Shown: piece by piece, positions 1 to 34,378 of the stretch
Position numbering within the stretch: position 1 is the stretch's first letter
How the letters are laid out: each line of letters opens with the position of its first letter
Virus record (IMG/VR): IMGVR_UViG_3300020460_000009
Location: 1 to 34,378 of that record
Length of the DNA: 34,378 bases
Origin: a virus
Lineage: Duplodnaviria > Caudoviricetes
Direction: 5' to 3' (one strand)
Program-made: the position numbers and the translations under genes
Notes under the pieces: generated by a model
What the model saw: the letters and a program-made list of their open reading frames with translations, nothing else
The model's database searches: none
Told to the model about the DNA's origin: nothing

Positions 1-77
1 GCACAGCAAGTCAGCACCAGACTTCCATCTTTCTAGTGTTTTAAATCCTGCTCCGTCTTTTCGTGCTTTTACTTCTA
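1..77. repeat. Terminal direct repeat, left copy (assembly circularisation overlap)
   Basis: Bases 1-77 are identical to 34302-34378; 77 is a common assembler k-mer length; an ORF runs through the join. Confidence 0.95.
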
Positions 78-240
78 CACTTAATTTGTGCCAAGGTTCT
101 TGTCTTATTTCTATATCGTAAGGGAAATCTGGTATCGCTCCGCTCATTGGTTGTCGTCTTGCTTTTATTCCGTGTTTAACGAACTCTTTAACAAGTTTCG
201 CCTCTACTCTGTACCCTTTGCTTTTACTAAATTTACCCAT
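1..240 (-). CDS. Hjc-like Holliday junction resolvase, PD-(D/E)XK family; 5' part, continues at 34301-34215 (108 aa total)
   Basis: Manual translation MGKFSKSKGYRVEAKLVKEF...RRQPMSGAIPDFPYDIEI...SVEVKARK; matches the Hjc pattern KG..xE...SGA...D...EVK. Absent from the ORF track because it wraps. Confidence 0.8.
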   Translation of the reverse strand, partial: MGKFSKSKGYRVEAKLVKEFVKHGIKARRQPMSGAIPDFPYDIEIRQEPWHKLSVEVKARKDGAGFKTLERWKSGADLLC

Positions 241-421
241 CACTCACCTCTGTTAGTCGTGCTTCTTTAAATGCAGAATCTACATACCTCATCTTCCCTT
301 GTATTTCAAATCCACCTTTGTCTTGTAGTATTTGTCTTGCCTCTTCTTCTGAGTTTGCTTTTATTTCGTAATCATAAAAACATTCAACTGCAAAATTATA
401 TGTTTTTTTATTTTTTATCAT
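233..421 (-). CDS. Hypothetical phage protein (62 aa)
   Basis: Overlaps its neighbours in a tightly packed minus-strand operon; contains the common phage motif EIKANSEEEA. Confidence 0.7.
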   Translation of the reverse strand: MIKNKKTYNFAVECFYDYEIKANSEEEARQILQDKGGFEIQGKMRYVDSAFKEARLTEVSDG

Positions 422-588
422 TTTTGTTTCCTAACTCCTAAAAAATCTATTTGAGAAAACAGAGCAAAATTTTCCCTTTGTGCTAAATAACTCCCTAAGA
501 TACGATATGCCTGTACTACACTATACGCTTTTATCGGTATATATCTATAATTAGGAAGCATAAACTCATATATATTTTTAGTTTTCAT
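418..588 (-). CDS. Hypothetical protein (likely start MKTKNIY at 588)
   Basis: Fills the operon gap; the start at 588 minimises overlap with the upstream gene. Confidence 0.6.
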   Translation of the reverse strand: MKTKNIYEFMLPNYRYIPIKAYSVVQAYRILGSYLAQRENFALFSQIDFLGVRKQK

Positions 589-829
589 TTTTTGGCTCCA
601 CATCTGATGGTGCTTGTGCATACCAATCTGCACCTAATACTTCTAGGTTTCTTGCACCTACACCTTTGGTTAATTTATTTTTCTTCACTAATTGCATACA
701 TATTTTGTGTGCTTGTGAGGGTGATGAGAACGCCAGATGTTCTGCAATCTCTTTATAAGATGGGCTGAACCCATACATACTTAAAAAGTCTTTTACAAAC
801 TTTAATACACGTGCTTCATTTGCGGTCAT
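578..829 (-). CDS. LexA-type winged-helix DNA-binding protein without peptidase domain
   Basis: MTANEARVLKFVKDF...GFSPSYKEIAEHLAFSSPSQAHKI..QLVKK matches the LexA N-terminal domain pattern; RBS AGGAGG upstream. Confidence 0.85.
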   Translation of the reverse strand: MTANEARVLKFVKDFLSMYGFSPSYKEIAEHLAFSSPSQAHKICMQLVKKNKLTKGVGARNLEVLGADWYAQAPSDVEPKNEN

Positions 830-1025
830 AAATCCTCCTATCGTACCTAAAATCTTTAAATCGTGTGCACTTCATAGCTACTACATTAACTACAGAATCT
901 GCAAATTGTTCTTGCACACTCCACCACGTAAAGACATTACACTTGGCTAGTAAAGGTACAGCATACTTCATATATAATCTACCTTCATATTCTAACCAAA
1001 GTGTAACGACAAATATTTTAAACAT
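816..1025 (-). CDS. Hypothetical protein (69 aa)
   Basis: TAATG coupling with the ssb stop codon. Confidence 0.6.
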   Translation of the reverse strand: MFKIFVVTLWLEYEGRLYMKYAVPLLAKCNVFTWWSVQEQFADSVVNVVAMKCTRFKDFRYDRRIYDRK

Positions 1026-1450
1026 TAGATTGGAATCTCATCATCAAAATCATCAAGGCCTTCTTTTTCAAATCCTCGTGGTTTTGATTTTTCATCTGTA
1101 GTTACAGATGGTGTAGAGTTATCAGATTTAGAATCCATAAGTTTCATTTCTGAATTAAACCTATCTAAATGTATCTCAGCTTTGGTTCGTTTCTCACCAT
1201 CTTCGGTTGTCCAATCCCGATATGTTAGTCTTCCCTCCAATAAAACCCGACTACCTTTCTTACTATATTTAGAAAGTATGTCAGCAATCTTATCGTCCCA
1301 AACAACAACCTTGTGCCATTCGGTATCTTTCTCGCCTTTAACTACTCTGTTTGTAGCTAAAGACAAGATGGCGTAATTAGATCCTGCACCTGTCTGTTTT
1401 ATTTCGGGGTCAGCACCTAGATTACCTATCAATGTAATTTTATTATACAC
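1025..1450 (-). CDS. ssb: Single-stranded DNA-binding protein (likely GTG start at 1450)
   Basis: NKITLIGNLGADPE...TEWHKVVVW...KGSRVLLEGRL; acidic tail DDFDDEIPI. Confidence 0.95.
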   Translation of the reverse strand: MYNKITLIGNLGADPEIKQTGAGSNYAILSLATNRVVKGEKDTEWHKVVVWDDKIADILSKYSKKGSRVLLEGRLTYRDWTTEDGEKRTKAEIHLDRFNSEMKLMDSKSDNSTPSVTTDEKSKPRGFEKEGLDDFDDEIPI

Positions 1451-2033
1451 TCTGTAGTTCCTTTCGTTTAGATTCATATTTAGCTACAGCCATTTGATAC
1501 AATCCGGGATTGGACTTCTTGGCTTTAGCTATGTTTACTTTTGCCATTTCATAATATCCGGTAGCTTGTTTAATAGTTTTACTACCTTCAATATTAGTAA
1601 GAAATGTTTTGATAGCGTCATCATCTGCAGAACCTATCTTCTGGTCTGTTGTATCAAACTCATCTTCTGAATACACAAAGCCGTGTAATCCAACAAGTTT
1701 TAGTATGGCTCTATCTACAGCACGTTTCTCTGCCATTGCATATGGATAAGCAACCTTACTATTTTTAGGACTTGCTTCTCCGTAGGTAATGACTTTCATT
1801 TTGTCATTGTGTGCATAGCATTTAACTACTGCAATACCTTGTGCAGAGTTTGTTTCTACTTCAAGTATGTCATCAATGACAACACCTGCTTTTGCTCCAA
1901 CAAGTTCACAGTATTTGTGTAACATAACTAGTGTTGCTTTACCACCACGCTTTAGTTCCCAGAGTGCGTGTTCGGGTTTAAGATCATACTCTTGTAGTAT
2001 TTTCTTTACTCTTGGTTCAATGTTACCCATCAT
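1443..2033 (-). CDS. Putative single-strand annealing protein / recombinase
   Basis: Lies between the exonuclease and ssb; motif YAMAEKRAVDRAILKLVGLHGFVYSEDE resembles phage SSAP cores. Confidence 0.6.
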   Translation of the reverse strand: MMGNIEPRVKKILQEYDLKPEHALWELKRGGKATLVMLHKYCELVGAKAGVVIDDILEVETNSAQGIAVVKCYAHNDKMKVITYGEASPKNSKVAYPYAMAEKRAVDRAILKLVGLHGFVYSEDEFDTTDQKIGSADDDAIKTFLTNIEGSKTIKQATGYYEMAKVNIAKAKKSNPGLYQMAVAKYESKRKELQSV

Positions 2034-2034
2034 A

Positions 2035-2844
2035 TTAACCTCCTTTGTTTTCTTTGATGGTTAGGTGTCCTGCTTTTGTTCTTGATATCTTGATACCACC
2101 ACCTTCAGCAAGACGACAGTTGGCAGGTATTAATTCTTTCAATACCTTACCAACTGCTCGGTGTTGATCGTATGGTATTTTCGTTTCACGCCAAGTATGT
2201 GCATTAGCTACAAACTCATTGTTCTTCTCCATATCAATACGAATCATATCGTTGACTTTTATGTTGTTTGTATAGTCTTGTATTATTTTTTCTGCTTGTA
2301 AGTTTTCTGGTTCTTTGTCTGTTAGTATATGTTGCTTCCAAAAGGTATCTTCCATTTCGTAAAGCATTTTTATGTAATCATTGTCATATTGTATTTCACA
2401 CCATTCGTATCTCATATTACCAAAAATTACTGAGAGGTACGCTCTATCCATCATTGCAACTTGCATATAATGTTGTAGCTGAGGCATATATTTTCGTATA
2501 ACATTCTCTAAAGTGTTGTTGGTATTGGTATGCTTACACTCTAGGACACAAATTTTGTCACTAACATTTACCATTCCATCAAGACTAGCGTGGCGAAATC
2601 CATCTGTAAATTCGTGTTGATTACTAGCTGATAATAGTTTATGTCCTGTTTCCTGAGCAAACCATTGCTTGTTTAATTCTTCTGTAACAATGCCGATTTG
2701 TACAGGTAACACCCGATCCAAGTTGGCAGGTTCTTGACGCCCTGTCTTCTCTAGCCAGAGTGTGTGCCAATCACCTTCCATAATGCGTATAGCATCTGAA
2801 CCACCAAGTGTTTTAGGTCGTTCTACTTTTTTCTTTGGTTGCAT
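2035..2844 (-). CDS. YqaJ/lambda-exonuclease-family 5'-3' exonuclease
   Basis: LGGSDA...LWLEKTG...ASLDG...LECKHT...Y.PQLQHYM motifs. Confidence 0.92.
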   Translation of the reverse strand: MQPKKKVERPKTLGGSDAIRIMEGDWHTLWLEKTGRQEPANLDRVLPVQIGIVTEELNKQWFAQETGHKLLSASNQHEFTDGFRHASLDGMVNVSDKICVLECKHTNTNNTLENVIRKYMPQLQHYMQVAMMDRAYLSVIFGNMRYEWCEIQYDNDYIKMLYEMEDTFWKQHILTDKEPENLQAEKIIQDYTNNIKVNDMIRIDMEKNNEFVANAHTWRETKIPYDQHRAVGKVLKELIPANCRLAEGGGIKISRTKAGHLTIKENKGG

Positions 2845-2845
2845 A

Positions 2846-3286
2846 TTATACTCCTTTCGTATCTATTTTATAGCACTTTTGTACTATGTTTGCAAACTTT
2901 TTTGTTTTTAAATATGTATTTTCTATGAACAACATTCCGTGTTCGTATGGTGGTTCATAGATAGCAAGAAAGTCTGCAGGTACAGGCAACCTCCTGTACT
3001 TGTAAGTCTTTATTAATTCTATTGTGTATTCTTCTATAATACATTGTGGATATTTTGCTAATATGTCTTTGTATATTTTTAAACCAAGTTCATTAGGTAC
3101 ATCACAGCCAAATGTAGAGGCACACATTTCTATAGCCGTGCCTATATATTTAGGATCTGCAGGTAACATAAGTTTTTGACAATGCAACAATGAGCTTCGT
3201 AACAGATTAAGATATCGTAATGCGTTTCGTTCTGTAGCTACATACTCATCTACTTTGTTCTCTTTGATTGCTAATAGCAAAGACAT
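2846..3286 (-). CDS. Putative helicase loader/inhibitor (G39P/lambda P-like role); start revised to 3286
   Basis: RBS AAAGGA before MSLLLAIK; motif YKDILAKYP...YRRLPVPADFL; directly follows the initiator-like gene. Confidence 0.5.
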   Translation of the reverse strand: MSLLLAIKENKVDEYVATERNALRYLNLLRSSLLHCQKLMLPADPKYIGTAIEMCASTFGCDVPNELGLKIYKDILAKYPQCIIEEYTIELIKTYKYRRLPVPADFLAIYEPPYEHGMLFIENTYLKTKKFANIVQKCYKIDTKGV

Positions 3287-3728
3287 TGTTAATCCTTTCA
3301 CGGCGTTTTTGAGTATCCTTGGTGGTTTGAGTTGTATTGGATTGGAATTTCTTGGAACGCAGTAACCAAGATCGGAAAGCGTATTGCCAATCTGACTTAT
3401 GTGTTCCACCTGCCCGATAATGGTTGATAAAGATTTTAAGTTCTTGTTCATAGTTATACCTTTCTCCAAATTCTTCTGTAATCCAACGCTTTGTATCGTA
3501 GCTTGGCTCAAAAGTTTTTGGGATTTGAGATTGATGTACATTGAGAATAAAGTTAAAGCCAAGCACAGTTATCCAATTAAAAAACATAGTGCTGCTTGGT
3601 TGCTTTTTACCACATTCCCAAAGCGATACTAACGAATCGGAAACACCTAGTTTTTCTGCAACTTCTTGCGAAGATAATCCTAGGTGTTGCCGTCTTTCTT
3701 GTAGTTCTTTGACTGCAATTCTATACAT
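3246..3728 (-). CDS. XRE-HTH protein fused to a DnaT-like/replication-initiator C-terminal domain
   Basis: N-terminal LGLSSQEVAEKLGVSDSLVSLWECGKKQP (HTH_3); C-terminal FINHY...KSDWQYAFRSWL. Confidence 0.7.
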   Translation of the reverse strand: MYRIAVKELQERRQHLGLSSQEVAEKLGVSDSLVSLWECGKKQPSSTMFFNWITVLGFNFILNVHQSQIPKTFEPSYDTKRWITEEFGERYNYEQELKIFINHYRAGGTHKSDWQYAFRSWLLRSKKFQSNTTQTTKDTQKRRERINNVFAISNQREQSR

Positions 3729-4101
3729 ATGGACTCATCAATATTTCACATTCGGAATATGATAAGTCATCTGCACAGCTTTGTCTAACTTCAAGGAACT
3801 TTGTATTCTTAAACCTTTGTGTTGAGAGCAAGAGCCTTGCATAATAAGGTTTGTGATTGTTATTTATTTTGAATTGTTTATCAGTAGTATTTACCATTGT
3901 TTCCCAACGAACACGATTGATAAGCATTTCACTTGATAATTTTTTGTGTCCGTGATGTACCATATCAGATGCAAACTGTAGGTACAGTTCCCAAACTTTT
4001 GGGTTATCTAAATGAAAATCAATGAACTCGCAAGTGTTTGGCGACTTACCAAACTTTAAAGTCTTGCGATCAAATTTTAAGTCAACATTATATTTATCCA
4101 T
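3721..4101 (-). CDS. Conserved-type phage hypothetical protein
   Basis: Strong RBS (AAAGGAG); motif FHLDNPKVW...INRVRWE...KINNNHKPYYARL. Confidence 0.8.
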   Translation of the reverse strand: MDKYNVDLKFDRKTLKFGKSPNTCEFIDFHLDNPKVWELYLQFASDMVHHGHKKLSSEMLINRVRWETMVNTTDKQFKINNNHKPYYARLLLSTQRFKNTKFLEVRQSCADDLSYSECEILMSPYV

Positions 4102-4218
4102 AATATACTCCTTTGTTTTAATGAATTAATGGTGGGCAGTAGTTAACGGAGACTGCTACTGGCAATCGCTACTGCCCATATCATTGCAAGGAACAACAAC
4201 AAACCCTTGCATATGATT

Positions 4219-4428
4219 CTATAAATATTTATTCCAATGCTCATTCCACATTTCTAATGTAATAGCATTATATGTTTCGTCGTGCATATCACTTGCTTTT
4301 GCATTTGGAAATAGTGGTGATGATAATATGGTAGGTTTGAATGGTCGTACAGCAAATCTAAATTCTTGTATTGTTTCAGACTCGCCAAGTCTTGCTACGA
4401 CTTCATCAAAAATTTGATCTTCTCGCAT
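4219..4428 (-). CDS. Hypothetical protein (69 aa)
   Basis: RBS AAAGGA; same orientation as the operon. Confidence 0.7.
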   Translation of the reverse strand: MREDQIFDEVVARLGESETIQEFRFAVRPFKPTILSSPLFPNAKASDMHDETYNAITLEMWNEHWNKYL

Positions 4429-4450
4429 AATATATTCCTTTCGTACTATT

Positions 4451-4478
4451 ATTATACTATTAATATACTATTATGCAA
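4451..4478 (-). promoter_or_regulatory. Possible sigma70 promoter (TTGCAT-16-TATAAT)
   Basis: Consensus-like hexamers in an AT-rich gap upstream of 4428. Confidence 0.3.
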
Positions 4479-5331
4479 CAAGTTCTTGCCATTGTTTAGA
4501 ACCTAATGTTTTAGATACTTCATCTTCTCTACGTTTACGAATAGCGTGTCCACGCTGTCCATCTGTATGAGTAGACCAATATGTCATTGCATTGTACAAC
4601 GCCCATTTAGTTCTGCCTAATGTACGTGCTTCTCTATCAAAACCTTCAAGTAATGTTTCTGTTCTTGTTACATTGTAAGGTATAGAATTAGTAGAACGTT
4701 TGAATGTTTTGCATAATGTTTGTTCAAGAAATCTTTGAACTGAATGTGGATGCAACTTGATATGTGCCCATTGTGAATAGTCCATACCAGAATCCATAAA
4801 GAAATCAAGACCAGATTTTACACGATCCGTAATACTTTGAATGTTTACATTGGTTGTATGTTTGAATCGTAATGTTGATGCGTTCATTGGTGTAGTGCAA
4901 CCATTCATACACCACAAACGTAAGCCATCACATATAGTTGCAAATGCCCACGATTGGTCATATGAATTAAAGAAGTTGATACGAAACTTTATGATATCAT
5001 CTTTCTGTGGTTCTACTACAAGGTTGTTGAATGTAACAGAGCCACGCATTTTTGCACCTGCCTCAAAGACTTCTATCTTGGTTTCGTAGTCAAACATACC
5101 CGTCTTTTCAACGCCTTGCATAACTTTATCAACCACATCTTTGTGTGCTATTGGTTTGTATTTACTGCCGTGAATACCCAGAACTTGTCCGGTATCTGTA
5201 CGTACACACGCTCTAGCCATATCAGTAGGTACTTTGTAATTGTCTTTACCAATCTGGCCTGTCGTGTTTAGTGCTTCAAGTTCCACCATTTCTGTTGGAA
5301 ACTCGTAGTCTTTTTTTATATCATCTAACAT
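4471..5331 (-). CDS. DUF932/DUF945-family protein (phage/plasmid)
   Basis: VRTDTGQVLG...YKPI.H; NSYDQS...GLRLWCMNG...RFKHT; TKWALYNAMT. Confidence 0.88.
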   Translation of the reverse strand: MLDDIKKDYEFPTEMVELEALNTTGQIGKDNYKVPTDMARACVRTDTGQVLGIHGSKYKPIAHKDVVDKVMQGVEKTGMFDYETKIEVFEAGAKMRGSVTFNNLVVEPQKDDIIKFRINFFNSYDQSWAFATICDGLRLWCMNGCTTPMNASTLRFKHTTNVNIQSITDRVKSGLDFFMDSGMDYSQWAHIKLHPHSVQRFLEQTLCKTFKRSTNSIPYNVTRTETLLEGFDREARTLGRTKWALYNAMTYWSTHTDGQRGHAIRKRREDEVSKTLGSKQWQELVA

Positions 5332-5367
5332 ATTTACTCCTTTGTTTATGGTTAGATTAATGTTAAG

Positions 5368-5628
5368 CTAAAGTTCATACTTTTCCTTTCGTAGTAGATC
5401 AGCTAGCCCCTTAGCTTGTTCTTTAAGTATGGTTAGAGAAGTGGTGATGCGTTCCAAATTATCTTGCGATAACTCTTTCGCTTCACAATTATGCAAAGCC
5501 ACTTCGATAGCACCCGTGCATTTTAATATAGTTCGCATCTCATATTCACACTTAATTAGGTATTGTAGAGCGTAAAGTTCAGAATTCAACTCCCACTCAT
5601 ACTGTTGTTCTAATGCTTCAATCGCCAA
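5368..5628 (-). CDS. Hypothetical protein (86 aa)
   Basis: ORF in the early operon; TTG start. Confidence 0.6.
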   Translation of the reverse strand: MAIEALEQQYEWELNSELYALQYLIKCEYEMRTILKCTGAIEVALHNCEAKELSQDNLERITTSLTILKEQAKGLADLLRKEKYEL

Positions 5629-5827
5629 TAGTTTTCACCCCCTTATTAATCATTGCTTTTAGTTCTAATAGCCGTGCATAATTAAAACCACAATCATTTG
5701 TATCCATTTCTTTAGCACCAATGACCTCTTCCCATTCGTTTACTAAGTCAGTAAGACAGTAAAAAAAATGTTTTTTATTATTGAATGCAGAATTTTTAGT
5801 CAGTTTTACTGATAGAGCCATTTGCAA
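5618..5827 (-). CDS. Hypothetical protein (69 aa)
   Basis: Overlaps its neighbours; AAAGGA upstream. Confidence 0.6.
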   Translation of the reverse strand: MQMALSVKLTKNSAFNNKKHFFYCLTDLVNEWEEVIGAKEMDTNDCGFNYARLLELKAMINKGVKTIGD

Positions 5828-6137
5828 TCCTTTCTAGTTTGTCTACAGCTACAGCAATTTCTTTCATATAACCAACATATTCTTCAGAGATCATATTGTT
5901 TTCTATTTGCAATAAACAAAGCTGTGTCAAGAACTTCATTTCTTCATAGTGGTGCATAGCCAAACCAAATTTGTCGTGTGATAATTTATCTTTGGCATAC
6001 AAGTCAGATATCTTTTCTTGATATTCATTAGACATCTCTCGGAATGTATTGATCCGATTGATTTCTTTGACGTGTTCTTCACGCACAATAGTTTCATAAT
6101 GATGTTGGCGTGAATCTTCTTTTAAATACTTAGACAT
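5796..6137 (-). CDS. Hypothetical protein (113 aa)
   Basis: Strong RBS AAACAAAGGAGTATT-ATG. Confidence 0.8.
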   Translation of the reverse strand: MSKYLKEDSRQHHYETIVREEHVKEINRINTFREMSNEYQEKISDLYAKDKLSHDKFGLAMHHYEEMKFLTQLCLLQIENNMISEEYVGYMKEIAVAVDKLERIANGSISKTD

Positions 6138-6507
6138 AATATACTCCTTTGTTTTTAAGTCTAATATAGCTATAGCTACATCTCGTTCTGTTAAAGATGT
6201 AGCTACAGTTTAAATGTTTTTGTTTTTGTCACCAACGGCATAACTAACCTGATCAACAGTAAGTATCACAGTCCGTCTACAAGGTACAAATTCCAAAAAC
6301 CTTTTGCCAAGCATAGGATTCAAACCTATTTAGTCTTGACATAGTTGCACATTGCTAGTCAGTTTTATAGCAACTAGTCGGGCTATGCAACCATAGTGCA
6401 GGACAGTATATGAGGAAGGATTTGTGTGTCCTGCATTATGGTGGCACTCGCCTTGCATAGTGCTATGATAGTGACCCCCCCCGAGTGAGGGACGAGTGAG
6501 GGGGGGG

Positions 6508-6681
6508 TCACTTACTCTTGGATATATGTTTGACCAATTCAACTCCATATATTGATATGTATGTACAAAAGTATAGCAATGATGTCCAGAATTCAAATTC
6601 ACTCTTATGCCAACCATCTATGACGACAATAGAAGAATAAATAAATACTGAAAATAAAATTAAATGATAACGAAAAGCCAT
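6508..6681 (-). CDS. Small two-TM membrane protein (57 aa), not in the ORF track
   Basis: AAAGGA RBS; MAFRYHLILFSVFIYSSIVVIDGWHKSEFEFWTSLLYFCTYISIYGVELVKHISKSK. Confidence 0.65.
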   Translation of the reverse strand: MAFRYHLILFSVFIYSSIVVIDGWHKSEFEFWTSLLYFCTYISIYGVELVKHISKSK

Positions 6682-6702
6682 ATTACAATCCTTTATGAAT
6701 AT

Positions 6703-6739
6703 AAAAAAACTCTGTACCGAATGAACGATACAGAGTTTT
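6703..6739 (-). terminator. Rho-independent terminator of the 177-aa gene
   Basis: Minus strand: ctctgtatcg-ttcatt-cggtacagag followed by T7, about 10 nt after the stop codon. Confidence 0.8.
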
Positions 6740-6749
6740 ATGATTAGTA

Positions 6750-7283
6750 TTAAATGTCGGTTGAGTATTTAGAATTAGTTTTCATATTGTTTCGCTTCTT
6801 CATCTCAAGATGTTTAGAAACGTCATCAACTAATTTTGCCACATCTGATTCAGAATGACCATCTAAACCAATGAAATCACCGACAAACTTATTAAACAAC
6901 TGAACATATAACTCAATCAATCGTTTCATATTTTTAACGACTTCCTGAGCTTGACCACATTTGGAACGTTGTTCTGTAATCTTTTCATCTCCATACAAAG
7001 ATTCTCGTTCCTCCATTTGGTCAAGAGTGTTCTCCAAACTGTTAAGATAATTTTGTTTATTATCTCTTTGTGAATGTAGATAATTTAATGTTCTCCCATA
7101 CAATAAGATGTTATCAATGTTCCAAGTAATGTCGTAACTTTCATCAGTATAAGACATACCATCAGAAATAGGTGGAACCATTGAGGAATCCATCTGCTCT
7201 GTGAACGCTTTGACAGTATCATCAAGGGTGAGTAATTTAGAAGAAACATTTTGTGCTCTTGTTGTTGTTGTAGAATTTGCCAT
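6750..7283 (-). CDS. Orphan acidic, helical/coiled-coil protein (177 aa); first gene of the leftward arm
   Basis: RBS AAGGAG before ATG at 7283 (MANSTTTT...); has its own terminator. Confidence 0.85.
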   Translation of the reverse strand: MANSTTTTRAQNVSSKLLTLDDTVKAFTEQMDSSMVPPISDGMSYTDESYDITWNIDNILLYGRTLNYLHSQRDNKQNYLNSLENTLDQMEERESLYGDEKITEQRSKCGQAQEVVKNMKRLIELYVQLFNKFVGDFIGLDGHSESDVAKLVDDVSKHLEMKKRNNMKTNSKYSTDI

Positions 7284-7359
7284 ATCAATTCTCCTTTCTT
7301 TGTTAGTTTTGATTGACGCATTCAACTATTCATATCCAGATTTCACCTACAACATATGC

Positions 7360-7390
7360 ACCATACCAAGGAACGACTATGGCCTGTCAA
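7360..7390 (-). promoter_or_regulatory. Putative sigma70 promoter TTGACA-19-(TG)TATGGT with AT-rich UP region
   Basis: Perfect -35 and extended -10 upstream of 7283; the spacer is longer than the usual 17. Confidence 0.5.
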
Positions 7391-7490
7391 AAAAAATATT
7401 TGCAACAAACCAAGGAGTAGGGGGATTTCCCCCAGAAATCCATATCTTTTTGACTCCCACAAGAGGCAAAAAGATTGACCTATGACTATG

Positions 7491-8124
7491 GGATTGTTAG
7501 TAAATATTTATTTTGATGCAATGTTGTAGGTGAAATCTGGCATATGACATAGTAGAATCGGCAATCCAAACTACCCAAAGAGAGGGGAATAGATATGCAA
7601 ATACTACAATAACAACAGGAGTGCAAAATGTTTCTTCTAAATTAGGAGCAACAGTATCATTTAGTATATTGTCAAAGGGTTCACAGAGTAGATGGAATGA
7701 CGATATGTGTAACCTATTTCAGATGGTATGTTGTTACTGATGAAAGTTACGCTCATTACTTGTGGTTATTGATAAATGTATGGGAAACTTAAATTCTCTA
7801 CATTTGCAAAGAGTTCAAAATTATCTTAACAGTTTGGAGAACACCCAAATGGAGCGATAATTTTTGTATGGAGGTGTAAAGATACAACGTTTTAATGTGG
7901 TCAAGCGAAGGAGTAAAATATGGAATGATTGATTGAGTTATATGTACATTTGTTTTTGTCGGAGATTTTATTGGTTTGGGTGGACAATCTGAATGTGGTG
8001 AAATTAGTAGATGATGTTTCATCTTGAGGGAAGAAGGAAACAAGTGAAAACTGATTCACTCAACCCATTTAGTACTAATCATAAAACTGTGTATCCTCAT
8101 TTGGTACAGATTTTTTTAGATTCA
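7491..8124 (+). repeat. Right arm: non-coding degenerate inverted copy of 6696-7411
   Basis: Colinear similarity with many 1-8 nt indels, no open frame, and wobble-biased substitutions. Confidence 0.95.
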
Positions 8125-8190
8125 GAATAAACAAAGAGTGCGAAGCACACCGATAGTTAGTATGTTGACTTTTTTAACAGTTGCTGATAT

Positions 8191-8580
8191 ATGAAGATTA
8201 TGTCCGTTGCAATAAAAGAAAGCAATCAAATTACTCCCAAAGCAAAGAAGTTAGTTGATACTCTCGTAGCTACGGGATGTACAATAACTGAAGCGTCAAA
8301 ACTCGCAGGATATAAAGGAAACTCATCAAGAGTAAGTGCAAGTCGTATGCTACGAAATCCAAAGGTACAGCAGTATATGTTTGAACAGATACAACATAAC
8401 TTGGGGATGAGTGCAGTTAAAGCGCAATCAAGGTTGCTTGACTTATGTTCTGGTGCGAAGTCAGAGTATGTACAACTTGAAGCCAGTAAGGATATACTTG
8501 ATAGGGCAGGATTCAAAGCACCAGATAAACATCAACATATGGTCAAAGGTGATTTCTCAATCAATATTGACCTCAAGTGA
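8191..8580 (+). CDS. terS: Terminase small subunit
   Basis: ITPKAKKLVD...TEASKLAGY...ASRMLRNPKVQQY...ASKDILDRAG. Confidence 0.85.
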   Translation: MKIMSVAIKESNQITPKAKKLVDTLVATGCTITEASKLAGYKGNSSRVSASRMLRNPKVQQYMFEQIQHNLGMSAVKAQSRLLDLCSGAKSEYVQLEASKDILDRAGFKAPDKHQHMVKGDFSINIDLK

Positions 8581-8778
8581 TATCAAGGACTGTTTTTTTG
8601 CACATCCACCTGTGTAAGCAGGTGGGGTCTAAAAAATACCCTTGCATCTTATAGAGAAGTCCTACTCACTCGTTAGAGTCGTTTAAGGTTCGTTGCTTGT
8701 AATTTTTTTTTTTTTCTGTTAAGGTTCGGTTATGGTTACTTACATAATTGTATCAATGATCTTGTACGTGGTATTCTA

Positions 8779-9099
8779 ATGGCTAAATCACCGGCGTGGC
8801 AAAGAAAGGCAGGAAAGAATCCTAAAGGAGGATTAAATGCAAAAGGTCGTGCATCTTATAAAAGACAAACAGGTGGTACATTAAAAGCACCGGTCAAGTC
8901 TGGAGATAATCCTAGACGGGCATCTTTTTTAGCACGGATGGGAAATATGCCGGGGCCTGAACGAGATAGCAAAGGTAGACCAACTCGTTTACTTTTGTCA
9001 TTAAGAGCGTGGGGTGCCTCAAGTAAAGCTGATGCAAGACGTAAAGCCAAAGCAATGTCAATACGATTAAAAAATAAAAAAAAGAAAGGAAAGAAATAA
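8779..9099 (+). CDS. Highly basic conserved phage protein
   Basis: MAKSPAWQRKAGKNPKGGLNAKGR...RRASFLARM, a type common near terminases of marine phages. Confidence 0.85.
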   Translation: MAKSPAWQRKAGKNPKGGLNAKGRASYKRQTGGTLKAPVKSGDNPRRASFLARMGNMPGPERDSKGRPTRLLLSLRAWGASSKADARRKAKAMSIRLKNKKKKGKK

Positions 9100-9155
9100 T
9101 GCCCGGATATAAAATGCCAAAACCAATGAAAACTAAAAAGAAGAAGAAGAAGTAA
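9099..9155 (+). CDS. 18-aa lysine-rich peptide MPGYKMPKPMKTKKKKKK
   Basis: TAATG coupling at both ends; AAAGGA upstream. Confidence 0.6.
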   Translation: MPGYKMPKPMKTKKKKKK

Positions 9156-9346
9156 TGAAAGGCGTTCCTCATTACGATAAAGATGGTAAAGAACACAAAG
9201 GCGGAACTCATAAAATGCCTGATGGTTCTTTACACTCTGGCAAGACACATACATCTTCTAGTAAAAAATTATTTCACTTTAAAGACTTGTCAGCCAAAGT
9301 AAAAAGAAAAGTGCTTATGTTGACAAAAAAGAAAAAGCAAGGATAA
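9155..9346 (+). CDS. Basic His-rich hypothetical protein
   Basis: HKMPDGSLHSGKTH motif; coupled start. Confidence 0.8.
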   Translation: MKGVPHYDKDGKEHKGGTHKMPDGSLHSGKTHTSSSKKLFHFKDLSAKVKRKVLMLTKKKKQG

Positions 9347-9353
9347 TAACATT

Positions 9354-10142
9354 ATGGCTTATACAGGAACATACGAACAAGAATTACGAAAAAATCCTAC
9401 TGACTATAAACTTCGTGCAATGGGAAAACGAAAGTATGAACTTAGAAGACGTGAAGATGGTAAAGTAACTATTTCTACTAAAGGCGAACCAAAGAAACGT
9501 GAAGATTTTAGATCAGATAAGAATGCTATTGAATCAGAAAGAAAAAGTAGAAAACGAACAAAAAGTATTTTTGATGCTGTTAAAAAAGTAAAAGAGGAAC
9601 AAAAATCAAAAGAACAAAAAGGATCGCCATCTAAACAAAAAGAAGTTAAAACAAGTAAAGATGATGTTCGTAAAACAGATAACGAAGGGGAAAGAAAAAG
9701 AAAAATAGAATCACAAAATAAACAAAGAAAAGATGTAAGTATTCCTAGTCAAGCACTTGAAAATTTAGCAACAGGAACAGCGGCATTTAGTTTATTAGCA
9801 GGAGGATATGGATTAAAAAAATTAAAAGAAGCAAAGAATAGACAAAAGTTACAAACGGCTGTGAACAAAATAAAGGATTTACCAAAAGATCAACAAAAAG
9901 AAGTAGGAAAAAGAATTGGTAAAAAAATGGCAGAAAAAATGAAAAATGCCAAACCTTCTCTTAAACAAAAAATTAAAACCCAACTTGCAAAATTAAAACA
10001 AAAACTTGCCTCTGGATTAAAAAGCAAACTTACAGCAAAAACAGGTGGCTCAAGAACAGGAGCACCTGCAGGAATGGGAGTAGGTGGCACACCTTTTGGT
10101 GGTAAGGATTTTGATGGCAGACGGAAAAAAACAATCTTCTAA
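9354..10142 (+). CDS. Lys-rich hypothetical protein (262 aa)
   Basis: Long ORF with an upstream AGGA. Confidence 0.8.
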   Translation: MAYTGTYEQELRKNPTDYKLRAMGKRKYELRRREDGKVTISTKGEPKKREDFRSDKNAIESERKSRKRTKSIFDAVKKVKEEQKSKEQKGSPSKQKEVKTSKDDVRKTDNEGERKRKIESQNKQRKDVSIPSQALENLATGTAAFSLLAGGYGLKKLKEAKNRQKLQTAVNKIKDLPKDQQKEVGKRIGKKMAEKMKNAKPSLKQKIKTQLAKLKQKLASGLKSKLTAKTGGSRTGAPAGMGVGGTPFGGKDFDGRRKKTIF

Positions 10143-10217
10143 AAAATATCCACAGAAAAATTATTATGTTCTTTGGAATATATATCATACACTTTTAGCT
10201 TTATTTTTAGGATTAAT

Positions 10218-10226
10218 TGTTATAAT
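10218..10226 (+). promoter_or_regulatory. Extended -10 promoter TGtTATAAT
   Basis: Perfect extended -10 in an intergenic gap before the GAGGT RBS. Confidence 0.45.
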
Positions 10227-10250
10227 AGAATTAATTGAACTAGTGAGGTA

Positions 10251-10439
10251 TTGGTGAATAAAAAATTAGAAAAAAATAAAAAAGTTGCCCAAAGTATGGA
10301 AACGTCAAGACTTGCAGAACTTCAACGTCATAGAGAAAAACAAATAAAAGATTACGCAGAATTTAAAATGATAAAAGGTCATTCTAAAGAAAAAGCATAT
10401 GCAATGGCAAAACAACATATATTAAATAGTAATGAGTAG
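10251..10439 (+). CDS. Hypothetical protein
   Basis: RBS GAGGT; TTG/GTG start. Confidence 0.7.
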   Translation: MVNKKLEKNKKVAQSMETSRLAELQRHREKQIKDYAEFKMIKGHSKEKAYAMAKQHILNSNE

Positions 10440-10653
10440 AAATTATAGACACGAGTATGATTCTTTCCAATCATCTTCTTCGTCAAAAAAAGATCGTGTA
10501 AAAAGAAATAGAGCACGACGACGTGCTCTTAAACTTGGTATCGTACAAAAAGGTGACAATAAACATATTCATCATATAGATGGTAACCCACAAAATAATG
10601 CACTAAGTAATTTACGAGTGGTAACAGCATCATATAACACAGCAAAAAAATGA
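10432..10653 (+). CDS. Small HNH endonuclease
   Basis: HIHHIDGNPQNNALSNLRVV...N motif. Confidence 0.85.
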   Translation: MSRNYRHEYDSFQSSSSSKKDRVKRNRARRRALKLGIVQKGDNKHIHHIDGNPQNNALSNLRVVTASYNTAKK

Positions 10654-11048
10654 GTACAGCAAAGAAAAAAAATCCTTCATTATGGAAACGTATTGTAGCT
10701 AGAATAAAAGCACAAGCATCACACGGAACTGCGGCAGGTCAATGGTCAGGAAGAAAAGCCCAAGCCGCCGTCAAAGCATATAAAAAAGCAGGAGGTGGAT
10801 ATAGTGGTGCTAAAAAGAAATCTAACTCATTATCTAAATGGTCAAAACAAAAATGGCGTACAAAGTCAGGAAAAAAATCTTCAGAAACAGGAGAACGTTA
10901 TTTACCAGAAAAAGCCATTAAAAAATTATCATCAAAAGAATATGCGAGAACTACGGCTAAGAAAAGAAAAGATAAAGCGAGTGGAAAACAATTTAGTAAA
11001 CAACCAAAATCTATTGCAAGAAAAGTAAGGAGATATAGAAAAGTATGA
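10650..11048 (+). CDS. Highly basic conserved phage protein
   Basis: GQWSGRKAQ...YKKAGGGY...LSKWSKQKWRT...ERYLP. Confidence 0.85.
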   Translation: MSTAKKKNPSLWKRIVARIKAQASHGTAAGQWSGRKAQAAVKAYKKAGGGYSGAKKKSNSLSKWSKQKWRTKSGKKSSETGERYLPEKAIKKLSSKEYARTTAKKRKDKASGKQFSKQPKSIARKVRRYRKV

Positions 11049-11239
11049 CAATATTTACTAAATATTCTATTAGAGAAATAGATACACTACGTACTGTTGT
11101 TAAATCACAACATATGAAACATTACCCAAAAGAGTTTGTTAATAACCACGAAGCTGATAGAATTATAGAATCTCTATCGGAAGAAGCTAGAGAAAAACTA
11201 TATGAACTAGCGGTTAATTATGGCATCACTAAATTATAA
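11045..11239 (+). CDS. Hypothetical protein
   Basis: ATGA coupling; overlaps the terL start. Confidence 0.75.
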   Translation: MTIFTKYSIREIDTLRTVVKSQHMKHYPKEFVNNHEADRIIESLSEEAREKLYELAVNYGITKL

Positions 11240-12725
11240 ACCTGATGGACAGGTACTAAAAGAATTCTTAAAAAATGATACTTTCTTCAGAGGAATACGT
11301 GGCCCTGTAGGAAGTGGTAAATCTGTTGCCTGTTGTATTGAAATAATAAAACGAGCAATCTCACAAAAACCAAATGAAGATGGAATACGTAAAACCCGTT
11401 GGGCAGTTATTCGTAACACAAATCCACAGCTTAAAACAACCACAATCAAGACTTGGCTAGATTGGTTTCCCGAAGAAGATTGGGGTGGTTTTACTTGGAG
11501 TGTACCTTACACACACAAACTTAAAAAGGGAGATATTGACTGTGAGGTAATCTTTTTGGCTCTTGATAGACCAGAAGATGTAAAGAAACTGTTATCTCTT
11601 GAATTAACGGGGGTATGGATAAATGAGGCACGAGAGATTCCTAAAAGTATTGTTGATGCTTGTTCTATGCGTGTTGGTCGTTTTCCATCTATGCGTGATG
11701 GTGGCCCAACATGGTATGGTGTTGTTTGCGATACCAACCCACCAGATACCGATCATTGGTGGGCAATAATGGCAGGTGAAACTATTATACCTGACTATAT
11801 TAGTAAACAAGAAGCAAAGATGCTGATTAAACCAGATAACTGGAAATTTTTTAATCAACCACCTGCTATGGAGGAAGTTAAAGATAAAAACAATCAGGTG
11901 GTTGAATATAAAAATTATAATCAATCTGAAAATCAAAACAACCTTACACAGAATTATTATAGAAATATTATTAGAGGTAAAACAAAATCGTGGATAGATG
12001 TATATGTATTAAATAAACTTGGACAGGTAGAAGATGGCAAACCTGTTTATGAAGCATTTAGACAAGATGTACACGTAGCTAAAGGTGAATTAGCTATTGC
12101 CGAATCATTACCAATCTATATGGGTATTGATTTTGGATTAACTCCTGCCTGTGTATTTGCACAAAAAATAAGAACAAGATGGATAGTATTAGAAGAACTT
12201 GTAGCTGAAGATATGGGTATAGTAAAGTTTTCTGACTTAATGAAACAATCTATGGCAAAGTATCACCCTAGACCATTTTATATATTTGGCGATCCTGCCG
12301 GTGATCATAGAGTGCAAACAGATGAAAACACACCTTTTCAAATATTAAGAGGTAAAGGTATAACTGCCCGACCCGCACCTAGTAATGATGTAACACTTCG
12401 GTTAGAAAGTGTAAATGCTACACTAACAAGAATGGTAGATGGTGAATCTGGTATTCTTATAGATAAAAGTTGTATTAATTTAATTAGAGGATTTGCAGGT
12501 GGTTATCACTATAGACGACTACAAGTATCAGGGGAACGCTATGATGAACGCCCAAATAAAAATAGATTTTCACACATTCATGATGCACTTCAATATTTAT
12601 TATTGGGTGCAGGTGAGGGTAGGTCGTTGACGATTGGAACGAAATATAGTAAACCTATAATAGCGAAACGTAATTTTGATGTTTTTAGTGGTCAAGCTAA
12701 AAACATTTATGAAAGAAGGAGGTAA
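11220..12725 (+). CDS. terL: Terminase large subunit
   Basis: Walker A GPVGSGKS, Walker B WINEARE, coupling motif DTNPP, nuclease GIDFG...HIHDALQY. Confidence 0.97.
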   Translation: MASLNYKPDGQVLKEFLKNDTFFRGIRGPVGSGKSVACCIEIIKRAISQKPNEDGIRKTRWAVIRNTNPQLKTTTIKTWLDWFPEEDWGGFTWSVPYTHKLKKGDIDCEVIFLALDRPEDVKKLLSLELTGVWINEAREIPKSIVDACSMRVGRFPSMRDGGPTWYGVVCDTNPPDTDHWWAIMAGETIIPDYISKQEAKMLIKPDNWKFFNQPPAMEEVKDKNNQVVEYKNYNQSENQNNLTQNYYRNIIRGKTKSWIDVYVLNKLGQVEDGKPVYEAFRQDVHVAKGELAIAESLPIYMGIDFGLTPACVFAQKIRTRWIVLEELVAEDMGIVKFSDLMKQSMAKYHPRPFYIFGDPAGDHRVQTDENTPFQILRGKGITARPAPSNDVTLRLESVNATLTRMVDGESGILIDKSCINLIRGFAGGYHYRRLQVSGERYDERPNKNRFSHIHDALQYLLLGAGEGRSLTIGTKYSKPIIAKRNFDVFSGQAKNIYERRR

Positions 12726-12728
12726 ACT

Positions 12729-12989
12729 ATGTGCGGAGGCGGAGGCGGATATACACCACCACCACCACCACCACCTAGCCCTTATGAAAAAACATTACGC
12801 CAACAAAGAGCAGAAGCTAGGCGTAATGAGTTAGCTGAAAAGGCAAAACAGAAAGATGAAGCGTATCAAGAAAGTGTTGCCGATTTATCAGGAAAAAGAG
12901 GTAGACGTTCTCTACTTTCTGGTAGAAAAAGCGGACAAGGGTTTTTGGTTAGTGGGGATATACAAACTAGACAAACTCTAGGAGTATAA
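12729..12989 (+). CDS. Small Gly/Pro-rich putative virion protein preceding the portal
   Basis: MCGGGGGYTPPPPPPP...GRRSLL...TLG; syntenic position in BPP-1/T7-like podoviruses. Confidence 0.7.
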   Translation: MCGGGGGYTPPPPPPPSPYEKTLRQQRAEARRNELAEKAKQKDEAYQESVADLSGKRGRRSLLSGRKSGQGFLVSGDIQTRQTLGV

Positions 12990-14593
12990 TGGTTGTAGAT
13001 GTTAAACCACAAACTACTATTGATTTATCTGAATCAAAGGTAAATCAACTATTAGCACGTTATCGTAAAGCGAAAGCTATCAAAGATCAATGGACACCTA
13101 TCTTTGAAGATTGCTATGAATATGCATTACCTCAACGTGAATCGTTTTATTCTGAAAGCATAGCAAAAAGAAGAAGTGAATCTATATTTGATGAAACTGC
13201 CGTAGTAGGTGTACAAGAATTTGCTTCACGATTACAAGCAGGTATAGTTCCTAACTATGCAAGGTGGGCTGATTTAACATCTGGCACAGAAATACCAAAA
13301 GATCAACAAAAAGCTGTAAATGAAAACCTTGACCAAGTTACAGAATATATATTTGAAATATTACAAAACTCTAATTTTTCTCAAGAAGTACACGAAACAT
13401 TTTTAGATTGTGCTGTAGGAACAGGAGTATTGCTTGTAGAAGAAGGTGATGCTGTACAACCTGTACGCTTTCGCTCTATTCCTTTACCACAAGTATTATT
13501 AGATTCTGGATATGATGATAAGATAGATCACGTATTTAGAGAACGATATATAAAATTTAAACAAATAACTGTTGCCTATCCAAAAGCTACAATACCAGAA
13601 CGTATGATGGAAGAAATGAGTAAGAATCCTGATAAAGATTGTAAGGTTATAGAAGTTATATATAGAAATTATGAAAATACAAAAGAAGAAGAATACAAAT
13701 ATTGTGTAATATCAGAAATGTATCAAGCAGAATTATTTAACGATACATTTAAAGGTATAGGTTCTAATCCTTTTATTATATACAGATGGAGTAAATGTGC
13801 AGGAGAAGTGTATGGTAGAGGCCCACTTCAATTAGCTTTACCTGCAATTAAAACTGCAAATCTAGTTATAGAATTAATATTAGAAAATGCCCAAATGGCA
13901 ATATCGGGAATGTATCAAGTTGAAGATGATGGTGTTATTAATGTAGATAATATACAATTAATTCCCGGAACAATCATACCAAAAGCTGTAGGCAGTAGCG
14001 GTCTGACACCTGTCGCACCTGCGGGTAACTTTCAAGTATCTGATTTAGTTATAAGAGATATGCGACAAAATATTAAAAAAGCCTTATATAATGATATGTT
14101 AGGCAACCCAAACGAGAAAACTCCAATGTCAGCAACAGAAGTAGCAGAACGTATGGCAGATTTATCTCGTCAAATAGGTGCGGCATTTGGTCGTTTACAA
14201 GCTGAACTTGTTAATCCTGTACTACAAAGAGTAATATATATTTTAAAAAAACAAGGAAGAATAAATATACCTACTGTTAATGGCAGAGAAATTAAAATAC
14301 GTTCTTCTTCGCCACTCGCACAGGCACAGCAACAACAAGATGTAGCAACAATAGATCGTTTTGTTGCAATGTTGCAAGGCAGAGTAGGGCCACAGATTAC
14401 AAACCTATTAATTAAACAACAAGATATGGCTAAATTTATAGCCAAAAAATTAGGTGTTCCAGAAGAATTAATACGTTCTGATGAGGAAATGATACAAGCA
14501 GGGCAACAATTACAACAGATGGGTGCTAATATGCAAGAACAAGGTATTGATCCAAAACAAGCATCAGATGTTGCAAAATCATTTACAGGGTGA
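12989..14593 (+). CDS. Portal (head-tail connector), T7 gp8/BPP-1-like
   Basis: RWSKCAGEVYGRGP and MSATEVAER motifs; 534 aa. Confidence 0.95.
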   Translation: MVVDVKPQTTIDLSESKVNQLLARYRKAKAIKDQWTPIFEDCYEYALPQRESFYSESIAKRRSESIFDETAVVGVQEFASRLQAGIVPNYARWADLTSGTEIPKDQQKAVNENLDQVTEYIFEILQNSNFSQEVHETFLDCAVGTGVLLVEEGDAVQPVRFRSIPLPQVLLDSGYDDKIDHVFRERYIKFKQITVAYPKATIPERMMEEMSKNPDKDCKVIEVIYRNYENTKEEEYKYCVISEMYQAELFNDTFKGIGSNPFIIYRWSKCAGEVYGRGPLQLALPAIKTANLVIELILENAQMAISGMYQVEDDGVINVDNIQLIPGTIIPKAVGSSGLTPVAPAGNFQVSDLVIRDMRQNIKKALYNDMLGNPNEKTPMSATEVAERMADLSRQIGAAFGRLQAELVNPVLQRVIYILKKQGRINIPTVNGREIKIRSSSPLAQAQQQQDVATIDRFVAMLQGRVGPQITNLLIKQQDMAKFIAKKLGVPEELIRSDEEMIQAGQQLQQMGANMQEQGIDPKQASDVAKSFTG

Positions 14594-14605
14594 TATAAAA
14601 GTAGA

Positions 14606-14896
14606 ATGAAAACTACAAAGCCCAATCGTATAATTGGTTTGGACAACTTTGAAAGAAATCCCCAAGAAGAACAACAAATCAATACGTTATTTGAAAGTGT
14701 GTTTAAAAGAGAAGATGCACAAGCTATTTTGTCTTATTTACGTCAAATAACTATTGAATCTGTAGCGGGGTCAGAAATATCTGATGCTTCTCTACGTCAT
14801 CTTGAAGGACAGCGATATATTGTTGGACTAATGCAAAGACGATTTAATAAAGGGCGAAGTCAACGTATAATAAAGGAGAAACAAGATGTCAGATAA
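14606..14896 (+). CDS. Bbp19-like protein
   Basis: LRHLEGQRYIV motif; lies between portal and scaffold. Confidence 0.7.
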   Translation: MKTTKPNRIIGLDNFERNPQEEQQINTLFESVFKREDAQAILSYLRQITIESVAGSEISDASLRHLEGQRYIVGLMQRRFNKGRSQRIIKEKQDVR

Positions 14897-15671
14897 TGCT
14901 GAAGAAAATCAAGAACCTGTACCTGAAAACATTACACAAGACCCTCAACCAGAACCACAACCTATAGAGGCAGATGTTCCACGTGAAACAATTTCAAAAG
15001 AAAGGCCAGAGAATGTGCCTGAAAAATTTTGGAATGCAGAAACAGGAGAGATACGCACAGATGAATTATTAAAATCAAATGAGCATTTAGAGAAGTTTGT
15101 TGGAGGAAAAAAAGACGAACTACGTGATGAAATTATTAATGAATTATCGGAAGAAGCAGAATCAGAAGTACCTGAAGAATATGCTTTACCTGCACTTCCA
15201 GAAACTATTACAGAACAAGATGTGGTTGAAAATCCATTGTTTGATTGGTGGAAAGATCATTGTGTAAATAATGCGTATAACCAAGAAATGTTTGAAGATG
15301 GTATAAATAAATTCATTACTGCACAAAATCATTATCAACCAAATTTAGATGATGAAGTAAGTAAACTAGGTGAAAATGCACAACTGCGTATAGATGCAGT
15401 AGATGCTTTTGCACAAAGTCATTTTGGTGCTGATGATTATGAATATTTACAAACAACATTAGGACAATCTGCAAGAGGTATTGAAATATTAGAAAGAGTT
15501 ATGGATATGCAAAAACAAAATATTTCAAGACAACAATCAGAACCAATGAATAAATTATCATTAGAAGATGTCAGAAGTATGATGAAAGATCCTCGTTACT
15601 TTGATCCTAAAGAAAGAGATGAATCGTTTGTAAGACAAGTAGATGATGCGTTTCAGAGATTATACAGATAA
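14886..15671 (+). CDS. Capsid scaffolding protein
   Basis: Acidic; RPENVPEKFW; C-terminal MMKDPRY as in T7 gp9-like scaffolds. Confidence 0.85.
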   Translation: MSDNAEENQEPVPENITQDPQPEPQPIEADVPRETISKERPENVPEKFWNAETGEIRTDELLKSNEHLEKFVGGKKDELRDEIINELSEEAESEVPEEYALPALPETITEQDVVENPLFDWWKDHCVNNAYNQEMFEDGINKFITAQNHYQPNLDDEVSKLGENAQLRIDAVDAFAQSHFGADDYEYLQTTLGQSARGIEILERVMDMQKQNISRQQSEPMNKLSLEDVRSMMKDPRYFDPKERDESFVRQVDDAFQRLYR

Positions 15672-16207
15672 TGTATATGGATATAGCAATCCCTGATGAT
15701 TGCTTTGAACTTGCACCTAAAATAAAACAAACAGATAAGTTTGAATTAGCTGTTATGGGTAAAGACCCTTTATGGACTTTACTCTATCCTTTTCGTATCA
15801 ATAGACCTAATGTTCATACTTTTGGTGTATATCAAGATGATGGTACAATAGAAGCAATGTTTGGTTGTTGTTCATCAATGGATAACGAAAAAAAAGGTAC
15901 GGCGTGGTGGTTAAGCACAGAAGAACCTTTTGCTAATTATAGGTATATGCGACATCAAAAAAGAGTGTTTACTTGGTTGGCAAGTCATTATTCTTACTTG
16001 TGGAATGTAGCAACAGAAGAACAAGAAAAAACATTACGTTGGGTTAAATATATGGGTTTTACAATTTCTGATAGACCCCTACTTGTCAAACGTGTAAAAA
16101 TGAAGTATTTTTATATAGAACCGAAAGGTTTTAATGGTGAACCCATAGATGATGTGTGTGGCCCACGTTGGAGAACCCTTAATCAGAATTCTACGGACAA
16201 TTCATAA
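15671..16207 (+). CDS. GNAT-fold protein, T7 gp13/DUF2833-like
   Basis: AMFG...AWWLST...LWNV...TLRWVKYMGF. Confidence 0.65.
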   Translation: MYMDIAIPDDCFELAPKIKQTDKFELAVMGKDPLWTLLYPFRINRPNVHTFGVYQDDGTIEAMFGCCSSMDNEKKGTAWWLSTEEPFANYRYMRHQKRVFTWLASHYSYLWNVATEEQEKTLRWVKYMGFTISDRPLLVKRVKMKYFYIEPKGFNGEPIDDVCGPRWRTLNQNSTDNS

Positions 16208-16237
16208 ACTGTAATATTAACTAAATAGGAGATAGGA

Positions 16238-17062
16238 ATGGCAACTTCCATTACTACTGCCTTTATTAAGCAGTTTGAATCTGAAGTACATATGGCATAC
16301 CAACGTATGGGTTCTAAACTGAGAAATACAGTAAGACAGCTTAATAATGTAAAAGGCAACCAAGCGAGATTCCAGAAGGTGGGCAAAGGGTCTGCGACTG
16401 AAAAGTCAAGACACGCTAATGTTCCAACTATGGAAGTAACGCACAATACAGTTGACGTAACTCTATCTGATTTCTATGCGGCAGATTATGTTGATAGATT
16501 AGATGAGTTGAAAACTAACATTGATGAAAGACAAGTGCTTTCTCAATCAGCGGCGGCGGCATTGGGTAGAAAAACAGATCAACTTATTGTTGATGTACTT
16601 GATGCAGGGTCTAATAGTAACAACGTAGCACACGGGTCTGCGGCATTAACACTTGCTAAAGCCCTAACAGTTTACGAAGCATTTGGTGAAGCAGATGTAC
16701 CTGATGATGGACAAAGATACTTTGTCGTATCACCTGCAGGTTGGGCTGATCTTTTAACAATAGATCAGTTTTCAAGAGCAGAGTACATTGGTGAAAAAGA
16801 ATTACCATATGCAGGTGGTATGACGGCTAAGAGATGGTTAGGATTTTTATGGTTCACATTCTCTGGTTTGTCAATTTCTGGTACAACTAGAGATTGCCAC
16901 GCTTGGCACAGATCATCAGTTGGTCTTGCTATGGGTTCTGATATCAGAACTGAAGTAAACTATATTCCTGAAAAGGTCAGTAATCTAATCACTTCATATA
17001 TGTCTATGGGTGCTGTGATGATTGACAATGATGGTGCTATAGAATGTCAAATAACAGAATAG
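16238..17062 (+). CDS. Major capsid protein
   Basis: AFIKQFESEVHMAYQRMGSKLR...AALGRKTDQLI...RYFVVSP; strong RBS; follows the scaffold. Confidence 0.93.
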   Translation: MATSITTAFIKQFESEVHMAYQRMGSKLRNTVRQLNNVKGNQARFQKVGKGSATEKSRHANVPTMEVTHNTVDVTLSDFYAADYVDRLDELKTNIDERQVLSQSAAAALGRKTDQLIVDVLDAGSNSNNVAHGSAALTLAKALTVYEAFGEADVPDDGQRYFVVSPAGWADLLTIDQFSRAEYIGEKELPYAGGMTAKRWLGFLWFTFSGLSISGTTRDCHAWHRSSVGLAMGSDIRTEVNYIPEKVSNLITSYMSMGAVMIDNDGAIECQITE

Positions 17063-17072
17063 GAGAAAACTA

Positions 17073-17321
17073 ATGGCTTTTACTCAAGCAAACTTAAAAA
17101 AGATTGCAGGTGGTGGAGATCAGAATGTTTATCTCTACAACTCTGCAGATGCTGTAGGTACTATTGCAGGATCTGGATATTTTAACAATGCTACCAATCA
17201 GCTTAAACAGAATGATGTAATCATTGCTGTTGGGTCTACAGGTGGCACAAGAACAGTAGATGTCCTTGTTGTATCAAGTGCAACAGCGGCGGCTACAGTT
17301 ACTTGTATTAATGGTACATAG
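17073..17321 (+). CDS. Putative capsid decoration/minor structural protein
   Basis: Small beta-rich protein with a strong RBS, between the capsid gene and a terminator hairpin. Confidence 0.6.
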   Translation: MAFTQANLKKIAGGGDQNVYLYNSADAVGTIAGSGYFNNATNQLKQNDVIIAVGSTGGTRTVDVLVVSSATAAATVTCINGT

Positions 17322-17327
17322 GGTATT

Positions 17328-17345
17328 GGGGGAGGCGACTCCCCC
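17328..17345 (+). terminator. Hairpin gggggag-GCGA-ctccccc; attenuating terminator after the capsid genes
   Basis: 7-bp stem with a GNRA loop and a weak U tract. Confidence 0.7.
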
Positions 17346-17357
17346 GATATTTAGATT

Positions 17358-17975
17358 ATGGTAAGTAAAATAGATATATGTAATCAAGGATTAGTTTTAA
17401 TTGGAGCAAACACTATTGCTTCTTTTACTGACAATACAACAGAAAGTAAGGTTGCTAATCAACTTTATGAAACAACATTGCGTTCTATGTTAACAAAAGC
17501 TAGATGGAGATTTGCTTCTAAACAAGCACAACTTTCAAAACTTGCAACCGATCCTTTAGATAAATGGGATTCTGCATACCAAATACCTAATGATGCAATA
17601 TTAATACACACACTTACAGTTTCGGATAATGTTATTGTATTTGATAGATACAACGAAGAATTATTTACAAACACAAGTACTAACGATATTGTTGTTTGTC
17701 ATTACACATATCAACCACACGAAGCAGAATTACCAGACTATTTTGTACAAGCCCTTGTATTTGAACTTGCTAGTTTATTTGCAGGTGCAATAGCAAGAAA
17801 TGATAATTTGTCTACACTATATCAAAGACGTGCTCAACAACAATTATTACTAGCACGTAGTACAGAATCACAAACACAAACTACAAGAAAATTGAACACA
17901 AGTTTACTTATAGAAGTAAGAAATAGAGGAACTGCAGATGGTATTAGAGCAGTTGTACCAAGTAGCAGTAGTTAA
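17358..17975 (+). CDS. Tail tubular protein A (adaptor)
   Basis: SKIDICNQGLVLIG...WRFA...YQIPND; synteny. Confidence 0.85.
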   Translation: MVSKIDICNQGLVLIGANTIASFTDNTTESKVANQLYETTLRSMLTKARWRFASKQAQLSKLATDPLDKWDSAYQIPNDAILIHTLTVSDNVIVFDRYNEELFTNTSTNDIVVCHYTYQPHEAELPDYFVQALVFELASLFAGAIARNDNLSTLYQRRAQQQLLLARSTESQTQTTRKLNTSLLIEVRNRGTADGIRAVVPSSSS

Positions 17976-17978
17976 TGA

Positions 17979-20435
17979 ATGGCAATACAACGTGTACACC
18001 AAAACAGTTTTACTCGTGGAGAAGTTGATGAAACTGTTATATCACGAACTGATATAGCCGCATTTCAACAATCACTTAAAAAAGCTAGAAATGTTTTTGT
18101 TTTAAATCAAGGCCCTGTTGAAAGACGACAAGGAACTTTGTTTAGATATGATTTAGGTGAATCTACTAGAATAGAACCATTTATATTTAATGAAAATCAA
18201 GAATATATAATTGCATTTCAAAATACTAAATGTAAAATTTTTTCTACTAATGGTACATTATTGCAAAGTTTTACAAGCTGTGCGTGGACTACAAGTAATC
18301 TATTTGAACTTACTTATACGCAACAAGCGGATACAATGATAATTACTCACAATGATTTTAAACCCAAAATAATTACACGAACAGGAGCAACAACATTTAC
18401 TATTACAGATTTTGCATTTAAAGAAAGTACAAATCAAGACCAAGTGTATCAACCATATTTTAAATTTGCTGAAGATTCTATTACACTAGATATTGACCAA
18501 ACAACAGCACAAACAGGTGTAACCTGTACAACAAGTGCAGATTACTTTTCAGCAACTATGGTAGGAACACGTATACGTTATCACGAATCTGAATTATTAA
18601 TTACTGCCTATACCAATCCAACAACAGTAACAGCTACATTAAAAAAAGATGTAAGAATAGAATTAGATGATGACCCTTTAAAAAGTGAAGAAGGAAGTGG
18701 TACAGTTACAGTATTGCATCCTGCACACGGCTTTGCAAATGGTGCTAGTGTAACTATAGAAGGTGCAGAGTCTATACTTAATGAAGATGGTAATGGATTG
18801 GCGGCAGGTAATTTAAATGGCACATTTACTATAGCTGTATTAGATGACGATAGATATACCTATACAGCGGGTTCAAGTGATACAGGAGGAGATTCAGCAG
18901 ATGGAGGAGGTACTAATGTAAGAATTATAGGACACCCACCAACAAAACAATGGGATGAGCAAGTGTATAGTGATTACAATGGTTATCCTACTACGTGTAA
19001 ATTTCATCAACAAAGATTATTTTTTGCAGGCGGTGCAATAAGTGATTTTGTTGCCGGTAGCAAAACAGCAGATTTTTTTAATTTTGATGTTGGAGCAGGT
19101 GAGGATACAGACTCTATACAGATTGCTATATCATCTGATCAAATAAATGAAATACGACATTTAGTATCTGGTAAACATTTAGAAATATTTACAAGTACAG
19201 GTGAGTTTTATCTTAAACCACAAGTAGGTAGACCACTTACACCATCAGATTTAAAATTAGAAAGACAATCTAGTTTAGGTGCTACCCAAAAATGTATGCC
19301 ACGATTGTTTGATGGTGCGGCAATATTTGTACAACCTAATGGTAAAACTGTAAGAGAGTTTTTTTATAATACAGCTACGGAAGATTATGTTCCAACTGTA
19401 TTAACATTTTTATCACCACAAGCAGTTAATGACCCTACAGATACAGGTATTATAAAATCAACAGGTGCAAAAACAGAACAGTTTATTTTATTTGCAAATA
19501 GTGATGGTTCATTAGGTGTATTTTCTGCACAAAGACAAGAAAAACTAGCAGGGTGGGTAATATGGCAAACAGATGGTAGTTTTTTATCCACAGCAGGTAT
19601 TACTTCATTTTTATATACTGTTGTTAAAAGAACAGTAAATGGTGCAGATAAATATTATTTAGAACAAATATCTAATTCGCAATTTGCATTACCCACAGAT
19701 TGTTCAGTAAGTAAAATATTATCGGGATCATATCAGCCACACGGCACAGTATTAGTAAATGGTGCTGTAACGTCAAGTAGACAACTTACACTAGATGGTT
19801 TTACTAATGCACCAACAACAGGAGAAAAATTTAAAATTGGTGGTGCATCTACAGAATATATAATACAAAGTGCAAATGCTACAGGAACTTCTGGTGAATA
19901 TATAGTTGTTATTGATCAAACAGTTTCGGCATCTGATAATGCTACAATAGAGTTTACAACAAGTCGTGTGTTTACAGGACTTAATACTAACCCTGATTTA
20001 CGTGGAAAAATTGTACACGCTACATCTGGATCTGATGAAGAAGATGATATACGATACTATGGTTCAGGAACAGTATCGTCAGGAGGGGTAGTTAATTTTC
20101 AATTACCGGCAAGTGCGTGTGATATAGGATTAAACTATACAGTTGAAATAGAAACACTACCTATTGATTCTGTTCAACCAATAAGAGGTTTAGGATCTAC
20201 ATATGGTTATCCTCGTAAAATAGGTAAAACTATATTGGAATTATCTAAAACATATAATTTACAAGTAAATACTAATGATGTATTGCTTAATGATAATGGA
20301 TTACAAATGGTAGGATATACAGGAAAAAAAGATATACATACATTAGGATATACACAAACTCCTTTTGTTTCTATAACACAAACTGTGCCTGTGCCTTTTA
20401 GAATATTGGCTATAACTTCGGAGGTATATTTCTAA
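17979..20435 (+). CDS. Tail tubular protein B (nozzle)
   Basis: NSFTRGE...GPVERRQGT...YP...FHQQRLFFAG; 818 aa. Confidence 0.88.
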   Translation: MAIQRVHQNSFTRGEVDETVISRTDIAAFQQSLKKARNVFVLNQGPVERRQGTLFRYDLGESTRIEPFIFNENQEYIIAFQNTKCKIFSTNGTLLQSFTSCAWTTSNLFELTYTQQADTMIITHNDFKPKIITRTGATTFTITDFAFKESTNQDQVYQPYFKFAEDSITLDIDQTTAQTGVTCTTSADYFSATMVGTRIRYHESELLITAYTNPTTVTATLKKDVRIELDDDPLKSEEGSGTVTVLHPAHGFANGASVTIEGAESILNEDGNGLAAGNLNGTFTIAVLDDDRYTYTAGSSDTGGDSADGGGTNVRIIGHPPTKQWDEQVYSDYNGYPTTCKFHQQRLFFAGGAISDFVAGSKTADFFNFDVGAGEDTDSIQIAISSDQINEIRHLVSGKHLEIFTSTGEFYLKPQVGRPLTPSDLKLERQSSLGATQKCMPRLFDGAAIFVQPNGKTVREFFYNTATEDYVPTVLTFLSPQAVNDPTDTGIIKSTGAKTEQFILFANSDGSLGVFSAQRQEKLAGWVIWQTDGSFLSTAGITSFLYTVVKRTVNGADKYYLEQISNSQFALPTDCSVSKILSGSYQPHGTVLVNGAVTSSRQLTLDGFTNAPTTGEKFKIGGASTEYIIQSANATGTSGEYIVVIDQTVSASDNATIEFTTSRVFTGLNTNPDLRGKIVHATSGSDEEDDIRYYGSGTVSSGGVVNFQLPASACDIGLNYTVEIETLPIDSVQPIRGLGSTYGYPRKIGKTILELSKTYNLQVNTNDVLLNDNGLQMVGYTGKKDIHTLGYTQTPFVSITQTVPVPFRILAITSEVYF

Positions 20436-20926
20436 TGTGTGGAGCAGTATTAGGATTTTTTGGTAGTCTATTTAGTAACGAAAATGATCTCATTAGAGCA
20501 CAAATGGATATGCAAACAAGAATAGCGGCAGAACAAAAAAAAATGTATGAATCACGTGCACAAGCAGAAGTATTAGCAATGGAACAAAAAATGAATGCAC
20601 TTAAAGAAGATGCAAGACAAAAGAAAAAAAAGAACCAAGCACAATTTGCATCTTCTGGTTTGCTTTTTGATTCACCATCCTATGGTGCATTCCTTAAAGA
20701 AAATAAAAGATTACTTAAAAAGGATTTACAAAATGCTAAACTAATGGGATATGAACGAGCAGAAAATGCTATGTTTGGTGCACGACAAGCAGTATTATCT
20801 GGACAAGCAGCACAAATAGAAGGACAAGCAAAATTATCAGCTAGAAGAACAAGACTTCTTGGACAAGCAGGTCAAGCAGTAGGTGATGTAATAGGATTAG
20901 GAATGGATATTTATTCTTTAACATAG
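20435..20926 (+). CDS. Putative internal virion (ejection) protein, gp14-like
   Basis: MC start; Ala/Gln-rich helical; follows the nozzle gene. Confidence 0.6.
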   Translation: MCGAVLGFFGSLFSNENDLIRAQMDMQTRIAAEQKKMYESRAQAEVLAMEQKMNALKEDARQKKKKNQAQFASSGLLFDSPSYGAFLKENKRLLKKDLQNAKLMGYERAENAMFGARQAVLSGQAAQIEGQAKLSARRTRLLGQAGQAVGDVIGLGMDIYSLT

Positions 20927-20929
20927 ATT

Positions 20930-23317
20930 ATGGCAGAACGATATAAACCAAAAGTAGACTATGTATCTCAAATAGCGGTACAACAACCCTTTGGAGCACA
21001 AAAGGTTGCACGAGCATTTGAAGTTGCACAAAGAGAACAAGAACAAGCAAATGAGGTATTATTTAAAGGTGCTGAATCATTAGGTCGTGCTGTTGAAAAA
21101 GTTAAAACTAAAAAAGATATAGAAAATTTTACAGTAGATTTTGAAACTATAGATAAGGTAGATGCACAAGGTAATGAGTATTCAATAGAACGCCCAAAAC
21201 CTATGAAAAACAAAGTGTTTTTCTTTCAAGAAAATCGTCAACAATATGAAAAATTTGCGGCACTAAAAACAAAACAAGAAATTTCACGAAGTCTGCAACA
21301 ACAAGCAGGTGATATAAAAAGACGGGTACAAACAGAGTTTGGTAATAATCCGCAAGAGTTTATAGCACAAATGCAACCGGTATTAGAAACAATTAAAGAA
21401 GCCTTGCCATCAAAATTTTATAATTTATTAGAAGGTGATATAGATGATATATATGCACAAAATGTTACTAGTATTGAAAATTCATTTGCTCAAGAACAAC
21501 AACGAGCACAAAATGCAGAATATGAAGATTATATAAATGTGACATCAAATACTATTATATCTCATTTAAATAATAATAAGTTAGATACAGCTAAATATTT
21601 AATTAATGAAATAGAAGAATCTGGTATTGATTGGAAACAAACAAGTAGTAGTGCTCGTATTGGACATAATACTAACATACAATCACTAAAAGATACTGTA
21701 GGTTTTTATGAAAAATATGGTAGCTATTTGCCCGGACTTTCAATAGCTGATCAAACACCAAATGGACAAGCAATAAATTTACATAATCTAAATTCTTTTA
21801 AAGCATTAATAGATGGTGTAGGTGATGTAAAATTATTTAGTAGAAAAAACAATATTGATACTCCAGATGTTACTATAACTTTAGATCAATTTAATAATGA
21901 TTTTGCACTTAATAGTAAAAGTCGTACTGCTTTACGAACAGCAATAACACGTAGAATATCTATGTTAGATACAGAAACATCTACAGATAATTTAAATGAT
22001 AAGTTATTTAGGTTAGCTGATTTTGTAGGTGGAGAAAATCAATTAAAAGGTAATACTAGTATTGAGTTTGTTAATTTAACCTCTTTACTAAGTAGTTCTA
22101 AACCAGAAGAACGACAGGCGGCGTTTGCTATATTTAAAGCCAATCCAAAATATGGAATAACAGAAGGCAATGAATTTGATGCTAATAATGTATCACATTA
22201 TTCTATACCTATTCTTCATCAGTTTGCTTCTGGTAAATTAAAAACAGTTATAGAAAATAAAATTTTTAGTAAAGATATTAAATTTTTAAATGAGTTGTTA
22301 AGTTTTACTGTGGCTAATCAATATGGCACAACTTACAATGCTAGTCATTTAGATTTATCTCCAACAACAGAAAGATACCTTACTTATTTAAGTCAAATAC
22401 GAGTTGGCAGAGATTTAGAAGAACAAGACCTGCACGAAATAACATCTTTTGAAGCATTAGAAAGGGATATAAGTGATGTTAAAACAAGTCAAAAAATGAC
22501 AAATATAGAAGATGGAGTAAGGGATGCAGTAACTAATTTATTTGAAGGTACATTTAATCGCAATGAATTTCAACATATTGATCCAACTATAAGAGATCAT
22601 ATACAAAATAGAATAATAAATAATATACATTTTTTGAATTTAGAAAAAGGTGCAGTAACAGAAGAAGCAACTAGAATAGCACAAAACTTAAAAGATAAAG
22701 GTATTATTGGTATAAGTGAATTTAACACAGCAGGTAAAACTAAAGGTGAAAGGGCTACTGCATTTGATGATTTTCTAGGGGGTATACGTTTAGCAGGAAA
22801 AACTAAGTATGAAGACCTTACGTGGTATCCTATAAACAGATTTTATATAGTTAATCCTAATACCGGCAAAGTAGATAGTAAATTTATTGAAGCAATGATG
22901 TATAAAAAATTTTTAGAATCTGATCAAAATGCAGAACGAGATACACCAAATCCAAAATATAAAAAAGGATTTTTGTTTATTACGCCTGTTGTACAAGATG
23001 GTAGAGCACCTATAAGAGATGCTGATAAAATGGAATATACAATAAAAGTAATAGGGCCAGAAGGAGAAAGAGAATTAACAAAAAATGGTGAAACAATATT
23101 TTTGCGACCCCAAATAGAAAGAGCAGAAGTAGATAAGTTTAATACATCACAAGGGCGAACACGTAGATTAATTAAAGATATAAGTGAAGAAACAAGGTAT
23201 CAAACAGAAGTTAATGGAGAAGCAGGATACAAACAAATACTAAGTGATTTAAATTTAGTTGATGATGAAGAAGCATATAAAAAATATTTTAATGAATATA
23301 CAAAAGACATACCTTAA
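20930..23317 (+). CDS. Putative internal virion protein, gp15-like position
   Basis: 795-aa helical ORF; assigned by synteny only. Confidence 0.55.
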   Translation: MAERYKPKVDYVSQIAVQQPFGAQKVARAFEVAQREQEQANEVLFKGAESLGRAVEKVKTKKDIENFTVDFETIDKVDAQGNEYSIERPKPMKNKVFFFQENRQQYEKFAALKTKQEISRSLQQQAGDIKRRVQTEFGNNPQEFIAQMQPVLETIKEALPSKFYNLLEGDIDDIYAQNVTSIENSFAQEQQRAQNAEYEDYINVTSNTIISHLNNNKLDTAKYLINEIEESGIDWKQTSSSARIGHNTNIQSLKDTVGFYEKYGSYLPGLSIADQTPNGQAINLHNLNSFKALIDGVGDVKLFSRKNNIDTPDVTITLDQFNNDFALNSKSRTALRTAITRRISMLDTETSTDNLNDKLFRLADFVGGENQLKGNTSIEFVNLTSLLSSSKPEERQAAFAIFKANPKYGITEGNEFDANNVSHYSIPILHQFASGKLKTVIENKIFSKDIKFLNELLSFTVANQYGTTYNASHLDLSPTTERYLTYLSQIRVGRDLEEQDLHEITSFEALERDISDVKTSQKMTNIEDGVRDAVTNLFEGTFNRNEFQHIDPTIRDHIQNRIINNIHFLNLEKGAVTEEATRIAQNLKDKGIIGISEFNTAGKTKGERATAFDDFLGGIRLAGKTKYEDLTWYPINRFYIVNPNTGKVDSKFIEAMMYKKFLESDQNAERDTPNPKYKKGFLFITPVVQDGRAPIRDADKMEYTIKVIGPEGERELTKNGETIFLRPQIERAEVDKFNTSQGRTRRLIKDISEETRYQTEVNGEAGYKQILSDLNLVDDEEAYKKYFNEYTKDIP

Positions 23318-23319
23318 TA

Positions 23320-26300
23320 ATGTTTAATACACCACCACAACTACACGCACAATTACCAAAAGAAAAACAAAAACTTGAGTTTTCTCGTAATACTGTAAGT
23401 CCAATAAAACGAGATGTAGAGTATCCAATACAACCAATATCACAATTTTATAATGATGAACAATCAGGATTTGCAAACATTAGAGATGCGTTTTTTACGG
23501 AAACAACTATGGGTGCGTTTGCTGATAGATTATTGTATGAAAACGAAAAACTACCTCCACCAGATCCTACGTTTAATCCTTTTAGTGATATTGTAGGGTA
23601 TGAAGATTATGCTAACGCATTTGTAGGTTCGTATAATCAAGCAATGAATAATAGAATAAAAAGTCGTATTGATCGTCAATTATATAGAAAAGAACGTAGA
23701 GGCGACCCAACCTTTCTATCTAGTTTAGGAGCACAAGCATTTGAACCAATTAATTATATGCCAATCTTTTGGATAAAAGGTGGTAGTTTTTTTTACAATG
23801 CAATTAAAGCCGGTGCACAAGTTGGAGCATTAGAATTACCAAATCAATATGTACGATATAAACTTGATCCTACAGTAACGACATCTGAAATGTATTCAAG
23901 TGCAGGATATGCTACACTTTTTAGTAGTGTATTAGTTGGTGCATTATCTAAATTTAGAGGAAGGTTTGGTGAAGAAGAAACAATAAAACAATTTGGTACA
24001 AAAAAAACAGATGAATGGTTTTCAAGATATTTTAAGCAACACGACAAAGCTGAAAATAAAATGAATTTAAATAATACAACATTTGATTTTGATCCTAGAA
24101 ATTTAGAATCTGGAATTGTATATGCAAAAAGTAAAACAGATCGTAATTTTTATAATCAAGATAAAAAACCTAATACAACAAGTGGGCACGTTAAAGCTAA
24201 AATTTTAAATAATTCTGCAGATCCTGATAAAAGATTTGAATCATTTTCTAATATATACACAGATGCACAAATACGAAATAAATTAAATAATCCATTAGAT
24301 AAAGAATTACCTCTTGATATTACAGCAGTTGCAAAAGTTGCAGAATATAAAGAGAAAAAAAAGGTAGTGTTTTTTGATGAGGTAGTAGCACGAGCACAAT
24401 TTGCAAAAAAACTACACGTTGAACAATTTAAACAATTAAATTTACCATTACCAGATTTTTTTAAATCTGTTGATGATTGGTTTCATTTTAATGTTACACG
24501 TGCAATAGCAGAAAAAGTTTATGTGCCAAAACAAAAAGGTGAAAATAAAATACAGCATCAACGCCGTGCAACAGAATGGACAGTTAATTATATTAAAAGA
24601 CCAGAGAATGCGTACTCTGTTACTGATTATGAAGGTATGTTAAAAACATTAGAAAAATTAAGTCCGTTACGTCGTGGTTTAGAAACTGTATTTAAAAGCA
24701 AAACATTGTCTAATGAACAAAAAACTAAACTAACACGAGATTTGTATGGTACTACAGGTAATGGTTCTACTCGTTTACATCTAAATAAAATGGGTATTGC
24801 ATCTCCGCAATCTATACAAATTAATATGTTAAATATACATTTTGCTAATTATATGAAAGCATCTAATGCCCTACAAAATGCGTATAGTAAATTTTATGGA
24901 TTTGATTCTACTACAAGTAATTTTCAACAACGATTTACAGGTGCGGCAATAAGCACACGTATAGCAAAAGATAGAGCCAAAAATTTTTTACTAGGCCAAC
25001 GAGAAAAAAGTAAAGTACATATGACTAAAGAAGAATTTTTTGAATTAGTAGGAGAATCACGAATTGATCCTACTCGTTTACAAAAATTTACTGAAGAACA
25101 ACAAGCGGCAATACGAGAAGGAATGAAAGCATCAGAAGAATTTTTTGATGTATATTTAAAAGAAGCAAGTAATCTAGGAATGTTTGCAAATCAAAATAGT
25201 GTTGGTGCTATTATAGAAAGATTGCGACCTGTTCTTAAAGAAGTTACTGATTATTTAGATGATACAAGTATAAAAAAAACAAAAGCACAAATAAAAAGAG
25301 CCGAAAAATTAAAAACAAGATTAACAAAAGACTTAGAAAGTCATACACAAGACATTAGAATATTACCTAATGATACATCTATATTAGAAGGTTATGTACC
25401 TTTAATGCCACGTAGAGATAAAATATTAGCAAATCCATTAAAATTTAAAGCAATTTTACGAAATACTTTTGAAAGAATAACACCAAAAAGTAAAGCTGAT
25501 CCTAAGTATCAAAATATAAAAACAAAAATTATAAGACGAGGATTACACAAAGAATACAGAATATTGACAGATTTTGAATTAAACAACAAACAAACATCTC
25601 AAGCATTTAAAAATGTTTATCTTGGACAAGAAAGAGAACTACTTATAAGAGCACAAGTAGATATTGAATATGGTCGTATGTTACACGAAACTGCGGCATT
25701 TAATGATATAGATAATATTAATCAAATAGACAAAACATATACAGGTAAAGGTAAAATAGGCACTCGTCATTTATTAGAAAGAACACCTATAGATCCAAAA
25801 GAAATTATAGATTTTATTGAAACGGATATAAATCATTTAATGAAGATGTATCAAAAAAAAATGGGTGGAGCAATAGAATTTACAAAACGATATGGCGATC
25901 CACATATGCGAGATTATCTTAACAATTTAGAATTAGAATTAATACAAACCGGTGTAAAAGATACAGAAATAAATAAAATATTAAACTCATTTATTGATGA
26001 AAAAGATAAAATAATAGGTACTTTTTTTACAGGAGATCCTGCATCTTTTACATCACGTGCTGTAATGCTTGTTAAAAATATGATTAATCTTGCGTATATG
26101 GGAACAAGTAGTGTTGCGGCAATACCTGAAACAGCACGACCAATAATGGCTCACGGCTTTGAAACTGTAATGGATAAAGGTATGGGTACACGAGCATTTT
26201 TTGGTGTACTAGATGATTTTTCTAAAGCCAATCTAAAAGATATGCAACAATATGCACCTCTAATAGAAATGTCGTCTGTTTCAACTAATAAATATGTAGC

Positions 26301-27420
26301 TGATGGTGGTATATCTCTTGATGCTACAAGAAGTGGTAGTGTACTTGACAAATATTTTGGACAATATGCAGAAAGAGCACAAGAAATATTTTTTATTGCC
26401 AACGGATTACAACCTATAACTCATTGGCAAAAAACTTTTACATCATTATTGTCATTACATAGATTTATAGAAGATTCTATAGCTTGGTCAAAAGGCAAAC
26501 TTAATAAAAAAAGTCAAGAAAGAATGTTGTCATATGGCATAGATGAAGAAACAGCTAAACTTATTGCTCGTATGCCATTTGATACAATGACACAAGGGCC
26601 GAATATTAAACCTGTATATTTAGCTAATGTATCTAAATGGGATACTATTGAAGGTGGTATGACGGCAAGAGAACGATTTATGAATGCTGTAAGACAAGAT
26701 ACAGATAGACAAATTGTAACACCTACGTCTGCAGATCAACCAAATATGATGAGTGGTGTAATAAGAATAAACAGCGAATTAGTTAATAATTTATGGGAAA
26801 ACAAAGCATTTAGAACATTTATGCAATTTGTAACTGCAGGTAATATAGATAAAACACAGTTTGGTATAAAATTAAATGCCATGCCTATACAACTTTTAAC
26901 ACAATTTTATTCTTGGGCAATGGGAGCAAACACAAAAGTATTATTATCTATGGCACAAGGGAGAGAACCATTAGCACATACAATAACAGGATTGTTTGCT
27001 ATAATAGGATTAGGTGGATTATCTGATAGAATTAAAAATCCAGATTATTATGAAAATAAATCAACAGCAGAAAAAATTGTTAGATCAATAGAACTATCGG
27101 GAGCATTAGCTTTATTAGGTGATTTAAATTTTTCTTTAGAAACTATATCACAAGGTATGTTTGGCACACCAATAGGTATAAGACCTTTAATTGGTGCAGA
27201 ACCACGTTTTGCAAACCCTGATGAACACTCTGCAATAGGAGAAGTTATAGGAGCAGGACCAGAAGCTATGTATGATGTCATACGTATTTTTGCTGACCCT
27301 GACTTGTCTAATGAAGAAAAACATAATACAATAAAACGACTTTTGCCACTTAGTAATTTACACTATATAGGAGATGGTATAAGAAATTTATATGATATAG
27401 CATTTGGAATTGAAGAATGA
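23320..27420 (+). CDS. Putative large internal virion protein, gp16-like position
   Basis: 1366 aa; precedes the tail fibre; C-terminus ...IKRLLPLSNL is typical of such proteins. Confidence 0.6.
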   Translation: MFNTPPQLHAQLPKEKQKLEFSRNTVSPIKRDVEYPIQPISQFYNDEQSGFANIRDAFFTETTMGAFADRLLYENEKLPPPDPTFNPFSDIVGYEDYANAFVGSYNQAMNNRIKSRIDRQLYRKERRGDPTFLSSLGAQAFEPINYMPIFWIKGGSFFYNAIKAGAQVGALELPNQYVRYKLDPTVTTSEMYSSAGYATLFSSVLVGALSKFRGRFGEEETIKQFGTKKTDEWFSRYFKQHDKAENKMNLNNTTFDFDPRNLESGIVYAKSKTDRNFYNQDKKPNTTSGHVKAKILNNSADPDKRFESFSNIYTDAQIRNKLNNPLDKELPLDITAVAKVAEYKEKKKVVFFDEVVARAQFAKKLHVEQFKQLNLPLPDFFKSVDDWFHFNVTRAIAEKVYVPKQKGENKIQHQRRATEWTVNYIKRPENAYSVTDYEGMLKTLEKLSPLRRGLETVFKSKTLSNEQKTKLTRDLYGTTGNGSTRLHLNKMGIASPQSIQINMLNIHFANYMKASNALQNAYSKFYGFDSTTSNFQQRFTGAAISTRIAKDRAKNFLLGQREKSKVHMTKEEFFELVGESRIDPTRLQKFTEEQQAAIREGMKASEEFFDVYLKEASNLGMFANQNSVGAIIERLRPVLKEVTDYLDDTSIKKTKAQIKRAEKLKTRLTKDLESHTQDIRILPNDTSILEGYVPLMPRRDKILANPLKFKAILRNTFERITPKSKADPKYQNIKTKIIRRGLHKEYRILTDFELNNKQTSQAFKNVYLGQERELLIRAQVDIEYGRMLHETAAFNDIDNINQIDKTYTGKGKIGTRHLLERTPIDPKEIIDFIETDINHLMKMYQKKMGGAIEFTKRYGDPHMRDYLNNLELELIQTGVKDTEINKILNSFIDEKDKIIGTFFTGDPASFTSRAVMLVKNMINLAYMGTSSVAAIPETARPIMAHGFETVMDKGMGTRAFFGVLDDFSKANLKDMQQYAPLIEMSSVSTNKYVADGGISLDATRSGSVLDKYFGQYAERAQEIFFIANGLQPITHWQKTFTSLLSLHRFIEDSIAWSKGKLNKKSQERMLSYGIDEETAKLIARMPFDTMTQGPNIKPVYLANVSKWDTIEGGMTARERFMNAVRQDTDRQIVTPTSADQPNMMSGVIRINSELVNNLWENKAFRTFMQFVTAGNIDKTQFGIKLNAMPIQLLTQFYSWAMGANTKVLLSMAQGREPLAHTITGLFAIIGLGGLSDRIKNPDYYENKSTAEKIVRSIELSGALALLGDLNFSLETISQGMFGTPIGIRPLIGAEPRFANPDEHSAIGEVIGAGPEAMYDVIRIFADPDLSNEEKHNTIKRLLPLSNLHYIGDGIRNLYDIAFGIEE

Positions 27421-28280
27421 CAATAGCATCAGCACAAAATACAGGTAGACAAGTTTTTACAGCTACAGGTGGACAAACTGCGTTTACTATTACATTTGAA
27501 TTTTTTGGTATAGCAGACCTTAAAGTTTATAAAAATGGCACATTAGCTACATACAATGCTAATCCTACTACAACTACTACGTATAAGGTAACAGCTAGTA
27601 ATTCTTCTAGCGATAGTGCATATGAGTTTGGTACAGGTGCAGTTATTACATTTGGTTCTGGACTTACAGCTAATGATAAAGTTGTAGTTGTTAGACGTAT
27701 TACTATAGAAAGAACAACAGATTTTCCTGTCAATGGCACATTTGATATTACTGCTTTAAATACAGAATTAGATAAAGCTGTTGCTATATTTAGTGACAAT
27801 AAAGATCAAATTACAAGAAGTATAAGATTAACAGATGGTGATGACACAACACCTACATTATCAGTACCGGCAACTAGAGCCAATAAAATATTATCTTTTG
27901 ATGGTTCTGGTAATGTTTCTGTAAGTTCACAACCTATTGCAGGTGGTGTAACAGTAAGCACATTATCACCCGGAGCATCAGCTACAGCATCTTATAATAC
28001 ATCTACAGGTGTATTAGCATTAGGCATACCACAAGGTGCAACAGGTGCAACCGGTGCGGCAGGAGCAGATGGATCAGATGGAGCAGATGGTGCAGATGGC
28101 ACGGGTACTATGAATAATTTTAGTATTACAGATGGATCTACATCACAAACAATATCAAATGGAAATACATTAACATTTACTGCAGGAACAAATATGCAAG
28201 TAGCTGTAAGTGCAACGGATACAGTAACAATTACTAACACAGCACCCGACCCTGTTGCATTAGCTATTGCTTTAGGTTAA
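27417..28280 (+). CDS. Tail fibre protein with T7 gp17-like N-terminal anchor and short collagen-like repeat
   Basis: FTATGGQTAFTITFEF...VVVVRR...ALNTELDK; GATGATGAAGADGSDGADG; ends ALAIALG. Confidence 0.85.
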   Translation: MTIASAQNTGRQVFTATGGQTAFTITFEFFGIADLKVYKNGTLATYNANPTTTTTYKVTASNSSSDSAYEFGTGAVITFGSGLTANDKVVVVRRITIERTTDFPVNGTFDITALNTELDKAVAIFSDNKDQITRSIRLTDGDDTTPTLSVPATRANKILSFDGSGNVSVSSQPIAGGVTVSTLSPGASATASYNTSTGVLALGIPQGATGATGAAGADGSDGADGADGTGTMNNFSITDGSTSQTISNGNTLTFTAGTNMQVAVSATDTVTITNTAPDPVALAIALG

Positions 28281-28293
28281 TATAGGAAACATT

Positions 28294-28638
28294 ATGGCTA
28301 ATACATTTAAAGTAAAAACAAAAGCAAGTGTAAATCATAGTGCGTTAGATACAATCTATACTGTGCCTTCAAGCACAAGTACAGTTGTGTTAGGTATGGC
28401 CTTGTGTAATAAAACAACGAGTGCAATAACTGCAGACGTACAATTAGTAAGTGATACTTCTGATACAGAAACTAATGCTAACATCTTTTTGTTAAAAGCA
28501 GTAGATATACCGGCTAACACTACACTTGAAGTGTTTGGAGGACAAAAAGTTGTCGTGCAAACAACTGATGTTGTTAAAGCACAAGCAAGTGCATCAGCTT
28601 CATTGGATGTAGCATTGTCAATTATGGAGATAACCTAA
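28294..28638 (+). CDS. Tail-associated structural protein
   Basis: MANTFK...IYTVP...LSIMEIT, a type that commonly follows AIALG-ending fibres. Confidence 0.75.
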   Translation: MANTFKVKTKASVNHSALDTIYTVPSSTSTVVLGMALCNKTTSAITADVQLVSDTSDTETNANIFLLKAVDIPANTTLEVFGGQKVVVQTTDVVKAQASASASLDVALSIMEIT

Positions 28639-29495
28639 TGGCTTATCTTGGTTCTACTCCTACTACATCTTCACAATCGCTTGTTAAACAAGATTTTTCT
28701 GTTAGTGCAACTCAAAACTATACATTGTCGCATTCCGTAAGTAGTGCTAATGATATAGCGTTATATATAAACAATGTAAGACAAGAACCTACCTATGCGT
28801 ATTCTGCCTCTGGTACAAGTTTAACACTAACTGCCGCAACAGCAGGTACAGATGATATGTATTGTATATATTTAGGTAGAGCCGTAGGTACAATTAATCC
28901 TGCAAGTGGTAGTGTTGGTTTATCACAGTTATCAGCATCAGGTACAAAAAGTAGTAGTACATTTTTAAGAGGTGATAACACTTTTGCAGAAGCTGGTGGA
29001 GGTAAAGTATTACAAGTTGTACAAAATTGGGATGATCAATATGCAACATATTCTAATACAAGTATAGATGCACAAGCCACAGTATTGAGTCAAGCTATAA
29101 CACCAAGTGCAACATCTAGTAAAATTTTAATTCAAGTTAATTTATGTGTAAGTTGCACAACTGATGGTAATAAACATTTTGGATTAGTAATGTATAGAGG
29201 TTCAACTGAAATTGGAAGTGGTGATAAGGCAAGTTGGAATTCCGGTGTTGGAGAAACGCATAGTGCTACTGAGCAAGTAAATTACTCACAACCGGATAAA
29301 ATACTTACGGGAATATATTTGGATTCTCCAAATACTACATCAGCAACTACTTATAATATGAAAAGTTATATTTACGACTTTGGTAGTTCTATTAGTGCAA
29401 AAACTTTGGTAGTAAATGGAGGTGGTTATGCTTACAATAATAAGGAAACTGTTGTTACATCATCAAGTATAACTTTAATGGAAATAGGTGCATAA
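28638..29495 (+). CDS. Tail fibre/receptor-binding module
   Basis: MAYLGSTP...; TFLRGDNTF; GKVLQVVQ...ITPSATSSKILI...SSITLMEI. Confidence 0.75.
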   Translation: MAYLGSTPTTSSQSLVKQDFSVSATQNYTLSHSVSSANDIALYINNVRQEPTYAYSASGTSLTLTAATAGTDDMYCIYLGRAVGTINPASGSVGLSQLSASGTKSSSTFLRGDNTFAEAGGGKVLQVVQNWDDQYATYSNTSIDAQATVLSQAITPSATSSKILIQVNLCVSCTTDGNKHFGLVMYRGSTEIGSGDKASWNSGVGETHSATEQVNYSQPDKILTGIYLDSPNTTSATTYNMKSYIYDFGSSISAKTLVVNGGGYAYNNKETVVTSSSITLMEIGA

Positions 29496-29791
29496 TGGCA
29501 ATAATAGCAGATGCAATATTAGCTTTAGATGCAAAAGCAAAGGTAAAAGTTGTAGGTGAAGATTATGATAAAATCACTTGGTTTGATGACAATCCAAATA
29601 AAATTACTGTTGATCAAATCAAAAAAAAGAAGGCAGAATTAGATAAGGTAGATAAAGCTAATGAATATAAGATGCAAAGAAAAAAAGAATACCCAAGAAT
29701 AGAAGATCAACTAGATACTATTTATCATAAAGGTATAGATGAATGGAAAAAAACAATTAAAGCAGTTAAGGATAAATACCCAAAGGAGTAG
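29495..29791 (+). CDS. Putative tail-fibre chaperone
   Basis: RKKEYPRIEDQLD...IKAVKDKYPK. Confidence 0.65.
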   Translation: MAIIADAILALDAKAKVKVVGEDYDKITWFDDNPNKITVDQIKKKKAELDKVDKANEYKMQRKKEYPRIEDQLDTIYHKGIDEWKKTIKAVKDKYPKE

Positions 29792-29804
29792 AAAGAAGGT
29801 AAAT

Positions 29805-30122
29805 ATGGCAAGTTTAGATAAAAAAATAGAAGCATATATGGGAAGAACTGTAGATTTTATGACAGAAGTAACTTTGCAAGATGATGGTAAAGGTGCATAT
29901 ATTGCTGAATGGAATATAAAAGATAAAGCTAAACCCACAGATGACCAACTTAAAGCTAAAGAATCTGATGCAGATAAACTAGAAAAAAATGCAACAGTAA
30001 TAGATAAGAGAAAAGCAGAGTATGGAACTGTTGAACAACAGCTTGAATATATAACAGAAAATGGATTAACCAAGTGGCAAGAAAATGTTACTGCAATAAA
30101 AAAGAAATACCCAAAGGAATAA
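29805..30122 (+). CDS. XkdW-like putative fibre chaperone (start revised to 29805)
   Basis: LQDDGKGAYIAEWN...KPTDDQL; ends IKKKYPKE. Confidence 0.65.
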   Translation: MASLDKKIEAYMGRTVDFMTEVTLQDDGKGAYIAEWNIKDKAKPTDDQLKAKESDADKLEKNATVIDKRKAEYGTVEQQLEYITENGLTKWQENVTAIKKKYPKE

Positions 30123-30125
30123 AAT

Positions 30126-30791
30126 ATGCCATTAAGTAAAATACAAGCTGATTCAATGAACCTAGCCGATACTTATGCTTTTACAGGTACAGTAAGTGGT
30201 GCAGGAGGACTAATTAAATTAGCATCAACAACAATAGCAAGTGGCTCAGAAGCAACAGAGGGATTTGTTTTTGCAAGTGTTTTTACTTCTACTTATACAA
30301 ATTACAAGATATATTACAACATAAGAGAAAAAGCTAGTACAGCTAATGCAAATAATGGTGCATTACTATTTAGATTTGGAAGTAGTGGTAGTGTAGGTAC
30401 AACGGGGTCTACAACTATTAAACATACAATACAGTATACTAGAGGAGACAACACAACAAACGGAGTTGTTTATGGAGATGGTTATGACATAGGAACACTT
30501 TGTCAAAATTTTTCAGCAAATGAAGATGTTTACGCAAGTGGTTTTTGTGATGTGCTTAACCCACAAGTAAGCACAGACCCAATGTGTGTTATATCTAATA
30601 CACTAATGCACGGAAGTTCAAGTGTAGATTATTGGGAAAATGGTATGAATATAGCTACTGCAAATACATCTTATGATACTATTTCCTTTATGTTAGGTGT
30701 AGGTGGTGGTGGTGGTGGTAGTTCACTAAACCATACAACGACAAAATTTGAATCATACGGAACAGTAACTGTTTATGGAGTAATTAAGTAA
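30126..30791 (+). CDS. Tail fibre-like module
   Basis: GGLIKLAST...FTSTYTNYKI...GTVTVYGV. Confidence 0.7.
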   Translation: MPLSKIQADSMNLADTYAFTGTVSGAGGLIKLASTTIASGSEATEGFVFASVFTSTYTNYKIYYNIREKASTANANNGALLFRFGSSGSVGTTGSTTIKHTIQYTRGDNTTNGVVYGDGYDIGTLCQNFSANEDVYASGFCDVLNPQVSTDPMCVISNTLMHGSSSVDYWENGMNIATANTSYDTISFMLGVGGGGGGSSLNHTTTKFESYGTVTVYGVIK

Positions 30792-31768
30792 TGCCTTACA
30801 TTGGACAAGAACCTATTACAGGAAACTTTATTAAGTTAGACACCATATCTGTTGTTAATGGTCAAGCCGCCTACACTATGCAATATAATTCTGCAAACTA
30901 TGTTCCGGCTAGTGCCAATCACCTTATAGTGAGTCTAAATGGTATCGTTCAAAATCCCGGCTCATCATTTTCTGTATCCGGATCAACAATAACTTTTGCA
31001 TCTAATCTTGTTACTGGTGATGTTATAAATTTTATTTTAGTATTAGGTGATGTTCTTAATATAGGTACACCTAGTGATAATACTGTAACCAATGATAAGT
31101 TAGCTACTGCACCTACAATTATATCAAAGGGAGCAGGATCAGATTCGGGAGCAATAAAATTAAACTGTGAACAAAATACTCATGGAGTAACAATTAAAGG
31201 GCCACCGCATAGCGCCGCACAATCATATGTTTTAACCTTGCCAAGCACAGCGCCTGTTGCTAATAAAGTCTTACAAACAGATGGTAGTGGTAATCTTTCT
31301 TTTGCTAGTGCAGGTGGCAATGCACCTGCATTTATGGCAAATAGAAGTGCAAATATAGCAGTTACAAATAACGCAAGAAATAAAGTTCAATGTGATACAG
31401 AAATATTTGATTCTGGTGGACAATATGATAATTCTGGTAATTTTAGATTTACACCCACAACAGCAGGAAAATATTATGTATTTGGTAATGCTTTTCTTAT
31501 TTCTGGAAATTCACAAGTAAATTGGATACTTAATGAAATTTGGAAAAATGGAACAAGTGGCACCAGAATATCAGCATCTAATGACCATAGAAACAATCCG
31601 GGAAATAGTGGTAATCATTATGTAGGTGGTATTTTAGATATGAATGGTTCTAGTGATTATATAGAATTATATACATATCCCGGAGTTACAAGTGGAACGC
31701 CTGTTATAAGTGGTACTAATACTTCACTTGATACATATTTTGGTGCATATTTATTAGCAGGAGTATAA
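30791..31768 (+). CDS. Tail fibre protein with C1q/TNF-like C-terminal domain
   Basis: APAFMA...DTEIFDSGGQYDN...FTPTTAGKYYV...MNGSSDYIELY...TYFGAY. Confidence 0.75.
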   Translation: MPYIGQEPITGNFIKLDTISVVNGQAAYTMQYNSANYVPASANHLIVSLNGIVQNPGSSFSVSGSTITFASNLVTGDVINFILVLGDVLNIGTPSDNTVTNDKLATAPTIISKGAGSDSGAIKLNCEQNTHGVTIKGPPHSAAQSYVLTLPSTAPVANKVLQTDGSGNLSFASAGGNAPAFMANRSANIAVTNNARNKVQCDTEIFDSGGQYDNSGNFRFTPTTAGKYYVFGNAFLISGNSQVNWILNEIWKNGTSGTRISASNDHRNNPGNSGNHYVGGILDMNGSSDYIELYTYPGVTSGTPVISGTNTSLDTYFGAYLLAGV

Positions 31769-31777
31769 AAAAAAAAT

Positions 31778-32350
31778 ATGGCAATAATTAGAGCAAATTC
31801 AAGAACACTAGCTGATGTAAGTACGGGCAGTAATATAATAGAAATGTTATCTAGTCCTTGTAATGGCACACAAGTAACTGTGCCTAGCGGAACATATACA
31901 ATGCCTGATATTACATCAAGACAAAGATTACCAACCAGTTATGAAGATATTACTGGTTCAAGTATTTCTTATACAGCTCCTTCTGGCACTACAAGAGTTG
32001 TATATAAATATATATTTCAAACACAATATGATGGAACTAATTATAATGGTTTACATATAAGGTTTTATTTAGATGGTACGGAAGTAACAGACGGAAGAAC
32101 AACTTTTTATGGTAATTATTTAACAGGAAGATTTGAATATCAATACACAATTAATTGTAATGCAAGTTCAGCAAGTACAGCACATGGAGATATTACTTCT
32201 TGGTCTGGTGCAAAAGTTATGAAACTACAAGGTAGAGAATACGATAGTGGAAACCAATGTAAATTACATGAAGCCGCTCTATGGGATGGAGGTAGTTCAG
32301 CACAACTTGTAGTACCTCATTTAGAAATTATATCATTAAAGGATTCGTAA
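31778..32350 (+). CDS. Tail fibre-like beta-rich protein
   Basis: Located in the fibre cluster; Ser/Thr/Gly-rich. Confidence 0.6.
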   Translation: MAIIRANSRTLADVSTGSNIIEMLSSPCNGTQVTVPSGTYTMPDITSRQRLPTSYEDITGSSISYTAPSGTTRVVYKYIFQTQYDGTNYNGLHIRFYLDGTEVTDGRTTFYGNYLTGRFEYQYTINCNASSASTAHGDITSWSGAKVMKLQGREYDSGNQCKLHEAALWDGGSSAQLVVPHLEIISLKDS

Positions 32351-32352
32351 AA

Positions 32353-32559
32353 ATGGACACACGTACTATAAAAGATGTAGCTAAAGAAATGAGGGCACAC
32401 GAAAGAGAATGTGTCGTGTATAGACAAATGACAGGTCAACGTCTTGATGCTGTTGAATATCGCATAAAAAGACTAGAGGTATTGCTATGGTCATCAAGTG
32501 CATCTATTATTGGATTGTTGATAACTATAATACTTGGTCTTTTATATGGAAGAAGTTAG
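32353..32559 (+). CDS. Small coiled-coil plus TM protein (holin/XhlA-like)
   Basis: AHEREC...RL..IKRLE followed by a hydrophobic C-terminus. Confidence 0.6.
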   Translation: MDTRTIKDVAKEMRAHERECVVYRQMTGQRLDAVEYRIKRLEVLLWSSSASIIGLLITIILGLLYGRS

Positions 32560-32701
32560 ATTAACATACAAAGTTAAAAAGCACCGCAAACAATATGTTG
32601 TGGTTATAGAAGCCAAATCCTTTGACAGTTTAAGTGAAGCTAAAGAATTTATAGAATCTGTAGGCTTTGAAGAATATCACGAATACGAAAGAGTACATTA
32701 A
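32546..32701 (+). CDS. Hypothetical 51-aa protein (not in the ORF track)
   Basis: MEEVRLTYKVKKHRKQYVVVIEAKSFDSLSEAKEFIES...; TAATG coupling to the next gene. Confidence 0.6.
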   Translation: MEEVRLTYKVKKHRKQYVVVIEAKSFDSLSEAKEFIESVGFEEYHEYERVH

Positions 32702-33159
32702 TGATTGATCCGCTCTCAGCATTTGCCGCAGTTAAAACTGCACATTCTGTAATTATGAAAGGTATACAGGTAGGTAAAGACTTGTCTAGTCTAAGTGGGT
32801 ATATATCTAAATGGGCAATAGGTGAAGCTAACATTGAAATACACGCAGAAAAAAAAGGGAGATCCTTGTTTGGTAAGTTTAGTTCGGTAGAACAAACAGC
32901 GATAGAAGCCCATCTTCGTAAAGAAGAACTTGCTCGTATGCGTGATCAGTTGCGTGAAATTTTTTTATTATATGGCTCACCGGGTCAATGGGAACGATTG
33001 CAAGGTGAGATTGCTAGTGCCCGTGCTGAAAAAAAAAGAGAGTTAAAACGATTAGAACAAGAACGAGAGCGTAAGAAAACAATTATAGTTGCATCATTAG
33101 CTATTGCAGGACTCTTGATTTTTATATATTATGAGTTAAAGTTATTAAAGTTGATATGA
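32701..33159 (+). CDS. Hypothetical membrane-anchored protein
   Basis: MIDPLSAFAA...; coiled coil; C-terminal TM. Confidence 0.8.
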   Translation: MIDPLSAFAAVKTAHSVIMKGIQVGKDLSSLSGYISKWAIGEANIEIHAEKKGRSLFGKFSSVEQTAIEAHLRKEELARMRDQLREIFLLYGSPGQWERLQGEIASARAEKKRELKRLEQERERKKTIIVASLAIAGLLIFIYYELKLLKLI

Positions 33160-33557
33160 CGTTTGAAGATTTAGACATAATGGCAAAGACAATGTGGGGT
33201 GAATCTCGCAACCAAGACACAAGTGGTCAGATTGCTGTAGCTAGTGTTATAAAAAACAGAGCCGAGGCTAGACGTTGGTATGGCAACACACCAAAAGAAG
33301 TCTGTTTAAAAGAATGGCAATTTAGTTGTTGGAATGAAGGTGATCCTAATAAAGAAAAGATGGAGAACTTACCAATGGTAGATGAAGTTTATTTAAAAAT
33401 GTTTGCCCTTGCTCATTTGGTATTAGAAGAAAAGATAAAAGATAATACAGAAGGGTCAACGCATTATCACACTACAAACATTATGCCTAAATGGGCACAA
33501 GGCCAAACGCCTGTAGTTACTATTGGCGATCATAAATTTTACAATAATATAATCTAA
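33156..33557 (+). CDS. SleB-like cell wall hydrolase (Hydrolase_2), endolysin candidate
   Basis: MAKTMWGESR...VASVIKNR...WQFSCWN...GSTHYH...IGDHKFY. Confidence 0.92.
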   Translation: MTFEDLDIMAKTMWGESRNQDTSGQIAVASVIKNRAEARRWYGNTPKEVCLKEWQFSCWNEGDPNKEKMENLPMVDEVYLKMFALAHLVLEEKIKDNTEGSTHYHTTNIMPKWAQGQTPVVTIGDHKFYNNII

Positions 33558-33943
33558 TGTTACCTTTACTTGCACCTATAGCTAAATCAATATTTTCTAC
33601 TGTAGATAAAGTTATTACATCTAAAGCAGAAAAAGAAAAAATTAAAGCTGAGTTACAGCATAAAATTATTACAGGCGATCTTAAAGAAATAGAAGCCGCC
33701 GCAACTGTAATACAATTAGAAGCACAAGGTACGTGGTTGCAAAGAAGTTGGCGACCAATAATGATGTTATTGTTTGCCGCACTAATGGTAGCACATTGGT
33801 TTGGATTTACTGCACCTAACATTCCTGAGTCCGTGCAAAATTCATTACTAGATATTATAATGATTGGTGTAGGTGGTTATACTGTTGGGCGTAGTGCAGA
33901 GAAAATTGGACAGCAATGGCAAAACAAAAACAAAAAACCATAA
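33557..33943 (+). CDS. 3TM holin (GTA-holin-like)
   Basis: EAQGTWLQRSWRP...GVGGYTVGRSAEK. Confidence 0.85.
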   Translation: MLPLLAPIAKSIFSTVDKVITSKAEKEKIKAELQHKIITGDLKEIEAAATVIQLEAQGTWLQRSWRPIMMLLFAALMVAHWFGFTAPNIPESVQNSLLDIIMIGVGGYTVGRSAEKIGQQWQNKNKKP

Positions 33944-33963
33944 TAGATTATTTGGAGGCAAAA

Positions 33964-34095
33964 ATGTCAAGCATAGAGAAGGCTAGAAGGGTGTGCAGTA
34001 AGGTTTGGGGTAAGATTATACTTCAGATTTCAGCTTACCCTCTATACTCAGCTATAGCCGTTGTAGGGCTAATTCTACTTTTATTCTACCTATAG
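33964..34095 (+). CDS. 43-aa membrane peptide, possible lysis accessory
   Basis: GGAGG RBS; MSSIEKARRVCSKVWGKIILQISAYPLYSAIAVVGLILLLFYL. Confidence 0.6.
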   Translation: MSSIEKARRVCSKVWGKIILQISAYPLYSAIAVVGLILLLFYL

Positions 34096-34096
34096 A

Positions 34097-34228
34097 TTAA
34101 TCTTTTTTTTGATACTCTTGATAATTGTATCTATATTCTAGGGGTACAACTATAATTTCTCCTTTGTGATCTTTAATGGGTATGCCATTATCGTCAACTA
34201 TTTGCCCTTGTTCATTAATCTTGTTCAT
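34097..34228 (-). CDS. 43-aa hypothetical protein, last gene of the leftward arm
   Basis: MNKINEQGQIVDDNGIPIKDHKGEIIVVPLEYRY...; overlaps the resolvase stop. Confidence 0.55.
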   Translation of the reverse strand: MNKINEQGQIVDDNGIPIKDHKGEIIVVPLEYRYNYQEYQKKD

Positions 34229-34301
34229 TACTCTGTTTTAATATATCTATAAATAAAGGCAAGTCTAAACATACCATTGTTGTGCCGTGGTCTTTGTGTA
34301 G
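34215..34301 (-). CDS. 3' end of the Hjc-like resolvase (joins 1-240)
   Basis: In-frame continuation LHKDHGTTMVCLDLPLFIDILKQSNEQD*. Confidence 0.8.
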   Translation of the reverse strand, partial: LHKDHGTTMVCLDLPLFIDILKQSNEQD

Positions 34302-34378
34302 GCACAGCAAGTCAGCACCAGACTTCCATCTTTCTAGTGTTTTAAATCCTGCTCCGTCTTTTCGTGCTTTTACTTCTA
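34302..34378. repeat. Terminal direct repeat, right copy
   Basis: Identical to 1-77. Confidence 0.95.

Follow-up and report, generated by a model that had tools for sequence, protein, structure and literature searches.

A gene-length fold-back beside the terminase gene of a marine podovirus, and its possible function as a single-stranded-DNA promoter

The stretch of DNA analysed here, called the window, comprises 34,378 nt (IMGVR_UViG_3300020460_000009, Caudoviricetes) and represents the circular 34.3-kb genome of an abundant marine podovirus, with an end overlap of 77 nt. Early genes lie on the minus strand and code for an SSB, a YqaJ exonuclease and HTH proteins; late genes lie on the plus strand and start at 8191 with terS, the gene of the terminase small subunit, which adjoins the first early gene. 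A DUF932 protein, a LexA-type HTH protein and an HTH protein with a weak DnaT-like domain are also found in the early region (4471-5331, 578-829, 3246-3728), in which no integrase was seen. The window gave no match to a DNA polymerase or primase, the 49 scanned proteins included no relaxase or transfer gene, and no RNA polymerase family was found in PHROGs or Pfam, the largest ORF being 1366 aa. The nearest cultured relative is Pelagibacter phage EXVC031P Hodr (OQ414635), which has the same gene order (TerL 82.6%, capsid 84.7%, TerS 71%), and a SAR11 host is inferred from this relationship; no paper on this phage was found in the literature searched. HTVC010P-type pelagiphages share core genes including TerL (PMC8477408, partial text). 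Assignment to that type was dropped, as capsid identity is 34.5% and HTVC010P is absent among the 30 TerL records listed. Its early/late gene layout resembles that of the window. The features of the locus are the following.

6693-7411, plus strand: left fold-back arm, the template for the first early transcription unit (local alignment, self-match)
7491-8127, plus strand: mirror, a non-coding, same-sense, degenerate copy with a broken frame and 11 fixed deletions of at least 3 nt (alignment, strain comparison)
7400-7500, plus strand: branched apex, in which the 177-aa and 164-aa clades are about 80% identical (strain comparison)
about 7361-7386, plus strand: side hairpin skipped by the mirror (26-33 nt), with a 5-bp stem and a loop of 12-18 nt, conserved CCAAG..CGAC (strain alignment)
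8138-8148, plus strand: mini-hairpin GTGCGAAGCAC with a GNA triloop, at the foot of the fold (sequence)
6750-7283, minus strand: first early gene; its 177-aa product (P0001) is predicted to form a helical hairpin and has no family assignment (ORF, domain and structure searches)
6696-6739, minus strand: intrinsic-terminator-like hairpin and T-run, covered by the mirror end (terminator scan; mirror ends in both clades)
7290-7296, minus strand: Shine-Dalgarno-like AAGGAGA, paired in the fold (sequence)
7320-7325, plus strand: template bases facing the mirror -10; on the strand of the gene itself the hexamer is TTGAAT, without the -11A, in 5/5 strains (strain comparison)
7385-7390, minus strand: TTGACA behind an A/T tract, with TATGGT 19 nt away here and 19-25 nt away in relatives (sequence)
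7530-7558, plus strand: mirror promoter elements GTGAAA (weak -35) and TAGAAT (-10), with A7554 (-11) unpaired in the fold (promoter scan, strain comparison)
8165-8193, plus strand: TTGACT-17-TATATG downstream of the mirror, likely the sigma70 promoter of terS (from the sequence, with like sites in relatives)
8191-8580, plus strand: terS, unpaired in this window, its coding DNA being the mirror in the Hodr clade (protein family searches, pairing test)

Local alignment of the left arm with the reverse-complemented right arm gave 592 matches with 81 mismatches; its score was 756, and none of 50 shuffles exceeded 178. This confirms the claim of a first-pass annotation that 7491-8124 is a colinear inverted copy of 6696-7411; the core pairing is 6693-7411 with 7491-8127, and the ragged ends of the alignment reach 6644-7421 and 7479-8199. 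All the sequence blocks quoted there were located in both arms, which have seven exact blocks of at least 12 nt in common, the longest of 29 nt. This fold-back is the sole long self-match in the window (823 bits, the runner-up having 40). It contains 505 Watson-Crick pairs with 87 interruptions, so that the helices are broken as had been described, more densely than the proposed spacing of about 10-30 nt. Of its mismatches 32 are transitions, which folding of the plus strand turns into 31 G·T and one A·C. The mirror had been said to lack a reading frame, and indeed no ORF of at least 50 aa was found in it on the plus strand; its longest stop-free runs differ among eight strains, none being common. 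Because the plus strand is the template of the 177-aa gene, the mirror reads in the sense of the mRNA, to which it cannot be an antisense. The terminator lies on the minus strand at 6739-6706 and the mirror stops just beyond it, as the earlier reading had it.

The whole element lies on single contigs of runs X1 (6461-8423) and X2 (5000-8240), either of which may be the source of the window, and of run X6 (6599-8279, with 24 differences), and three IMG/VR contigs agree with the locus at 99-100%. Misassembly, a concern raised in the first-pass annotation, is ruled out by these single spanning contigs from three runs, one of them (X6) from a separate study; the check was made at the level of assembled contigs of the sequencing runs.

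The stem of the side hairpin is paired in 35/35 cells, with compensatory changes in which both sides are altered in 3/5 pairs (alignment, slide -1). The words CCAAG and GAC-N-AT occur in its loop (7361-7382) and around the apex internal loop (7407-7495), and from their sequence they could represent a repeated protein-binding site. GNA triloops, such as that at the foot of the fold, are stable in DNA. Hairpins with GNA mini-loops are described for the N4 promoters in the available text of PMC4496689.

The product of the 177-aa gene had no match in PHROG, Pfam or Atlas. Its structure model, built from six sequences, reached a pLDDT of 68.6; Foldseek found nothing at E 0.001, and VIA returned generic helical hairpins only (Z up to 9.4). 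A profile of 21 first-gene sequences matched 98 unnamed proteins, and none of the 21 belongs to a clear PHROG family. Across loci L005-L084 the first leftward genes encode helical proteins of 110-230 aa, strongly divergent despite TerS identities of 60-99%. In one RNA run two 151-nt contigs (depth 2) mapped to the 177-aa gene and none to the mirror, which is uninformative either way. The database protein P0006 follows the gene at first and, from about residue 99, the reading of the mirror; judged by its sequence, it is likely a chimera made across the hairpin by template switching or assembly.

A search with the apex pattern yielded eight viral and ten metagenome stretches, two of them unrelated, and once duplicates and cut contigs were dropped eight full-length strains were left. 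Five carry the 177-aa gene (proteins 79-98% identical) and three a 164-aa gene, which has no BLAST similarity to the former and lies under the same apex; all 5 + 3 strains bear their own full-length mirror, which ends 56-57 nt past the stop codon, beyond the terminator, in both clades. Between diverged strains of the 177-aa clade, at a gene identity of 87-91%, each strain pair shows 34-43 double changes from one Watson-Crick pair to another and 25-42 changes in the mirror only, and single mismatches shift between strains. Variable gene columns are still paired in all four diverged strains in 81/111 cases, against 8-16 with swapped mirrors. Seven of the eight mirrors match their own gene best, and the eighth prefers the gene of a 99% identical strain, which bears out the expectation that each mirror resembles its own gene most. 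The 11 gene-side bulges occupy the same places in 5/5 strains, as does the -11 A·A mismatch. Bulges spaced to cap the length of the duplex were considered and ruled out, since the longest paired runs are not below random in any of the eight strains (P 0.14-0.55). This pattern of change shows a mirror under strong selection to pair with the template strand of the first early gene, so that the proposal that it is kept for pairing stands on both the compensatory changes and the fixed bulges.

The same arrangement was sought around related terS genes. Of the 80 terS loci found, 53 had sufficient upstream sequence and an unambiguous first gene and were kept, short and duplicate loci being dropped and some start codons set by hand; with the window and Hodr, 55 loci were compared. 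A fold-back at z >= 8 is present in 43/55. It covers the promoter alone in some loci, 6-24% of the gene in others, 34-88% of the first gene in the Hodr clade (88% in Hodr itself) and 100% in the two long-mirror clades. Relatives that carry the gene and lack a mirror, which the first-pass annotation had named as telling against its view, appear in a weak form: L026 has a 37% identical homologue whose mirror spans the promoter but just 32 nt of the gene, and full-length cover is therefore not required by every member. HTVC010P has no comparable fold, just a weak one without strand bias, and none was found in Vibrio phage 1.257.O or in the MEP301 stretch. Further mirrors of about 630 nt lie upstream of an 88% identical terS in L106 and L107, MAG contigs that are likely mis-binned phage contigs. 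Matches to terS occur in six MAG contigs of mixed taxa, which are likely mis-binned and give no host.

In 8/18 tested loci it is the coding DNA of terS that pairs with the first gene of the same locus, namely in L085 (Hodr OQ414635, 7405-8200), L028, L031, L034, L035, L036, L037 and L047. In these loci the arm that faces the distal portion of the first early gene consists of the terS promoter and coding DNA; the aligned part of terS is the first 74-240 nt of its coding DNA, with scores of 55-90 against about 25 for synonymous nulls (z 7-16), and the pairing peaks on the diagonal of the cross matrix. The terS of the window showed no pairing with its first gene in the same test. As far as these sequence comparisons go, two proteins share one pairing constraint in the terS-paired loci; complementarity in cis is clearly imposed on two protein-coding genes there. 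Since the coding DNA of terS pairs in Hodr-type loci, the non-coding mirror and the coding terS would serve the same role in different lineages.

The fold also brings promoter elements together. In the window the TAGAAT of the mirror faces TTGAAT on the gene strand in 5/5 strains, so that the -10 is found in the mirror only. Among 20 loci whose folds cover the RBS, the better -10 at 26-44 nt before the ATG lies on the mirror in 15 and on the gene strand in three, with two ties; this -26..-44 window was picked after viewing the alignments, and unrestricted -10 counts are 27 vs 13 of 52 and 20 vs 11 of 31. The asymmetry changes sign in windows placed over the gene start. A -35 of at least 3 bits lies 16-17 template bases from the mirror -10 in 10/20 loci, against at most two at any other spacing from 8 to 30, and along the mirror strand the same -35 and -10 are 11-47 nt apart (nine mappable loci). 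In L067, for example, TTGACA-17-TAGGTT is read across the fold, the gene strand has GAGGTG and the mirror-strand spacing is 47. As the elements are 16-17 bp apart only across the fold, unfolded DNA has no such promoter; owing to kinship among the loci, the independent cases number below 20. The ten loci with a good -35 include neither long-mirror clade, the -35 of each scoring 2.4 bits. In the window the fold promoter (8.3 bits) scores below the linear TTGACA-19-TATGGT (9.4 bits); the spacer between TTGACA and the TATGGT-type site, 19-25 nt in relatives, forms the covarying side hairpin.

The strand that folds can be read from the mismatches. Over 40 dereplicated loci, folding of the plus strand gives 190 G·T pairs against 62 for the minus strand, with 28 loci favouring the former and five the latter, and the bias is small in the 164-aa clade (6 vs 3). 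An RNA leader on the minus strand that hides the RBS is ruled out in the window, as 31 of its mismatches would be A·C. Isolated mismatches comprise 7 G·A against 14 C·T, which is opposite to DNA energies and gives no preference for DNA over RNA. A census of loops on the plus strand counted cTTg 9 vs 0 and cGNAg 6 vs 1, a weak test for DNA because gCUUGc is also an RNA tetraloop. Taken as sequence evidence, the promoter elements that meet in the fold point to a single-stranded-DNA promoter, with support across the family and partial support in the window.

It is rather probable that the plus strand, single at the entering end, folds and offers a sigma70 promoter to host RNA polymerase, and that the long partner lets the template re-close so that the mRNA is freed and terminated. 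The mirror would act as a built-in non-template strand, keeping the whole gene duplex down to the terminator. The packaged genome end would lie near terS and enter first, and 5'-3' resection by a host nuclease, later by the phage YqaJ-type exonuclease with SSB, both encoded by the phage and counted in favour of resection, would leave the plus strand as a 3' tail. Resection from a packaging end near terS would give the polarity seen, and so would strand displacement during replication. Among contigs ending at most 5 kb upstream of terS, 9/55 end within 200 nt of it, which assembly breaks could account for. The mirror would provide a -10 with an unpaired -11A, and RNA would start near 7313, about 30 nt before the ATG. 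Transcription of single-stranded templates leaves hybrids unless SSB helps (N4; PMC4496689, partial text); the gene-length partner would re-close the template behind the polymerase and release the mRNA, with no RNA:DNA hybrid left. Second-strand synthesis would then shut the promoter off, and expression would be a pulse that lasts while the end is single-stranded. In that sense, the earlier proposal of a surrogate coding strand for the single-stranded template stands in that the template strand is the one that folds and that the promoter of relatives exists only in the fold, and is weakened in that the -35 of the window is poor and a single-stranded phase has to be presumed. More tentatively, a widespread marine dsDNA podovirus group may deliver or expose the leading 1-2 kb of its genome as a single strand with a 3' end, in which a complete surrogate for the coding strand of the first gene is included, this gene being transcribed, released and terminated before the second strand is made; some lineages may write the partner into terS codons, as a second pairing code on top of two proteins. 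If so, infection by SAR11 phages would begin with a single-stranded stage that has gone unrecognised. As the cultured Hodr carries the structure, DNA entry and the firing of the first gene can be tested directly.

The closest likeness is to the Frpo/ssi elements of conjugative plasmid leading regions, in which an imperfect fold-back of the template strand joins -35 and -10 for the host RNA polymerase ahead of the first-expressed genes (PMC12672017 and PMC11541004, partial texts). Here too the template strand forms a long, imperfect stem-loop ahead of the gene expressed first, and -35 and -10 are joined by the fold in 10/20 relatives, whereas the window has a weak -35 and a linear alternative with a higher score. 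The carrier is a tailed dsDNA phage without a known single-stranded phase. The partner arm covers RBS, coding region and terminator (up to 640 nt), whereas Frpo elements were sought, according to the available text, in intergenic regions of 50-350 bp, and in one phage clade the partner is a second protein-coding gene: in Hodr it consists of the terS promoter and coding region, in the window of a non-coding mirror. By analogy, the element would work like Frpo/ssi and yet not be a member, as there is no conjugative element and the partner spans a gene; single-strand promoters, if this is true, extend from plasmids to tailed phages. In the filamentous phage minus-strand origin and plasmid ssoA, sigma70 polymerase likewise initiates on a folded single strand, making short primers on circular ssDNA with no gene covered. 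The N4 early promoters share early transcription off a folded template, the GNA mini-loop and the problem of transcript release, but they are 5-7-bp hairpins served by a virion polymerase (PMC4496689, partial text), and here the stem is of about 600 bp and no such enzyme was found. No description of a gene-length phage mirror was found in the literature searched, including the available text of PMC8477408, PMC5737381, PMC10690425 and PMC12753301 and mostly without subscription papers and supplements.

The long bulged dsRNA that the first-pass annotation listed second would be a plus-strand transcript that starts to the left of the gene and runs antisense through it and then through the mirror, as a 1.4-kb bulged rod shelving the antisense or leading into terS. 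The G·U bias suits RNA best (RNA -752 vs -642 kcal/mol), G·A is not preferred over C·T, no plus-strand T-run follows the mirror, and in the Hodr clade the fold spans the terS start. A plus-strand promoter-like site at 6441-6469, with an invariant ATGATAGTG and a conserved hairpin in 6/6 loci, could drive RNA across the fold. Against this, such a rod leaves unexplained a -35/-10 spacing that is right only across both arms, and in the window the fold stops short of the terS start; in the terS-paired loci an mRNA from the promoter just before terS would hold one arm only. Loops of the cUUCGg type number 0 in 40 loci and GNRA loops 5 vs 3, and Rfam at gathering score gave no match in the window or in eight loci. 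This RNA reading is unlikely, and the single-stranded-DNA reading is preferred to it on strand bias, covariation and the fold-only promoter.

Less likely again is a single-strand origin or priming signal, in which the fold promoter or the folded 3' end primes the second strand or marks the end for recombination or packaging, gene expression being secondary. The position at a likely genome end beside terS and the lack of a polymerase or primase match speak for it, and Frpo makes primer RNA too (title of Masai and Arai 1997, as cited in the partial text of PMC12672017). However, the mirror ends track the terminator in two clades with different genes, the -10 sits where the start of an mRNA is expected, and a primer needs no gene-length cover. 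A dead inverted duplication, homogenised by template switching or gene conversion, with one-strand deamination giving the G·T bias, is very improbable: the movement of single mismatches between strains (with the mirror-only changes), paired runs no shorter than random and the chimera-like P0006 are in keeping with it, but conversion would erase bulges that are fixed, the -11 A·A mismatch persists, terS codes for protein and so is no dead copy, and most loci fold here. Template switching may be the route by which compensatory changes arise. A cruciform extruded from supercoiled duplex, as N4 hairpin promoters are under gyrase and SSB (PMC4496689, partial text), can hardly be credited despite the strong folding of both strands, since the dense mismatches, bulges and 100-nt branched apex should make extrusion costly, G·T falls on the plus strand only and no virion RNA polymerase domain was found in PHROGs or Pfam.

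The likely -10 of terS overlaps its first ATG (window 8165-8202), so that translation may really begin at the ATG of 8200, from an mRNA with almost no leader. To the left of the fold, a second conserved hairpin at 6358-6475, with an invariant G·T pair and the invariant ATGATAGTG in 6/6 loci, overlaps the promoter-like site at 6441-6469. The motif GGTACAA-N-T-N-CAAAA lies at 6283-6305; relatives have one to three copies with swappable segments between them, and one segment by this motif is replaced in runs X6 and X9.

Follow-up and report, generated by a model that had tools for sequence, protein, structure and literature searches.

Gene 1, the first gene of a leftward early operon in the phage genome analysed here, is faced across the genome's strand switch by a non-coding inverted copy of its own transcription unit, and the two arms are predicted to form one 1.4-kb rod that folds better on the + strand, which is also the template strand of gene 1. 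The copy is called the mirror in what follows, and the whole stretch of 34,378 nucleotides the window. The element is real, selected and family-wide, and the mechanism that we attach to it is a proposal. By analogy with promoters that act on single-stranded DNA, we suggest that the mirror may be a stand-in partner strand for single-stranded + DNA, on which host RNA polymerase would read gene 1; we give this reading a probability of about 0.45. No account of such an element was found in the literature searched, a scope that mostly excluded subscription papers.

Genome context and architecture

The window represents a podophage genome of 34.3 kb that assembled as a circle, with a 77-nt end repeat. 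Its early genes run leftward on the - strand and terS, terL, portal, capsid and tail genes rightward on the + strand, and a scan of 48 proteins against PHROGs gave a virion gene set of the complete dsDNA podophage type. Among cultured phages its closest relative is Pelagibacter phage EXVC031P Hodr (OQ414635.1), with 82.6% identity in TerL and 84.7% in the capsid, from which a SAR11 host is likely; the capsid is 34.5% identical to that of HTVC010P, which places the phage outside the HTVC010P-type pelagiphages. Among the 48 proteins there was no PHROGs match to a relaxase or transfer gene, which speaks against the leading region of a conjugative element, and none to a polymerase, primase or helicase. 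Matches were obtained for a replication-initiator-like HTH protein, a YqaJ exonuclease and an SSB, whose gene sits in the same early operon as gene 1. Two large proteins were inspected as possible virion RNA polymerases: one of 1366 aa matches internal virion proteins and one of 795 aa matches nothing in PHROGs.

The rod is the sole long inverted repeat of this genome (score 374, against 32 for the runner-up) and is centred on the strand switch; its parts are listed in Table 1. The earlier note had placed the mirror at 7491-8124, of which 7491-7513 proves to be part of the central stem. Identical rods occur in three further loci (L001, L002 and L114), and a DNA contig of run X3 covers 5800-8240 with 0 differences, although one of these four copies may be the window's own source. 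These copies rule out an assembly artefact.

Table 1. Parts of the rod and of the early/terS junction, in window coordinates.
Feature	Position	Strand	Description
Left arm of rod	6693-7363	+	Gene-1 template strand, from ~80 nt upstream of the ATG to 57 nt past the stop
Gene-1 terminator-like hairpin and U tract	6698-6739	-	Intrinsic type; mirror ends just beyond
Gene 1	6750-7283	-	First gene of leftward early operon; 177-aa protein
Side hairpin	7361-7382	+	Missing from mirror; 5-bp stem with compensatory changes among relatives
Central stem	7387-7517	+	At the genome's strand switch; 80-86% conserved between both full-mirror lineages
Two-hairpin head of central stem	7423-7441 and 7444-7475	+	C-rich loops
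Mirror	7514-8127	+	Inverted copy of the gene-1 transcription unit; frameshifted and non-coding
Weak sigma70-like site in mirror	7530-7558	+	17-nt spacer, -10 TAGAAT; candidate only
GCGAAGC-type mini-hairpin	8138-8148	+	Directly after mirror; may double as - strand terminator
Promoter-like site before terS	8165-8193	+	TTGACT, 17 nt, TATATG
terS, terminase small subunit	8191-8580	+	First late-region gene; phrog_51, E 2.7e-13

The central hairpins covary among relatives. The sigma70-like site in the mirror is without a counterpart on the gene's own strand and is retained in all five mirrors of gene 1. The triloop of the mini-hairpin is lost in one gene-1 relative (L112) and is absent at this place in a second full-mirror lineage described below. 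The promoter-like site before terS lies at the start of a block common to close relatives and is kept in nine full-mirror loci; within 8165-8202, its predicted start coincides with an ATG at 8200, suggesting a leaderless mRNA.

Strand bias and folding of the rod

Alignment of gene 1 with the mirror gave 596 aligned columns that are 88.8% identical, interrupted by 36 small gaps (27 gene-only, totalling 75 nt, and nine mirror-only, totalling 18 nt), with a longest perfect run of 29 bp. Transversions, which like the gaps go unmentioned in the earlier note, account for 38 of the 67 mismatches. Read from gene to mirror, the transitions within the rod are strongly one-sided, with a ratio of (A>G + C>T) to (G>A + T>C) of 27:2 (14 A>G, 13 C>T, 1 G>A, 1 T>C; p 1.6e-6), as the earlier note had claimed by eye. 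Five alignment scorings gave the same picture (31:2, 31:5, 28:2, 42:9 and 30:3; p 1e-7 to 1e-5). The accompanying remark that no clear G>A or T>C was found holds inside the clean helix, where the ratio is 23:0, whereas close to gaps one or two transitions do run the reverse way.

That the + strand is the favoured folding strand, also proposed earlier, was confirmed with both sets of energies. Over 6680-8140 the RNA fold of the + strand is at -751.7 kcal/mol and that of the - strand at -642.7 kcal/mol, with 35 and 9 G-U pairs, respectively; the DNA folds are at -452.5 and -414.7, with 27 and 2 G-T pairs. The preference is a matter of degree, since the - strand still makes ~570 pairs, and the one-way bias by itself does not distinguish RNA from DNA.

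Co-evolution of gene and mirror

The same bias is seen in four further loci that carry gene 1 (L003, 27:2; L113, 17:4; L115, 18:5; L112, 30:3). Across five phages and 304 confidently aligned columns, the gene varies in 62 and the mirror fully tracks it in 43 of these; 56 columns carry at least two Watson-Crick pair types, and in several a wobble state is intermediate between two Watson-Crick states. Where the columns are both variable and mismatched, A/G (20) and C/T (15) predominate over G/A (2) and T/C (1). Most wobble-forming changes fall in the mirror. Gaps and mismatches hold the same positions from phage to phage, and within a phage, multi-base blocks and a 3-nt indel occur in both gene and mirror, a sign that sequence is copied from arm to arm.

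The bias is local to the rod: in 15 overlapping comparisons, the flanking genes showed no + strand excess of polarised substitutions. Cytosine deaminates far faster than adenine, so spontaneous deamination, offered in the earlier note as an alternative cause, is improbable in a rod where A>G is as frequent as C>T; the unbiased flanks and the co-evolution of mirror with gene also speak against it.

We read these patterns, from the sequences, as purifying selection on the + strand duplex, probably accompanied by patchwise template switching. Template switching at quasi-palindromes, which can homogenise inverted-repeat arms without selection (PMC8604942), would account in the same way for the block changes copied between arms here. 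The known process perfects short repeats (PMC8604942), whereas here bulges persist over 600 bp. Three database proteins (P0006, P0008 and P0009) begin as gene 1 and run on into mirror sequence with its deletions; they are either real arm-swapping inversions or library or assembly chimeras.

Mirrors in related phages

A second lineage (L015/L017/L111, L118 and L016) shares the central element (80-86%) and has a different first gene with a full mirror of its own, 91-93% identical to that gene with about 50 gaps. Homology between the first-gene families of the two lineages is not detectable (E 0.096). Extending the comparison to homologous genomes, as the earlier note had proposed, divides the material: the four other gene-1 loci repeat the bias, whereas the second lineage shows none that is significant (8:6, 9:6, 6:6 and, in L016, 4:9), its + strand still folding somewhat better. 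Since the strength of the bias is lineage-specific, the bias alone does not identify the folding strand everywhere. The nine full-mirror loci belong to two gene families, and in every one of them the stem runs on for 56-58 nt after the stop codon, to a point just past the terminator.

We collected 80 terS loci, of which 68 had enough upstream DNA. An inverted repeat scoring at least 40 lies upstream of terS in 52 of the 68 relatives, compared with at most 27 in 12 shuffles, and the element recurs beside many unrelated-looking first genes. The short mirrors sit at the same early/terS junction as the full mirror, also in the cultured Hodr, and homologues of the window's gene 1 have arms of 51, 97 and 168 nt, from which we take the full mirror to be an extension of a short one; within this one gene family, arm length runs from 50 to 670 nt. 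In all 36 loci measured, the starting point of the arm is 48-191 nt upstream of the ATG of the first early gene. Its far end is variable (-128 to +591): 21 of the 36 arms cover the start codon and 15 stop at least 26 nt before it, so the part common to all is the promoter zone and not the ribosome site. This sharing of the promoter zone is left unexplained by a model acting on the mRNA.

Isolated mismatches counted in one locus for each of 27 groups are G-T in 50 cases and A-C in 13; without the window the counts are 35 and 12 (p 0.001), and by group 15 against 5. The + strand folds better in 20 of 25 groups, two long rods being left out. Hodr has the same gene order as the window and a mirror at its first early gene; unlike that of the window, this is short (250 nt, over the start of the gene), with many tiny bulges and few mismatches, and both strands fold alike. 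The gene-1 proteins of Hodr and the window have no detectable homology. No comparable mirror was found in HTVC010P, MEP301 or Vibrio phage 1.257.O (best scores 56, 30 and 28, against 601), the repeat of HTVC010P being weak and AT-rich. A 16-nt motif at the centre of the element gave 27 viral matches, mostly by chance.

DNA or RNA

Folding as DNA should favour G-A over T-C, and among isolated mismatches we found no such excess (26 against 31). A second comparison was of mini-hairpins, surveyed in 63 upstream regions from 27 clusters with 100 shuffles. Mini-hairpins of the G/C-closed cGNAg type number 29 on the + strand (expected 6.7) and 2 on the - strand (expected 5.9); by cluster they occur in 13 of 27 on the + strand (shuffle mean 4.7, maximum 9 in 100) and in one on the - strand. 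The triloop with a C-G closing pair is thus enriched on the template strand of relatives, with one copy in the window (8138-8148). RNA tetraloops are not enriched (cUUCGg, 2 against 1.0; GNRA with a 3-bp stem, 18 against 19.2). Against this, control motifs are partly raised: gGNAc is found 18 times against 6.8 by locus and 6 against 4.7 by cluster, and cGNRAg with a 2-bp stem 24 times against 6.7. The window's own mini-hairpin, which may be a - strand terminator and is altered in L112, counts on the same side. On the - strand, G/C-closed GNA mini-hairpins occur in a single locus, L060, which has two of them and may be arranged the other way round.

GNA mini-hairpins gain greatly in stability as DNA over RNA, and they are present at the phage G4 origin, RSF1010 ssiA and the N4 virion-RNAP promoters (PMC13037366). 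As in those systems, GCGNAGC/CCGAAGG mini-hairpins lie on one strand, here the template of the early genes (PMC13037366); unlike there, they show no constant spacing to a start, they are present in only 13 of 27 clusters, and they are not accompanied by a match to a phage primase or RNA polymerase. Their strand specificity lends independent support to the single-stranded DNA state that the earlier note had raised. A search of Rfam over 5500-9500 gave five sub-threshold matches, none at gathering level, and no ribozyme. In contigs of three public RNA runs with a small share of the sequence, two 151-nt pieces fall on the gene arm; they carry no strand information and favour neither molecule.

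Proposed mechanism and alternatives

Promoters that act on single-stranded DNA are known from conjugative plasmids and single-stranded DNA replicons. Judged by analogy, the element appears to resemble such a promoter, or an origin, most closely and to stand apart from every known one by spanning an entire gene. Because the + strand is the gene-1 template, a folded single-stranded DNA template seems to us the likeliest reading. The + strand would be exposed at the junction, either by resection of a genome end near terS or by rolling-circle displacement, and would fold back, as DNA, into a pseudo-duplex comparable to the plasmid Frpo promoter extended over a whole gene. In its short form the element would provide a duplex promoter; in its full form it would also supply the non-template strand down to the terminator, which could let the transcript be displaced and released. 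Selection would remove A-C mismatches and tolerate G-T on the + strand, while template switching would copy short patches between the arms with bulges kept and perfect runs staying below 30 bp.

Frpo lets host polymerase transcribe plasmid leading genes from single-stranded DNA (PMC11541004). The likeness to Frpo and ssi sites is one of anatomy: ahead of the genes expressed first, one strand folds back and mimics a duplex, this strand being the template, and SSB is encoded in the same early operon (PMC11541004). A link of DUF932 to plasmid leading regions is absent from the main text of that source (PMC11541004). The phage element differs in belonging to a tailed dsDNA phage, for which single-strand transfer is not known, in a stem of 50-670 nt that can span the whole gene and its terminator, and in -35/-10 boxes that are not clearly conserved, being clear in three lineages and weak in the window. 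In those three lineages (L052/55/56, L053/58/59 and L068), a TTGAC -35 box is present in both arms and a good -10 box in the mirror only. As a family rule, a better -10 in the mirror was not significant (p 0.29; 14 against 8 of 24 clusters); the real -10 contrast was equalled with 104 of 684 permuted matrices, and whole promoters stood at 27 against 21 of 49 loci. In the window itself, the best-scoring promoter is on the gene's own strand and not in the mirror, and the mirror -10 could be a plain rightward dsDNA promoter. In L011-L014, the -35-like and -10-like boxes of the mirror, ~120-300 nt upstream of terS, are separated by an inserted hairpin of 20-24 nt, so that neither arm has a normal duplex spacer (12 and about 36 nt); the spacer there might be set by a three-way junction.

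A broader form of the proposal, which we regard as doubtful, is that one genome strand at the early/terS junction is exposed in widespread marine tailed phages, that gene 1 is transcribed from a self-folded heteroduplex, that the genome in this lineage holds a second, non-coding partner strand for a whole gene and that the same mirror promoter drives gene 1 from single-stranded DNA and the late genes from dsDNA, as a strandedness switch. If a single-stranded template is used at all, abundant marine dsDNA podophages would pass through a functional single-stranded state, a stage unexpected for a tailed dsDNA phage, and the full-gene mirror would be a new way of making a gene readable from one strand. 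Whichever molecule folds, the non-coding arm of 600 bp, which follows a rapidly changing gene base by base and yet retains its bulges, is a natural experiment in the selection of nucleic-acid structure, and the cultured member Hodr (host HTCC1062) puts the element within direct experimental reach.

The same + strand fold and mini-hairpins would also be expected if the folded DNA had a role in replication or packaging only, as a single-strand origin that primes the complementary strand, or as a fold-back cap or terminal-repeat intermediate at a genome end beside terS. The element does adjoin terS, and the initiator-like HTH protein, YqaJ exonuclease and SSB, together with the missing polymerase, primase and helicase matches among the 48 proteins, would suit such a role. 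Contig ends near terS are a poor guide to genome termini, since divergence between strains breaks the assemblies at that place. Rolling-circle replication has been suggested for the distantly related Skadi-1 (PMC10504331), and Frpo itself, according to the title of a cited work, does both jobs. We nevertheless consider this restriction to replication or packaging unlikely, as it leaves unexplained both the promoter-zone anchor of 36 out of 36 loci and why the arm should, for two gene families, end at the terminator.

Hepatitis delta-like agents and obelisks carry one ORF on one arm of a rod, and this anatomy is matched here by one helical-protein ORF on one arm of a bulged rod of 1-1.7 kb, the other arm being non-coding. 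The element might accordingly work as RNA, either as a + transcript forming a bulged 600-bp rod (a caged antisense RNA, a nuclease decoy or a scaffold for the gene-1 protein) or as a rightward mirror RNA acting as a sense decoy. The G-U bias, the larger advantage of the + strand under RNA energies, the lack of a G-A over T-C preference and the -10-like site in the mirror all agree with an RNA. The enriched loops are nonetheless those of DNA and not RNA tetraloops, in 15 of 36 loci the whole arm sits before the ribosome site, and no conserved + strand promoter was seen at the left end of the rod. The ATG in the mirror is broken no more than by chance (12 of 20, 10 expected). Compared with viroid-like RNAs, the whole-element rod with an ORF on one arm is present, whereas neither a ribozyme, a gathering-level Rfam match nor an autonomous circular RNA was found; the element is instead fixed in phage DNA, continuous with the genome, and its arm varies in length between 50 and 670 nt inside a single gene family. 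A function as RNA is in our estimation no likelier than a pure replication or packaging role.

A functionless inverted duplicate, kept alike by template switching and biased through deamination of an often single-stranded + strand, appears very improbable. Homogenisation of this kind needs no selection (PMC8604942), and the blocks changed in both arms and the placing of most wobble-forming changes in the mirror are what it would produce; but gaps and mismatches have not been erased and keep their positions from one phage to another, A>G is at least as common as C>T, the flanks are unbiased and the element recurs with many unrelated-looking genes. Least probable of all is antisense or cis-repression on the - strand, by a transcript that enters through the mirror and pairs with gene-1 mRNA: the ~570 pairs of that strand, the opposite leaning of L016 and the 21 of 36 arms that cover the start codon would allow it, but the bias is on the wrong strand, with 27 A-C mismatches on the - strand in the window, a - strand terminator-like hairpin stands directly before the mirror, and 15 of 36 arms miss the ribosome site over which a cis-antisense or type I toxin-antitoxin leader would pair, so that the earlier argument against simple silencing of the mRNA is upheld.

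The gene-1 protein and minor features

The gene-1 protein is predicted to form four helices with a long coiled-coil hairpin. It has no family match in PHROGs or Pfam and no Atlas match; eight close and two distant full-length homologues were found, and a fold search returned only generic coiled coils or unnamed phage proteins. Predicted models of both first-gene families have the same four-helix order and long coiled-coil hairpin, and across the family the first early genes encode helical proteins of some 110-200 aa that have diverged strongly. By sequence comparison, they are possibly one fast-evolving superfamily. In ~60 terS loci the first early gene occupies a hypervariable slot of helical coiled-coil proteins, in about 25 clusters with weak cross-matches.

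Gene 1 is followed by a small hydrophobic ORF of 57 aa (6508-6681, - strand) with look-alikes in L005, L007, L009 and L026, and downstream of it lies a very G+C-rich hairpin (6469-6512) with a weak, sub-threshold match to Rfam DUF3800-X. Further along the early operon are two leader-like copies, 72% identical (2841-2887 and 4425-4471), which are possibly a shared regulatory site.
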